Sequence record: DRR723986_11243
Direction: 5' to 3' (one strand)
DNA: 55,062 nucleotides
Shown: one piece after another, positions 1-55,062 of the stretch
Position numbering within the stretch: the first letter of the stretch is position 1
How the letters are laid out: the number at the start of each line of letters is the position of its first letter
Program-made: the position numbers and the translations under genes
The notes under the pieces: generated by a model
The model's database searches: none
What the model saw: only the letters and a program-made list of their open reading frames with translations
What the model was told of the DNA's origin: nothing

Positions 1-76
1 AATGATATATCATTATAAACAGCTCAATCAAAAAGAATGATTTAATTAATTTTATCTAAAACTCTAATTTGTCAAA

Positions 77-778
77 ATGAATTTAATCGATAAAGTTTAT
101 ATAATAACAGGAGGTAGTTCTGGCCTAGGAAAAGCTTTTGCGCATGAATTGAAAGTAAATTTTGCTGATGTAATAATTACCGGCCGTGATTTAGAAAAGT
201 TAAAAAGCGTAAGCGAAGAGCTGGGATGTAGCTATTTTCATGCAGATGTTACCATTGATGAGGAAATAGATGCTTTGATGGAATTTACATTGAAGAAGTT
301 TAAAAAACTAGACGGTATCATTAATAATGCAGGTATTGGTGGATGGGCGCCTGTTGAAGAATTGACGCGCGAAAAAATGCAAGAAGTATACAACGTAAAT
401 GTGTTTGGAGCAGCAATGATGGGGGCAAAAGCAGCTAAAATTTTTAAAGAACAAAATTTTGGAACAATTGTGAATATCGCTTCAACGGCTTCCTTGAAAG
501 GTTATAAAAATGGATCGATTTATGCTTCGTCTAAATTTGCGTTAAGAGGCATGACTCAATGCTGGCAGGCTGAATTGAGACCTTTCAATGTAAGAGTGAT
601 TCAGATCAATCCTTCAGAAGTCCCTACAGCATTTGGAGTGGATGACAGAACTGAAAGGAGTTTAGAGGAAAACAAGCTGACACCCAAAGAAATCGCAGAT
701 GTATTGATTTCCAGTCTAAAAATGGATGAAAGAGGATTTGTGCCTGAAGTTTCAGTGTTTGCAACTAATCCTTTTTAG
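77..778 (+). CDS. SDR family oxidoreductase
   Basis: TGGSSGLG Rossmann motif, NNAG, catalytic S and YASSK (YxxxK). Confidence 0.93.
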   Translation: MNLIDKVYIITGGSSGLGKAFAHELKVNFADVIITGRDLEKLKSVSEELGCSYFHADVTIDEEIDALMEFTLKKFKKLDGIINNAGIGGWAPVEELTREKMQEVYNVNVFGAAMMGAKAAKIFKEQNFGTIVNIASTASLKGYKNGSIYASSKFALRGMTQCWQAELRPFNVRVIQINPSEVPTAFGVDDRTERSLEENKLTPKEIADVLISSLKMDERGFVPEVSVFATNPF

Positions 779-896
779 GATTCAATAGCTTCTCTGTCAA
801 TAGGGTAGAGCCTCCTAAATTCAATAAATTCTTGTCAATTCCTTTATTAGGACGTTTAGTCGTTTGTTTTAATGGAGTAGATAGCATTTTCGTCAT
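765..896 (-). CDS. Putative 43-aa small protein MTKMLSTPLKQTTKRPNKGIDKNLLNLGGSTLLTEKLLNPKKD (not in ORF track)
   Basis: Translated by hand: ATG at 896, TAG at 767-765. A-rich leader and a correctly spaced sigma54-like promoter just upstream. Confidence 0.5.
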   Translation of the reverse strand: MTKMLSTPLKQTTKRPNKGIDKNLLNLGGSTLLTEKLLNPKKD

Positions 897-921
897 TTTT
901 ATGGTTTCTATTTTAAGTTAA

Positions 922-938
922 TACAATTCACGTGCCGA
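922..938 (-). promoter_or_regulatory. sigma54-like -24/-12 promoter
   Basis: Minus strand reads TCGGCACG-TGAA-TTGTA: GG-N10-GT against consensus TGGCACG-N4-TTGC. Confidence 0.5.
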
Positions 939-977
939 AAAGTTCTAAATGATTAGAATGTAGGTTTGATTGATTTA

Positions 978-992
978 TCCGGGATTCCCGAA
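978..992. promoter_or_regulatory. GC-rich palindrome, candidate enhancer-binding-protein site
   Basis: tCCGGGATTCCCGaa, with core CGGGA-T-TCCCG, in AT-rich intergenic DNA about 75 bp upstream of the predicted sigma54 start. Confidence 0.4.
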
Positions 993-1036
993 TCTAATAG
1001 TTTAACCTACTAATTATGATCTATTTGAACAAAACA

Positions 1037-1066
1037 TTTGTTTTTTCGCCATAATAATTACATTTG
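1037..1066 (+). promoter_or_regulatory. Bacteroidota housekeeping promoter (-33/-7)
   Basis: TTTG (1037-1040), N18, TACATTTG (1059-1066) upstream of 1092. Confidence 0.6.
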
Positions 1067-1091
1067 CTTTAAACGATATTAAATTAATAAA

Positions 1092-1718
1092 ATGAAAAAT
1101 TGGAAATTATTCTTCTCAGCTTTATTCGCTGTTGCCGTAATATCTTGCGGAGGCGGAGATACAGATGCAGAAGATCTGTCAGATTTAGTGAACGAGACTA
1201 CTGACGAATTGATGGGTAACGATAAACCTGGTGATTGTTCTAAATCTTCTGTTGAAGATTGGGATAATTTTATCGGAATCGAATACAAAACAAACGAACT
1301 TGATTTAGAAGATAAAATCGGAAAGTTCACTGGAGGAGAATATACGGCAGATTCATCTGCTTTCATCTATTACTTTAAAAGAGTGGATAGAGCACCAGTA
1401 ACTGTTTGGGTGAATGGTAAAACTGGAGCCGTAGAAACAATTTTCGTTGAAGTATTAGGATATGAAGAGTATTTTGACGGTGACGTTAAAGATTTGAAGA
1501 AAGAATTCAAATTAGAAGATTGTGACACAAAATGGTTTGGTATGCATCCTGATGAGTTGATTAAAGAAATGGGTAAACCAGATAAAGATGAGGAGAAAGC
1601 TGACGGTGTTAGATCAATTTTCTACGATTCTAAAGATTATGACATTTCAGTAAATTTTAAATTCTACGAATCTCAAGGAGGAATGTGCTCTTCGATTTCA
1701 GTGAATTGGTTCTACTAG
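1092..1718 (+). CDS. Acidic hypothetical lipoprotein with an apparent two-fold internal repeat
   Basis: Lipobox AVISC; two similar segments (FIGIEYKTNELDLEDKIGK and WFGMHPDELIKEMGKPD). Confidence 0.8.
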   Translation: MKNWKLFFSALFAVAVISCGGGDTDAEDLSDLVNETTDELMGNDKPGDCSKSSVEDWDNFIGIEYKTNELDLEDKIGKFTGGEYTADSSAFIYYFKRVDRAPVTVWVNGKTGAVETIFVEVLGYEEYFDGDVKDLKKEFKLEDCDTKWFGMHPDELIKEMGKPDKDEEKADGVRSIFYDSKDYDISVNFKFYESQGGMCSSISVNWFY

Positions 1719-1739
1719 ATTAATTTAAAATCAATAACT

Positions 1740-1985
1740 ATGAAAATTAAACATTTAACAGCTGCACTAGGTTGTTCAGTTGTACTTTTAACTTCTTGTA
1801 TCAAAGAATATGGTTGCACTTGTGAGCATGTTGTGACAGAAGGAAGCCAAATGGATAGCACTTGGACAACAGAGACAACTGTCACAAATGATAATAAAAA
1901 GGATGCACAAGCAAACTGTGAATATCTTGGTGGGACAAATTATAGCGGTCAAACAGTAATTGAAGAGACCTGTACTTTGAATTAA
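1740..1985 (+). CDS. Small Cys-rich lipoprotein
   Basis: Lipobox LLTSC followed by CTC...C...C; follows 1092 gene and shares its terminator. Confidence 0.8.
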   Translation: MKIKHLTAALGCSVVLLTSCIKEYGCTCEHVVTEGSQMDSTWTTETTVTNDNKKDAQANCEYLGGTNYSGQTVIEETCTLN

Positions 1986-2009
1986 AACTCAGATTCATTC
2001 AATAATTAT

Positions 2010-2044
2010 AAAGGTCTAGTTTATAATAACTAGGCCTTTTTTTA
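2010..2044. terminator. Bidirectional intrinsic terminator
   Basis: aaggtctagtt-tataat-aactaggcctt followed by a T run, between convergent genes. Confidence 0.75.
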
Positions 2045-2473
2045 TTGATATCCATTAACCATCTCAAGTGCAACACGACTCTTTAAAAATTGGCCATGCC
2101 CACTTCCACATAAGCGACCCTTTTCATCATATAACTTTGAGCTCGCTGAAAACATTTGGCCCGATTCAAATTCCATCTTGCCTTCCGCGTAAATCTTACC
2201 TCCAAATATTGGACGCAATAATTGCGTGTTAAAGGCCGTGGTCACTATAAAATTATCTAGGATTACGGACTGACATGCAAAGTAAGCGGCATCATCCAAT
2301 AACTTAAAATAAACAGAGCCATGTGTGGACATTCCGGCATGAAAAAATCGATTATCTTTCATTTCTAAGTCGATTCTTGCCTTGTTTTCTTCAACAGAAA
2401 GCTGAATTCCTTCATAAAAATTGTGAATTGGTGCGGCATTATACATGCGAACTAGTCTTTCAAAATGGTCCAT
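2042..2473 (-). CDS. PaaI family (hotdog fold) thioesterase
   Basis: HGSVYFKLLDDA motif, T-x-F-N-T-Q-L-L-R-P, 143 aa. Confidence 0.88.
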   Translation of the reverse strand: MDHFERLVRMYNAAPIHNFYEGIQLSVEENKARIDLEMKDNRFFHAGMSTHGSVYFKLLDDAAYFACQSVILDNFIVTTAFNTQLLRPIFGGKIYAEGKMEFESGQMFSASSKLYDEKGRLCGSGHGQFLKSRVALEMVNGYQ

Positions 2474-2552
2474 TTATCAATGATTTCGATTTATTTGGCG
2501 TAAAAGTACTTAACCTTTTTTGAAAACAATTTGAAATCGTTAAATTCGTGGG

Positions 2553-2584
2553 TCCAATCAAACCTGATAGTTATCAGGATTGGA
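2553..2584 (+). promoter_or_regulatory. Hairpin/palindrome at the start of the aconitase leader
   Basis: TCCAAT-caaa-CCTGA-tagtta-TCAGG-ATTGGA just downstream of the near-consensus -7 element TAAATTCG (2541-2548). Confidence 0.5.
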
Positions 2585-2633
2585 TAGTACACTAACCCGT
2601 TCTTTTTAAGAACATAATTAATTAAATCTCTAT

Positions 2634-4901
2634 ATGGCTTTTGATATCGACATGATAAAAGAAGTTTACGCAAGATACCCTGAGCGAATTGCAGCAGCGC
2701 GTAAAATCGTAAACAAACCTTTGACACTTTCTGAAAAGATTTTATATACCCACTTATGGGATAACCCTTTGACTGCTCCTTATGAAAGAGGAAAGTCTTA
2801 TGTTGATTTCGATCCAGATAGAGTTGCTATGCAAGATGCAACGGCTCAAATGGCCTTATTGCAATTTATGCAAGCCGGAAAAGCTAAAGTAGCTGTTCCT
2901 TCAACTGCACACGCAGATCACTTGATTCAAGCGAGAGACGGTGCTAAAGCAGATATGGAAAGATCAAATCACACAAACGGTGAGGTATTTGATTTCTTAT
3001 CTTCAGTTTGCGATAAATACGGAATCGGTTTCTGGAAACCAGGTGCTGGAATCATTCACCAAGTAGTTCTTGAAAATTATGCATTCCCTGGTGGAATGAT
3101 GATCGGAACAGATTCACATACTGTAAATGCAGGTGGATTAGGAATGGTTGCAATCGGTGTTGGTGGAGCTGATGCAGTAGATGTAATGGCTGGAATGGCA
3201 TGGGAATTAAAATTTCCAAAACTAATTGGCGTAAAATTAACAGGTAAATTGAGCGGCTGGACTGCTCCTAAAGACGTAATTCTTAAAGTAGCTGGTATTG
3301 TTTCAGCTAAAGGAGGAACAGGAGCTATTGTTGAATACTTCGGAGAAGGAGCGCTTTCTTTATCATGTACTGGTAAAGGAACAATCTGTAACATGGGTGC
3401 TGAAATTGGAGCAACAACTTCAACATTCGGTTATGATGACTCTATGAGAAGATATCTAAATGCAACAGGTAGAGCTGACGTTGTTGAAGCTGCAGATAAA
3501 GTAGCTGAGCACCTAACAGGAGACCCTGAAGTATATGCGAACCCTGAGCAATATTTTGATCAAGTAATTGAAATCAATTTAGATGAATTAACTCCACACT
3601 TAAATGGACCGTTTACGCCAGATTTAGCGACACCGGTTGCGGAAATGAAAGCTGCTGCTGCAAAAAATGATTGGCCAACTGATATTGAGTGGGCTTTAAT
3701 TGGATCTTGTACTAACTCGTCTTATGAAGATTTGACAAGAGCAGCTTCTATTGTAAAAGACGCAACTGATAAGGGGGTTGAGGCTAAAGCAAAATTAGGA
3801 ATCAACCCTGGTTCTGAACAAGTAAGATACACTGCAGAAAGAGATGGTTTGATGGATATTTTTAATTCATTAAACGGAACAACAATCTTCACCAACGCTT
3901 GTGGACCATGTATTGGACAATGGGATAGAGCAGGAGCTGAAAAAGAAGAAGTGAATTCAATCGTTCACTCATTCAACAGAAATTTTAGAAAAAGAGCAGA
4001 CGGAAATCCAAATACAATGGCCTTCGTGACTTCACCTGAAATGGTTGCTGCAGTAGCATTGTCAGGAAAGTTAGATTTTAATCCAATGACGGATACGCTT
4101 ACCAATAAAAATGGTGAAGCAGTTAAGTTATCTGATCCAACAGGTATTGAATTACCTCCTAAAGGATTTGCAGTTGAAGATAACGGATATCAAGCACCAG
4201 CAGAAGATGGTAGCAAAGTTGAGGTGAAAGTTAGTCCTTCTTCAGATAGACTTCAATTATTAACTCCTTTTAAACCTTGGGATGGTAACAACATCACCGG
4301 AGCGAAGCTTTTAATTAAAGCTCATGGTAAATGTACTACTGACCACATTTCAATGGCAGGACCTTGGTTGAAATACAGAGGGCACTTAGATAATATTTCA
4401 AACAACTGTTTAATTGGAGCCATCAACGCTTACAATATGGAGGCGAATAAGGTTAAAAATCAATTAACAGGTGAATATGCAGAGGTTCCTGCTACAGCAA
4501 GAGCTTATAAAGCTGCTGGGGTGACTTCAGTAGTTGTTGGCGATCATAATTATGGTGAAGGTTCTTCAAGAGAACATGCTGCTATGGAGCCAAGACACTT
4601 GGGTGTAATGGCGGTTATCGTAAAATCATTCGCTAGAATTCACGAAACAAACTTGAAGAAACAAGGTATGTTAGGTTTGACCTTTGCAAATGAAGCAGAT
4701 TACGATAAAATTCAAGAAGATGATACGTTCGATTTTGTTGACTTGGTTGATTTTACTGAAGGAAAACAATTAACGTTGAAAGTAACTCATGCGGATGGTT
4801 CATCAGAAAACATCATGTTGAATCACACGTATAATGAAGCGCAGATTGATTGGTTTAAAGCAGGTTCAGCGTTAAACTTAATCAAACAACAAAATAACTA
4901 A
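2634..4901 (+). CDS. acnA: Aconitate hydratase, mitochondrial-type
   Basis: [40 protein letters not shown] (Fe-S Cys ligands), [18 protein letters not shown]; 755 aa. Confidence 0.97.
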
Positions 4902-4918
4902 TCTACTTTAAAATAAAT

Positions 4919-4951
4919 AGGCCCATTCGCAAAAGCGGATGGGCTTTTTTT
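4919..4951 (+). terminator. Intrinsic terminator
   Basis: gcccattcgc-aaaa-gcggatgggc followed by T7. Confidence 0.85.
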
Positions 4952-4975
4952 ATTTAAAAAGCTTACATTTATTCT

Positions 4976-5797
4976 ATGCGAGATTTTTATTTATTTGAAG
5001 CAGGAGCTACGAAAACAGCTTTTATCAAAGTTCAAGATAAGGGAGAAGAAGAAATGATTCTACCTCCCTACAATCCAAACAGAAACTATGACGCTTTTGA
5101 AATTGCCATTAATGAGGGGATTGAAATAGAGAAAAACGCAAACATATTCTTTTATGGTGCTGGTTTAGGAAGCGAAGGAAATAAAGAACTCACAAAACTA
5201 TTGTTCCAAAAACATGAACCAAAAAGTCTGAAAGTTTATGATGATATCATAGGAGGTGCAAGAGCATGTTATTCTGATCAGCCGGGAATTGTATGTCTAA
5301 TGGGTACCGGAGGACTGGCTTCATATTATAATGGAAAGACGATAGAGAAGAGAAGAGGGGGCTATGGCTATTTAATTGATGATTTAGGCGGTGGTTTTGA
5401 ACTTGGAAAAAGATTTGTAGCGCTTTGGCTAAATAATGATTTATCAAAACGAGGAGAAGACATTTTGAAGGAAAAATTGGACTTCGATAAAGATACCTTT
5501 TTAAAAACCTTATATGAAGTCCAAGATATTGACCTCATTTCGAATTTGGTACCTTTTGTTCTGCAGTTTGAAGATGAGCCTATAGTTGCAGAGCTTATTA
5601 CGAATTATTTTGACGATTTCATCAAACATCAAGTATCTCCTCTATGTGCACACTATAATTGCCAAAGTTTTTCTGTTGTTGGATCGGTCGGTTTTTACTT
5701 CTACAGATGGCTCGTAAAATCCGCAAAAAAAGTCGACTTATCTATTGATCAATGCGTACAAAATCCAATTAGAAGACTAGTAAAATACCATTCTTAG
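4976..5797 (+). CDS. BadF/N-acetylglucosamine kinase-like ATPase (ASKHA fold)
   Basis: EAGATKT phosphate loop, FFYGAG, GTGG, GYGYLIDDLGGG, VVGSV. Confidence 0.8.
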   Translation: MRDFYLFEAGATKTAFIKVQDKGEEEMILPPYNPNRNYDAFEIAINEGIEIEKNANIFFYGAGLGSEGNKELTKLLFQKHEPKSLKVYDDIIGGARACYSDQPGIVCLMGTGGLASYYNGKTIEKRRGGYGYLIDDLGGGFELGKRFVALWLNNDLSKRGEDILKEKLDFDKDTFLKTLYEVQDIDLISNLVPFVLQFEDEPIVAELITNYFDDFIKHQVSPLCAHYNCQSFSVVGSVGFYFYRWLVKSAKKVDLSIDQCVQNPIRRLVKYHS

Positions 5798-5931
5798 CGC
5801 TATTGTAATACTCACATTTAAGCGTCATCTGGCTAAAACCAATTTTGGTCTAGTGATTTCATGAGTTAGTAGAAATTAACGTAACCTTTTGAATTATAAT
5901 TCGGATATTTATAATAAGCAATTAGCATTCT

Positions 5932-6339
5932 ATGGAAGCATTAAGAATACCAGCAACTGTCAAAACTCCTGAAGTTTTATTTGATCCTGTAAATAAGGTA
6001 TTTGAGATAAAAGGAAAATCAATTCCAGATAACGCAGAAGAATTTTATGCGGATATTTTGGCATGGTTTGATGATTATGTAGCTAACCCTGCCTCAGAAA
6101 CTGTTCTGAAAATTGATTTAGAATATTTCAATATATCTTCCTCTAAAAGATTACTTTTTTTACTGTATAAATTAAATGAATTAGCTGATAAAGAATTAGC
6201 TGTAAAAGTTCACTGGTATCATAATGAGTCTGATGAAGATATGTTTGAAGTCGGTCAGGATTATGCCTTTATGGTGAAAGTACCTTTCGATTTCATAAGC
6301 TATTCGCTTAACCAAAGAACCTTGGTAGAGGCTTCTTAA
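5932..6339 (+). CDS. DUF1987 / SiaC-family protein
   Basis: TPEV.FD, KGKSIPDNAEEFY, LEYFN(I)SSSK, VHWYH...DEDM.E.G. Confidence 0.85.
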   Translation: MEALRIPATVKTPEVLFDPVNKVFEIKGKSIPDNAEEFYADILAWFDDYVANPASETVLKIDLEYFNISSSKRLLFLLYKLNELADKELAVKVHWYHNESDEDMFEVGQDYAFMVKVPFDFISYSLNQRTLVEAS

Positions 6340-6364
6340 ATATTATTACAATTAGTTTTTTTTT

Positions 6365-6399
6365 ACCCTGATCGGATCTTAATTCGGTCAGGGTTTTTT
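6365..6399 (+). terminator. Intrinsic terminator
   Basis: accctgatcgga-tcttaa-ttcggtcagggt followed by a T run. Confidence 0.8.
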
Positions 6400-6504
6400 G
6401 TTAATTATCCTTAATAATATGAGACAAGTTTGAAGAAAGGATAATAATGTTCGTTAATTCACGATATTGTTTATACTTTTGCTCCGATTTTAAATCCCCA
6501 TAGA

Positions 6505-7158
6505 ATGGAAAATAACAATATGCTTGCTAAGGTTTCTTTAGGTATTAATGCAGTTCTAATTATAGCTGTAATCTTTTTATTTGTAAAAATGCCTGGTGGA
6601 GGTAGCGGTGCAGAAGAAATTGCAGAGGATTCAACTTCTGTAAATATTCAAAATGACGGTGAAATGACCATAGCATATTACAACGGTGACTCATTAAATA
6701 CTACAGATTTTGTTTTAGAGCTTCAAACGCAAATGGAGGCTGTACAGATGAAAGGTGAGCAAAAGTTAGCCAGTACCCAAAAAGAGGTTGAAAATTGGCA
6801 AGCTAAATGGGCAAAGAAAAGCGAAACTGGATTATTGCCTAGAGAGCAGGAACAGTATTATAAAGAAGCTGCAGAAATGGAGCAAAAAATGGCTTATGCT
6901 CAGCAAGACGCTCAAATGCAAGCAGCTCAAGAAACTGAGCAGTTAATGATTACTCTTTATACAAGAATTCAAATGTATTCTAAATCATTTGCAGAAAAAA
7001 ATAACATTGATTTGATGTTACAATATCAATTGGGGAATAATATTTCTTATGTTGCTCCTCACATGGATGTTACCGAGAAATTCATGAATCACGTGAATGC
7101 TGAATACAACAGTACTTTTGAATCTGACGAATCTGAGGATGGAGAAGCTGCTGAGTAA
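6505..7158 (+). CDS. OmpH/Skp family outer-membrane chaperone
   Basis: N-terminal TM, IAYYNGDSL, Q/E-rich coiled coil, C-terminal Y..P..DVT; TACTTTTG promoter at 6474-6481. Confidence 0.8.
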   Translation: MENNNMLAKVSLGINAVLIIAVIFLFVKMPGGGSGAEEIAEDSTSVNIQNDGEMTIAYYNGDSLNTTDFVLELQTQMEAVQMKGEQKLASTQKEVENWQAKWAKKSETGLLPREQEQYYKEAAEMEQKMAYAQQDAQMQAAQETEQLMITLYTRIQMYSKSFAEKNNIDLMLQYQLGNNISYVAPHMDVTEKFMNHVNAEYNSTFESDESEDGEAAE

Positions 7159-7709
7159 TGTTAATTGCTAAGAAAACCAAAGAAAATAATATTGCCGAAC
7201 ATGTTATTTACATGTTTCAAATTGAAGATTTAATCAGGGCAAATAATCTTGATTTAGATAGCATCATCAATGGAATAATTGCGCCTCAAATTTCGGATGA
7301 GGCCTTGTTGAAAGAATACACAGCTTGGTATGCTGGTTTGATAAAGCAAATGAAATCAGAAGGCATTGAAAAGCAAGGGCACCTATCTGATATTAATGAA
7401 ATCATCATGGAACTGCTTATGCTGCACAATACCATGTTAAATGTGCTTAACGATAAAGGCTATAAAGAGCGTTTCGAGAAAGCACTTCCAGCGCTTAAAG
7501 ATTTTCAAGCAAAAAGTAATTCAGCAAACATCAATATAGTTGAAGTTGGCGTCAATGCCCTTTATAGCAAAATGATCCTTAAATTAAAGGGGCAAAAATT
7601 TACGGCTTCAACCGAAGAAGCATTCGCTCATATTTCGCAAATGATAGGCTACCTCGCAATTTATTACAAAAAGATGCGTAATGGTGATTTGAATTTTGCA
7701 AATAATTAA
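7158..7709 (+). CDS. DUF4924 family protein
   Basis: MLIA...KENNIAE..IYMFQIEDLIRA, WY.GLI..M..EG....GHL; TAATG coupling to ompH. Confidence 0.8.
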   Translation: MLIAKKTKENNIAEHVIYMFQIEDLIRANNLDLDSIINGIIAPQISDEALLKEYTAWYAGLIKQMKSEGIEKQGHLSDINEIIMELLMLHNTMLNVLNDKGYKERFEKALPALKDFQAKSNSANINIVEVGVNALYSKMILKLKGQKFTASTEEAFAHISQMIGYLAIYYKKMRNGDLNFANN

Positions 7710-7776
7710 CAAAACCTATCGTTTTTTAGAGTAAATCGTGAATAATTAATCGTAGATTAGTCTTCAAAACCCACCT

Positions 7777-8700
7777 GTGCTAGACCGTTTTTTATATTAT
7801 TGCGTGGCACTACCTTGGTCCGTAATGCCTCTATGGCTCATCTACTTGCTGTCAGATGTGTTTTATCTTGTGATCAGGTTTGTGGTTCCTTATCGTAAAA
7901 AGGTGGTTCTTGAAAACATTAAGAATTCCTTTCCCGACTTATCAGATACAGAACATAAAAAAATAGCTAAGAAATTTTATAAGTATTTCTCTAATTTATT
8001 TGCTGAATCCATAAAAAATCTGACCATTTCTGAAAAAAATTTAAGAAAGCGGCTGACTGTAAAGAATCCCGAAATAATGGAAGACCTCAGAAGAGAGGAC
8101 AGAGATGTATTGTTTTTATCTAGTCATTATAACAATTGGGAGTTCTTGATTAATGGTCAAAGTTTATTATTTAATTTTCAGGCAATCGGAATTGGAATGC
8201 CGCTGAGTAATAAATTTTGGGATGAAAAATTGAATGCTAGACGAGAGCGTTTTGGTATGAAAGTAGTGAACTCGAACAATTATCGAGAAGTCCTTTCATC
8301 CTATTCAGATAGTTTAACGGCTACCTTAATCCTCAACGATCAATCGCCCGGAAAAAATGAGAACTGTTATTGGTGCACTTTTTTAGGGCAAGAAACAGCC
8401 TTTTATTTTGGAGCAGAAATTATGGCAAACCAAATGGATGCTGCTGTAGTTAACGCTATTATCCACAAAAAAAAACGTGGTTATTATGAACTTGAATTGG
8501 AATTAATCACGAAAGATCCAAAATCTGAAGAATACGGAGCCATCACTAATAAATATGTTGATGCATTAGAAAAAGCTATAATTGATCAACCTGAATACTG
8601 GTTATGGTCGCATAAGCGTTGGAAAAAAGGCGTTCCGGAGAATCTCAGCGAATTAAAAGCCAATCATAAAAAGAGGTTTCTAGAAAAGTTTAGATCCTAA
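7777..8700 (+). CDS. Lipid A biosynthesis (LpxL/HtrB-like) lysophospholipid acyltransferase
   Basis: HYNNWE, DQSP, PEYWLWSHKRWK; GTG start. Confidence 0.88.
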   Translation: MLDRFLYYCVALPWSVMPLWLIYLLSDVFYLVIRFVVPYRKKVVLENIKNSFPDLSDTEHKKIAKKFYKYFSNLFAESIKNLTISEKNLRKRLTVKNPEIMEDLRREDRDVLFLSSHYNNWEFLINGQSLLFNFQAIGIGMPLSNKFWDEKLNARRERFGMKVVNSNNYREVLSSYSDSLTATLILNDQSPGKNENCYWCTFLGQETAFYFGAEIMANQMDAAVVNAIIHKKKRGYYELELELITKDPKSEEYGAITNKYVDALEKAIIDQPEYWLWSHKRWKKGVPENLSELKANHKKRFLEKFRS

Positions 8701-9299
8701 GATTTTGGGAACTTAGGCAATGCCTTCACTTTTTTAGCCTGCTCAATATGTCGCTCACAATGATAGACAATGTACTGGAATGCGTCTCCAATTCTCAATT
8801 TAACAATCGGTCTGATTGAAAATGAAGTTTTGGTTTTACGCAAGTTGATTTTTTTTGCGTCTTCAAATATTTGACTTAACTCCTTTTGAAATGTCAGAAA
8901 TTCTTCGATAGGGTTTTCAGAATCCAGGTTTTTATTGATCAAAGGGTTGTAATCTTTAGGCGATTTCAGTTTACGTTTAACGTTTTTAACTTTCCCTAAT
9001 TTAACCATCATGTAAGTAGAGTTGCCTAATGGAGAACTCTGAAAAAACTCTGCTGCTTCTTGAAATCTGGAATTTTGAACCCTTTCGGTAAAAACAGGAA
9101 CATAGTAACGGTAATAAGCATTTAGATGTGTTAAACATTGACCAATGCTCCAAGAAGATTTGTCCGGTTGCCAATACAATTGATCCTCACTAAGATCTCC
9201 AAATTCTTTGCGTACCTCTTCAGAAAGTTTATTCGTTAAGCTGCTTAAATGCTTAAGTAATACCTCTGATTTTATTTTCTTCATGAGTGGATTTGCCAT
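8697..9299 (-). CDS. DinB family protein
   Basis: WSIGQCLTHL and H.ERHIEQA His motifs; TATATTTG promoter at 9319-9326 (minus strand). Confidence 0.85.
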   Translation of the reverse strand: MANPLMKKIKSEVLLKHLSSLTNKLSEEVRKEFGDLSEDQLYWQPDKSSWSIGQCLTHLNAYYRYYVPVFTERVQNSRFQEAAEFFQSSPLGNSTYMMVKLGKVKNVKRKLKSPKDYNPLINKNLDSENPIEEFLTFQKELSQIFEDAKKINLRKTKTSFSIRPIVKLRIGDAFQYIVYHCERHIEQAKKVKALPKFPKS

Positions 9300-9391
9300 A
9301 TCATTTCAATATCCGCCTCAAATATAGAGAATTAAATGTGCCGACTGAAAAATTTATTTTTTAGTTCAATCATTTTATGCACAACCAAAAT

Positions 9392-9751
9392 TTAATTAGC
9401 AGCTGATTCAATCGCCTTTTTTCCCTTAATGCAAAGCCAAATAGTGACACCAACTCCTGCTATGCAACCCACAAAAGTCGCGCAAGCCACTCCCACCGCT
9501 CGAATTACTCCTGACATTCCTTGGTCCGAATCACTGATTTCTTCATCTTCATAATTGTTATTGTTTCCGTTTATAGAGGCAGCTGGATTGCTATCTTCAA
9601 GAACTTGACGTTCTAAAATATTTTTTTTCTCAGATGTTTCTGATTGTTGTTCAATATTTTCGGAGTGAACTAAATGAGTAACCGTTTCTTCCTGTGAAAA
9701 GCCAGTCAAGCTATGAACACCAATAAAAAGCAATATGATAATTAGTCGCAT
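9392..9751 (-). CDS. Hypothetical protein: signal peptide, acidic region, C-terminal TM helix
   Basis: Signal peptide ending GFSQ; hydrophobic segment followed by KGKK; TAAATTTG promoter at 9771-9778 (minus strand). Confidence 0.65.
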   Translation of the reverse strand: MRLIIILLFIGVHSLTGFSQEETVTHLVHSENIEQQSETSEKKNILERQVLEDSNPAASINGNNNNYEDEEISDSDQGMSGVIRAVGVACATFVGCIAGVGVTIWLCIKGKKAIESAAN

Positions 9752-9880
9752 AATTTTTTGTTTTACAGGTCAAATTTATGGCGATAATTGCGTTTTCTTT
9801 AATTGAATTGCATAAACGAATAGTTCATTTTGCGTTTATCGCAAATATTTGGTTTGAATATTTTAATACTTTTATATCAT

Positions 9881-10822
9881 ATGAAAAAGGTTTTATCAAC
9901 AACACTTGTACTTTTTCTGGCATTTTCATTTTGTCTATTTTTTGTAAAAATGTGTGCTCCTGCATCATGGAATGTTTTTTTCAGGATGAACAATTGGTAT
10001 TGCGAAAATGCTGTATTCGTTAATTATCAAGAACAAGATTTTGTAATTGTTGAGGGTTTTAATAGAGGTGGGTATAGAAGTCCAGACATTGGAGGCCTTT
10101 GTGTTTTTAATTTGTCTACCAAAGCAGTGACAGGTACGTTTTATAAGTACCGATCAGTTAATGTGCTCGGCGTTACACATTCCAAAGTTTATGTTTATGA
10201 TGAAAATGATCAGGTAATTGGCCTCAAAATTGGTGATTTAACTGAAGAAGTAAATGTTAGTGAACGATTAAACGAACATTCAGAAATTAAAGATATAATA
10301 GAAAAAATCTGGGTTGATGGAGTTGAGGACATCTTTAGGATTTCTGGAAAAGACGGATATGACTATTCCTACGACTTAGTCAACGACCAATTAGTTCAAC
10401 TGGATTCTACTAACTTAATTGCTCCCAACTTTAACAAAGAAACACATTGCTATAGTCAGCTATTGATACCAACGAAAATTAAAAACAAGCCAATTCTTGA
10501 AGGGAATTGGTTATGCGAATTGGGTTCTAATTACAATGCGATTTTTGAAAATGGGGATAGATTACTAAGTCACAAAACACTGAAAGGTGAAGGAGGTAAG
10601 TTCTTAATAAGCAGAGTGGGAGATGACCAAATCATTTGGCAAACATCTGAAAAAGAGTTTCAAGAGCAATGTGATTTAGAAAAACCATCATGCATTCACG
10701 TAAAAACAAATGAATCAACTTTCTATGCGTTTTTTCAGGATGGCTCAGGTGATGGAAATCTATACATTTTAGAATTGGATTCTAAATCGGGAGAAATCTT
10801 GTGGTCCAGAGAATTATTTTAA
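9881..10822 (+). CDS. Hypothetical membrane-anchored beta-rich (propeller-like) protein
   Basis: Start refined to ATG 9881 (MKKVL plus hydrophobic helix); C-terminal PQQ-like blade LELDSKSGEILWS. Confidence 0.7.
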   Translation: MKKVLSTTLVLFLAFSFCLFFVKMCAPASWNVFFRMNNWYCENAVFVNYQEQDFVIVEGFNRGGYRSPDIGGLCVFNLSTKAVTGTFYKYRSVNVLGVTHSKVYVYDENDQVIGLKIGDLTEEVNVSERLNEHSEIKDIIEKIWVDGVEDIFRISGKDGYDYSYDLVNDQLVQLDSTNLIAPNFNKETHCYSQLLIPTKIKNKPILEGNWLCELGSNYNAIFENGDRLLSHKTLKGEGGKFLISRVGDDQIIWQTSEKEFQEQCDLEKPSCIHVKTNESTFYAFFQDGSGDGNLYILELDSKSGEILWSRELF

Positions 10823-10835
10823 ACTACAGTAATCC

Positions 10836-10861
10836 GAACATTTCTAGCTATTTTTACGTAA
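10836..10861 (+). promoter_or_regulatory. ECF-type promoter
   Basis: GAAC-N17-CGTAA ending 35 nt upstream of ATG 10896. Confidence 0.5.
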
Positions 10862-10895
10862 GCTAAAGCTTACCAACAACGCAAACGGACAATAC

Positions 10896-13800
10896 ATGTC
10901 TCAAGGAAAAAAATTTGGAACATTTGCAGGAGTATTTACTCCGTCTATCTTGACGATTCTCGGGGTGATCATGTACCTAAGAATGGGGGAGGTAGTTGGT
11001 AACTCCGGACTAGGAGGAACAATTCTTATCATTCTGATTGCCCACGTTGTTTCAGTTACCACGGGATTATCGGTTTCATCAATTGCGACAGACAAGAAAG
11101 TAGGTGCAGGTGGAGTTTATTATGTCTTATCCAGAAGTTTAGGATTACCAATTGGTGGAGCATTAGGTTTGACTCTTTTTGTTGCGACAGCCTTATCAAT
11201 CGCCCTATATATGGTAGGTTTTGCTGAAATCGCCAATGCAAAAATGGGTTATGGAGTGACTATTAATGAAAAGGGCGAATATTTATATGACTTAAATGCC
11301 ATTCGATTTACAGGATCTGTTGGATTATTAGCATTGGGAATTATTGCCTTGATCAGTACTTCAATAGCTATAAAGAGTCAGTTTTTTATTTTGGGTGCGA
11401 TCTTGTTATCATTGTTCGCAATTTTTTTAGGAGATACCTCTCAAGCCTCTACTGAAGTTTTACCATCAGAATATGTGTCTCCTGGGTTTTTTCCAATGTT
11501 CGCACTCTTCTTTCCAGCTGTTACTGGATTTACAGCAGGTATTGCTATGTCGGGAGATTTAAAGAACCCTAAAAAATCTATTCCTTATGGAACAATGCTA
11601 GCAATAGGTGCGGGTTTATTGGTTTACATAGTTTTGGCAATATATTTATCGACTTCATTTACTGATAAGGAGTTAATAGAAAATAGCAATCTTTTGTATG
11701 AAATAACAATGCTTGGCGGAGCGTTTGTATTGGCCGGAGTTTTCGGGGCAACATTGTCGTCAGCATTAGGAGGTATTTTAGGAGGACCAAGAATATTACA
11801 GGCCATGTCTGTTGATAAAATCACACCGAAATTTTTTGCGAAAGGAGTAGGACAGGCTAATGAACCAAGAAATGCATTAATTCTGACATTGTTAATTGCC
11901 GAAGCTGGCATTTTAATCGGTGATTTAAATGTAATTGCCGAAGTGGTTTCAATGTTTTATCTAACCGCTTATGGATTTATAAATCTGTCTTTCTTTCTTG
12001 AATCTTGGGCAAGTTCTGACTTCAATCCGACTTTTAAAGTTCGGAAATGGGTAGGGTTACTAGGGTTTACTGTGTCATTTGTAATTATGTCTCAGTTAAA
12101 CTTATTAGCCATGTTTGCTGCCATTATTATTATAGGAGGCATCTATCTGTATTTATCTAGAAAGCAAGTTGCCCTTGGTACAGGAGATATTTGGCAATCA
12201 GTTTGGGCGACAATTGTTAAGAAAGGACTTAAAAGAATGGAGGCCGGTCAGGATCATAAACGAAACTGGAAGCCCAACACCTTATTGTTCAGTACAGGTA
12301 ATCAGTATCGAACAAAAATGATTGAATTCTCAAAAGCTGTTTCCGGTCAAAACGGAATCATAACCAATTTTGACTTGATTGAGAACGAAAGCGCAACCGT
12401 ACTTTTTCCAAAATCTAAAGAAACAGTATCAGATGAGGAACTAGAAAAATACGGAATATTCGGAAGAAAACTTGAAGTGCAAAATTCCTTTAAAGGGATT
12501 GAAAGTATTGCTTGCACATTCGGATTCAGTGGAGTAGAACCCAATACAGTTTTAATGGCATGGCCAGGGGAAACCGAGAATCCGATTTGGTTCACGCAAA
12601 TGACTCAAAAGTTGATTGATCTTGATTACAACGTATTGTATTTAGATTATGATGATCGTTGGGGATTCAGAAAACAAGAGAAAATAGATTTGTGGTGGAG
12701 AGGTGTAAGTAATAACTCGGAATTGATGTTGCTACTGGCTAAATTCATTTTATCAAGTCCAGATTGGTCGCAGGCCTCCGTACGTATATTATTGGTGAAT
12801 GATACCAATGTTGATTCAAAGGTGATTGAAAATAGAATTCAACACGTATTGGATCAATTCAGGGTCAATGCAGAAATTAAAATTGTCAATAACGAGATTG
12901 ATCAAAAGCCAATCTACGAACTGATGAAGGTTCATTCATCAGAAGCAGATTTAATTTTTGTTGGAATTCCGGATATTGAAGAAGGAGAAGTTGCATCTTT
13001 TGTGGATAGAACAAACAACTTAGTACATACAATCGGAACCACCTTATTGGTAAAGGCATCTACTCAGTTTGATGAAACTGATTTAAAAATTGAACACATT
13101 GACCTCAAATCAGAAGCTGAGGAAATTAATAAAGCTGACTTACTTCCATTGAATGCATGCAAGGATGAATCCTTTAATGAAGCTGTTACAGCTTTTGATA
13201 TCGAATTGAATAGAATCGTTCAAGAATTGACCGAAAATTCAGTAGCCCGAATCGAGAATTATCATCACCGTATCTTTTCTAAAGTGATTGACGTGATGGA
13301 TGCATTTTTAGATGACGTGAATCCAACTGATGCTATTGCTGTTAATCATCAAAAATTAAATGAAGCGCTGAGTAAAGTAGAAGTAGCTTTAAAAGATGCT
13401 GTTGAACATCAACTGACGATTGTCTCTGAAGAATTTAAGAAGGATATTTTACTTTATTTAGAACATAAAGAAGATTTCATCAATCATCTTCCGAATAAAA
13501 TTGTGGTTAAAACAGTCTATGATGGTAAAAAAGAGTTAGTTGCTACTAAACGCAAAGTAAAATTTAGACAAGCTGTGCAGAGAATCTGGTATTCTGAAGG
13601 AATGGTAGAGTCTTATGATCAGTTCCAAGAGTTTGGTTATCAAAATTTAATTTTATTGCATCAATCAAAAAATTTGTTGCATACCGTTTCATGGGATTTT
13701 TTAACAGCTATTAGAGATGCGAAAGAGCTGCCGGCAAAAATAAAGGCAATGAAGGCCAAGTTAGATGAGGCCATTGCTGGTCTAGATGAAGAAGCACTGC

Positions 13801-15941
13801 ATCTAGCATCTAATTTTTACAAGCACATTCGTAATAAGGAACGCGAAAACATCAATCAATTGAATGAAATCATTCTTGAAAAGAAGTATGTCATTGAATT
13901 GCAAGAAAAATATATAGCGACAGGTCCAAGTGCCATTAAGGCCATAAAAAGAGAGCTGCTGCAATTCCCTGATTATTGGGATAGAAATATCCGTGTGTTC
14001 ACCAATCACATTATTGGAGATGTTCAATTAATGAAATTCTCAGCTCGTTTACAAGCGTTTTCAGATGAAGCAGTCAATTATACAACATCAAATTATCTGA
14101 CTTCTCTAGGGACTAACATTTCATCCTTTAAAAACAAAATTGAATTGATTGAGACTGCTGTTAACAGTAAAGATGAAAAAGCATTATTAAACGCAGATGT
14201 ACAATTAGATGAGGAGATTTTCTTGAATTCGAATTTAGTAGTTGGAAAGCTGGTTGAATCAATTGATGAAGCATTAGAGACGATTCCTGAAGAAGTGAAA
14301 TTAATGGCGGCAAAGTCAATTAATGGAATTAGAGATCATCAAGGTAAAAACGTTCAAACAGAAAATGTTTCTTTACGAGACATTACTGAATACCTAGTTT
14401 CTAAAGAGTTTGAAGATCCGATTCATGAACAAATACAATTGTTTTACGATCAGCTGAAAAGAGCGATTGGGAAAATAATTAATGGAACCAATTTAATTCA
14501 ATCAGGCTTGGATGCATTTGCAACAGCTTCACAAACTGAACAACTGGTTGCAGCCATTGAACTGGCAAGAAAAGAACTGGCAGAAGCAGAAGGTCAAATA
14601 GAAACTGCTCAAGTAGCATTTGAAACTGAATTGCGCGATCGAAAAGAGGGATTGAAAAAAGCCTTGGATATCAATCAAATCATTGAGCAAATAGAAACGC
14701 TTACGCAATATGTAAAACAGCACAAGCGCAGAAACGGAATCTCTCAGACTTTACAATCTGTGAATAGAGTAGTTGGGGCTAAATTCACACAGGGCTTGAA
14801 CTATTTCGTGCAAAAGCAACAAGATATTTCTGCCATTGAATACAAACAGAAATACGGTCAAGCCATTTCTGAGCAGGGATTGATTGCAGATTTTGTTGAA
14901 GAAGTTAGTCCTAAAATAGAATTGCCGTTTTACTATCAGCAAATGTACACGACAACGAACTATTCGGATAGTCAGAGCATTGAAAATAGAAAGGATGAAA
15001 TAGCTAAAATCCAATCGGCGATTAACAGAATTGATTCTGGGGCAGCTGGGGGAATTTTAATTTTAGGATCAGCCTCAAGTGGAAAATCATACTTGACTTC
15101 GCATGTAGCCAATTACATGTTGAAAGGGAAAACAGTGCATGTTCATCCTCCAATAAATAATACCAGAAAGAAAGAAGACCTAGTAAAAGCCATTCAAAGA
15201 GCCACTGCGCAAAAAGGTAGTATTGAAAGCATCATGGAGACAATTCCGTCAAAAACGACTTTTGTATTCCAAAATCTAGAGCGTTGGTGGTTAAAGTCTA
15301 AAGATGGTGAATTGTTGTTGAATGAATTGGCAAAAATTATTGGACTTTACGGTTCACAGCATTACTTTGTAATGAACGCAAATATTCATTCTTATCAATT
15401 GATGGCAGAGGTGTCCAGTATTCAGTCAGTGATTACGCGATCAGTAATTTTGGCGCCATTGACGCCAGCTCAGATTAGAGATGCAATTTGGTCTAGACAT
15501 AAAACAGGTGGCTTAAATGCTACCATGAATGGAATTTCAGAAAAACATTTATCCGCCAGTAAAACAAATAAATACTTGACCAAATACCATTCTGTTTCGG
15601 GTGGTGTAATTGGAGTAGCATTGAATAAATGGGCAGCTAGCATCCATGAGAAAGATGATCATGATATCGTTTTGGTGAATCCGAAAAGAACTGAATTCCC
15701 ATCCATTCAAAAAACAGAATTGAAGAACTTAATCTATCAGCTATTCATTCATTACAGCTTGACCAAGGCAGAATTAGTAAGAATTTATGGCCGAGAGCAT
15801 AAAAATTGGATTGAAAGAAACTTAAACATGTTGGCGACATCTGGTTTATTGGCTATCAATGAACGTGATGCCTATTATATTAAATCAGTTGCAAAACCTT
15901 ACGTTGAGAATTGGTTAAACGAAATGGGATTCATTAAATAA
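10896..15941 (+). CDS. SLC12/CCC-family transporter fused to a long helical region and a C-terminal STAND/AAA-like NTPase-wHTH module
   Basis: KFGTFAGVFTPSILTILGVIMYLR, FFPAVTG..AG..MSGDLKNP, NWKPN, EPNTVLMAW, IDLWW, LLVKAS (aa 1-722); Walker A GSASSGKS at aa 1391; wHTH-like C-terminus. Confidence 0.88.
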   Translation: MSQGKKFGTFAGVFTPSILTILGVIMYLRMGEVVGNSGLGGTILIILIAHVVSVTTGLSVSSIATDKKVGAGGVYYVLSRSLGLPIGGALGLTLFVATALSIALYMVGFAEIANAKMGYGVTINEKGEYLYDLNAIRFTGSVGLLALGIIALISTSIAIKSQFFILGAILLSLFAIFLGDTSQASTEVLPSEYVSPGFFPMFALFFPAVTGFTAGIAMSGDLKNPKKSIPYGTMLAIGAGLLVYIVLAIYLSTSFTDKELIENSNLLYEITMLGGAFVLAGVFGATLSSALGGILGGPRILQAMSVDKITPKFFAKGVGQANEPRNALILTLLIAEAGILIGDLNVIAEVVSMFYLTAYGFINLSFFLESWASSDFNPTFKVRKWVGLLGFTVSFVIMSQLNLLAMFAAIIIIGGIYLYLSRKQVALGTGDIWQSVWATIVKKGLKRMEAGQDHKRNWKPNTLLFSTGNQYRTKMIEFSKAVSGQNGIITNFDLIENESATVLFPKSKETVSDEELEKYGIFGRKLEVQNSFKGIESIACTFGFSGVEPNTVLMAWPGETENPIWFTQMTQKLIDLDYNVLYLDYDDRWGFRKQEKIDLWWRGVSNNSELMLLLAKFILSSPDWSQASVRILLVNDTNVDSKVIENRIQHVLDQFRVNAEIKIVNNEIDQKPIYELMKVHSSEADLIFVGIPDIEEGEVASFVDRTNNLVHTIGTTLLVKASTQFDETDLKIEHIDLKSEAEEINKADLLPLNACKDESFNEAVTAFDIELNRIVQELTENSVARIENYHHRIFSKVIDVMDAFLDDVNPTDAIAVNHQKLNEALSKVEVALKDAVEHQLTIVSEEFKKDILLYLEHKEDFINHLPNKIVVKTVYDGKKELVATKRKVKFRQAVQRIWYSEGMVESYDQFQEFGYQNLILLHQSKNLLHTVSWDFLTAIRDAKELPAKIKAMKAKLDEAIAGLDEEALHLASNFYKHIRNKERENINQLNEIILEKKYVIELQEKYIATGPSAIKAIKRELLQFPDYWDRNIRVFTNHIIGDVQLMKFSARLQAFSDEAVNYTTSNYLTSLGTNISSFKNKIELIETAVNSKDEKALLNADVQLDEEIFLNSNLVVGKLVESIDEALETIPEEVKLMAAKSINGIRDHQGKNVQTENVSLRDITEYLVSKEFEDPIHEQIQLFYDQLKRAIGKIINGTNLIQSGLDAFATASQTEQLVAAIELARKELAEAEGQIETAQVAFETELRDRKEGLKKALDINQIIEQIETLTQYVKQHKRRNGISQTLQSVNRVVGAKFTQGLNYFVQKQQDISAIEYKQKYGQAISEQGLIADFVEEVSPKIELPFYYQQMYTTTNYSDSQSIENRKDEIAKIQSAINRIDSGAAGGILILGSASSGKSYLTSHVANYMLKGKTVHVHPPINNTRKKEDLVKAIQRATAQKGSIESIMETIPSKTTFVFQNLERWWLKSKDGELLLNELAKIIGLYGSQHYFVMNANIHSYQLMAEVSSIQSVITRSVILAPLTPAQIRDAIWSRHKTGGLNATMNGISEKHLSASKTNKYLTKYHSVSGGVIGVALNKWAASIHEKDDHDIVLVNPKRTEFPSIQKTELKNLIYQLFIHYSLTKAELVRIYGREHKNWIERNLNMLATSGLLAINERDAYYIKSVAKPYVENWLNEMGFIK

Positions 15942-16684
15942 TGGAGTTGAAAGATCTATATCAATTTAAGCCTTCATTTCATATTGGAGGAATTAGCATT
16001 CAAACACTGATTTTGCTCGGAATAATTGCTGCATTTATTTTTGGATTCTTCTATATCTTCAAAAAATATGTTGGACCGTTTTTAGGCTCAAGAAAGGCAA
16101 TTAAAAAAGCATCTGTATTGGCATATCGATTAGAGGTGCTCGCATGGACGCTCTTTTCATTATTTGGAATCTATCTTCTGCTTTCAGACAGTTTATATAT
16201 AACGCTTGTACTATTGGCAGTTGTGATGCTTGCAGGTCGAAACTTTTGGAGAGATCTGTTCTCAGGTGTGGCGTTCCGTTTAGAAAATAAGTTTGAAGTT
16301 GGCGATCCTGTGCGATTTGAAGAATATAACGGAACATTAGATAGCGTAAGCCCTAGAAATATTCAAATCAAAACAGATACCGAAGAGTTAGTATTGATAC
16401 CGTTCAGAAAATTGTCTAATGCCGTATTTGTTAAAAGACAAGCGAAAGGAAAATTACATTCTGCGAAAATTGAATTAGCGATCGGCGATAAAAATGCCGA
16501 GCAAGTTATGGCTAGAGTTCATGATTGGATTTACGAATGTCCTTGGGCAATGACCAATGAGAAAGTGCAAGCAAAGTTGATTTCTAGTAACGTAATAGCA
16601 GTTACTGTTTATGCGGTTGATATGCTTTCGATAAGTAAAACAGAAAATTATCTGAAAAAACGATTGTCTAAATTGAACAGCTAA
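15941..16684 (+). CDS. MscS family mechanosensitive channel domain protein
   Basis: Three TM helices, RDLFSG...FEVGD.V....GT......R..Q......LVLIP; TAATG overlap with upstream gene. Confidence 0.8.
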   Translation: MELKDLYQFKPSFHIGGISIQTLILLGIIAAFIFGFFYIFKKYVGPFLGSRKAIKKASVLAYRLEVLAWTLFSLFGIYLLLSDSLYITLVLLAVVMLAGRNFWRDLFSGVAFRLENKFEVGDPVRFEEYNGTLDSVSPRNIQIKTDTEELVLIPFRKLSNAVFVKRQAKGKLHSAKIELAIGDKNAEQVMARVHDWIYECPWAMTNEKVQAKLISSNVIAVTVYAVDMLSISKTENYLKKRLSKLNS

Positions 16685-17371
16685 TCAATCTATGACTAAG
16701 TTATATGATGAAGAATTCCCGTCAGCTAAATTCACCGAAAATGGGGAACCGTTCAGTACTTTCCATCCAGTGTTTGCGCCGAGGACTTCTGTCCGGTAGG
16801 AAACATTAATCTGTATATCTGTGTTTGACGGAATTATCACCGTCATTTTCTCTTCTGTCGGTTTTTCGTTTGAAACTTGTTCGACATTAGAATGTTCTTT
16901 ACCACCATAAAAGTACTCCGTTTTTATAGAAGCTACTGAGTTTTTTTCTATTGCAAACGAAAAGTTAACTATAGCAGTTGGTTTGAGGTATGCTTGTGTA
17001 AAGATGTTGGTGTTGACGTCATTTGAATCAAGATCAATTTCTTTTTCTTGCTGTAAATAATTTTTTAGGCGGTAATCTAGTTTAAAATTGGAAAGCTGAT
17101 TTAAACCACTTTTGGAGAATGACATAATCCAATTTCCACTTGTGTCTGAATGCGAAGTAACTATCGTTTTTAGGAATATTCCTTTTGTGCCCATTAGTTT
17201 GACTTCTACATTGTTGAGATTGGTATTGGTTGCAACTGTCTTTACATTTCCTGAAAGCGTGATGCAATCTATTGTGCAATTATCACCATATTCACCTTTT
17301 TTTTTGCAGCTAATTAATAACAAAGAAATTGATAGAAAGTACGGGGCTAATAGGACTAAATTTCTGGGCAT
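16685..17371 (-). CDS. Lipoprotein with carboxypeptidase-regulatory-like beta-sandwich domain (paralog A)
   Basis: Lipobox LLISC, LSGNV...N..V.L, SD.SG.W; start refined (17377 also possible). Confidence 0.7.
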   Translation of the reverse strand: MPRNLVLLAPYFLSISLLLISCKKKGEYGDNCTIDCITLSGNVKTVATNTNLNNVEVKLMGTKGIFLKTIVTSHSDTSGNWIMSFSKSGLNQLSNFKLDYRLKNYLQQEKEIDLDSNDVNTNIFTQAYLKPTAIVNFSFAIEKNSVASIKTEYFYGGKEHSNVEQVSNEKPTEEKMTVIIPSNTDIQINVSYRTEVLGANTGWKVLNGSPFSVNLADGNSSSYNLVID

Positions 17372-17388
17372 GTTCATATATGAGTTAA

Positions 17389-17414
17389 TCACGAATTAAT
17401 TTGGCAATAAGTTG
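17389..17414 (-). promoter_or_regulatory. ECF-type promoter
   Basis: Minus strand CAAC-N17-CGTGA upstream of paralog A. Confidence 0.45.
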
Positions 17415-17417
17415 GGT

Positions 17418-18092
17418 TTAATGGAAAAATATCCTCATAGTGTCTTTAGCATACGGAGCTATATTCACCATATCCGGAATTCCTGGTACTTTTAACCAAT
17501 CTTTGCCTTTAGAATCATTTTCTTCTAAACTTGCCCAGATGCTTAAGTGAATGTCTTGATTGGCCGGAATGGTTTGTTCAAAACTTAAACTTGCTGGCAC
17601 CTCTTTATTCGTGTACTTCAGTTCTTTATAACCTTGGCTTTCGAATACAAAACGAGATTCAATTCTTTGAATATTTTGATTATGAATTTCAACTTGAAAG
17701 TAGACCTGAGCAGTTTTAAATAATTCGCTGGTGTAGTGCTGTTCATGATCTGCACTATCAATGTCAAAATAAACCCGTTGCTTTTTTTCAAAGTAGTTTT
17801 TTCTTTCAATTTCGATATAGCCTTCTTTCAGGTTTTCAATATAATCGGCATCAAATGACACTTTCCAAAAACCGTTTTCATCAGTATCAGTGGATACGAT
17901 ATATTTGGTGGTCTTTTTTTTCTTTGCAGTAATGACAATTTTCGCATTTTCAATGGGGTTTGAAGTACCTTGTTCATAAACTTTTCCAGACAGAATATGG
18001 CAATCAAAATTGCAATCATCACCATCAAACTTTGCTTTTTTACAGGATAACAATATTGAACTGGTCATTAAAAAGTAGAAGAGTGTTTTCAT
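17418..18092 (-). CDS. Lipoprotein with carboxypeptidase-regulatory-like domain (paralog B)
   Basis: Lipobox ILLSC, LSGKVYE..T.NPIENAKI, TDENGFW; start refined to MKTLF. Confidence 0.75.
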   Translation of the reverse strand: MKTLFYFLMTSSILLSCKKAKFDGDDCNFDCHILSGKVYEQGTSNPIENAKIVITAKKKKTTKYIVSTDTDENGFWKVSFDADYIENLKEGYIEIERKNYFEKKQRVYFDIDSADHEQHYTSELFKTAQVYFQVEIHNQNIQRIESRFVFESQGYKELKYTNKEVPASLSFEQTIPANQDIHLSIWASLEENDSKGKDWLKVPGIPDMVNIAPYAKDTMRIFFH

Positions 18093-18102
18093 ATTACTCA
18101 TA

Positions 18103-18129
18103 TGACGTGAATAATTTTTGATTCGTTTA
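18103..18129 (-). promoter_or_regulatory. ECF-type promoter
   Basis: Minus strand TAAAC-N17-CGTCA upstream of paralog B. Confidence 0.45.
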
Positions 18130-18229
18130 CCGTTTTTAAGATATTTTTCAATTCTCATTAAAATGCCATCCTCACTCAGTAAGTTTTGATTATCTTAATC
18201 GTCCTATTGTCTAAACCTACAAAATCTCA

Positions 18230-19561
18230 ATGAGTAAAGTCGTTATAATTGGAAACGGAATATCAGGTGTAACCGCCGCACGACATATTCGAAAAAACAG
18301 TGATGACGAAATTATAATGATCTCAGCTGAATCTGAGCATTTCTTTTCAAGAACGGCCCTAATGTATGTCTATATGGGACATATGAGATTCCAAGACATT
18401 AAGCCTTATGAAGATTGGTTTTGGACGAAAAATCGGATTGAATTGGTGTTTGATTATGTTGAACACATTGAAACTGATAAAAAAGAGCTTCAATTAAAAT
18501 CTGGTGTCACATTAGCTTATGATAAATTGATCTTGGCTGTAGGATCTAAACCCAATAAATTTGGATGGCCAGGTCAAGATTTGCCTGGCGTACAAGGTCT
18601 GTATTCATATCAAGATTTGATAAGTATTGAAGAGAATTCTAAAAATGCAAAAAGAGCAGTAATTGTTGGGGGAGGATTGATAGGTGTTGAGCTTGCAGAG
18701 ATGATGCTGTCCAGAGGAATTGAAGTTACATTCTTGGTAAGAGAGTCTAAATTTTGGGGCAATGTATTACCCGAGCAAGAAGGCCGGTTAATATCAAAAC
18801 ATATTCTATCACATCATGTGGACCTGAGATTTGAAACCGAATTAGAAGAAATTATTGCAGGAGAAAATGGGAGAGTAGCTTCCATAAAAACCAAATCAGG
18901 CGAAATTATTGAGTGTGATATTGTTGGATTGACTGCCGGAGTATCTCCAAATGTGGCCATGGTGAAAGAAACGTCCATTGAGGTAGATAGAGGCATTAAA
19001 GTGAATAAGTTTCTGGAGACATCTGCTCCAGACGTCTATGCTATTGGAGATTGCGCTCAGTTTGATGAATCAATAAACGGTAGGAAAACGATTGAGCAGG
19101 TTTGGTATACTGGCAGAATCATGGGAGAGACTGTTGCACAAACTGTTACTGGAAATAAAATGGCTTATAATCCAGGTCCTTGGTTTAATTCAGCCAAATT
19201 TTTTGATATAGAATATCAAACATACGGATGGGTTTATTCCAAGTTGAGAGATGGTGAAACAGATTTTTACTGGGAGCATACTAATGGTACGATTTGTATG
19301 CATTTCGTATGGGATAAAAACACAAATGAATTCAAAGGGATAAACGTTTTTGGAATAAGATTAAGACACGACTTATTTGATCAATGGTTGAGAGCAAAAG
19401 CTTCAATTGATGAAGTGATGAGTGAATTGAGAACGGCAAATTTTGACCCGGAATTCTACCACACTTTTGAAAAAGAGATTATCGATCAGTTTAACTCGCA
19501 TACTGGAAAAAATATTAGTCTAAAGCCAAAACAGTGGTGGCGTAATCTTTTGAAAAAATGA
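18230..19561 (+). CDS. NAD(P)/FAD-dependent oxidoreductase (ferredoxin/rubredoxin reductase-like)
   Basis: IIGNGISG, YDKLILAVGS, IVGGGLIGVE, TSAPDVYAIGD. Confidence 0.92.
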   Translation: MSKVVIIGNGISGVTAARHIRKNSDDEIIMISAESEHFFSRTALMYVYMGHMRFQDIKPYEDWFWTKNRIELVFDYVEHIETDKKELQLKSGVTLAYDKLILAVGSKPNKFGWPGQDLPGVQGLYSYQDLISIEENSKNAKRAVIVGGGLIGVELAEMMLSRGIEVTFLVRESKFWGNVLPEQEGRLISKHILSHHVDLRFETELEEIIAGENGRVASIKTKSGEIIECDIVGLTAGVSPNVAMVKETSIEVDRGIKVNKFLETSAPDVYAIGDCAQFDESINGRKTIEQVWYTGRIMGETVAQTVTGNKMAYNPGPWFNSAKFFDIEYQTYGWVYSKLRDGETDFYWEHTNGTICMHFVWDKNTNEFKGINVFGIRLRHDLFDQWLRAKASIDEVMSELRTANFDPEFYHTFEKEIIDQFNSHTGKNISLKPKQWWRNLLKK

Positions 19562-21399
19562 ATATGAAGAATTTAAAAAGATTAGGCTTCGTCATATTCC
19601 TCTCAGGAATTTTATTGTTTACAGTAAACATCTTTCTTGGTGATTACCAATTTAATGAAGCTAAAATTTCAGGGTATTTTGATAGCACACCAGATGTAAT
19701 TGACGCCGGTGACACCATTTCAGAAGGATTCATTGATGCCATTCAACAATATGAAGCAACCAATTCAGCTTCCTATTCAAACATGATCATGTTCAATGCT
19801 GCTTTGGTTGATATTATAGGCAGACATAATCATAACATTTCAGAAGCATTGGCAGAAACGGATGGTATTTCTGATAAAGATGTAAGGTCAGTGGTTGATT
19901 TAGCAAGTGCTTCTGGTACCGTAGAGTATTCTGAAGAAATTATTCGCACTGCCCTTGAGAACAATGAATCTAAAATCAAGATGTTGGTAGATAACACGTC
20001 TTGGATGTACACGGAGTCGCGAGAATATGCGGATGTTTCTGAATTTGAATCAACCTTACAATCAAAAGTAGATGAATTGAACCAAAACGTTGGAACTACC
20101 TATCACATATCGGCTGAACCTTGGTCATTGCTCAATATCAATAAGGCTATGGTTGAAAGCGGGGCTAAATCGTCTACATGGCTTTGGTTCTTTTTGACTT
20201 TTGGTTTAATGATCATAGGATCGGTAATCTATAACGGAACGAATTATAAACTTTTGGGCCAAGCTGGAATTAAAAATGATGGCATTTATCACGAAAGCGC
20301 GACAAATCGTGGATGGGTAGCTTGGATTGTGTTGCTCTTTCTAGTTGGGTTTTATGTTGCACTTTATTTTTATCCTCAGTTCATTGCCAATGCGGTATTG
20401 TTGGTTGATCCAATAAGCGAAGGATTAAGTGGAAATCCAGCCAGTCAATGGTTTTTGTATGGATTTATCTATTGTGTTGCCATGTCAGTTATGGCAATTA
20501 GAATGTACATTAAATACAGACATAACCGCTACCAAATGTTTAGAACTACGGTAGTGTTGTTCTTTCAAATCGCCTTTGCATTTATCATTCCTGAATTGTT
20601 GGTTCGATTCAACATGCCTTATTACGATTTTAAAAATGCATGGCCATTAGATTATGATTTTTTCTTTACCTATAATATCAATAACCTTATAGATAATGGA
20701 ACTTTAGGGATATTTATGTTGGTTTGGGGAATCATCCTAACCTTGATTATCGTACCGATAATGGTTTACTTTTTTGGAAAACGCTGGTATTGCTCCTGGG
20801 TTTGTGGATGTGGAGGATTAGCCGAAACTTTAGGCGATCCTTACCGTCAATTGTCTAATAAAAAAATGTGGGCTTGGAAATTGGAGCGTTGGTTGATTCA
20901 TGGCGTCTTAGTCTTCGCCATATTAATGACTGTTTTAGTGTTGTATACTTTCTTTACTGGAGCGGGTACAATTTTTGGGATCGATACTTATTATGTAAGT
21001 GTTGTGTACGGATTCTTGATTGGTTCAATATTCTCTGGAGTGATCGGGACAGGGTTTTATCCAATATTCGGAAACAGAACATGGTGTCGTTTTGGATGTC
21101 CATTAGCGGCTTACATGGGATTGGTGCAACGGTTTAAATCAAGGTTTAGAATCACAACGAATGGTGGACAATGCATTTCCTGCGGAAACTGTTCGACTTA
21201 CTGCGAACAAGGTATTGATGTCAGAGCATATGCTCAAAAAGGACAAAATATAGTGCGGTCTTCATGTGTTGGATGTGGAGTTTGTTCGGCAGTTTGTCCA
21301 AGAGGAGTTTTGAAGTTAGAAAATGGTCCTGAAGAAGGTAGGTTTGGAAATGAAGGACCAATTGTTCTGGGTAATGACGGATTTGAATTGAATAATTAA
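19558..21399 (+). CDS. Membrane 4Fe-4S binding protein (NapH/YccM-like polyferredoxin)
   Basis: Multiple TM helices, RWYCSWVCGCGG, RTWCRFGCP, CISCGNCSTYC and CVGCGVCSAVCP; ATGA overlap with upstream gene. Confidence 0.88.
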   Translation: MNMKNLKRLGFVIFLSGILLFTVNIFLGDYQFNEAKISGYFDSTPDVIDAGDTISEGFIDAIQQYEATNSASYSNMIMFNAALVDIIGRHNHNISEALAETDGISDKDVRSVVDLASASGTVEYSEEIIRTALENNESKIKMLVDNTSWMYTESREYADVSEFESTLQSKVDELNQNVGTTYHISAEPWSLLNINKAMVESGAKSSTWLWFFLTFGLMIIGSVIYNGTNYKLLGQAGIKNDGIYHESATNRGWVAWIVLLFLVGFYVALYFYPQFIANAVLLVDPISEGLSGNPASQWFLYGFIYCVAMSVMAIRMYIKYRHNRYQMFRTTVVLFFQIAFAFIIPELLVRFNMPYYDFKNAWPLDYDFFFTYNINNLIDNGTLGIFMLVWGIILTLIIVPIMVYFFGKRWYCSWVCGCGGLAETLGDPYRQLSNKKMWAWKLERWLIHGVLVFAILMTVLVLYTFFTGAGTIFGIDTYYVSVVYGFLIGSIFSGVIGTGFYPIFGNRTWCRFGCPLAAYMGLVQRFKSRFRITTNGGQCISCGNCSTYCEQGIDVRAYAQKGQNIVRSSCVGCGVCSAVCPRGVLKLENGPEEGRFGNEGPIVLGNDGFELNN

Positions 21400-22217
21400 A
21401 ATCTGTCTAGATCCTTATCAATAGCCGCTTTTAGTTTCTGCGCCAATTCCAAATCATTAGATTCTTTTGTGGTTTTAGTTACTTTACTGTTCGCATAATA
21501 TTCACCTGATTGAAGCTCATCTGCTGGAGTTTCTATAAGGTAACTAAGCGTTCTGGAGCCTTTTTCCGCGGACTTACCAATTATATAAAAAATAGCTCTT
21601 GAAAACCATCCGAACTTGTTGCCTAAGTTAGTTCTTACTACACCAGGGTGTTGTGAACAAAAAGTAATTTGAGGTTGATTGACAGCAAAAAGACGACACA
21701 TTAATATAACTCCAAGCTTAGACTGACGGTAGGCTTTAAATCCACTCCATGCTTTACGAAATTCAATATCGTTAAAGTTAATAGAACCTTGGTGTAAGCC
21801 AGATGAGGTGATGATATATTTAGGTTTATCGGCCTTGTTTAACAATGGAATTAGATTTTCTAGGATGAAAATAGGTATCAATAAATTTACCTGATAAGTT
21901 TCCTCAAAACCGTCTGAAGTCTCGTTAAAGTTTGAATTCCACATCCCGGCATTGTTCACTAAAATATCAAGATGTTCGTATTTATTTTTCACTTCTTTTA
22001 GAGCATTCTGAACACTTTCAATGGAGCTTAGATCACATAGGATGAAGTCGGTTTTGAACGGGGTATCACCATATTTTTCTTGAAATTGTCTTTTAAATTT
22101 AATGTCAGAATCTTTTTTCCGTGCGAGAATTATAAGGTGATGGCCTTCGCTTGCAGCTTTTAATGCAGAGATTAATCCTAGGCCTGAAGTGGCACCAGTA
22201 AAAAGAATTGTCTTCAT
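21396..22217 (-). CDS. SDR family oxidoreductase (retinol dehydrogenase-like)
   Basis: TGATSGLG, CDLSS, NNAG, YRQSK, HPGVVRT. Confidence 0.92.
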   Translation of the reverse strand: MKTILFTGATSGLGLISALKAASEGHHLIILARKKDSDIKFKRQFQEKYGDTPFKTDFILCDLSSIESVQNALKEVKNKYEHLDILVNNAGMWNSNFNETSDGFEETYQVNLLIPIFILENLIPLLNKADKPKYIITSSGLHQGSINFNDIEFRKAWSGFKAYRQSKLGVILMCRLFAVNQPQITFCSQHPGVVRTNLGNKFGWFSRAIFYIIGKSAEKGSRTLSYLIETPADELQSGEYYANSKVTKTTKESNDLELAQKLKAAIDKDLDRF

Positions 22218-22271
22218 GAGTTAGGCAAATTTGGGTTTCGATTGTTAAGACGATTTAGGCCAAATGATATT

Positions 22272-22628
22272 TTAGTCTTTTCTGAAAATAAAATGAGTGC
22301 CTTGTAAATTTTGGAGTACCAAAATGACTTCCTCTTCGGTCCACTTTACAATAAAATATTCGGCAACTTCATTTCCGTAAATAATAAATTCGTTATCACC
22401 CACTTTACGCCATTGACCGCCATAATTCAACTCTTCAGTGGCTTCAATTACACAGCCAGTATAACCTCCCGGGCTGATGAATGATCTGCATTCAAAACTT
22501 GTAACCGCAGAGGAATCAGCAAGATTCAACATACTTACCATCTTGTAACTGTTGGCATAATCTACAGTGTCTTGAGCCATACTATTGAATCCAATCAAAC
22601 AGCATATGAAAAGGAAAAATTGTTTCAT
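22272..22628 (-). CDS. Secreted hypothetical protein (possibly lipocalin-like)
   Basis: Signal peptide ending SMAQ, beta-strand pattern with GQW. Confidence 0.65.
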   Translation of the reverse strand: MKQFFLFICCLIGFNSMAQDTVDYANSYKMVSMLNLADSSAVTSFECRSFISPGGYTGCVIEATEELNYGGQWRKVGDNEFIIYGNEVAEYFIVKWTEEEVILVLQNLQGTHFIFRKD

Positions 22629-22647
22629 GCCATCAAATTAACACATT

Positions 22648-23172
22648 TTATGCCAGTTTCCAATACCGAACACTGGCTGCATCAAATAAAAAGCTTAAGC
22701 CAATTAAATCAGGAAATTCTTCAGAAGCAACCAAGACTACTTCTGCAAACTGACAATCCATTACATCTTCATCTGTCCAATCAAAAAAATCAATGAATTT
22801 GAAACTGTTTTGATCTGTTTTGATCCAGATGTAATCGTAATTGTATTCGTCATTTTCAACTTTGGCAACCATTGCTCTGTATCCCAAAGGTCCTATTACG
22901 GGCTGAACCTGTAATTCATTGTAATAAACGTCTTGCTCAGGTTTTATTGTCTCACCAAATTCATGAATCAACACCAATGAGGTAAATAGTGTTTCTCGGA
23001 TGTGTTGATAATACTCAATCTTTACCTCTCCATTTTCAGGGTCATTATTTACTTGATTGAGAAAGTAATCGTTCCATAATTGACGCACACAATTCCTATA
23101 CTTCAATAGGATAGGAGTTATATCGGTCATTTGAACTTCTCTACTAACTCTTTCGGCTGTTGTTTCTGACAT
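22648..23172 (-). CDS. Hypothetical acidic cytoplasmic protein
   Basis: Open frame in a minus-strand gene run; start 23172 or 23130; motifs YRNCVRQLWNDYF and FIDFFDW. Confidence 0.7.
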   Translation of the reverse strand: MSETTAERVSREVQMTDITPILLKYRNCVRQLWNDYFLNQVNNDPENGEVKIEYYQHIRETLFTSLVLIHEFGETIKPEQDVYYNELQVQPVIGPLGYRAMVAKVENDEYNYDYIWIKTDQNSFKFIDFFDWTDEDVMDCQFAEVVLVASEEFPDLIGLSFLFDAASVRYWKLA

Positions 23173-23211
23173 AAGAAGCAATTTAAGAAAATTCAATTAA
23201 GATTTAGTAAC

Positions 23212-23871
23212 TTATTTTGGACAGTTGTTCCAATCTATTCTTAAGCCCATAGTTCCCTTTAAACGATAACCTAAAGATTGTGTATTGGTGATATCAACGA
23301 AATAAGACCCAATTGCTTTAGAAGGGTCGATTTTATATTGGTCTCTTGGCATTAGACGAACGGTATCAATAATTCCAGGTAAAAGATCTACATGCATGCC
23401 GTTTTTACGCTCCATCTTTTTTACAAAACTTTTCAAACTTTTTGTTTGATAGGGATCACTAGCCAATGCAACTTTTTCAAAACCTAAATCTTTCGCTATA
23501 CATGAAGAATAAAATACATTTTCGGTACTGTGCTCGGCAGTTGAATCCATAAAAATATGTTCTTCTGGAATGCCCATTTCAATAGCGTATAACTTCATGA
23601 TTTTACATTCGGCGTATTTGGTGTAAACCGCACCTCCAGAAAAAATGATGTTTTTTGTTAAGCCCTGCTCCCAAACGTATTGCGCCCATAATACTCTTAG
23701 CTGCATGTTTCTGCTCCAGGTTGAATCTTCAAACGGAACACCAGGAACAATAATGGCATCATACACAGTGCCAGCTTCTTGTGCAGCTATTAAATATTTT
23801 TCAGGCTTTGAAATTTTACAGGAAGAAAAAAGTAATAGTAATCCTAACAAATAAAAAGTAAATGATCTCAT
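23212..23871 (-). CDS. YdcF/DUF218 family lipoprotein
   Basis: Lipobox FSSC, DAIIVPG, IIFSGG, AEHSTEN. Confidence 0.88.
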   Translation of the reverse strand: MRSFTFYLLGLLLLFSSCKISKPEKYLIAAQEAGTVYDAIIVPGVPFEDSTWSRNMQLRVLWAQYVWEQGLTKNIIFSGGAVYTKYAECKIMKLYAIEMGIPEEHIFMDSTAEHSTENVFYSSCIAKDLGFEKVALASDPYQTKSLKSFVKKMERKNGMHVDLLPGIIDTVRLMPRDQYKIDPSKAIGSYFVDITNTQSLGYRLKGTMGLRIDWNNCPK

Positions 23872-23925
23872 AAATACTCAAACAAAATAGAATCAAATAA
23901 GTTCGATTACTTCTTTAATTGATTT

Positions 23926-25056
23926 TTAGTTCTGAACAATCAATTTATCTGCTAAAACTTCTCGATTGACAGTCATTTTTATCAAATAAGTTCCAAATGC
24001 AAGGTCCAAATTGATTATCTCATTTGAAACATCAATCAGTTGCTCTTTTTTTAATAATTGACCATTCATACTGTAGATTTCTAGATTCACTTTTGGTTGA
24101 ATACTTGTGAAATTGATATTTATTTGATCACTCTCAGCGTTGTAATAAATTGAATAAGATTGATCGATAATGTCATCTATATTGACTACACAATTATGAC
24201 TTAGCGAGGCGGTAGCATCTTTGAACATATTTGCGGGAGGATTAACAACGTCAATGTCAGGATCAACTTGAATACAGGTTAAATCTGGGTTTACCTGGGC
24301 ATTGAATAAAATCAAATTACTATTATTTCCATTGGCTACATTCAGTGAAGTCAGTGAATTGTAGTTACATTCCATTGATGTCAACCCCGACATATTTGAT
24401 AAATCTAAACTTGTTATAGAATTGAAAGCGCAGGCTAGAGTAGTGATCGCATTATTATTGGATAAATCCAATGCTGTCAGTGAATTTGAAGAGCATCCTA
24501 AATTTGTTAGTGCAGTGTTTGATGATAGGTTAATTGAGGTAACCGAATTGCTAAAAAATGAGAGAGATGTCAAATTAACATTTGTTGAAACATCCAAACT
24601 CGTCAATTGATTTTGATGACAGCTTAAGTTAGTAAGTAGAGTATTGGTGCTAACTGATAAAGTAGAAATAGAATTCCCACCGCAATTTAAATCAGTTAAA
24701 TTGGTATTTGCGCTTACGTTTAATGCCGTTAATTGATTGCTGTGACAATGCAATGTTGTAAGGGCCGTACAATTAGAAATATTGATTGTGGTCAAGGTGT
24801 TGAAACTACAATCCAAATATGTTGCATTGGTAAAAGCTTCTATACCAGTTAAGTCAGAAATACCTTGACTTGATGCTAGAATGCCCCCGGTATATGCTGT
24901 TGCTTCCGAAACTTGAATTTCTGTATCAGAATTGGTGTTGATACTTGAATTACCTACTAAGTATGCTTTGAAGTTGGCGTCCGGAATCGTTACAATTTGA
25001 GCATTGATTGATCCTGCAAAGACAGAACATAAAATTAAAGAGTAAAATATTTTCAT
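23926..25056 (-). CDS. Leucine-rich-repeat (internalin-like) protein with T9SS type A C-terminal domain
   Basis: Signal peptide; IPDANFKAYL cap; about eight 21-aa LTxLxCxxNxLTxL repeats; CTD IYSMNGQ...GTYLIK...KLIV. Confidence 0.9.
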   Translation of the reverse strand: MKIFYSLILCSVFAGSINAQIVTIPDANFKAYLVGNSSINTNSDTEIQVSEATAYTGGILASSQGISDLTGIEAFTNATYLDCSFNTLTTINISNCTALTTLHCHSNQLTALNVSANTNLTDLNCGGNSISTLSVSTNTLLTNLSCHQNQLTSLDVSTNVNLTSLSFFSNSVTSINLSSNTALTNLGCSSNSLTALDLSNNNAITTLACAFNSITSLDLSNMSGLTSMECNYNSLTSLNVANGNNSNLILFNAQVNPDLTCIQVDPDIDVVNPPANMFKDATASLSHNCVVNIDDIIDQSYSIYYNAESDQININFTSIQPKVNLEIYSMNGQLLKKEQLIDVSNEIINLDLAFGTYLIKMTVNREVLADKLIVQN

Positions 25057-25107
25057 AAGGCAAATTTTAAAGTTTAACCCAATATAACGAAACTTAGGAC
25101 AATGGAC

Positions 25108-25479
25108 CTATCTGTGCTGATCAATTAAGATCACATTGCCGTCAGGATCTTTCAACATGATGCTTGCAGGCCCAGTAGTTTCTTCATCCGCTTCCATATC
25201 TAATTTGACATCAGCAGCTTTTAACTCTCTTTGAATGTCTCTTACGTCATCAAATTCTTCTAAGTTTTCAGCGTTTTGATCCCATCCAGGATTAAAAGTG
25301 AGGATATTCCCTTCAAACATGCCTTGAAACAAACCTATCAATGAATCTTCATTTTTCATAATAAGATAATTCATTTCCATTCCACCCCCAAATTCTTTGA
25401 ATCCAAATTTTTCGTAAAATTCTTTAGATTCTTGAAGGTCTTTAACATTGAGACTCACTGAAAATGCTCCTAGTTTCAT
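25108..25479 (-). CDS. VOC/glyoxalase family protein
   Basis: SLNVKDLQESKEFYEKFGF...DPDGNVILIDQH; start refined to MKLGAF. Confidence 0.9.
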   Translation of the reverse strand: MKLGAFSVSLNVKDLQESKEFYEKFGFKEFGGGMEMNYLIMKNEDSLIGLFQGMFEGNILTFNPGWDQNAENLEEFDDVRDIQRELKAADVKLDMEADEETTGPASIMLKDPDGNVILIDQHR

Positions 25480-25583
25480 AATTTGATTTTTAATTGAACC
25501 TAAAAATAGGGATAATTCTGTTTTCTGTAAGTAAAATTGAGAATTGACGACCGAATGAAAATATTTCTCATCTTTGAAAGCGC

Positions 25584-26279
25584 ATGTCAAATCAGCCCAA
25601 AATAGTCGTTATTATTCCAGCAGTTAATGAAGAAGGATCAATCGGTAAAGTGGTAGATGAAATTCCGAAAGACTTAGTGGACGAGATCTTGGTTTGTAAC
25701 AATGGGTCTACAGATAAGACAAAAGAAGTGGCAATTGGGGCAGGAGCAACGGTTTTGGATGAAGAAAGACCAGGTTATGGATGGGCCTGTTTAAAGGGGA
25801 TGGAATATGCGAGTCAAATGACTGTAAAGCCCGATATCATTTGTTTTATAGATGGCGATTATTCTGATTATCCTGAAGAAATGAGGGCGGTAGTTGCTCC
25901 AATAATTGAGCAGGATATGGATATGGTGATAGGATCAAGAGCTTTAGGTCAAAAAGAGAAAGGTTCAATGACTTTTCCGCAACGATTTGGAAATTGGTTG
26001 GCAACCAGAATGATGCGATTATTTCACCGTGTTCGTTATACTGATTTGGGTCCCTTTAGAGCCATAAAATTTGATAAGTTGATGGATCTTGGTATGGTGG
26101 ATAAGACCTACGGTTGGACCATTGAAATGCAAATAAAAGCTGGTAAAAAGAAACTGAAAACATGTGAAGTTCCGGTGAATTATAAAAAGCGAATCGGTCA
26201 TTCTAAAGTGTCAGGTACGGTTAAAGGTACTATTGGAGCAGGGTACAAGATTATCCTGACAATATTTAAGTATTTATAA
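25584..26279 (+). CDS. Glycosyltransferase family 2 (DPM/DPG synthase-like)
   Basis: IIPAVNEE, NNGSTD, GYGWAC, DGDYSD, VIGSR, TDLGPFRAI. Confidence 0.92.
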   Translation: MSNQPKIVVIIPAVNEEGSIGKVVDEIPKDLVDEILVCNNGSTDKTKEVAIGAGATVLDEERPGYGWACLKGMEYASQMTVKPDIICFIDGDYSDYPEEMRAVVAPIIEQDMDMVIGSRALGQKEKGSMTFPQRFGNWLATRMMRLFHRVRYTDLGPFRAIKFDKLMDLGMVDKTYGWTIEMQIKAGKKKLKTCEVPVNYKKRIGHSKVSGTVKGTIGAGYKIILTIFKYL

Positions 26280-26458
26280 TTCCAAAAAAAGAAAGTATTT
26301 GTGCCTTGTCAACATCTTTTTAACACAGGTAATTTCAAGTTTTTAGTCTTTAAACCTTAATGTTCAAGCGCTTCTGGCTTGCTTATTGAAGTTATTAACA
26401 ATTGCCGAATCTAGGCCTTATTTGGCTATCTTTACAGACTATTCAATTAAGAATTTTT

Positions 26459-27259
26459 ATGGGGAAAATAATCGCAATTACCAATCAAAAAGGGGGAGTA
26501 GGGAAAACCACAACAGCCATTAATTTAGGCGCTAGTTTTGGTGTGCTTGAGTATAAAACATTGATTGTTGATGCTGATCCCCAAGCAAATGCTACTTCAG
26601 GTGTAGGTTTTGATCCGAGAAACGTAGAAAAATCAGTTTACGATTGTTTGATTAATGAAACTAATCCAAGAGATTTAATTATTGAAACTGAAAATCCGAA
26701 TTTGGATATCATTCCTGCTCATATTGATTTGGTGGGTGCTGAATTGGAGTTAATCAACGAATCTAATAGAGAGCATAAATTAAAATTGGCACTTGATCAA
26801 ATCAAAGATGACTACGATTTTATCATTATTGATTGTTCACCATCTTTAGGATTGATTACTGTGAATGCCTTGACTGCTGCTGATTCTGTGTTAGTACCTG
26901 TTCAATGTGAATATTTCGCATTAGAAGGATTAGGTAAATTATTGAATACCATCAAAATCGTTCAAAGTAGATTGAATGAAGATTTGGATATGGAAGGTAT
27001 AGTATTAACCATGTACGATACAAGATTGCGCTTAGCTAACCAAGTGGTTGATGAAGTTAAAACGCATTTCCAAGAATTGGTTTTCAATACAATCATCCAT
27101 AGAAATACGCGTTTAGGTGAAGCTCCAAGCTTCGGTGAGACGATTATAATGCATGATGCTACCTGTAAAGGATCAATCAATTACTTGAACTTCGCCAGAG
27201 AAATTCTTCAGAAGAATGACTTGACGAAAATGAAAAATAAAGATAAACAACTGATTTAA
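26459..27259 (+). CDS. parA: Chromosome partitioning ATPase ParA/Soj
   Basis: NQKGGVGKTTT deviant Walker A, DADPQANAT, IIDCSPSLG, PVQCEYFALEG; start refined to MGKII. Confidence 0.96.
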   Translation: MGKIIAITNQKGGVGKTTTAINLGASFGVLEYKTLIVDADPQANATSGVGFDPRNVEKSVYDCLINETNPRDLIIETENPNLDIIPAHIDLVGAELELINESNREHKLKLALDQIKDDYDFIIIDCSPSLGLITVNALTAADSVLVPVQCEYFALEGLGKLLNTIKIVQSRLNEDLDMEGIVLTMYDTRLRLANQVVDEVKTHFQELVFNTIIHRNTRLGEAPSFGETIIMHDATCKGSINYLNFAREILQKNDLTKMKNKDKQLI

Positions 27260-27269
27260 GAGATACGGA

Positions 27270-28178
27270 ATGACGAAGAAAAGGGCCCTAGGTAAAGGAT
27301 TAAGCGCATTACTTGAAAATGCAAATACGGATATCACCACAAAAAATATTGGGGTAGAGGGAAAAACAGTTGGTTCTATTGCCATGATTTCTATTGATCG
27401 GATAGAGGCAAATCCCTGGAATCCAAGAACTAGTTTCGAAGAAGAAGCCTTGGAAGAGTTGAAAGATTCGATTTCAAATCACGGAATTATTCAGCCGCTA
27501 ACAGTTAGAAAACTTGGTAGAGATAAATATCAGTTAATTTCAGGTGAAAGAAGGTTTAGAGCATCTCAATTGGCAGGCCTAGAAGAAGTGCCATGTTATA
27601 TTCGAATTGCGAACGATCAAACCATGCTAGAAATGGCATTGGTTGAAAACATCCAAAGAGAAGACTTAAATGCGATAGAGGTTGGGTTATCTTATCAAAG
27701 ATTAATTGATGAGTGTAATTTGACGCAAGAAAAATTGAGTCAAAAATTGGGTAAAAGCCGATCTAACATTACGAATTTCTTAAGATTGCTAAAGTTACCG
27801 GCGCCTGTGCAGGTTGGCATCAAAGAAGGGCTTATTTCTATGGGGCACGCAAGAGCTTTAGTTTCGGCTGGAGACGAAGACCGTCAAATAGATTTATTTA
27901 AACAAATTATTGCGGATGGGCTTTCAGTGAGAGACCTTGAGGCAGTAGTGAAAGGTGTTAAAAACGGTACCCCAGCTAATAAAACTAACGGTTCAACAAG
28001 TCCGAAAGCTGGAAATTATAATTTTGACCAACAGGCCATTTCGTATACCAATCGTTTGTCAGAAAAATTGAATGCAAAAGTTCAATTATCTGCTAATGAT
28101 AGTGGAAAAGGAAAATTAGTGATCAATTTTAACTCAGAAGAAGAGTTGACTGAAATCCTTGAAAAAATAGGAGATTAA
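27270..28178 (+). CDS. parB: Chromosome partitioning protein ParB/Spo0J
   Basis: ALGKGLSALL, GERRFRA, ENIQREDLN, HTH, GHARAL. Confidence 0.96.
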   Translation: MTKKRALGKGLSALLENANTDITTKNIGVEGKTVGSIAMISIDRIEANPWNPRTSFEEEALEELKDSISNHGIIQPLTVRKLGRDKYQLISGERRFRASQLAGLEEVPCYIRIANDQTMLEMALVENIQREDLNAIEVGLSYQRLIDECNLTQEKLSQKLGKSRSNITNFLRLLKLPAPVQVGIKEGLISMGHARALVSAGDEDRQIDLFKQIIADGLSVRDLEAVVKGVKNGTPANKTNGSTSPKAGNYNFDQQAISYTNRLSEKLNAKVQLSANDSGKGKLVINFNSEEELTEILEKIGD

Positions 28179-28180
28179 AA

Positions 28181-28205
28181 CAACATTTTCGCAGTTAATG
28201 CGTAA
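28181..28205 (+). promoter_or_regulatory. ECF-type promoter
   Basis: CAAC-N16-CGTAA between parB and the DUF5683 gene. Confidence 0.45.
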
Positions 28206-28216
28206 TCACAGATGTG

Positions 28217-28888
28217 ATGAAAAGATTCATTTTACTGCTTTTTATACTTTCTCTTTGTGCTCAAACTGGCCTCAGTCAGAATGATTCTATCATCAATTCA
28301 TTAGATACCGTTCAACAAGAAAAAGCTTACGAGCATATTCCCAAACGATCAGCTCTATGGGCTCTTGCCCCTGGAATGGGTCAACTTTATAATGAAATTG
28401 GATATCGCAAATATGCAGGAAAGAAAAATCGAGCTTGGTGGAAAATCCCTATTGTTTGGGGTGGCTTAGGGGCTTGCGGTTATTATTGGTATGATAATTT
28501 TTCGAATGCAAGACTGTTAAAAGCGGAAATTTTACACCGCCGTGATTCAAATAATACCCCAGTAGGAAACCCTGATTTCGCCGGCTATTCGAGTGAAAGT
28601 GAATTGATCAATGGATATACCGACTCCTTGGGTGTTTATCAAAAAGGATTTGATCTCAGAGCGAAACGAAGAGATATATTTTTATTCGCGACTATTGGTG
28701 TGTTCGCCTTACAAATGATTGAGGCCTTTGTAGACGGTCATTTTGTGAGTTTTGACGTGAGTGAGGATCTCAGTATGAGTTGGTATCCCAAAACTTTTGA
28801 CAGAAACTCAATAGGGGTAGGACTTAATTTCAATTTTAAAGCCCCATCTAATTCATTAGCTCAAAAGCCCTTAAGGACATTATTCTAA
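28217..28888 (+). CDS. DUF5683 domain protein
   Basis: P.RSALWA..PGMGQLYN...WWKIPIV, IEAFVDGH..FDVSEDLS; usual position after parB. Confidence 0.85.
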   Translation: MKRFILLLFILSLCAQTGLSQNDSIINSLDTVQQEKAYEHIPKRSALWALAPGMGQLYNEIGYRKYAGKKNRAWWKIPIVWGGLGACGYYWYDNFSNARLLKAEILHRRDSNNTPVGNPDFAGYSSESELINGYTDSLGVYQKGFDLRAKRRDIFLFATIGVFALQMIEAFVDGHFVSFDVSEDLSMSWYPKTFDRNSIGVGLNFNFKAPSNSLAQKPLRTLF

Positions 28889-28889
28889 A

Positions 28890-29321
28890 CTACTTCGCGT
28901 TTTTCAAGCATTTACGCACTTTTCTGTTGTGCGCTTCACGTTCGTCAGGTGTGGTGTTTGGAGTTGTAAGCATTGTTTTGCAGTGCATATCAATCGTATC
29001 CATTCTAGCCAAAATCGCGTCATAGTCGGCATCATCACCAGCTTTCTCAAGAACAGTATTGATAGAGTCATTCTTTACAACACAATCACAAAAATCCCAT
29101 TGTTCACCGTATTTTGCTTCAATGATGTTGGTCGTTTCTAACTCTTCATCTACATAACCAGAGTCATCCATGAATAAAGTTGAATCTATTAAAGTTGTAT
29201 CTACTAAGGTGTCTAAATTAAGTGTGTCTGAGTCTACAGTTTCACCTCCATCACCTTCACCACTGCACGAAGTGAACAAAGAAAAAATCCCGACTAAAGA
29301 CAAATAGATAACTTTTTTCAT
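28890..29321 (-). CDS. Hypothetical lipoprotein with acidic D-T/S linker and Cys-containing helical domain
   Basis: Lipobox FTSC; WDFCDCV...HCK...KCL. Confidence 0.8.
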   Translation of the reverse strand: MKKVIYLSLVGIFSLFTSCSGEGDGGETVDSDTLNLDTLVDTTLIDSTLFMDDSGYVDEELETTNIIEAKYGEQWDFCDCVVKNDSINTVLEKAGDDADYDAILARMDTIDMHCKTMLTTPNTTPDEREAHNRKVRKCLKNAK

Positions 29322-29419
29322 GCTTTTAAAATTGTTTTGATAAGACCAAAATACAACAATTAAAGAAAAATTTCGTATATTTTGGTATAGAAGTTGATTC
29401 TAGTATTGAAACATCTGAT

Positions 29420-30121
29420 ATGAAAAAGTATAGTTTAATCATAGCGTTATTTTGTTTTGCCAGTTCTTATGGGCAAATTATTATTCCCAGTGATCATCCT
29501 GACAGCTTAAAAATGTATGAATCGGTTCCTGTTCCAATCTATAGCAAGAACTATATGAATCAGTACAATAGGTTTAAGCGAATTATTGTTAAAGTTTATC
29601 CTTATGCATTGTATGCCTCTGATGTCTTATATCAGTTAGAGGAAGACAGTGAGGAAATCAATAAAAAAAGAAAAAAGAAGAAATTCTATAAGCAAGCTTA
29701 CAAAGGATTGAAAGATGATTTTAAGTACGTGATGCTTGATTTATATACTTCTGAAGGTAAAATGTTGATGAAATTGGTGCACCGCGAAACAGGAATGTCA
29801 GTTTATCAAATTGCCGAGAAGTATCGTGGTAAAAAAAGTGCAACCATTTTCAATGCCATGGGAAAAATTTGGGATCAAGACGTGAAGATTACTTTCGATC
29901 CATTAGGTGAGGACAAAATTGCAGAGCATGTTATCCAGGATATTGAATCTGGGATTATTGCATTTGATGATAAAGTGGTAACAGTTGATAAAGAATTGTA
30001 CAAAGAAAACCAGAGAGCATACAAAAAACGAATTAAAGAAAACAAGAAGCGTCAGAAGTACAACAAAAAGGTCTGCAAGCAAAAGAAAAAGGCCAAGTAC
30101 AAACTGAACGAGCCTCAATAA
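29420..30121 (+). CDS. DUF4294 domain protein
   Basis: KVYPYA, L..SEGKMLMKLVHRETG.S.Y, FDP.GED..AE. Confidence 0.82.
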   Translation: MKKYSLIIALFCFASSYGQIIIPSDHPDSLKMYESVPVPIYSKNYMNQYNRFKRIIVKVYPYALYASDVLYQLEEDSEEINKKRKKKKFYKQAYKGLKDDFKYVMLDLYTSEGKMLMKLVHRETGMSVYQIAEKYRGKKSATIFNAMGKIWDQDVKITFDPLGEDKIAEHVIQDIESGIIAFDDKVVTVDKELYKENQRAYKKRIKENKKRQKYNKKVCKQKKKAKYKLNEPQ

Positions 30122-30129
30122 TCCTTTTC

Positions 30130-30927
30130 TTAATCAGCAATTTTATCGAATGATTTAACGATTCCTTTTATCAATGAGGAAGAAAATCCGTTGTGCTCCA
30201 TTTCATTTAATCCAGTTATAGTACAGCCCTTTGGAGTAGTGACTTTATCAATTTCAAATTCTGGATGTTTACCATTTTCCAATAACAATTGAGAAGCCCC
30301 TTTTACAGTTTGGTTAACAATAGCTGCGGCAGTTCTAGCATCAAAACCAATTTGAATACCCCCTTGAACCATGGCGCGCATGAATCTGAGTACAAACGCG
30401 ATTCCGCAGGCGCCTAATACCGTTGCAGCCTCCATCAAATTTTCATCTATTCGAATCGTAGTTCCTACTTCGTTGAATAAAGCATCAACCAACTGATAAT
30501 CTTCTTTTGAGATTTCATTCGCACAAATACAGGTTAATGATTCCTCTACCGTAGCCGCCGTATTTGGCATTGCTCTTAAAATAGATGTTTCAGTTCCCAA
30601 TACAGCTTCAATTTCTGCAATTGTTATCCCCGTAGCAGTAGATACAATAATGTGCTCTTCAGTATTAATTGCGCTTTTTATCTCTTCGCAAATAGCAATT
30701 ATATTATAGGGTTTTACAGCCAAAACTATGACTTTAGACTGCTGAACTGCAGCAATATTATCTGAGGTTACTTCTACACCTTTTGCACTCAGATGTTGAA
30801 TTTTACTGATGTTTCTTCTGGTTGCAATAATTTCATTGGCTTGTATTACTTCAGAATTAAGTAAGCCTCCAATAATTGAAAGACCTAGATTGCCGCAACC
30901 TATAATAGCTACTGATGATGGGCTCAT
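30130..30927 (-). CDS. proC: Pyrroline-5-carboxylate reductase
   Basis: IIGCGNLG, LAVKP, RAMPNT, VTTPKGCTI.GL; TACATTTG promoter at 30943-30950 (minus strand). Confidence 0.95.
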   Translation of the reverse strand: MSPSSVAIIGCGNLGLSIIGGLLNSEVIQANEIIATRRNISKIQHLSAKGVEVTSDNIAAVQQSKVIVLAVKPYNIIAICEEIKSAINTEEHIIVSTATGITIAEIEAVLGTETSILRAMPNTAATVEESLTCICANEISKEDYQLVDALFNEVGTTIRIDENLMEAATVLGACGIAFVLRFMRAMVQGGIQIGFDARTAAAIVNQTVKGASQLLLENGKHPEFEIDKVTTPKGCTITGLNEMEHNGFSSSLIKGIVKSFDKIAD

Positions 30928-30990
30928 TACTTTTTTTTAAAGCAAATGTAGCAATGATTTTTTGTCAAACTGACTCCATCCTTAAAAGGA

Positions 30991-31419
30991 TTACTTTTTC
31001 AGTAATTCGTTGATGATCTTTTGATAAGCTTGTTCTGAGCCGTAAATTCTGTAATTGCTTGGGTTGGCATAGGCCAAGAAGTAAACTTCAATGAGAGAAT
31101 AATCTTCTTTTGGGAAAATTTGAGCATGGACTGAATAAGTTCCATAGACCCAATAAGGTTTACTAGTTTCGGGAACAGTGAGTCGGTTTTCAGTACGATC
31201 TACCTGTGCGGCTTCGTAAGTGTGTAATTTCGCCAATTCATTAAAAAACAATTGCGGATTACCAGAGAACTTGATGTATAATGCTGGTCCTTCTAAAATG
31301 GATTCACCACCTTCAAACACCAATACAGAATCCAAAGGTCCATTTTCAATTAACTCCTTCTTTGTTTGACTGTAAGCAGAGAAACTGAATAAAAAAAGTA
31401 CCAAAAGACTTAATTTCAT
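30991..31419 (-). CDS. Secreted hypothetical protein
   Basis: Signal peptide MKLSLLVLFLFSFSAYSQ; start refined (GTG 31467 is an alternative). Confidence 0.7.
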   Translation of the reverse strand: MKLSLLVLFLFSFSAYSQTKKELIENGPLDSVLVFEGGESILEGPALYIKFSGNPQLFFNELAKLHTYEAAQVDRTENRLTVPETSKPYWVYGTYSVHAQIFPKEDYSLIEVYFLAYANPSNYRIYGSEQAYQKIINELLKK

Positions 31420-31471
31420 GATTGTTTTTGGAGTAACACCTACAATTTTAGAACCAATTTTTTTCACTTCG

Positions 31472-31915
31472 TTACATTCTTTTTTTCACGGCAGCATGGA
31501 GTTCTTCATTTGAGCTGCATCCAATTCTGAAATTTTTGCGATCTGTTTTGTATTCAATTTCAAGGGCTTCATAGCCGGCTATATTCCATAACCATCCATG
31601 AGGTGTTAGCCGAATCCCCCAGCCATACCAAAACGAATTCTTTACTTTTTTTATGGATTTAATCTCATCTAGCAAAATCGTTTTTTTAATCAAGCCAATC
31701 CCAAACTTCACTACAATTCTGTCTTGAGATACTGTTGTTTCTAACTTTCCGAAAAGTAATATCAATAGAATGAAAAAAGGAATCATGATATAAATTGCTG
31801 GAAGCGCAGTGGGGTCAACTTCTGATAAAGAGACCAAAAAAGCACTAAGTCCAATGATTACGACAACACAAATGCCGATAATTACCCATCCGATTTGACT
31901 TGTTTTATAATCCAT
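31472..31915 (-). CDS. Two-TM membrane protein with bacterial PH-like domain
   Basis: Two TM helices, then I.L.EI.S...., GWGIR, WNI.G; TAATG-coupled to uvrA. Confidence 0.75.
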   Translation of the reverse strand: MDYKTSQIGWVIIGICVVVIIGLSAFLVSLSEVDPTALPAIYIMIPFFILLILLFGKLETTVSQDRIVVKFGIGLIKKTILLDEIKSIKKVKNSFWYGWGIRLTPHGWLWNIAGYEALEIEYKTDRKNFRIGCSSNEELHAAVKKRM

Positions 31916-34695
31916 TATTTTAATTTTTCAGCAAGGTGAGGAGCTGTATATGATTTTTTATTTTTCATGAGATCTTCGGGAGATCCTTCTGCAACAATAT
32001 GTCCGCCATTTTTACCTCCTTCTGGACCAATATCAATAATCCAATCTGCACATTTTAGCACGTCCATATTGTGTTCGATAACGAGAATACTATGGCCTAA
32101 TTTAATGAGCTCTTGAAAGGCAATAATCAATTTATCAATGTCATGAAAATGCAAGCCAGTAGTTGGTTCATCAAAAATAAAAAGGATAGGGGTCTGCTTT
32201 TTCTGTCCTTGGTTGAGGAATGAAGCGAGTTTAACCCTTTGTGCCTCACCGCCACTCATGGTGCTCGAAGATTGTCCTAAGGTCAAATAACCTAATCCTA
32301 AATCATACAATGGCTGAATTCGTTCAACTATTCTGGCTTCAGGACCTGCAGGAGCTTTGAAAAAATCAATCGCCTCTTCAATAGATAAACTCAAGATATC
32401 CGAAATAGTTTTGCCTTTGTATTCAACCTCTAAGGCCTCTTGCGAATAACGCTTCCCTTTACATTCTTCACACTCTAGTTTAACATCTGCCATGAATTGC
32501 ATAGAGATGGTAATTTCACCTTCCCCTTTGCAGTTTTCACATCTACCTCCTGGAACATTGTAAGAGAAAAAACCTGGCTTATAACCACGCATTTTAGAGA
32601 GCTGCTGTTTAGAAAGCAAATCTCTGATATAATCAAATGCCTTTACATAAGTAGCCGGGTTTGAACGTGAAGATCTTCCTATCGGATTTTGATCAACCAT
32701 TTCCACTTCTTCAAACCGTTTCACATCTCCTTCAATGCCATCAAATTCTCCTATTTTATTACTCGATTTACCCAGATGTTTTAAAAGGGCAGGATAGAGG
32801 ATTTGCTTAACAATTGTCGATTTTCCTGAACCTGATACCCCTGAAATACAAACCAAGCCATTCAATGGAATTTCAAGTGTAATGTTTTTCAAATTGTTTT
32901 CTCGCATTCCCGACAGCTTAATTTTACTGTTCAGTTTTCTTCTTTTTGAAGGAACGGGAATGGCAATTTTTTCGGTCAAGTATTCAGCCGTTAAGCTATT
33001 TTTAGCCTTGAGCAAATCTTTATGCTTTCCTTGAAATACAATTTCACCACCAAATTTACCTGCTTTTGGGCCTATATCTATTATTTGGTCGGCAGCACGC
33101 ATCACATCTTCTTCATGTTCAACAACAATTACTGTATTTCCAACTTCTTTGAGTCGATTCAATACACCAATCAATCTTTCCGTATCTCTCGGATGCAAAC
33201 CAATACTCGGTTCATCTAGTATATACATTGATCCTACCAATGCAGAACCTAATGAAGTGGCCAAATTAATACGTTGTGACTCTCCGCCTGAAAGCGTAGC
33301 AGATTGACGATTTAAAGTGAGATAACCTAAACCAACTTCGCACAAGTAGTTCAATCTGTTGGTAATTTCAAGTAATAATCTTTCAGCAATTTCTTTCTGG
33401 TATTTATCGAGTTTTATTTCTTGAAAAGCCACTTTAAGTTCATCAACTGGCAATAAAATTAAATCAGCAAGATTGTACTTGTCAATTCTAACATTGTTCG
33501 TTTCTTTTCTCAATCGGGTTCCACGACAATCATGGCATAATGTTTTACCTCTATACCGAGACAACATAATGCGGTAATGAATTTTATAGGATTTGGATTG
33601 CAGATAATCAAAGAATTCAAATAGTCCTTTGATGTTGGCATCTCCATTCCAAAGAATGTTTTTTTCTTTTTCAGAAAGTTCTGAAATAGGTCTGTGTATA
33701 GGAAAATCAGATTTAGCAGCATTAGCAATAAAGTGGTGCTTCCATTCGCTCATTTTTTCACCCTTCCAGGGTACTATGGCGTCTTCATAAATACTTTTGG
33801 TTTTATCTGGAATCACTAAATTGGGATCAATGCCGATTGTAGATCCGTAGCCTTCACAGGTGTCACAAGCTCCGTAAGGATTGTTGAAACTGAAGAAATT
33901 AATAGACGGTTCTATAAATACTTCTCCGTCCAATTCAAACCTGGACGAAAATTCTGCAAATGACTCGTCTTTTAATCGATAAATGACACTATCACCGAAT
34001 CCTTCATAAAAAGCGGTTTGAATAGAATCTCCGATTCGAGAAAAATAATCCTCATCATTTTGATGGCTCAAACGGTCAATGATGATAAAACTCTCATCTT
34101 TCTTATACAGCTTTGGGTCAAAATCAGTTAAATCATAGGTTTCTCCTTTGATAAAAACCTTGGTGAATCCTTGTGAACTGAGCATTTCAGCAGCTTTGTC
34201 GGTAGCTTTCTTTTCTTTTAACCGCCATGGCGCCAATACCATATAACGCTCGCCTTCATCAAATTCCTTAATTAAATTGATGACATCAGTGACACTGTGT
34301 TTCTTTACTTCTTCGCCTGAAATCGGTGAATAGGTCTTTCCAATTCTAGCGAACAATACTTTTAAATAATCATAGATTTCGGTAACCGTACCAACAGTTG
34401 ACCGCGGATTGTTGGATATCACCTTTTGCTCAATGGCAATTGCAGGTGAGATACCCTTGATATAATCTACGTCTGGTTTGTCTAATCTGCCTAAGAATTG
34501 TCTTGCGTAAGATGATAAACTTTCTACATATCGTCTTTGACCTTCTGCAAACAAGGTGTCGAAAGCAAGTGAACTTTTACCCGATCCAGATAAACCTGTA
34601 ATGACAACGAATTCATTGTGAGGAATAGTCACATCCACGTTTTTAAGATTGTGTACGCGGGCACCTTTGATTTCAATTACTTTCTTGTTTGACAT
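31915..34695 (-). CDS. uvrA: Excinuclease ABC subunit A
   Basis: GARVHNLKN, GLSGSGKSS, EGQRRYVESLS, two ABC signatures (LSGGESQR, MSGGEAQR), zinc-finger CxxC pairs. Confidence 0.97.
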   Translation of the reverse strand: MSNKKVIEIKGARVHNLKNVDVTIPHNEFVVITGLSGSGKSSLAFDTLFAEGQRRYVESLSSYARQFLGRLDKPDVDYIKGISPAIAIEQKVISNNPRSTVGTVTEIYDYLKVLFARIGKTYSPISGEEVKKHSVTDVINLIKEFDEGERYMVLAPWRLKEKKATDKAAEMLSSQGFTKVFIKGETYDLTDFDPKLYKKDESFIIIDRLSHQNDEDYFSRIGDSIQTAFYEGFGDSVIYRLKDESFAEFSSRFELDGEVFIEPSINFFSFNNPYGACDTCEGYGSTIGIDPNLVIPDKTKSIYEDAIVPWKGEKMSEWKHHFIANAAKSDFPIHRPISELSEKEKNILWNGDANIKGLFEFFDYLQSKSYKIHYRIMLSRYRGKTLCHDCRGTRLRKETNNVRIDKYNLADLILLPVDELKVAFQEIKLDKYQKEIAERLLLEITNRLNYLCEVGLGYLTLNRQSATLSGGESQRINLATSLGSALVGSMYILDEPSIGLHPRDTERLIGVLNRLKEVGNTVIVVEHEEDVMRAADQIIDIGPKAGKFGGEIVFQGKHKDLLKAKNSLTAEYLTEKIAIPVPSKRRKLNSKIKLSGMRENNLKNITLEIPLNGLVCISGVSGSGKSTIVKQILYPALLKHLGKSSNKIGEFDGIEGDVKRFEEVEMVDQNPIGRSSRSNPATYVKAFDYIRDLLSKQQLSKMRGYKPGFFSYNVPGGRCENCKGEGEITISMQFMADVKLECEECKGKRYSQEALEVEYKGKTISDILSLSIEEAIDFFKAPAGPEARIVERIQPLYDLGLGYLTLGQSSSTMSGGEAQRVKLASFLNQGQKKQTPILFIFDEPTTGLHFHDIDKLIIAFQELIKLGHSILVIEHNMDVLKCADWIIDIGPEGGKNGGHIVAEGSPEDLMKNKKSYTAPHLAEKLK

Positions 34696-34923
34696 TTAAT
34701 TTGCTATTCTAACCCATAAATTTAGTCAAAATGTTAGCCAATTAAATATAGATTTTAAGATATTATTAAAAAAATATCGAATCATTTCTCTAGTGTTTTT
34801 GGGCTTTTTCGTGAAATCGGTTAAATAATTTACTGTTTTGACCCAACCTTTGCAAGATATTTTACCGTTAACTAAATCAGAAACACATTTAACACATTAA
34901 ATGGCTTCATTTTGACTAGCAAT

Positions 34924-34954
34924 TTTGCAAAGCATTATAAAAGCCTTATATTTG
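34924..34954 (+). promoter_or_regulatory. Bacteroidota housekeeping promoter of the ECF sigma gene
   Basis: TTTG-N19-TATATTTG, exact consensus. Confidence 0.75.
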
Positions 34955-34990
34955 GTGAGTTACTAAAAAATTGAAACGCCTATAGATTGA

Positions 34991-35066
34991 AATTTACTCT
35001 TTTGAATTAGAAATGAAAAATGAATCCTGATTGAGTGCTGAACTTAACAGGCTTAAAGAGTAGATT
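34991..35066 (+). promoter_or_regulatory. Structured 5' leader occluding the start region of the ECF sigma gene
   Basis: AATTTACTCTTT (34991-35002) pairs with AAAGAGTAGATT (35055-35066), enclosing hairpin CCTG-a-TTGAGT-gctga-ACTTAA-CAGG. Confidence 0.55.
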
Positions 35067-35663
35067 ATGGGAAAAGCAATTTTAACAGATCAAGAACTTA
35101 TTCGTGGTTACTTATCTGGAGACGAAAAATCATTTGAGATCTTACTGAACAGAAACAAAGACAGGGTATTTGGATATATCATATCTAAAGTACGTAACGA
35201 AAATCTTGCAAACGACATCTTTCAAGAAGTATTTATTAAAGTAATTAGAACTTTTAAGAACGGAAGTTATAACGAAGAAGGAAAATTCTTACCATGGGTG
35301 TTGACGATATCTCACAATCTAGTTGTGGATCATTTTAGAAAGGCGAAGAAGATGCAAATGGTTTCTGAGTCAAGTTCTAAAAGTGAAGAGTTCAATATTT
35401 TTTCTGTATTGAGTTTAACTGACAGTAATATTGAAGATGACATGATTAAAGATCAAATTGAATCTGATGTTGTCAGATTGGTTGAGTTTTTACCAGATGA
35501 ACAACGAGATGTTTTGAAAAACCGAATTTTTAAAGGCATGAGCTTTAAAGACATTGCTGAGCAGGATGATATCAGCATCAACACGGCGCTTGGAAGAATG
35601 CGTTACGCTTTGATCAATTTAAGAAAATTGGTAGAAAAACATGACGTGTCTATAACGGCTTAA
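35067..35663 (+). CDS. ECF RNA polymerase sigma factor
   Basis: Region 2 (DIFQEVFIKV, KFLPWVLTISHN) and region 4 (LPDEQR, SFKDIA, SINTALGRMRYA). Confidence 0.95.
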   Translation: MGKAILTDQELIRGYLSGDEKSFEILLNRNKDRVFGYIISKVRNENLANDIFQEVFIKVIRTFKNGSYNEEGKFLPWVLTISHNLVVDHFRKAKKMQMVSESSSKSEEFNIFSVLSLTDSNIEDDMIKDQIESDVVRLVEFLPDEQRDVLKNRIFKGMSFKDIAEQDDISINTALGRMRYALINLRKLVEKHDVSITA

Positions 35664-35686
35664 GCCCCATAAAACATAATCTTTAT

Positions 35687-35720
35687 AAAACTTCTTTCAT
35701 TTTTGAGAGAAGTTTTTTTT
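35687..35720 (+). terminator. Intrinsic terminator
   Basis: aaaacttctttca...tgagagaagtttttttt. Confidence 0.75.
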
Positions 35721-35791
35721 ATGTGCATACAATATGTTGAACATCATGGCGTTTACTTATCAAACATAAACCTAAAAACGAGATATTGCCT

Positions 35792-35941
35792 ATGCAAAAA
35801 ATCTACATTGATGACGTAAAAACTTCTGAATTAAAGACAAAATCGCCGAGTAAACAAACACTCAACAACATCTTGGCATTTTCAAAGTCACTTGAAGTAT
35901 TAAAGTCGAAAAAAAAGAATGTTGAGTTAAACTTAAATTAA
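35792..35941 (+). CDS. 49-aa small protein MQKIYIDDVKTSELKTKSPSKQTLNNILAFSKSLEVLKSKKKNVELNLN (not in ORF track)
   Basis: Translated by hand; lies between two terminators with its own promoter-like CAAT-N16-CGTTT (35730-35754). Confidence 0.75.
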   Translation: MQKIYIDDVKTSELKTKSPSKQTLNNILAFSKSLEVLKSKKKNVELNLN

Positions 35942-35945
35942 TTAC

Positions 35946-35978
35946 ATCCCCTCTAGATTTTTCTAAGAGGGGATTTTT
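35946..35978. terminator. Intrinsic terminator (likely bidirectional)
   Basis: atcccctctaga-tttt-tctaagaggggat followed by a T run. Confidence 0.8.
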
Positions 35979-35981
35979 ATT

Positions 35982-36257
35982 TTAATACACTTGCTCAATC
36001 TCTATTTCACTTTCGAGTGAACCTCTATTAAAATCTGATATTTTTTCTTTGAATAACTCCGCTTCTGAAGGGAAGTCTCTTTCTAAACTCTTCCAGTTTC
36101 TTAATATGATTTCAAACGGCAAATCAATTTCTACAAGAGTTAGATGCTTTCCAAAACTATCCCAATTCATTCCGTAGTCATCCGCAAATCCGAATGCAGT
36201 TTTTAGTTTGAGCTGTAATTCTTGACTACTGTTAATATTTCCAAGGTCAATTATCAT
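35982..36257 (-). CDS. Barstar family protein
   Basis: IDLGNI.S..EL...LK..FGF.D.YGMNWDS, I.L.NW. Confidence 0.8.
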   Translation of the reverse strand: MIIDLGNINSSQELQLKLKTAFGFADDYGMNWDSFGKHLTLVEIDLPFEIILRNWKSLERDFPSEAELFKEKISDFNRGSLESEIEIEQVY

Positions 36258-37963
36258 TTTAACTGGGCTAATTGTTCAACTACCATCCCTGAAATATCTT
36301 GAATGGTATTGCTAGAAAAATCAAATTTTACTCCGGCCGTTTGATAGATTGCTTTGATATCCTTTGTGTAACCTAGTGCTAGACCAGCTTTATATTTCTC
36401 AATTGCATCTTTTTCGTTTGCAATTGCATTTTTCCATACGCCTAAAGCACCTAATTGCGAGAATCCGTATTCAATATAATAAAACGGAACCTCAAACAGG
36501 TGTAATTGCTTGTGCCAAGAATAATCTCTGGCGTCTTCGTATCCTTCCCAATCCGTTAAACCAGTTCCAAATCTTTTGCCCAATTCAAGCCATTTGTTTT
36601 TGCGCTCATCTCTTGAATGTTTAGGATTTTCATAAATCCAGTGCTGAAAAGCATCAATTGTGGCGATCCAAGGAAGAACCATTAAGATAGATTCAAGGTG
36701 TTCGCGTTTTGCACGATTTAAATCATCTCCGGTTCCATAATATGTTTCCCAGTATTTCATACTGATTAACTCCATAGACATAGATGCCAACTCAGCAACT
36801 TCTGAAGGAAAACTTTTATAAGCCGTCAAATTCAAATCTTTAGTCAAAAATGAATGCACTGCGTGGCCTCCTTCATGTACCATTGTAATTACATCTCTTG
36901 CTGATCCCGCAGCATTCATAAAGATGAAAGGAATTCCGATTTCGTATAAGGGGTAGTTATAACCACCAGGTGCTTTTCCTTTCTTAGATTCTAAATCTAA
37001 ATGACCCATTTCTTTCATGGTTGAAAGACAATCTGAGAAATAAGGATCTAATTCACCAAAAACCTGGATTGTTTTGTCTAGTAGTTCTTCACCCGTTTCA
37101 AATGGTTTTAAAGGTTCTTTACCTTCGGGATCTGCAGATGAATCGTAGGGTTTGAATTTGTCAAAGCCAAACTTCTTTAATTTATCTTCTTGTATTTTTT
37201 TATAGATGGGAACAATGTGCTGTTCAATTGAAGAATGAAAGTCTAAGCAGTCTTGCACATCATAGTCGAATCGATTCATGGCCTTGAACTTATAATCTCT
37301 AAAATTCTCAAAACCTGCGTTCGTTGCAATTTGGTGTCTAAGTGAAACCAATTCATCAAAAATCTCTTCTAACTTATCATGATCTTGACGCTTGCGTTCA
37401 ACTAATAAATCATAAACTTCTTTTCTAATTGCTCTATCTGGATCTTTTAAATACTTAGCAGCTTGTTGAGAGGTGATTTCTTTACCATTGTAGGTAATTA
37501 ATTGTGCCCCTATTACTCCGCTATATTCTTGGCCTAATGTCTGTGACTTTGATTGTAACGGAATATTTTCTTCACAAAATAAATCGATTGCCGTTTGAAC
37601 TTTTTTCAAATAAATGAGGTCAGCCTCATCCGTAAGTTGATCTTTGAAAGGGCTTTCTATCAGTTTCTTATTTAACAAGTTAGAAGGTTCAGCCATTTTC
37701 GGATTAATTTCAGTCACAAAAGTGGTGTATCTCGCAGATGCTCCTTCATCACTAGTGTCTATGGTCATTTTGATATATCGCCAGGCCATGTCTTCTTCCA
37801 ATACTGCTTCTAACTCAGAATTTTTCGCTAGCCATTTTTTAAATTGCTCAAGAGAAGATATTTCTTCATCCAAAAGGATATCAAAATAGGGTTTAATGTC
37901 TTCCCACTTTTCAATTTTAAAGTCTTCTGCTACAAATATTCTTGGCTTGCGTTCTATTTTCAT
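36254..37963 (-). CDS. M3 family oligoendopeptidase (PepF-like)
   Basis: HEGGHAVH zinc motif, EVAELASMSME, HLFEVPFYYIEY. Confidence 0.94.
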   Translation of the reverse strand: MKIERKPRIFVAEDFKIEKWEDIKPYFDILLDEEISSLEQFKKWLAKNSELEAVLEEDMAWRYIKMTIDTSDEGASARYTTFVTEINPKMAEPSNLLNKKLIESPFKDQLTDEADLIYLKKVQTAIDLFCEENIPLQSKSQTLGQEYSGVIGAQLITYNGKEITSQQAAKYLKDPDRAIRKEVYDLLVERKRQDHDKLEEIFDELVSLRHQIATNAGFENFRDYKFKAMNRFDYDVQDCLDFHSSIEQHIVPIYKKIQEDKLKKFGFDKFKPYDSSADPEGKEPLKPFETGEELLDKTIQVFGELDPYFSDCLSTMKEMGHLDLESKKGKAPGGYNYPLYEIGIPFIFMNAAGSARDVITMVHEGGHAVHSFLTKDLNLTAYKSFPSEVAELASMSMELISMKYWETYYGTGDDLNRAKREHLESILMVLPWIATIDAFQHWIYENPKHSRDERKNKWLELGKRFGTGLTDWEGYEDARDYSWHKQLHLFEVPFYYIEYGFSQLGALGVWKNAIANEKDAIEKYKAGLALGYTKDIKAIYQTAGVKFDFSSNTIQDISGMVVEQLAQLK

Positions 37964-37989
37964 TTTGATTTAATTAGGGATTTAAAGAT

Positions 37990-38022
37990 AAAAAAAAACC
38001 ATCCCTGAGTTTCAGGAATGGC
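37990..38022 (-). terminator. Intrinsic terminator
   Basis: A9-ccatccctga-gtt-tcaggaatgg (hairpin plus U run on minus strand). Confidence 0.7.
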
Positions 38023-38050
38023 TGTTTAATCTTTAATTTATATTGAAATG

Positions 38051-38497
38051 CTATTCTTCTTCTTCAGAAGCTGCTTTCGTAGTTTTTTTCTTACTTGTTT
38101 TTTTCTCTTCTTTCGCTTTTACCACAAACCCTTTGTCTACAAGAATATTGTACCACTGATAAAGCTTTTTCAAGTCCTGATCATAAACACGGTCTTCATC
38201 ATAATCAGGTAGATATGTTTGAATGTGTTCTCTTAAAACTGAAGGATTCTCTTTATGACTGATAGATGCCTTATAGCCTTCTTTTTCAGCTAATTTCGTA
38301 TATACATCTAATAAAGGAACATCTTCTTCGTAGGTATAAATACAAATATCCTCTAAAGCTGAAATTTTGTCTGTTGCAAATGCTGGAAACTTTTTCCCAG
38401 AATCTAATGATTCAACTATGATGTTGTTACGGCCCTGAGCTGCAACTTTAAACAATCCCGGTTTCCCAGAGATGGCTATGATTCCTTTAATATCCAT
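38051..38497 (-). CDS. DUF5606 domain protein
   Basis: IIAISGKPGLFK, ISALEDI.IYT, PDYDEDRVY..D.KKL.QWYNIL; TATTTTTG promoter at 38512-38519 (minus strand). Confidence 0.88.
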   Translation of the reverse strand: MDIKGIIAISGKPGLFKVAAQGRNNIIVESLDSGKKFPAFATDKISALEDICIYTYEEDVPLLDVYTKLAEKEGYKASISHKENPSVLREHIQTYLPDYDEDRVYDQDLKKLYQWYNILVDKGFVVKAKEEKKTSKKKTTKAASEEEE

Positions 38498-38523
38498 TCA
38501 AAAAATTTGGTCAAAAATAATGA

Positions 38524-41085
38524 TTATTCCTTTACTAATTTAAACGACTTAAAATTATCAGAATAATAGAGTGTTAAAAAGTACATGCCGCTTTGGGCGC
38601 CTTCTAAATCAACCGTGATAAACAAGTCGGTTGAATTGTAATGTCTCTTTTCAAATACTACTTTTCCTGAAGCATCCGTTACTAAAACATCCACATCATA
38701 AAAATCACTTTTTATAATTCTAAAGTCATCTCTAAAAGGATTTGGAAAAATAACGAAGTCGTTTTGATCTAGCTCAACCAATTGAGAAAGGTCAACAAAG
38801 TGAGGGTCTGAAAGGTATGAACATCCTTCAGGACTAAATACCTCCACCGTAAAGGTTCCTGTCGTATCTGGATTATAAAATTGAGCATTGGCACTATCGA
38901 TAGGTGCACCGTTATAATACCATTGAATAGAGTCGGCAGGAGACACGATCAGTCCACCACCAATTTCACTAATAACTGGAAAAGTAGGAACGGTTCCTTT
39001 AACCACAATCATGGTGTCCGAGTAAGCCGTACATCCTTTACTATTGGTCACAACCACAGAAACTGTGTCGTCCCAATCAATGGTGATGGAATTGCTGGTT
39101 TCAGTTGTATGCCACACATAGGTATCATAATTATTTGCAACAGTGGCGAAATCAACAGGTGTGTCGCATATTAATGTGTCTCCCGTTAATATTACGTTTT
39201 CATTTGTTGAGTTTAAAAGACTGAAGGCGTTCAATCGACCATGGCCGTATGCATTATTAGGAGTAGCGCCAGTCTGTGCATCAGACCAAGTATTCGAATA
39301 AAGATCAGTTATAAAGTCTTGAAAAGTGGCGTTAGGACACTTTTCTAAGTACAAAGCTGCTATTCCCGCAATTACAGGTGAGGCCATAGAGGTTCCACCG
39401 TTTCTCACATGTTGACCGTCTATATCTAACATTCCGGGATTCGAACTTTGTAATGAGGCCGATAACCACAAAGGGCAAGCCGCTAAAATCAGATCTCCTG
39501 AAGCAGCAACATCTGGCTTTATAATTCCTTGTCTATTCGGTCCCTTAGAAGAGTTTATGCTTAATAGTCCTGGAGGGTAAGCTCCTACATACCAGTTCGA
39601 ATTATAATCTAAGTATTGTTTGCGGTTGGTGAAGTTGCCAACTGTTACAACGTTCGGGGAACAAGTCCAAGAACTTACAGTAGTTGAAAGCGTATCTGGT
39701 GAATGATAATAAGCAATTGGAGGAAAAGCTCCAACAGTTGGCAATCCCGTAGATTTTATATTTGAAATTCCAAGCCAAGCACCCGACCATAAATCATAAG
39801 AACCTGACCCAAATGTTTCGAATCGATAGAGATAGGCCGTAGAATCTATGTTTTCAAGAAGAGCTTCTATGTGATATACACCGTTCACTTCTTCACAGTA
39901 AAATGAAACAGGAGCTAGTTTATTAATCCCAACCATAATTGAATCTAATGTGGTAGTGTTCAGCAGTGACTGAATATTGTAGAACTGTGTTCTACTTCTA
40001 AATTCAAAAGAGGGACTCGTGTTATCTGCCGCAAAGGCAAAATTTACATTTTTAAAATTTGCCGTATCTGCCCATAAATCAAAATATACTGATGGGCTAC
40101 CAAAAGCTGAACTCATGTTGACTTCTAACCAGGTAAACGAAGTATCAGAGTTTACATTCCCTTTAACGTGATATTTACCTTGATTCCCAGAGTTTCCGGC
40201 AGCAGCTACTACAATTCTTCCTGGCTTATCCAGTAACAAACTATCTATGATTTGGCTTGCTGGGTCTAATCCATCATGGGAACCTAAATAAGTTCCTACA
40301 CTTGTATTTACTATTACCGCCTTATTCAAAGTGTCGGCCATTGAGAAAATGTAATCTACGCCATCAGCAATCGTCAATGTCCAATTGGGAAGATTAAAGT
40401 CAGTTTCAACAACTATGATATCTGATTCAGGTGCAGCTCCCTTATGTGTTCCAGTGGCCAATCCATTTCCAGAACCCGCTCCAGAAACTGTTGTTCCATG
40501 TGCGTTATTATCAAGTGAAGTACAGGTGCCAGCATTGATATGTGTACTGTCCCACACTTGCCCATAACCATATTTTCCAGGAGTCTGTGAATTTACGCCT
40601 AGCGTATGGTCCCAATAGTAAAGCACCCTCGTGCTTCCATCCGAATTTTTAAAATCGTCATGATTAAAGTCGATTCCCGTGTCGATATATCCAATAATTA
40701 CATCTTTACCTGTAAAAGGAGCTATTAAAGGTGACTCACCGTCATGAACTGAATCAATGTTTTGCCAAATACGCATGGTATCATTCAAGGCGTATCCTTT
40801 ATGTGGTTCAAAATAAATTTGATCCACAATTCCATTTGCTAATAATTGTGTGAGCTGGTTACTTGAACATCTAATAAAATGCCAACCATTATTACTGTAT
40901 TTATAATGGACGTCTTCTACACTTTGAATTGAACTCAAATCTCCTTTAACTCCAAAATTGACTATGTTTTGAGGATGTTTTTGGTGATACTTTTGAAATG
41001 AAATGCTTTGACCATACGATTTATCAGCTTGTGAATACACAAGGCTTAAGTTAAACGTTATTAGAATGGCAAGTAAGTGCCGCAT
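38524..41085 (-). CDS. S8 subtilisin-like serine protease with T9SS type A CTD
   Basis: IDTG, AHGT, AAAGN, GTSMASP catalytic motifs; IFPNP...GMYFL...KLVKE CTD; start refined to MRHLL (41115 is an alternative). Confidence 0.93.
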   Translation of the reverse strand: MRHLLAILITFNLSLVYSQADKSYGQSISFQKYHQKHPQNIVNFGVKGDLSSIQSVEDVHYKYSNNGWHFIRCSSNQLTQLLANGIVDQIYFEPHKGYALNDTMRIWQNIDSVHDGESPLIAPFTGKDVIIGYIDTGIDFNHDDFKNSDGSTRVLYYWDHTLGVNSQTPGKYGYGQVWDSTHINAGTCTSLDNNAHGTTVSGAGSGNGLATGTHKGAAPESDIIVVETDFNLPNWTLTIADGVDYIFSMADTLNKAVIVNTSVGTYLGSHDGLDPASQIIDSLLLDKPGRIVVAAAGNSGNQGKYHVKGNVNSDTSFTWLEVNMSSAFGSPSVYFDLWADTANFKNVNFAFAADNTSPSFEFRSRTQFYNIQSLLNTTTLDSIMVGINKLAPVSFYCEEVNGVYHIEALLENIDSTAYLYRFETFGSGSYDLWSGAWLGISNIKSTGLPTVGAFPPIAYYHSPDTLSTTVSSWTCSPNVVTVGNFTNRKQYLDYNSNWYVGAYPPGLLSINSSKGPNRQGIIKPDVAASGDLILAACPLWLSASLQSSNPGMLDIDGQHVRNGGTSMASPVIAGIAALYLEKCPNATFQDFITDLYSNTWSDAQTGATPNNAYGHGRLNAFSLLNSTNENVILTGDTLICDTPVDFATVANNYDTYVWHTTETSNSITIDWDDTVSVVVTNSKGCTAYSDTMIVVKGTVPTFPVISEIGGGLIVSPADSIQWYYNGAPIDSANAQFYNPDTTGTFTVEVFSPEGCSYLSDPHFVDLSQLVELDQNDFVIFPNPFRDDFRIIKSDFYDVDVLVTDASGKVVFEKRHYNSTDLFITVDLEGAQSGMYFLTLYYSDNFKSFKLVKE

Positions 41086-41104
41086 TTCAATGGATTTGAT
41101 AATA

Positions 41105-41130
41105 AGACGTATCATCCTCGTTAAAGGTTA
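41105..41130 (-). promoter_or_regulatory. ECF-type promoter
   Basis: Minus strand TAAC-N17-CGTCT upstream of ATG 41085; a housekeeping TAATTTTG lies at 41133-41140. Confidence 0.45.
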
Positions 41131-41328
41131 GTCAAAATTACACAATAATATTAGATGGTTCTTTTATTGGCTTTGGAATTGGCCAAAAGTCTTTATGTTT
41201 TTTATACTAAAGATATTTTCAAACAGCTATTCTAACGATTATCCTCACATATTTACCATTTATGAAGAAGATTTTAGTTCGTTGATAATAAAACTCTACT
41301 TTTATAAAAAAAACTAAATAGACTACAA

Positions 41329-42903
41329 ATGGGAAGAATGACAAAATTATTACTTGTGGCTTTAACTCTTTCAGCATATACAGCTGGGGCGCAAGATTAT
41401 GATAAAAAGAAATTGAATTGGTACAACGGTACTAAATTCGGAATGAGCACGGATAAAGCTTATAAAAAGTTTTTAAGTGATAAAAAAGGAGAGACGGTTG
41501 TAGTTGCTGTAATTGATTCAGGCGTGGATATAGAACACGAAGATTTACAAGGGTCAATTTGGGTGAACGAAGATGAAATTCCAGGAAATGGAATTGATGA
41601 TGACAACAACGGATACATTGATGATGTGCACGGATGGAGCTTTTTAGGAAATCCTGATGGTGAAAATATTGAGCACGAACAATTAGAAATGACCAGAATG
41701 TACGCTCGATATGAGAAGCAGTTTGAAGGTAAAACTGAAGCTGATATTAAGGATGATGAGAAAGCGGACTGGGAAATGTACCAAGAAGTTAAAGGAAAAG
41801 TAGATGAGGGGCGTAAGGATGCTGAAAAAACCATGGGCTTTATCGGTGATATGTATGAAAAAGCAAAAGTTGCTGATGCAAACATCAAGAAAGCTTTAGG
41901 TAAAGATGATTATACCGCTAAAGACTTAAAGAAATTGGCTAAAAATGATGAAGTTTCGGGAGATGCAGCTTTAATGTCGCAACTAATGGCAAATGGATTG
42001 GATATGGCCAAATTAGAAAAATATTCTCACCATTTTCAAGGAAGTTTAGATTACCATTATAATTTAGAATATGACGCACGTAAAATCGTAGGTGATGATC
42101 CTTCAGATTTTAACGATAAAGTTTATGGTTCTAATGATGTTGAAGGTCCAGATGCAATGCACGGTACACACTGTTCTGGAATTATCTGTGCAACAAGAGG
42201 AAACGGAATTGGAAATGATGGGGTAGCAGATAACGTGAAAATCATGTCTTTAAGAGCTGTTCCGGATGGAGATGAAAGAGATAAGGATATTGCCCTTGCT
42301 ATTAGATATGCTGTAGATAACGGAGCTGTTATTTGTTCAATGAGTTTCGGAAAAGGATATTCGCCTTACCAAGAAGAAGTAATTGAAGCTATTAGATATG
42401 CTGAATCTAAAGGAGTACTTTTAGTACACGCGGCTGGTAACTCTGGAATGGATATCGGGGAAAACGCAAACTTCCCAGCACCGACTTATCCATCAATGAG
42501 TGAAGAATTTACAAACTGGATCGAAGTTGGAGCATCTACAAGATATAAGAAAAAGTTAGCAGCTTCATTTTCTAACTATTCAGAAAAGCACGTAGATATC
42601 TATGCGCCAGGTTTAGAAATCTATTCAACTGTTCCTCAGTCTGAATATCTAGAAACACAAGGAACTTCAATGGCTTGTCCAATGGTTTCAGGTGTTGCGG
42701 CGCTTTTAAAGTCTTACTATCCTTCATTAACTATGTTTGAAATCAGAGATATCATTTTAGCTTCTGGTCAAGACGTATCAGAAATGGAAACGCCACTTCC
42801 TGGAGATAAAAAAATGGTTCCGTTCAAAGCATTATGTGAAACTGGAAAAATTGCCAATGTTTACAATGCAGTTGAAATGGCTGAAGAAAAAACCGCTAAG
42901 TAA
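41329..42903 (+). CDS. S8 serine protease, signal peptide, no T9SS CTD
   Basis: VAVIDSG, NGIDDDNNGYIDDVHGW, HGTH, AAGN, GTSMACP. Confidence 0.93.
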   Translation: MGRMTKLLLVALTLSAYTAGAQDYDKKKLNWYNGTKFGMSTDKAYKKFLSDKKGETVVVAVIDSGVDIEHEDLQGSIWVNEDEIPGNGIDDDNNGYIDDVHGWSFLGNPDGENIEHEQLEMTRMYARYEKQFEGKTEADIKDDEKADWEMYQEVKGKVDEGRKDAEKTMGFIGDMYEKAKVADANIKKALGKDDYTAKDLKKLAKNDEVSGDAALMSQLMANGLDMAKLEKYSHHFQGSLDYHYNLEYDARKIVGDDPSDFNDKVYGSNDVEGPDAMHGTHCSGIICATRGNGIGNDGVADNVKIMSLRAVPDGDERDKDIALAIRYAVDNGAVICSMSFGKGYSPYQEEVIEAIRYAESKGVLLVHAAGNSGMDIGENANFPAPTYPSMSEEFTNWIEVGASTRYKKKLAASFSNYSEKHVDIYAPGLEIYSTVPQSEYLETQGTSMACPMVSGVAALLKSYYPSLTMFEIRDIILASGQDVSEMETPLPGDKKMVPFKALCETGKIANVYNAVEMAEEKTAK

Positions 42904-42925
42904 TATTTAGTTAAAACTTTCGTTT

Positions 42926-42962
42926 AAATGCCATCTCGTTCATGCGAGATGGCATTTTTTTT
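42926..42962 (+). terminator. Intrinsic terminator
   Basis: aaatgccatctcg-ttcatg-cgagatggcattt followed by a T run. Confidence 0.88.
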
Positions 42963-42976
42963 GTTACTAGATTTGT

Positions 42977-44071
42977 ATGATGAAATTGATTCAGCCCATT
43001 CTTGCTCTAATTGCGGTAACGCTCATTTCAACCAGCGCTTTTTCGCAGGGGATTGCAGCTTTTAGCGATCAGAATAATCGATTGTATAAATTCGACAAAG
43101 GAAATATCACTCAAATTTATTATCAACCGACTCGAGAATTACACGTTGGGAATCAATACGTCTGTTTTGTTGATTCTAAAGGCGATATTTATGTTGACTT
43201 TTACGGGAATCAAGAAAAGGTGGCCCAAACACACACAAAAATTATTGATACCGACAATATTCTTATGGTTCAAACAGCAACTGTATTAAGAATATTTGAT
43301 CAAGGCGTTAAGCACGTGCTCACCTCTGGAGCTCTTTCTTTTGGTGTTGGAGACAGTCTTGTGGTCTGGCAAGATAGAATTGGGGGGTATTTGAAGTACT
43401 ATTATCAAGATGAAGTAAAAGATATTGCAATGATCGTTGGAGATTATCAATTCAACCCAGATATGCTTGGAGAAAACGTATTTGTTTTTCCTGATAATGC
43501 GGGAAATGTTTCAGTGTTGTGGCATGGTAAATTTTATCCCTTGTTCTCTTCAAATCGTCCAACGATCTTCAAATGTGGTCAAGATGTTGTGGCCTTTAAC
43601 GATCCTCAGTCAGGAACGTTTGCTGCTTTTGATAATGGATACGTGGTGGACGTTGAAGATCAGCATGCTCTTACTTATGCCTGTGGTGATAATTATATTT
43701 ATTATATGGATGCCTCTGAAGCACACATGGTATTCAGAGAAGAAGAGAAAATGGAAATAGGATTCGACCTTCAAAACGTGGATGTCAGAGATTCTATGAT
43801 TGTGTTTAATGATGTGGGAATTACGAAAATTTGGTACCAAATGGAGGTATACCAAATATTTAATACAAAAGTAAAAGATTATCAGGTAACTGGAGGAATA
43901 ATGGCTTATACCAATCAATGGGGAGGAGTCAATGCATTTGTAAGAGGAAAAGAAATTGAAATTACACGTTCAAAAGTGATGTCTTACAAAGCTGAAGGCG
44001 GAACAATCACTATGCAAATGGGGCCATCTACATATTGGGTATGGTGGAATGGAAAAATCTACAGATTTTAG
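42977..44071 (+). CDS. Secreted hypothetical protein made of ~38-aa beta-rich repeats
   Basis: Signal peptide ending AFSQ; repeated G(D/N)xx(V/I)x(F/Y)xDxxG blades. Confidence 0.8.
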   Translation: MMKLIQPILALIAVTLISTSAFSQGIAAFSDQNNRLYKFDKGNITQIYYQPTRELHVGNQYVCFVDSKGDIYVDFYGNQEKVAQTHTKIIDTDNILMVQTATVLRIFDQGVKHVLTSGALSFGVGDSLVVWQDRIGGYLKYYYQDEVKDIAMIVGDYQFNPDMLGENVFVFPDNAGNVSVLWHGKFYPLFSSNRPTIFKCGQDVVAFNDPQSGTFAAFDNGYVVDVEDQHALTYACGDNYIYYMDASEAHMVFREEEKMEIGFDLQNVDVRDSMIVFNDVGITKIWYQMEVYQIFNTKVKDYQVTGGIMAYTNQWGGVNAFVRGKEIEITRSKVMSYKAEGGTITMQMGPSTYWVWWNGKIYRF

Positions 44072-44121
44072 GGTATATTTGTGTCCTGTTTTTTAAAACA
44101 GCTCTTAACAAATAAACACAC

Positions 44122-44646
44122 ATGAATAGTTGGTATACAGTTAAAGTAAAATTTACAAAAGAATTTACAGACGGAACGTTAAAAAGAGTAACAGAGCCTT
44201 ACTTGGTAAGCTCTATGTCTTTTACCGAAGCCGAAGCAAGAATTTATAAGGAAGTTGGAGAATACGTTAGAGGCGAATTCTTGGTAACATCAATCGCAAA
44301 AACTGATTTTGCAGACATCTTTGAATATGATGATTCTGAAAAATATTATAAAGCAAAAGTAAGTTACGTATCTGAAGATGCTGATTCAGGCAAAGAGAAA
44401 AAAATAAACAATAACTATTTAATCTCTGCCAAAGACTTGAAAGAAGCTTATGAAAGAATAGAGGAAAGCTTAAAGGGCCTCATGGTAACCTATGAAATTC
44501 CTGCTATTTCTTTAACGCAAATTGTTGAAATTTTCCCTTACGATCCAGATGCGTTAAAGGATTATGAGCCATCTACTGGTGAAGAAGAAGGTGAAATCGA
44601 ATCTCCGAATATCAATGTAGCTTATTCTGCTGGAGAAGAAGAATAA
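44122..44646 (+). CDS. DUF4494 domain protein
   Basis: W...KVK......G..K.VTEPYLV...SFTEAEARI, YYKAKV; TATATTTG promoter at 44074-44081. Confidence 0.9.
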   Translation: MNSWYTVKVKFTKEFTDGTLKRVTEPYLVSSMSFTEAEARIYKEVGEYVRGEFLVTSIAKTDFADIFEYDDSEKYYKAKVSYVSEDADSGKEKKINNNYLISAKDLKEAYERIEESLKGLMVTYEIPAISLTQIVEIFPYDPDALKDYEPSTGEEEGEIESPNINVAYSAGEEE

Positions 44647-44651
44647 GTTGA

Positions 44652-45287
44652 ATGGCTGCTGATTCTACAGATAATCGTTATGACTTTGAAAAAGGCAAAT
44701 TGGATGATTTTAAGCATTCAAACCCTTTGCTTTTGTTCAATGAATGGTATCAAGATGCACATGAAAAAAATTGTGCTGACCCGCATGCAGTAGTATTGAG
44801 CACAGTAAACGCAGATGGGCAACCGTCTTCTAGAATTGTTTACATGAGGCAGTTACTCGAAGAAGGACTCATTATTTATACGAATTACCTCAGTAGAAAA
44901 GGCAACGAAATTGATGGCAACAAGAAAGTTTCTGCTTTGTTTTATTGGGATTGCTGTGAAAGACAAGTCAGAATAGAAGGCACTGCTGTTAAAGTTGAAA
45001 GCCAAATATCTGATGAATATTTTGCAGCCCGTCCAAGACTCAGTCAAATTGGAGCTTGGGCTTCAGAACAAAGTTCAGAAATTGATAACAGAGCAACACT
45101 TGAAGAAAGAGTGGCCTTTTTTGAAAAGAAATTTCCAAATGAAGTGCCGCGTCCTCCGCATTGGGGAGGATATTTGATTCAACCTCACTATTTCGAATTT
45201 TGGCAGGGTAGAGTGGGACGATTGCATGATAGATTATGCTATCAAAAACAAGCTGATTCTTGGAAAACGTATAGAATTGCCCCTTGA
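44652..45287 (+). CDS. pdxH: Pyridoxamine 5'-phosphate oxidase
   Basis: PSSRIV, YTNYLSRKG, RQVRIEG, SQIGAWASEQS, PPHWGGY, EFWQGR.GRLHDR. Confidence 0.96.
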   Translation: MAADSTDNRYDFEKGKLDDFKHSNPLLLFNEWYQDAHEKNCADPHAVVLSTVNADGQPSSRIVYMRQLLEEGLIIYTNYLSRKGNEIDGNKKVSALFYWDCCERQVRIEGTAVKVESQISDEYFAARPRLSQIGAWASEQSSEIDNRATLEERVAFFEKKFPNEVPRPPHWGGYLIQPHYFEFWQGRVGRLHDRLCYQKQADSWKTYRIAP

Positions 45288-46519
45288 TGAGCAATTTTTA
45301 TTTGAATAAATACGGTTTTATTCCTTATCAAATAAAAGAAAGTCCATCTTCAGAACTTGGGATAATTGTTGTAATCCCTTGTTACAACGAACCTGATATC
45401 ATTACAACATTATCTGCTTTAGCTAATTGTGATTTACCTCAATCAAAAGTTGAGGTGATCTTGGTTGTCAACAGTAGTGAAGTTGAGTCTGTAGAAATTC
45501 GAAACAAAAATTTACAAAGTATCCAAGATTTTGACAGCTGGAAAAATACATATCAAGGAGAGATCGATTTTCATTTAATCCATGTTCCTGATTTACCTAT
45601 AAAACATGCTGGAGTTGGCTTGGCAAGAAAAATTGGGATGGATGAAGCCGTTCACCGATTTCATGAAATTGATAAGGACGGAATTATAGTTTGCTTTGAT
45701 GCAGATGCTGAATGCACATCAAATTATTTAGTAGAAATTGAGCGCCATTTTTATCTGTTTCCTAAAAGCCCGGGTTGCTCAATTCACTATGAACATCCGA
45801 TTGAAGGTGAAGAATTCAATGCCGAAATTTATCTAGGGATTATTAACTATGAATTACATCTCAGATACTACAATCAGTGTTTACGTTATTGTAATTTGCC
45901 TTATGCGTTTCACACTGTAGGATCTAGCATGGCAGTGAGAAGCTCTGCGTATCAAAAGCAAGGTGGGATGAATAAGCGAAAGGCAGGTGAAGACTTTTAT
46001 TTTATTCATAAAATAATTGCCCTGGGAGATTTTACTGAGATGAAATCGGCCGCCGTTATTCCATCTCCTAGAATTTCAGATCGGGTGCCGTTTGGCACTG
46101 GAAAAGCGATTGGTGATTGGGTAGCAACCGGAGATCAACATTATCTAACTTACCGGTTTGAAATATTTCAAGAATTAAGAAAAATCACTGATCAAGTGCA
46201 TTTACTTTATGAAAATGACCTGGATATAACAGCATTGCATCCATCAGCCATTGGTTTTATTCAAGAAATAAATATGCTAGATGCAATTGTTGAAATAAGA
46301 GCAAATACTAAAGACGAGTCATCTTTTAATAAAAGATTTTATGCTTGGTTTGATGCTTTTAAAATCTTAAAATTCGTTCATTATTTGCGGGATAATGACT
46401 TTTCCAATGAAGATATCGTAGTTTCGGTAAAGAAATTAATCGAAACGAAATCTCTTAAAATTGCTGAAGATTCAGCAAAAAATCTACTGATAGCATTCAG
46501 ACTTTTAGAAAAAAATTAA
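45287..46519 (+). CDS. Glycosyltransferase family 2 protein
   Basis: VVIPCYNE, GVGLARKIGMD, CFDAD, GEDFYF; TGATG overlap with pdxH. Confidence 0.85.
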   Translation: MSNFYLNKYGFIPYQIKESPSSELGIIVVIPCYNEPDIITTLSALANCDLPQSKVEVILVVNSSEVESVEIRNKNLQSIQDFDSWKNTYQGEIDFHLIHVPDLPIKHAGVGLARKIGMDEAVHRFHEIDKDGIIVCFDADAECTSNYLVEIERHFYLFPKSPGCSIHYEHPIEGEEFNAEIYLGIINYELHLRYYNQCLRYCNLPYAFHTVGSSMAVRSSAYQKQGGMNKRKAGEDFYFIHKIIALGDFTEMKSAAVIPSPRISDRVPFGTGKAIGDWVATGDQHYLTYRFEIFQELRKITDQVHLLYENDLDITALHPSAIGFIQEINMLDAIVEIRANTKDESSFNKRFYAWFDAFKILKFVHYLRDNDFSNEDIVVSVKKLIETKSLKIAEDSAKNLLIAFRLLEKN

Positions 46520-46525
46520 ATTCTT

Positions 46526-46554
46526 TGTTACCTTTTCAGTAGATAGGTTTCTTA
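46526..46554 (+). promoter_or_regulatory. Candidate autoregulatory ECF promoter
   Basis: TGTTACC-N16-TTCTTA directly upstream of the sigma gene. Confidence 0.35.
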
Positions 46555-46573
46555 TTAACAGATTCTAACTGCA

Positions 46574-47104
46574 GTGAGAATAAAAGACAAACGTAAACAA
46601 AAAGCCTTTTTAAAGGAGTATGGAAACATACATGAAAATTTTGTGCGCTTTTGTCAAGCTAGAGCACGAGGTGTAATGAGTTATGAAGATTTAGTAAGTG
46701 AATCAACATTAAGGGCTTATCAACATTGGGAAAAAATAGAAAAGAAAGATTCGTTAAAGTATTTTCTTTTCACAACGGCGCGAAATATTATTCTTAATAC
46801 AGTTCGTAAAAAGAAAGAACTGAGTTTGGATGATGAAAATGTCAACCATGTTGTAAGTAGTAATAAAGGTGAACAAGATCTAGAGATTGAATATTTATAT
46901 GAACAATTAGACAAACTCTCAGAAGTGAAAAGGGAAGCGTTAATCCTCTTTGAAATTAATGGATTTTCAATCAAAGAAATAGCGAAAATCCAAGACATTT
47001 CTGAAGGATCTGTAAAGGTAAATTTAAGCAGAGGGCGAAAAGAGTTACAAGTGTTAATGACAGACGAACCTAATCTTCAAGAAGCAGAAGTAGTTTTTAA
47101 ATAG
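46574..47104 (+). CDS. ECF RNA polymerase sigma factor
   Basis: EDLVSE..LRAY, LF..ARN, REALILFEINGFSIKEIA, SVKVNLSRGR. Confidence 0.93.
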   Translation: MRIKDKRKQKAFLKEYGNIHENFVRFCQARARGVMSYEDLVSESTLRAYQHWEKIEKKDSLKYFLFTTARNIILNTVRKKKELSLDDENVNHVVSSNKGEQDLEIEYLYEQLDKLSEVKREALILFEINGFSIKEIAKIQDISEGSVKVNLSRGRKELQVLMTDEPNLQEAEVVFK

Positions 47105-47107
47105 AGC

Positions 47108-48202
47108 ATGCAAGAGATAAATAAAAATATCGATCATTTATTCACTAAAGCCAAAAAGGCCAAGGTGGATATGTCTATTGATCAAGTGCAAGCAGGAATT
47201 ATTGCCGCTACTACAACTGGTGTTATAGCTACCATAAGTACAATTAGTAAAACCAAATTTTTGTCAATTATGATAGTAAGTGGAATTGCAGTTACGGCAA
47301 CTGTGTTAATGTTAAACGCCGGGAATTCAAAGAATGAAGAAGTAATACATACAGCAGAAACAAAGCTGGAGATTGTAGAGACGCATAAGCTACCTGCAAT
47401 TGAATTGGTAAATGATAGATCGATTACTAATTATGTAGAAGAAACAGCAGTGGAAGAGGTTGTTGAGCCTATAATCGTTGAAGAAAAAATCATTGCTGAA
47501 ATTCCTGAAGTTATTGAACCTGAGGTCACGACCCAAAAAATGTTCGCTCCCTTGGATAGAAAACCAGTAGGTACTTTTCATTCAATTGTGGTTGGAATTA
47601 ATTGTGATGTTGAACTGTTATTGGGAGACTCGTATGAAACAGAGGTCTTGCAATCAGAATTAGAAAACGTGATAGAATATTCCATTAAAAATGGTGTGAT
47701 GACAATTGGAATAAAAGAAGGGATGGAAAAAGAATACAATAAAGTTGCTAAGCGTCAAATTGTAGAAATAGAATTGACCATGCCAAGTATCCAGTCAATT
47801 GAAGTGTTAGGCTCTGCAGTGGTTCATTCAGATGATCGATTAAAATCAGATGAACTCAACTTATCGCTGCTGGGTTCAGGGGATATCGTATTATCAAGAA
47901 TTGAACCTAGCTCTTACAATATTGAATTATCTGGTTCAGGTGATGTTGCATTGAAAAGTTCAGGGTCCGCTTCAACGGGTAGCATCACTATCAATGGCTC
48001 TGGAGATGTATGGGTGGGGAGTATGAAAACCAATGAAATTGATATCTCAATAAACGGATCTGGAGACGTAAATGTGAATGCAGTGAAACAATTGAACGTT
48101 AAAATTGCTGGTAGCGGAGATATATGCTATGAAGGAGATCCTGAAAAGAATGTTGATATCACAGGCTCAGGAGAAGTTAGAAAGTGTACCTGCAATAATT
48201 AG
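47108..48202 (+). CDS. Putative anti-sigma factor fused to head GIN (DUF2807) domain
   Basis: Short N-terminal cytoplasmic segment, TM helix, E/V/P-rich linker, seven GS(G/A)(D/E/V) beta-helix repeats; 3 nt after the sigma gene. Confidence 0.8.
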   Translation: MQEINKNIDHLFTKAKKAKVDMSIDQVQAGIIAATTTGVIATISTISKTKFLSIMIVSGIAVTATVLMLNAGNSKNEEVIHTAETKLEIVETHKLPAIELVNDRSITNYVEETAVEEVVEPIIVEEKIIAEIPEVIEPEVTTQKMFAPLDRKPVGTFHSIVVGINCDVELLLGDSYETEVLQSELENVIEYSIKNGVMTIGIKEGMEKEYNKVAKRQIVEIELTMPSIQSIEVLGSAVVHSDDRLKSDELNLSLLGSGDIVLSRIEPSSYNIELSGSGDVALKSSGSASTGSITINGSGDVWVGSMKTNEIDISINGSGDVNVNAVKQLNVKIAGSGDICYEGDPEKNVDITGSGEVRKCTCNN

Positions 48203-48230
48203 AACTGATTTAAACCGGTTAACCTAAAAC

Positions 48231-48264
48231 AAAAAGCCCCTCGCGTTTGCAAGGGGCTTTTTTT
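48231..48264. terminator. Bidirectional intrinsic terminator
   Basis: aaaaagcccctcgc-gttt-gcaaggggctttttt. Confidence 0.88.
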
Positions 48265-48269
48265 ATTTA

Positions 48270-49142
48270 TTAGTTTGTTTGGTGTACATGAACATCCATT
48301 TGCGGGAATGGAATATTGAGGCCTTCTTTACCAAATTCGGTATAAATTTTCTCGTTCATTTTAAAATAGATATCCCAATAATCAGTAGTCTTACCCCAAA
48401 CTCTTAGGGTTATATTTACTGAACTATCTGCGAGTTCTCCTAGCCCTATAAACGGGGCAGGGTCTTTCAATATTTTATCATCTTCCGAAATGAATCTTTC
48501 TAAAACTTCTTTAGCCTTCTTATAGTCGTCTCCATATCCAATACCAACTACAAAATCAACTCTTCGTTTGTCTTGCATGGTAAAGTTGGTTATGTTTCCG
48601 TTTGCCATGGCCCCGTTGGGAACAATTACCGTTTTATTATCTAGCGTTAATATAATGGTATTAAAAATTTGAATTTCATGAACAATTCCTTCCTCGCCTT
48701 GAGCAGACACATAATCACCCACTTTATATGGTCTGAAAATTAATATCATGATCCCACCTGCAAAATTCCCTAGAGTTCCTGAAAAAGCCATACCAATTGC
48801 TAAACCAGCAGCACCAATTAGAGCAACAAAAGAAGTCATTTCAACACCCAGTTGTCCGAGTGCACTCATTACCACCAATATTCGTAATGATATAGAAACT
48901 AGACTTAACAGGAACTTTTGAAGGGATGCGTCAAATTCTTTTTTGGTTAGCACATTGGCGAATACTTTCGTAATTCTTTTGGCAATGAACATTCCAATAA
49001 CAAGAACGGCAACCGCAATTACCACATTTGTTCCATATTCAATGGCTTTATCTATAAACCAATCCATATCGTAGACGGTTTTGGCATTCGCAGCTACATG
49101 CTGTTCATTTGCATAAGTGATGAGTGTATCAGTATCTTGCAT
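48270..49142 (-). CDS. mscS: Small-conductance mechanosensitive channel
   Basis: SFVALIGAAGLAIGMAFSGTLGNFAGG, RPYKVGD, VPNG, NIPFPQMDVH; start refined using TATATTTG at 49156-49163 (minus strand). Confidence 0.94.
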   Translation of the reverse strand: MQDTDTLITYANEQHVAANAKTVYDMDWFIDKAIEYGTNVVIAVAVLVIGMFIAKRITKVFANVLTKKEFDASLQKFLLSLVSISLRILVVMSALGQLGVEMTSFVALIGAAGLAIGMAFSGTLGNFAGGIMILIFRPYKVGDYVSAQGEEGIVHEIQIFNTIILTLDNKTVIVPNGAMANGNITNFTMQDKRRVDFVVGIGYGDDYKKAKEVLERFISEDDKILKDPAPFIGLGELADSSVNITLRVWGKTTDYWDIYFKMNEKIYTEFGKEGLNIPFPQMDVHVHQTN

Positions 49143-49195
49143 AGAGTTTTTCTTGCAAATATATTTCAAACTAAATTATCTTCGCATACTGATAC

Positions 49196-49963
49196 ATGTT
49201 TTTTATTATTTCAAAAATATTCTCTTTTCTTACACATCCATTTTCTTGGGTTGTGCTCGCTTTTTTAATTGCGTGGTTTTCAAAAAAGCCTTTTTTATCA
49301 AAATGGAGTTTTAGAACGGGTATTTTTTCGTTGCTTTTTTTTTCAAACTCTATGATTTTTCTTGAGTTCGCAAGGTTGTGGGAGACTGAAGGGACAAAAA
49401 TTGAAGAAGTTGGACATTACGATTGCGCCGTCGTTTTAGGCGGGATGGCAGAATGGGACAATAGCCATGAGCGATTAAGTATCAGAAGAGGTGGAGACAG
49501 AATTTGGCAAGCCATCAATCTATATCATCTCGGAAAAGTTGATAAAATACTCATTTCTGGAGCAAATGGTTTTATTTTAAGTGATGGTCTTGATGAGGCG
49601 AATCAATTTAAAGAAGTGTTAATAGAAAATGGCATTCCAGATACAGATATTTTAGTTGAAACAAAGTCTAAGAACACTTATGAAAATGCAGTGGAAACAA
49701 AGAAAGTGCTCGTAAATCACCCCGAAATAGAATCCATTTTACTCGTGACATCAGCATTACATATGAGAAGATCTAGCGCAATTTTCGAAAAAGCAGGGTT
49801 TGATAATTTTGATTGTTTCACAACGGACCATTATACTGGAGAAACAAGAGGTTATAAACTTGATCAATATATTATTCCAAACGTCAGTACAATGTCAAGT
49901 TGGAATAGTTTAATTCATGAATGGGCGGGCTATGCAGGATATTGGGTAGCTGGTTATTTATAA
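49196..49963 (+). CDS. YdcF/DUF218 (ElyC-like) protein
   Basis: Two TM helices, VVLGG, ILISG, E.KSKNTYENA, LVTSALHMRRS, HEW.G. Confidence 0.92.
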   Translation: MFFIISKIFSFLTHPFSWVVLAFLIAWFSKKPFLSKWSFRTGIFSLLFFSNSMIFLEFARLWETEGTKIEEVGHYDCAVVLGGMAEWDNSHERLSIRRGGDRIWQAINLYHLGKVDKILISGANGFILSDGLDEANQFKEVLIENGIPDTDILVETKSKNTYENAVETKKVLVNHPEIESILLVTSALHMRRSSAIFEKAGFDNFDCFTTDHYTGETRGYKLDQYIIPNVSTMSSWNSLIHEWAGYAGYWVAGYL

Positions 49964-49973
49964 ACTTTAAGCC

Positions 49974-50010
49974 AAAAAAAACTCCGACTTTAATTGAAAG
50001 TCAGAGTTTT
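49974..50010. terminator. Bidirectional intrinsic terminator
   Basis: aaaaaaaactccgacttt-aattg-aaagtcagagtttt. Confidence 0.75.
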
Positions 50011-50033
50011 AATTCAAAAATTTAAAATATCAA

Positions 50034-50294
50034 CTACTTAGTAGCAGCCCATTTTCTAATTTCAGTTCTGAACCACTCATCAGCAGCATCAGTCCATTTA
50101 AAGTTGTCTCTAACGTAAGCCATTGTATCTTTTTCAATGTCCGTGTAAGACCCACCATCTTTTACAGCTTCTAATAACTGTCCAGCGTCATCAACAGATA
50201 ATCTTCCGTCTCCTTGACCATCAGTTAATTTTTCAGCTAATTCAATGATTTCAGCATCATACTTTACACCGTCAATTGTTTTGTAGTATCCCAT
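50034..50294 (-). CDS. 86-aa acidic protein with EF-hand-like loops
   Basis: Monocistronic clean ORF; DGQGDGRLSVDD and DGGSYTDIE motifs. Confidence 0.85.
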   Translation of the reverse strand: MGYYKTIDGVKYDAEIIELAEKLTDGQGDGRLSVDDAGQLLEAVKDGGSYTDIEKDTMAYVRDNFKWTDAADEWFRTEIRKWAATK

Positions 50295-50556
50295 TTTATT
50301 CGTTTTTATTTTTTTTATTCGAATTCAAAAATGCTAATTATTCGTTGAACTTCAGTGGTTTTATCGTTAATTTTTTATCAACAATCGATAATTGGAATGA
50401 ATTAAACGATAAACCTAAAATGCTTAATTGAATCATTCACAAGGCTTTTGTAATTCTCGAACAATTAAATTATCCCGTGTATGATTATTTATCACTCTTA
50501 TTTTTGGATATTCCACGATTAAAACTAACTTTAAACCATCTAAAAAATAAACCAGA

Positions 50557-51768
50557 ATGAACTTACACGAATATCAAGGAAAATCAATTTTAGCAAGCCA
50601 TGGCGTTACTGTTCAGAGAGGTGTTGTTGTTGACAATGCTGCTGACATTTTAACCAAAGCTAAAGAGTTACAGGCTGAAACAGGAACAGATGGAATTGTG
50701 ATTAAAGCGCAAATTCATGCAGGAGGTAGAGGTAAAGGTGTTGTTACAGAGACTGGATCTAACGGTGTTGTGTTTTGTCCTTCAATTGATAAATTAGAAG
50801 ATAAAGTAAAAGGCATTCTTGGTGGACACTTAGTAACAAAGCAAACCTCAGCTGAAGGTAAAAAAGTGAATAAGGTTTTACTTGCTGAAGATGTTTACTA
50901 TGATGGTGAAACTGAGCTTTCAGAAATTTACATGTCAGTTTTATTAGATAGAGAAAAAGAATGCAACATGATTGTTTATTCTACAGAAGGTGGAATGGAC
51001 ATTGAAGCAGTTGCTGAAAAAACTCCTCATTTAATTTTTAAAGAGGCAGTAGACCCAAGAGTCGGTCTTCAAGGTTTTCAAGCTAGAAGAATTGCATTCA
51101 ATTTAGGATTGAGCGGTCAAGCTTTTAAAGAAATGACCAAGTTCGTTTTTGCTTTGTATTCTGCATATGAAGGATGTGATGCTTCAATGTTTGAAATTAA
51201 CCCAGTTCTTAAAACTTCAGATAATAAAATTATTGCAGTTGATTCTAAAGTAACTTTAGATGCAAACGCATTATATAGACATAAAGATTACGCAGCAATG
51301 CGTGATAAAACTGAAGAAAATCCAACTGAGGTTGAAGCTGGTGAAGCTGGTTTAAATTATGTAGATCTTGACGGAAACGTTGGATGTATGGTGAACGGTG
51401 CTGGTTTAGCAATGGCAACTATGGACATCATTAAATTATCAGGAGGAAATCCTGCTAACTTCTTGGATGTTGGAGGAACTGCGGATGCTGAGCGTGTTGA
51501 AAAAGCATTTAGAATTATCTTAAAAGACCCGAATGTTGAAGCAATTCTAGTAAACATTTTTGGTGGAATTGTAAGATGTGATAGAGTAGCGCAAGGTGTT
51601 GTTGACGCTTACAAAAACATGGGAGAAATTCCTGTTCCGATTATTGTTAGACTTCAAGGTACTAATGCTGAAGAAGCAAAAGTGTTGATTGATGAGTCAG
51701 GATTGAACGTACATTCAGCTGTTCTTCTTCAAGAAGCTGCTGATCTCGTAAAAACAGTATTGAACTAA
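50557..51768 (+). CDS. sucC: Succinyl-CoA ligase (ADP-forming) beta subunit
   Basis: MNLHEYQGK, KAQIHAGGRGKG, EINP, GCMVNGAGLAMATMD, NIFGGIVRCD. Confidence 0.97.
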   Translation: MNLHEYQGKSILASHGVTVQRGVVVDNAADILTKAKELQAETGTDGIVIKAQIHAGGRGKGVVTETGSNGVVFCPSIDKLEDKVKGILGGHLVTKQTSAEGKKVNKVLLAEDVYYDGETELSEIYMSVLLDREKECNMIVYSTEGGMDIEAVAEKTPHLIFKEAVDPRVGLQGFQARRIAFNLGLSGQAFKEMTKFVFALYSAYEGCDASMFEINPVLKTSDNKIIAVDSKVTLDANALYRHKDYAAMRDKTEENPTEVEAGEAGLNYVDLDGNVGCMVNGAGLAMATMDIIKLSGGNPANFLDVGGTADAERVEKAFRIILKDPNVEAILVNIFGGIVRCDRVAQGVVDAYKNMGEIPVPIIVRLQGTNAEEAKVLIDESGLNVHSAVLLQEAADLVKTVLN

Positions 51769-51789
51769 ATTAAAAAATAACTAATTTTG

Positions 51790-51822
51790 AGCCCTGACTT
51801 AGCTAAGCTTCGTCAGGGCTTT
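51790..51822 (+). terminator. Intrinsic terminator or attenuating hairpin
   Basis: agccctgac...gtcagggct-tt. Confidence 0.65.
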
Positions 51823-51845
51823 ATAGTTAAAAGAGGTTATTAGGA

Positions 51846-52622
51846 ATGATTAAATACAAAACAGCAGAAGAAATTGAATTGATGAGAGAAGCCGCTTTAG
51901 TGGTTTCAAGAACGCTGGGTGAAATAGCTAAAGTGATTAAACCGGGTGTTACTGGTTTACAATTAGACAAGTTAGCTGAAGAATATATAAGAGACCAAGG
52001 AGCCGTTCCAGGTTTTCTGGGCTTATATGATTTTCCTAATACACTTTGTATTTCTCCAAACGAGCAAGTAGTTCACGGTTTTCCTACTGATGTTCCATAT
52101 GAAGATGGTGACATTGTTTCTGTTGACTGCGGTGCGATTTTAAACGGTTACTATGGAGATCATGCCTATACCTTTGAATTAGGTGATGTTGCCCCAGAGG
52201 TGCGTGAACTATGTAAGGTGACTAAAGAATCACTGTATAAGGGAATTGAGGCTACCAATGCATCCAATAGAATTTCGGATATTGGATTCGCTATTCAACA
52301 ACATGCTGAGGCGCATGGATATGGCGTGGTCAGAGAGCTCGTGGGACATGGAATTGGAAGTACAATGCACGAAGATCCTCAAATACCCAATTATGGTAAA
52401 AGAGGAAGAGGTAAAAAAATTAAAAACGGTTTAACCATTGCCATTGAACCCATGATAAATATGGGTACTGAGAAAATTATCCAGCATGCTGACGGATGGA
52501 CAATAACAACGGGAGATGGAAAGCCTTCTGCCCATTTTGAGCATGACGTTGCTGTTGTTGATGGTAAACCAGTAATCTTATCTACCTTTGATTATATTGA
52601 AGAGGCACTCGGAATTAAATAA
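51846..52622 (+). CDS. map: Type I methionyl aminopeptidase
   Basis: CISPNEQVVHG, VDCG, GD.AYT, GHGIG..MHEDP, IEPMIN, AHFEH. Confidence 0.97.
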   Translation: MIKYKTAEEIELMREAALVVSRTLGEIAKVIKPGVTGLQLDKLAEEYIRDQGAVPGFLGLYDFPNTLCISPNEQVVHGFPTDVPYEDGDIVSVDCGAILNGYYGDHAYTFELGDVAPEVRELCKVTKESLYKGIEATNASNRISDIGFAIQQHAEAHGYGVVRELVGHGIGSTMHEDPQIPNYGKRGRGKKIKNGLTIAIEPMINMGTEKIIQHADGWTITTGDGKPSAHFEHDVAVVDGKPVILSTFDYIEEALGIK

Positions 52623-53215
52623 TGGATAAAGAGCTTAAAATAGCCATTACCATTTTTCTTATTTTTTTCGTTTTCGGAATTGCATCTTACCTCAATCAGG
52701 GAAGTTTCGCCAGTCCGGTATTTATGAATCAATTTGTTTTCCTCGGAACTGCGATACTTTTTCTAGTAATTAATTTAAAAGCCAGAGATGTAATAGTGCT
52801 GTGGCTATATCTTTCCACCTGTGTAATGTCCTTTTTAATTGATCATTTCACCATGGGCTATCTGGCCGAAAAAATGCAAAATAATTGGTTGCTTGATTTA
52901 ACACAATCCACGACATTTTCAGTTTTCTTTTTAGCGACATATTTCGGAGTTTTTATCATCATATCTTTCTATTTTTTGAGGATTCATAAGAAGGTGTTGG
53001 CCTTTATTGTTCAACTAATTTTATTGTTGATTACGGTCATTTTTATGTTATTTACCCAGAACTCAATCGATCAAGACGTATGTTTCCATCTTTTTTTAAT
53101 CGTGAGTATTTTGCTCATTAATCGATTCAATGCCACTGCTAGTAAAGGTTTTACAGTCTTGTCTTACCAATTTTTACTCTTGTTCTTGTTAGAGAGCTTA
53201 GAATATTTCCTTTAG
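52622..53215 (+). CDS. Hypothetical polytopic membrane protein
   Basis: About seven hydrophobic helices; overlaps the map stop codon. Confidence 0.7.
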   Translation: MDKELKIAITIFLIFFVFGIASYLNQGSFASPVFMNQFVFLGTAILFLVINLKARDVIVLWLYLSTCVMSFLIDHFTMGYLAEKMQNNWLLDLTQSTTFSVFFLATYFGVFIIISFYFLRIHKKVLAFIVQLILLLITVIFMLFTQNSIDQDVCFHLFLIVSILLINRFNATASKGFTVLSYQFLLLFLLESLEYFL

Positions 53216-53279
53216 AAACTTGCTGCGGTCTAAAAGATTTAGTTAAATTAGTGAGACCTGAAAAAACGATTCTAAATTC

Positions 53280-54266
53280 ATGAAAAAAGCATCCTTAAAG
53301 GATATTGCCGAAAGTTTAGGCGTCTCAAAAGCGCTAGTTTCTCTCGTACTGAATGGTAAAGGAGATGAACGAGGCATTAACAAGCAGACTCAAGAAAAAG
53401 TAAGGGTAAAAGCGAAAGAACTCAATTATATTCCTAACCAATATGCACGGGGCTTGAGAATAGGCCGTACCAACACTATTGGTGTTATTGTTCCAGATAT
53501 TTCTAATGTCTTCTATGGTAAATTGTGTAAAGCAATTGAGCAAGAAGCTTATGATAAAGGATATAATTTAATCATTTCAAACACCTACGAAGATGTTCAA
53601 AAAGAGAAGAAGCTAATTTCTGATCTTATTAATAGAAACATTGACGGCTTAATCTTGGCATCATCATTTGATTCTAAGAATGAAATTGATGGATTGCGAA
53701 ACGATAAGTTTCCGCTTGTATTGGTGGATAGAGTTTTTGATGATTTTGATGTAGATTCAGTTTCTGTTTCAAATGTTGCAGGTGCTAAAAAAGCGGTAGA
53801 ATTCCTATACAGTAAAGGGGTGAAAAGACCGGTATGTTTTTCTTTATCTCCTGTTTACATTTCTTCTATTTCAGAAAGAATTCAAGGTTATATTGGAGCG
53901 CTAAAAAATCCGGATGATGCCAAATTGGTTCAAATTCCTCACAATGATATTGAAGGAGGAGTAGTCACGGCTTTAGCTGAACTTAAAAATGAAGACTATG
54001 ATGGCATCTTCTGCGTCAATAACAACATTGCAAAGGCGCTATTAAGAGAATTGGCCATTCAAGGCGATCAATTAACCAATGTTGAAATAATCAGTTTTGA
54101 TGATATTGAATTGTTTGATATTGTTATCCCTAAAGTTTCAGCAATTGCTCAGCCAATTAAAGAAATTGGAAAAACTGCGGTAAAACTATTGCTTGAACGC
54201 TTTGCAAATGAAGATAATCATAAAACCAAAGGTGTTGTATTAGACACTGTTTTAATCGAACGATAA
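53280..54266 (+). CDS. LacI family transcriptional regulator
   Basis: SLKDIAESLGVSKALVSLVLNG HTH, YIPN..ARGL, TIGVIVPDISN.FY, ISFDD, IAQP...IG..AV. Confidence 0.95.
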   Translation: MKKASLKDIAESLGVSKALVSLVLNGKGDERGINKQTQEKVRVKAKELNYIPNQYARGLRIGRTNTIGVIVPDISNVFYGKLCKAIEQEAYDKGYNLIISNTYEDVQKEKKLISDLINRNIDGLILASSFDSKNEIDGLRNDKFPLVLVDRVFDDFDVDSVSVSNVAGAKKAVEFLYSKGVKRPVCFSLSPVYISSISERIQGYIGALKNPDDAKLVQIPHNDIEGGVVTALAELKNEDYDGIFCVNNNIAKALLRELAIQGDQLTNVEIISFDDIELFDIVIPKVSAIAQPIKEIGKTAVKLLLERFANEDNHKTKGVVLDTVLIER

Positions 54267-54287
54267 AAAAAGAGATATAGATGTATT

Positions 54288-54319
54288 AGTCCTATTCGTA
54301 ATTACGGATGGGCCTTTTT
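54288..54319 (+). terminator. Intrinsic terminator
   Basis: gtcctattcgt-aatt-acggatgggc followed by a T run (imperfect stem). Confidence 0.6.
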
Positions 54320-54440
54320 CGTTTTTAACAAATCCATAACCGGTTTTAGTAATTAATTAACAGCCAGACCGCTATGTCTGGCTTAGCTTTGTGTTATTCT
54401 TGTGCACGAGAAGATTAATTGTTCAACTAAAATTTAAATT

Positions 54441-54842
54441 ATGTTATTAAAAACAATAGGAATGTCGGCAATTGTGATTGCAAGTATGGCGTTCAAATCA
54501 TCATCTCAGTTAGAAATCGAAAATAATATTGACGGCAAAATTGAATGGGCTTCAGAAACCATAAGTGTTGGAGATATTAAAAAAGGAATTCCAATAGATA
54601 TTGAATTCGAATTCAAAAATGTGGGGGAAACTCCAGTGATTGTGAGTAATGTAAAGGCCGGATGCGGATGTACGAATGTCGATTTCCCAAAAAGATCCAT
54701 CAGCCCTGGTGAAACATCTTCGGTGACGGCAATTTATAATGCGAAAACACCTGGTAAATTCACCAAATCAATTAGTGTGAGTTCAAATGCGAGCGCAATT
54801 CCTTACGAATTGAAATTCAATGGGAATGTGGTTGTGGAATAG
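54441..54842 (+). CDS. DUF1573 domain protein
   Basis: FEFKNVGETPVIVSNVKAGCGCT, ISPGE, GKFTKSISV.SNA; TAGCTTTG promoter at 54384-54391. Confidence 0.92.
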   Translation: MLLKTIGMSAIVIASMAFKSSSQLEIENNIDGKIEWASETISVGDIKKGIPIDIEFEFKNVGETPVIVSNVKAGCGCTNVDFPKRSISPGETSSVTAIYNAKTPGKFTKSISVSSNASAIPYELKFNGNVVVE

Positions 54843-54864
54843 AGAGTAATAATGTTCAAGAATT

Positions 54865-54897
54865 AAGCCTGACGCGGAAGTGTTGGGCTTTTTTTTG
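54865..54897 (+). terminator. Intrinsic terminator
   Basis: aagcctgacgc-ggaa-gtgttgggctt followed by a T run. Confidence 0.8.
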
Positions 54898-54963
54898 GTT
54901 TTTATTTTCTTGGGAATTGTCAAATTATAAAGGAAACTTTTAAATAGAAGATAGTTATGCTTC

Positions 54964-55024
54964 AATGCTCCGCAGTAGCTTTCTTCGTTCACCGGAATGG
55001 AATGTAGGTGAAGCTGCTGGGGTA
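54964..55024. repeat. GC-rich intergenic stem-loop, possible REP-like miniature element
   Basis: CAGTAGCTT (54973-54981) pairs with AAGCTGCTG (55011-55019), inner CACC/GGTG; only one copy in this window. Confidence 0.3.
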
Positions 55025-55062
55025 AATAAGGTAATAGGATTATTTCATGATCCTTGTGAACT

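Follow-up and report, generated by a model that had tools for sequence, protein, structure and literature searches.

A two-gene module of Bacteroidota that pairs a helical/AAA+ protein with an MscS-like gene and is here fused to a cation-chloride cotransporter

The locus described here belongs to a large, previously undescribed family of two-gene modules in Bacteroidota. It lies in a window of 55,062 nucleotides (the whole stretch of DNA that was analysed, from a marine Bacteroidota), in which one long protein is made of a cation-chloride cotransporter (CCC), a helical region and an AAA+ ATPase, and is followed by a gene for a channel of the MscS family. Judged by gene order across genomes, the invariant unit is the helical/AAA+ protein together with the MscS-like gene. 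The sequence-only reading of this DNA had centred the system on the CCC, which did not hold: of the 80 places that carry the module in the phylum sample, five have a fused CCC and one a split one. The analysis defines a family of about 2000 protein clusters with a predicted ORC/Cdc6-like ATP-binding module, which nearly always comes with an MscS paralogue of its own and has been fused more than once to cation transporters.

Gene layout and conservation of the fusion

The two genes and the parts of the long protein are as follows.

10896..15941, + strand: open reading frame of 1681 aa with ATG start (from the ORF list of the window)
10896..12275, + strand: CCC transmembrane (LeuT-fold/APC) domain, aa 1-460 (AA_permease match, NKCC1 alignment)
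12276..13061, + strand: CCC cytoplasmic C-terminal domain, aa 461-722 (PF03522, TIGR00930, KCC4 alignment)
13062..14906, + strand: helical region, aa 723-1337, about 610 aa (AF2 model)
14907..15941, + strand: AAA+ base, lid and winged helix, aa 1338-1681, including the stop codon (AF2, Foldseek, VIA-align)
15054..15089, + strand: Walker A strand and P-loop ILILGSASSGKS, aa 1387-1398 (GxxxxGKS, G1391-S1398)
15267..15290, + strand: Walker B-like FQNLERWW, aa 1458-1465 (alignment columns; follows model strand E126-129)
15941..16684, + strand: MscS-family channel gene, 247 aa, ATG; its start overlaps the stop of the 1681-aa gene

The motifs quoted in the sequence-only reading were all present in the translation, each where it had been placed. 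These were GVFTPSILTILGV (aa 12), FFPAVTG (205) and MSGDL (218) in the CCC membrane part; NWKP (457), PNTV (549), IDLWW (597) and LLVKAS (717) in the CCC cytoplasmic part; and ENRKDE (1363), ILILGSASSGKS (1387), LAPLT (1519), SGGVIGVAL (1568), HYSLTKAEL (1619) and LNMLATSGLL (1643) in the NTPase part. The TAATG overlap between the genes was also correct, the final A of the TAA stop serving as the A of the ATG of the 247-aa gene. The three-part protein is real and conserved: 37 of the 43 homologue matches to the 1681-aa protein were 1653-1697 aa long, and an independent metagenome DNA contig covers 12421-16592, i.e., it runs across the fusion. Because of these 37 full-length homologues and this contig, a one-off readthrough or assembly artefact, the doubt that the reading itself had raised, was ruled out.

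Parts of both genes are covered by contigs from two metatranscriptome libraries, a kind of piece that cannot show transcription or co-transcription; among the matches listed from the two libraries, none bridged position 15941. A promoter/terminator scan, which models promoters of sigma-70 type only, returned 25 sites against 30.4 expected and 5 against 4.3 expected.

Transporter, helical region and AAA+ module of the long protein

By sequence comparison, aa 1-722 are a complete SLC12-type cation-chloride cotransporter, NKCC-like and predicted to transport. In the Pfam scan of the 1681-aa protein, AA_permease matched aa 13-460 (E 3.2e-45; 155.1 bits, cut-off 24.6), and the SLC12 C-terminal domain, PF03522 (cut-off 27), scored 22.4 bits in the whole protein, below the cut-off, and 33.3 bits when aa 459-722 were scanned alone. 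All 32 PDB chains that matched aa 1-722 at E<=1e-5 were SLC12 proteins, the best being KCC4 (8.4e-72), whose alignment extends to aa 670; for the transmembrane part, the best matches were human NKCC1 chains (E 3e-68). The hNKCC1 ligands named in the available portion of PMC9713717 are A610/S613/S614 for Na+, Y383/P496/T499 for K+ and Y686 for Cl2, and in the alignment the identical residues are A285/S288/S289, Y105/P207/T210 and Y359, respectively. All side-chain ligands given there for the three ions are kept in the CCC part. Among the fused homologues, conservation is at least 90% at these positions and 0.85-0.9 in the CCC part as a whole. The NCBIfam model of K-Cl cotransporters, TIGR00930, matched aa 3-681 (E 1.7e-110), and since its score of 370.7 bits is far under the curated cut-off of 953.4, the CCC part is, on this measure, a distant prokaryotic branch that lies outside the curated subfamily.

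The SLC12 family of CCCs (NKCC1, NCC, KCC1-4 and the archaeal MaCCC) has a 12-TM APC/LeuT-fold domain followed by the SLC12 cytoplasmic domain, as in aa 1-722, but these proteins end after the C-terminal domain, whereas the 1681-aa protein continues for 959 residues, including the AAA+ module. Animal SLC12 transporters act in cell-volume regulation, and the known CCCs are regulated by phosphorylation (WNK-SPAK); we know of no regulator of a prokaryotic CCC. Regulation through nucleotide binding in the CCC C-terminal domain is also described in the available text of PMC8280820, and in that of the CCC review PMC4301019, MaCCC is the sole prokaryotic member mentioned.

An AF2 model of aa 723-1681 had a mean pLDDT of 86.4, and most 10-residue blocks of model residues 31-560 scored about 84-95, with one at 75. 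The helical region is predicted to consist of long helices of 40-80 residues and two small beta hairpins; in the numbering of this model, the helices are H36-85, H92-141, H168-216, H289-368, H438-489 and H544-601. It contained no hydrophobic segments. Searches with this region found nothing under E 1.9 in Pfam, nothing under E 0.19 among PDB sequences, and no usable match in the Atlas, while fold searches with the whole 959-residue model returned AAA+ chains, which filled the list.

The C-terminal part had been read from the sequence as a P-loop NTPase with a winged-helix tail, of STAND-like type, and the two halves of this claim fared differently. The P-loop NTPase with lid and winged helix was supported by the model of aa 1330-1681 (pLDDT 92.7, pTM 0.89), for which the best Foldseek matches were Cdc6/ORC (E 2.2e-8); in VIA-align, the archaeal ORC2 chain 1w5t_C gave Z 15.4 and rmsd 5.5 over 316 aligned residues (model 13..352), spanning all three domains. 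The structural matches also included 2qen and 2fna, NSF D2 (Z 14.0-15.4) among the best, and chains of Avs3, NLR and CED-4, the last two ranking lower in the Foldseek list. By sequence profile, the module matched Hsp104/ClpB NBD2 at E about 1e-3, and AAA_16 matched aa 1365-1434 at 28.9-30.1 bits (cut-off 32.6). Across 39 aligned members, AAA_16 was found in 27 and AAA_22 in 19 at E<=1e-3. The affinity to STAND families was weak: at the same threshold, nSTAND3 was matched by 5/39 members, nSTAND1 by 2/39 and nSTAND_NTPase5 by 1/39, the nSTAND1 score of member L078 being 27.4 bits against a cut-off of 27.1, and the window's own protein matched no nSTAND family model. Some members also showed weak Pfam similarity to BrxC_BrxD. 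Against a STAND assignment stand the best match, which is ORC/Cdc6, and the lack of sensor repeats: in the window protein and likewise in the 39 aligned members, the chain ends a few residues past the winged helix (last model helix 338-348 of 352), with no C-terminal sensor or repeat domain. Going by the models, an ORC/Cdc6-like AAA+ module with weak STAND affinity is the most fitting description of the NTPase.

The order of base, lid and winged helix is that of ORC/Cdc6 initiators, RFC clamp loaders and the ATPase_2 proteins SSO1545/PABY2304. The module differs from ORC/Cdc6 in being just 11-15% identical, in its non-canonical Walker B, in the absence of a replication context, and in being joined to the helical region and often to a transporter. 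With STAND NTPases (Apaf-1/CED-4, plant NLRs, bacterial Avs, MalT) it shares the AAA_16-type R..E motif before Walker A, the NTPase-helical-winged helix order and, in some members, the weak nSTAND1/3 matches; unlike them, it has no C-terminal repeats, known effector domain or defence context, and its likeness to ORC/Cdc6 is stronger.

Within the module, the Walker A residues G62, S66, G67 and K68 were invariant in 11 family members, and Arg 1534 (R205 of the module) across all 39 members. The canonical Walker B, hhhhDE, is absent, the segment reading TFVFQNLE in the window, xDLE in relatives and ENLQN in the stand-alone clade; the window thus has Asn where most relatives have Asp, while the Glu is invariant within the fused clade. 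The Walker A lysine is missing in four stand-alone members (L059, L062, L064 and L067). Because of the non-canonical Walker B and these four losses, ATP turnover cannot be universal in the family.

Pairing with an MscS-like gene across the phylum

A profile of the extension matched 2035 protein clusters. Gene order was examined in 61 genomes of the window's family and in 401 Bacteroidota genomes of the phylum, with 79 phylum loci. Within the family, the long protein occurred in 11 of the 61 genomes (open frames of 1678-1706 aa), and a close orthologue of the 247-aa channel (E<=1.8e-13) occurred in the same 11, directly downstream in 11/11 loci; the remaining 50 genomes had neither. It is to be noted that such adjacency counts are not independent among close relatives, because these share wide synteny, the locus holding its place amid conserved flanking genes across genera. 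Between lineages the flanking genes vary. Across the phylum, the module was present in 79 of the 401 genomes, at 80 places, and an MscS-like gene was adjacent on the same strand in 76 of the 79 loci (74 directly downstream, 2 directly upstream), the three loci with no MscS-like neighbour being L077, L079 and L129. The downstream gene is MscS-family, as the sequence-only reading had it, and these counts show that its link to the module persists well outside the circle of close relatives. They also answer the question of fused and split versions, in that the NTPase with MscS and without CCC exists and is the majority. In 85 downstream pairs, the distance from the stop to the MscS start ranged from -226 to +44 nt, mostly 1-12 nt or an overlap of a few bases. 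One genome with two modules (L053 and L067) has a separate channel for each.

Most versions are soluble, with a length of about 1000 or 440 aa. The stand-alone form was single copy and genus-consistent in its family (53/101 genomes, 20/43 genera), and this inheritance of the module held in two families. Fusion of the CCC characterizes one clade and fusion of Na_H_Exchanger (PF00999) another, the two being separate in the ATPase tree. The exchanger is fused in 4 of the 6 proteins of about 1490 aa, all six of which are followed by MscS-like and TrkH genes, with TrkA next in the one locus scanned for it. Separate Na_H_Exchanger genes adjoin L052, L077, L129 and L130, TrkH adjoins L072, CorA is found in L059, and a stand-alone CCC is near L064; these neighbours come from a selective scan without a control set. 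On this gene-level evidence, the module is recurrently fused or linked to genes for predicted monovalent-cation transport.

The 247-aa protein has three hydrophobic segments followed by MS_channel_2nd (PF00924, the MscS beta domain) at aa 104-162 (E 5.4e-10; 39.7 bits, cut-off 20.2), which is the order of the MscS family (E. coli MscS, MscK, YnaI); 37 of 39 partner channels matched this domain. The canonical C-terminal domain, PF21082, found no match in the 247-aa protein, where aa 163-247 form a stretch of PF21082-like length, and was matched by 1 of the 39 partners at E<=1e-3, leaving it unmatched in 38; among non-partner MscS genes at the same loci, it was matched by 3/4. The partner channels thus carry a C-terminal, presumptively cytoplasmic domain that is divergent as judged by profile matches. 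The canonical pore-helix motif GIAVGFAxQD is retained in partners of the stand-alone form, and the pore helix of the window's own channel is less Gly/Ala-rich. Some MscS-like channels bear a fused cyclic-nucleotide-binding domain, whereas here the channel is encoded with the AAA+ protein in trans, a pairing that we did not find described for MscS channels.

A possible nucleotide-dependent switch and its alternatives

We consider it about an even chance that the module works as a nucleotide-dependent switch on a dedicated MscS-type channel and on the cation transporter tethered to it, in the service of ion and volume homeostasis. In this proposal, the AAA+ module would act as a slow nucleotide-dependent switch, docking on the divergent cytoplasmic domain of the partner channel and setting whether the channel can open. 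Where a transporter is fused, uptake would come under the control of the switch as well, through the NKCC-like Na+/K+/Cl- cotransporter here and a Na+/H+ exchanger elsewhere, so that salt uptake and release would be regulated reciprocally when osmotic or ionic conditions change. The best candidate for a sensor (of ionic strength or of the membrane-proximal state) or for a spacer is the E/K-rich helical region. The physical coupling put forward in the sequence-only reading belongs, with ATP dependence, reciprocal control and the signal that is sensed, to what we infer in this scheme. A more specific version, in which the AAA+/STAND-like switch assembles under the channel, gates MscS directly and toggles the fused transporter, with the helical arm of 600 residues sensing ionic strength or the membrane, is offered tentatively and is rather doubtful; if true, the module would be a bacterial cell-volume regulator complete in itself, and the MscS family, whose channels are assumed to respond to membrane tension only, would gain its first member under ATP control.

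It is unlikely, though worth weighing, that the transporter-AAA+ protein and the channel simply share an operon for osmotic adaptation, with neither contact nor control between them. The evidence is of gene order and not of contact, and neither 228 proteins nor 28 'longer' homologues included one that joins the AAA+ protein to an MscS domain, both of which suit such independence. It accords poorly with the perfect co-occurrence in the 61 family genomes (11 with both, 50 with neither), the near-zero stop-start spacing in most of the 85 pairs, the divergent C-terminal domain of the partner channels, and the genome that keeps a separate channel for each of its two modules. A role in assembly or quality control, with the AAA+ protein inserting, oligomerising, disassembling or degrading the channel and the fused transporter but not gating them, appears distinctly improbable. 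Remodelling of complexes is common among AAA+ proteins, the module matches Hsp104/ClpB NBD2 and NSF D2 at the levels given above, and the tight gene coupling would suit a dedicated chaperone; yet the base-lid-winged helix order and the best full-length match, ORC/Cdc6-like, point to the switch/loader class and not to unfoldases, and the non-canonical Walker B, together with the loss of Walker A from some members, speaks against a motor. To our knowledge, canonical MscS channels need no assembly factor of the AAA+ kind.

The sequence-only reading had itself offered defence as an alternative: anti-phage activity or abortive infection, in which infection, once sensed by the STAND-like NTPase, would make the channel open or the transporter run in reverse, so that the cell is depolarised and dies. 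An NTPase with a membrane effector is a common defence layout, which the pair resembles, and the weak similarity of some members to nSTAND1/nSTAND3 and BrxC_BrxD, as well as the NLR, CED-4 and Avs3 chains among the structural matches, lean the same way. Nonetheless, PADLOC (library of 2023) gave no family at E<=0.01 for the long protein, the extension alone or the channel, and nothing for the pair or its neighbours save one weak Cas6b match on an unrelated ORF. The neighbours are housekeeping or ion-transport genes, the locus keeps its position among conserved flanking genes across genera, the module is inherited as a genus-consistent single copy in two families, the protein ends after the winged helix with no sensor repeats, and the fused partners are intact, conserved transporters. 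Defence thus found no support and is very unlikely. The winged helix that follows the ORC/Cdc6-like ATPase could bind DNA, as archaeal ORC/Cdc6, the best structural relatives, do with the same three domains, and the protein might then be a membrane-tethered or cytoplasmic regulator of transcription (e.g. of osmotic genes) with MscS merely co-transcribed. This we regard as the most improbable of these alternatives: a general regulator would have no need to stay paired with MscS, as the module does in widely differing lineages and architectures, and the same winged helix occurs in STAND proteins, where we know of no DNA role for it.

For the proposed switch on channel and transporter, a functional analogy, and no more than that, may be drawn to systems in which a nucleotide-binding domain or subunit controls a cation transporter or channel from the cytoplasmic side, namely RCK/KTN domains (TrkAH, KtrAB, KefC-KefF) and SUR-Kir6 (K-ATP). 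The fold here is AAA+, in contrast to the Rossmann-like RCK or the ABC NBD, and the target would be an MscS-type channel; TrkH/TrkA genes themselves stand after the module in one clade. In the literature, nothing was found that joins a mechanosensitive channel and a STAND NTPase. Searches on MscS with AAA+/STAND ATPases, operons or Bacteroidota, on nSTAND with transporters or ion channels, and on osmoadaptation of Crocinitomicaceae gave nothing relevant among the matches listed. If the proteins interact, mechanosensitive channels would gain regulatory subunits of a new class, and there would be a bacterial model of coupled regulation of salt uptake and release, a problem that animal cells solve by NKCC/KCC and kinases; cultivable systems in which this is testable would be supplied by Paracrocinitomix (P. 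mangrovi is one cultivable carrier), Crocinitomix and relatives of Balneola. The existing labels of these proteins, 'amino acid transporter', 'ATP-binding protein' and 'hypothetical protein', conceal a coherent system.

Reality of the fusion and identity of the transporter

The ORF list and translation recovered both ORFs, together with every motif that had been cited for them in the sequence-only reading, at the positions it gave:

10896..15941, + strand: long ORF, 1681 aa
15941..16684, + strand: MscS-family ORF, 247 aa; one base is common to both ORFs

The proposed homology of aa 1-722 to the SLC12-type cation-chloride cotransporters (CCC) was likewise upheld, as Pfam, TIGR00930 and solved-chain matches agreed. 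In Pfam, aa 13-460 matched AA_permease (E 3.2e-45); aa 3-681 matched the K-Cl cotransporter model TIGR00930 (E 1.7e-110) at 370.7 bits, far under the curated 953.4, and aa 459-722, scanned alone, passed for the SLC12 C-terminal domain (33.3 vs cut-off 27 bits). All 32 solved chains that matched at E<=1e-5 were SLC12 proteins, KCC4 (8.4e-72) and NKCC1 (5.6e-70) among them, and NKCC1 was the closest for the TM part alone (3e-68). According to PMC9713717, hNKCC1 coordinates Na+ by A610, S613 and S614 on TM8 plus TM1 carbonyls, K+ by Y383, P496 and T499, and its second Cl- by Y686; the paper adds that KCCs lost the Na+ site through a TM8 substitution and that in NCC Y383 is replaced by His. At these ligand positions the HMMER alignment placed A285/S288/S289, Y105, P207/T210 and Y359 of the 1681-aa protein, in columns at least 90% conserved among fused homologues. 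Since the ion-ligand residues are kept, the transporter part looks like a Na+-coupled K+/Cl- importer.

A search with the extension (aa 723-1681) retrieved 43 proteins, 37 of them 1653-1697 aa long, with AA_permease in 35 and identity dropping to 39% among Crocinitomicaceae-named sequences. A separate metagenome contig of 4172 bases covers 12421-16592. Within the window's family, the long protein was found in 11 of 61 genomes, as open frames of 1678-1706 aa, and in exactly the same 11 the 247-aa protein had a close orthologue (E<=1.8e-13), encoded directly downstream; the 12 other genomes matching the 247-aa query gave weak matches only, to other MscS paralogues. It is to be noted that these 11 loci are not independent, since the wider synteny is conserved (aconitase, SiaC, OmpH, DUF4924, lipid-A acyltransferase and DinB on one side, an oxidoreductase and an Fe-S protein on the other). 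In the two most divergent loci the pair is kept and the downstream genes differ; in one of them, L021, most upstream genes differ too. The window itself carries additional flanking ORFs:

9392-10822 and 16685-18158: four ORFs, of 119 aa (-), 330 aa (+), 235 aa (-) and 246 aa (-); no confident Pfam match

These were present at this place in none of 10 related loci, and contigs of other metagenomes depart from the window, as loose ends, at about 10811 and 16659; the flanking ORFs look like strain-specific insertions on either side of the two-gene unit.

One homologue of 71% identity (P0005) carries, on its 9-kb contig, the gammaproteobacterial label 'Arenicella sp.', all other named relatives being Bacteroidota; the label probably stems from binning and not from a transfer. 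Runs containing a fifth or more of the sampled words were biofloc, seawater, ballast-water and unspecified metagenomes plus one metatranscriptome, and contigs of two RNA libraries covered parts of both genes, such coverage not amounting to proof of transcription.

Distribution of the module and its transporters

Searched against 1.84 billion representatives, a profile of the extension matched 2035 proteins (E<=1e-3), 441 of them at E<=1e-30. Among the best 150 of the 2035, CCC sequence was present in 86 (69 of them 1638-1827 aa long) and absent from 64, of which 31 were 891-1018 aa long, nearly all with an initial Met. Such stand-alone forms sit on Bacteroidota contigs of up to 8.2 Mb, and no hydrophobic segments were found in them. 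Some Atlas rows hint at carriers beyond Bacteroidota, in Acidobacteriota and Cyanobacteriota. Across 401 Bacteroidota genomes, split versions (NTPase and MscS without CCC) indeed exist beside the fused ones; the module occurred in 79 genomes and 36 of 180 genera, at 80 places.

Open frames of the module at the 80 places
1671-1710 aa: 5 places
1099 aa (split CCC form): 1 place
1466-1578 aa: 8 places
1124 and 1344 aa: 2 places
958-1053 aa: 36 places
754-837 aa: 6 places
436-466 aa: 21 places
cut by contig end: 1 place

All places except one nearly identical to the window were examined (79 loci). The MscS gene, which had been predicted to stay beside the long gene, did so at 11 of 11 family loci and was adjacent at 76 of the 79: immediately downstream in the same orientation at 74 and immediately upstream at two, with no MscS-like neighbour found at L077, L079 and L129. 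In most of the 85 downstream pairs the stop-to-start distance was 1-12 nt or a small overlap, larger negative values arising from longest-ORF start calls. The earlier observation is confirmed, and its interpretation finds support in part; a more fitting description of the finding is that of a widespread AAA+-MscS module in which transporter fusions are optional.

The CCC is one of two fused transporter types. Of six proteins about 1490 aa long, four carried an N-terminal Na_H_Exchanger domain (Pfam), and all six were followed by MscS-like and TrkH genes, with TrkA following in the one locus scanned for it. Separate Na_H_Exchanger, TrkH, CorA or CCC genes lay beside the pair in other loci, among neighbours selected for scanning rather than surveyed systematically. 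In a maximum-likelihood tree built quickly from the C-terminal 345 residues (86 rows, four of 90 under 300 aa being left out; midpoint root), the 16 CCC-linked rows formed one group (SH-aLRT 81) and six Na+/H+-type rows another (100), on opposite main branches; therefore, a transporter was attached at least twice. In the family with most stand-alone forms (source names Balneolaceae, Balneola), 53 of the 101 genomes, spread over 20 of the 43 genera, carried the module; it was single-copy and largely all-or-none per genus. Cultivable carriers include Paracrocinitomix mangrovi, Crocinitomix catalasitica and a Balneola relative.

Several individual loci deserve description. Genome G233 (contigs L053 and L067) has two modules, CCC-fused (1695 aa) and stand-alone (1000 aa), each with its own MscS-like gene directly downstream. 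In L056:7031-12831 the CCC is split into a 599-aa permease ORF and, after 33 nt, a 1089-aa ORF holding the rest of the C-terminal domain and the extension, with the MscS-like gene next; a frameshift, a natural split or a sequencing error could each account for this. In L064:6647-16361 MscS-like genes flank the module (280 aa upstream, 322 aa downstream), and a 741-aa stand-alone CCC gene lies two genes further on, on the opposite strand. The relative at L073 is a minimal one of 433 aa, with a channel of 311 aa. L077, L129 and L130 encode a 749-808-aa protein, then a small membrane protein of 185-231 aa without a Pfam match, then a separate Na_H_Exchanger gene; the small protein of L130 matched the partner-MscS profile (4e-10) and those of L077 and L129 did not.

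The AAA+ extension and the partner channels

No match to aa 723-1337 was found in Pfam, PDB sequences or Atlas. AlphaFold2 modelled this region, from a 63-row alignment, as confident long helices of 40-80 residues plus two small hairpins, the 959-residue model of the extension having a mean pLDDT of 86.4 and pTM of 0.59. The last 352 residues (43-row alignment) reached pLDDT 92.7 and pTM 0.89. Foldseek ranked Cdc6/ORC chains at the top (E 2.2e-8); below them came clamp loaders, RuvB, archaeal ATPase_2 and some NLR/CED-4 chains. By VIA-align, archaeal ORC2 (1w5t_C) could be aligned over all three domains (Z 15.4, rmsd 5.5, 316 residues), and generic AAA+ domains such as NSF D2 gave Z 13-14 across about 210 residues. 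The module has an intact Walker A (G1391-S1398) and an atypical Walker B region (TFVFQNLE); R1534 is invariant among 39 aligned members, and the Pfam score is just below the AAA_16 cut-off. Because of these fold matches, Walker and arginine features and near-cut-off score, we call the C-terminal module ORC/Cdc6-like AAA+ with weak STAND affinity. Thus, the P-loop NTPase and winged helix of the sequence-only reading stood, as a modelled AAA+ fold, but their STAND assignment gave way to the closer ORC/Cdc6; unlike STAND proteins, the window's protein has no sensor-repeat domain.

Among the 39 aligned partners, 37 matched the MscS beta domain but only one the canonical C-terminal domain PF21082, which was matched by three of four non-partner MscS genes occurring by chance in the same loci. 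Such a specialised cytoplasmic domain is what a docking surface would lead one to expect. In partners of stand-alone forms the canonical pore-helix motif is retained and the N-terminus resembles a signal peptide; the 247-aa partner in the window is shorter, with a pore helix less rich in Gly/Ala.

Possible role of the pair

A defence function, raised earlier as an alternative, is very improbable: no PADLOC model matches the long protein or the channel, the genomic context is housekeeping or ion transport, inheritance looks vertical, and the sensor repeats are lacking. Modules of the ORC/Cdc6 and STAND types are slow ATP-dependent conformational or oligomerisation switches, and here the AAA+ module is tied to one MscS paralogue by gene order and to monovalent-cation transporters by fusion or linkage. 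In the simplest account, to which we give about an even chance, the AAA+ module would control the MscS partner and the tethered transporter, such that salt uptake and salt release would not be active together; a sensor or spacer function would fall to the charged helical region. All components come from known families and the combination appears undescribed: in the literature listings searched, no account turned up of MscS paired with an AAA+/STAND protein or of such a protein fused to a CCC, and among prokaryotic CCCs the available part of PMC4301019 cites MaCCC only.

In the 39-member alignment the Walker A lysine is missing from four stand-alone members (L059 GEGAS, L062 WGGLT, L064 GCGAT, L067 GNGNS); by their sequences, these may be nucleotide-free pseudo-ATPases, which have nonetheless retained an MscS partner. 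Together with the odd Walker B, they suggest that the module may rely on nucleotide binding rather than turnover, and that binding may not occur in every member.

In L057 (7700-8077) and in at least ten other Balneolaceae-type loci (L058, L060, L063, L075, L082, L090, L091, L092, L095 and L099), the next ORF after the MscS partner is 126 aa long and shares its strand. The sole one scanned, from L057, encodes an ankyrin-repeat protein (Ank_2, E 8.5e-33), and this ORF may be a third component.
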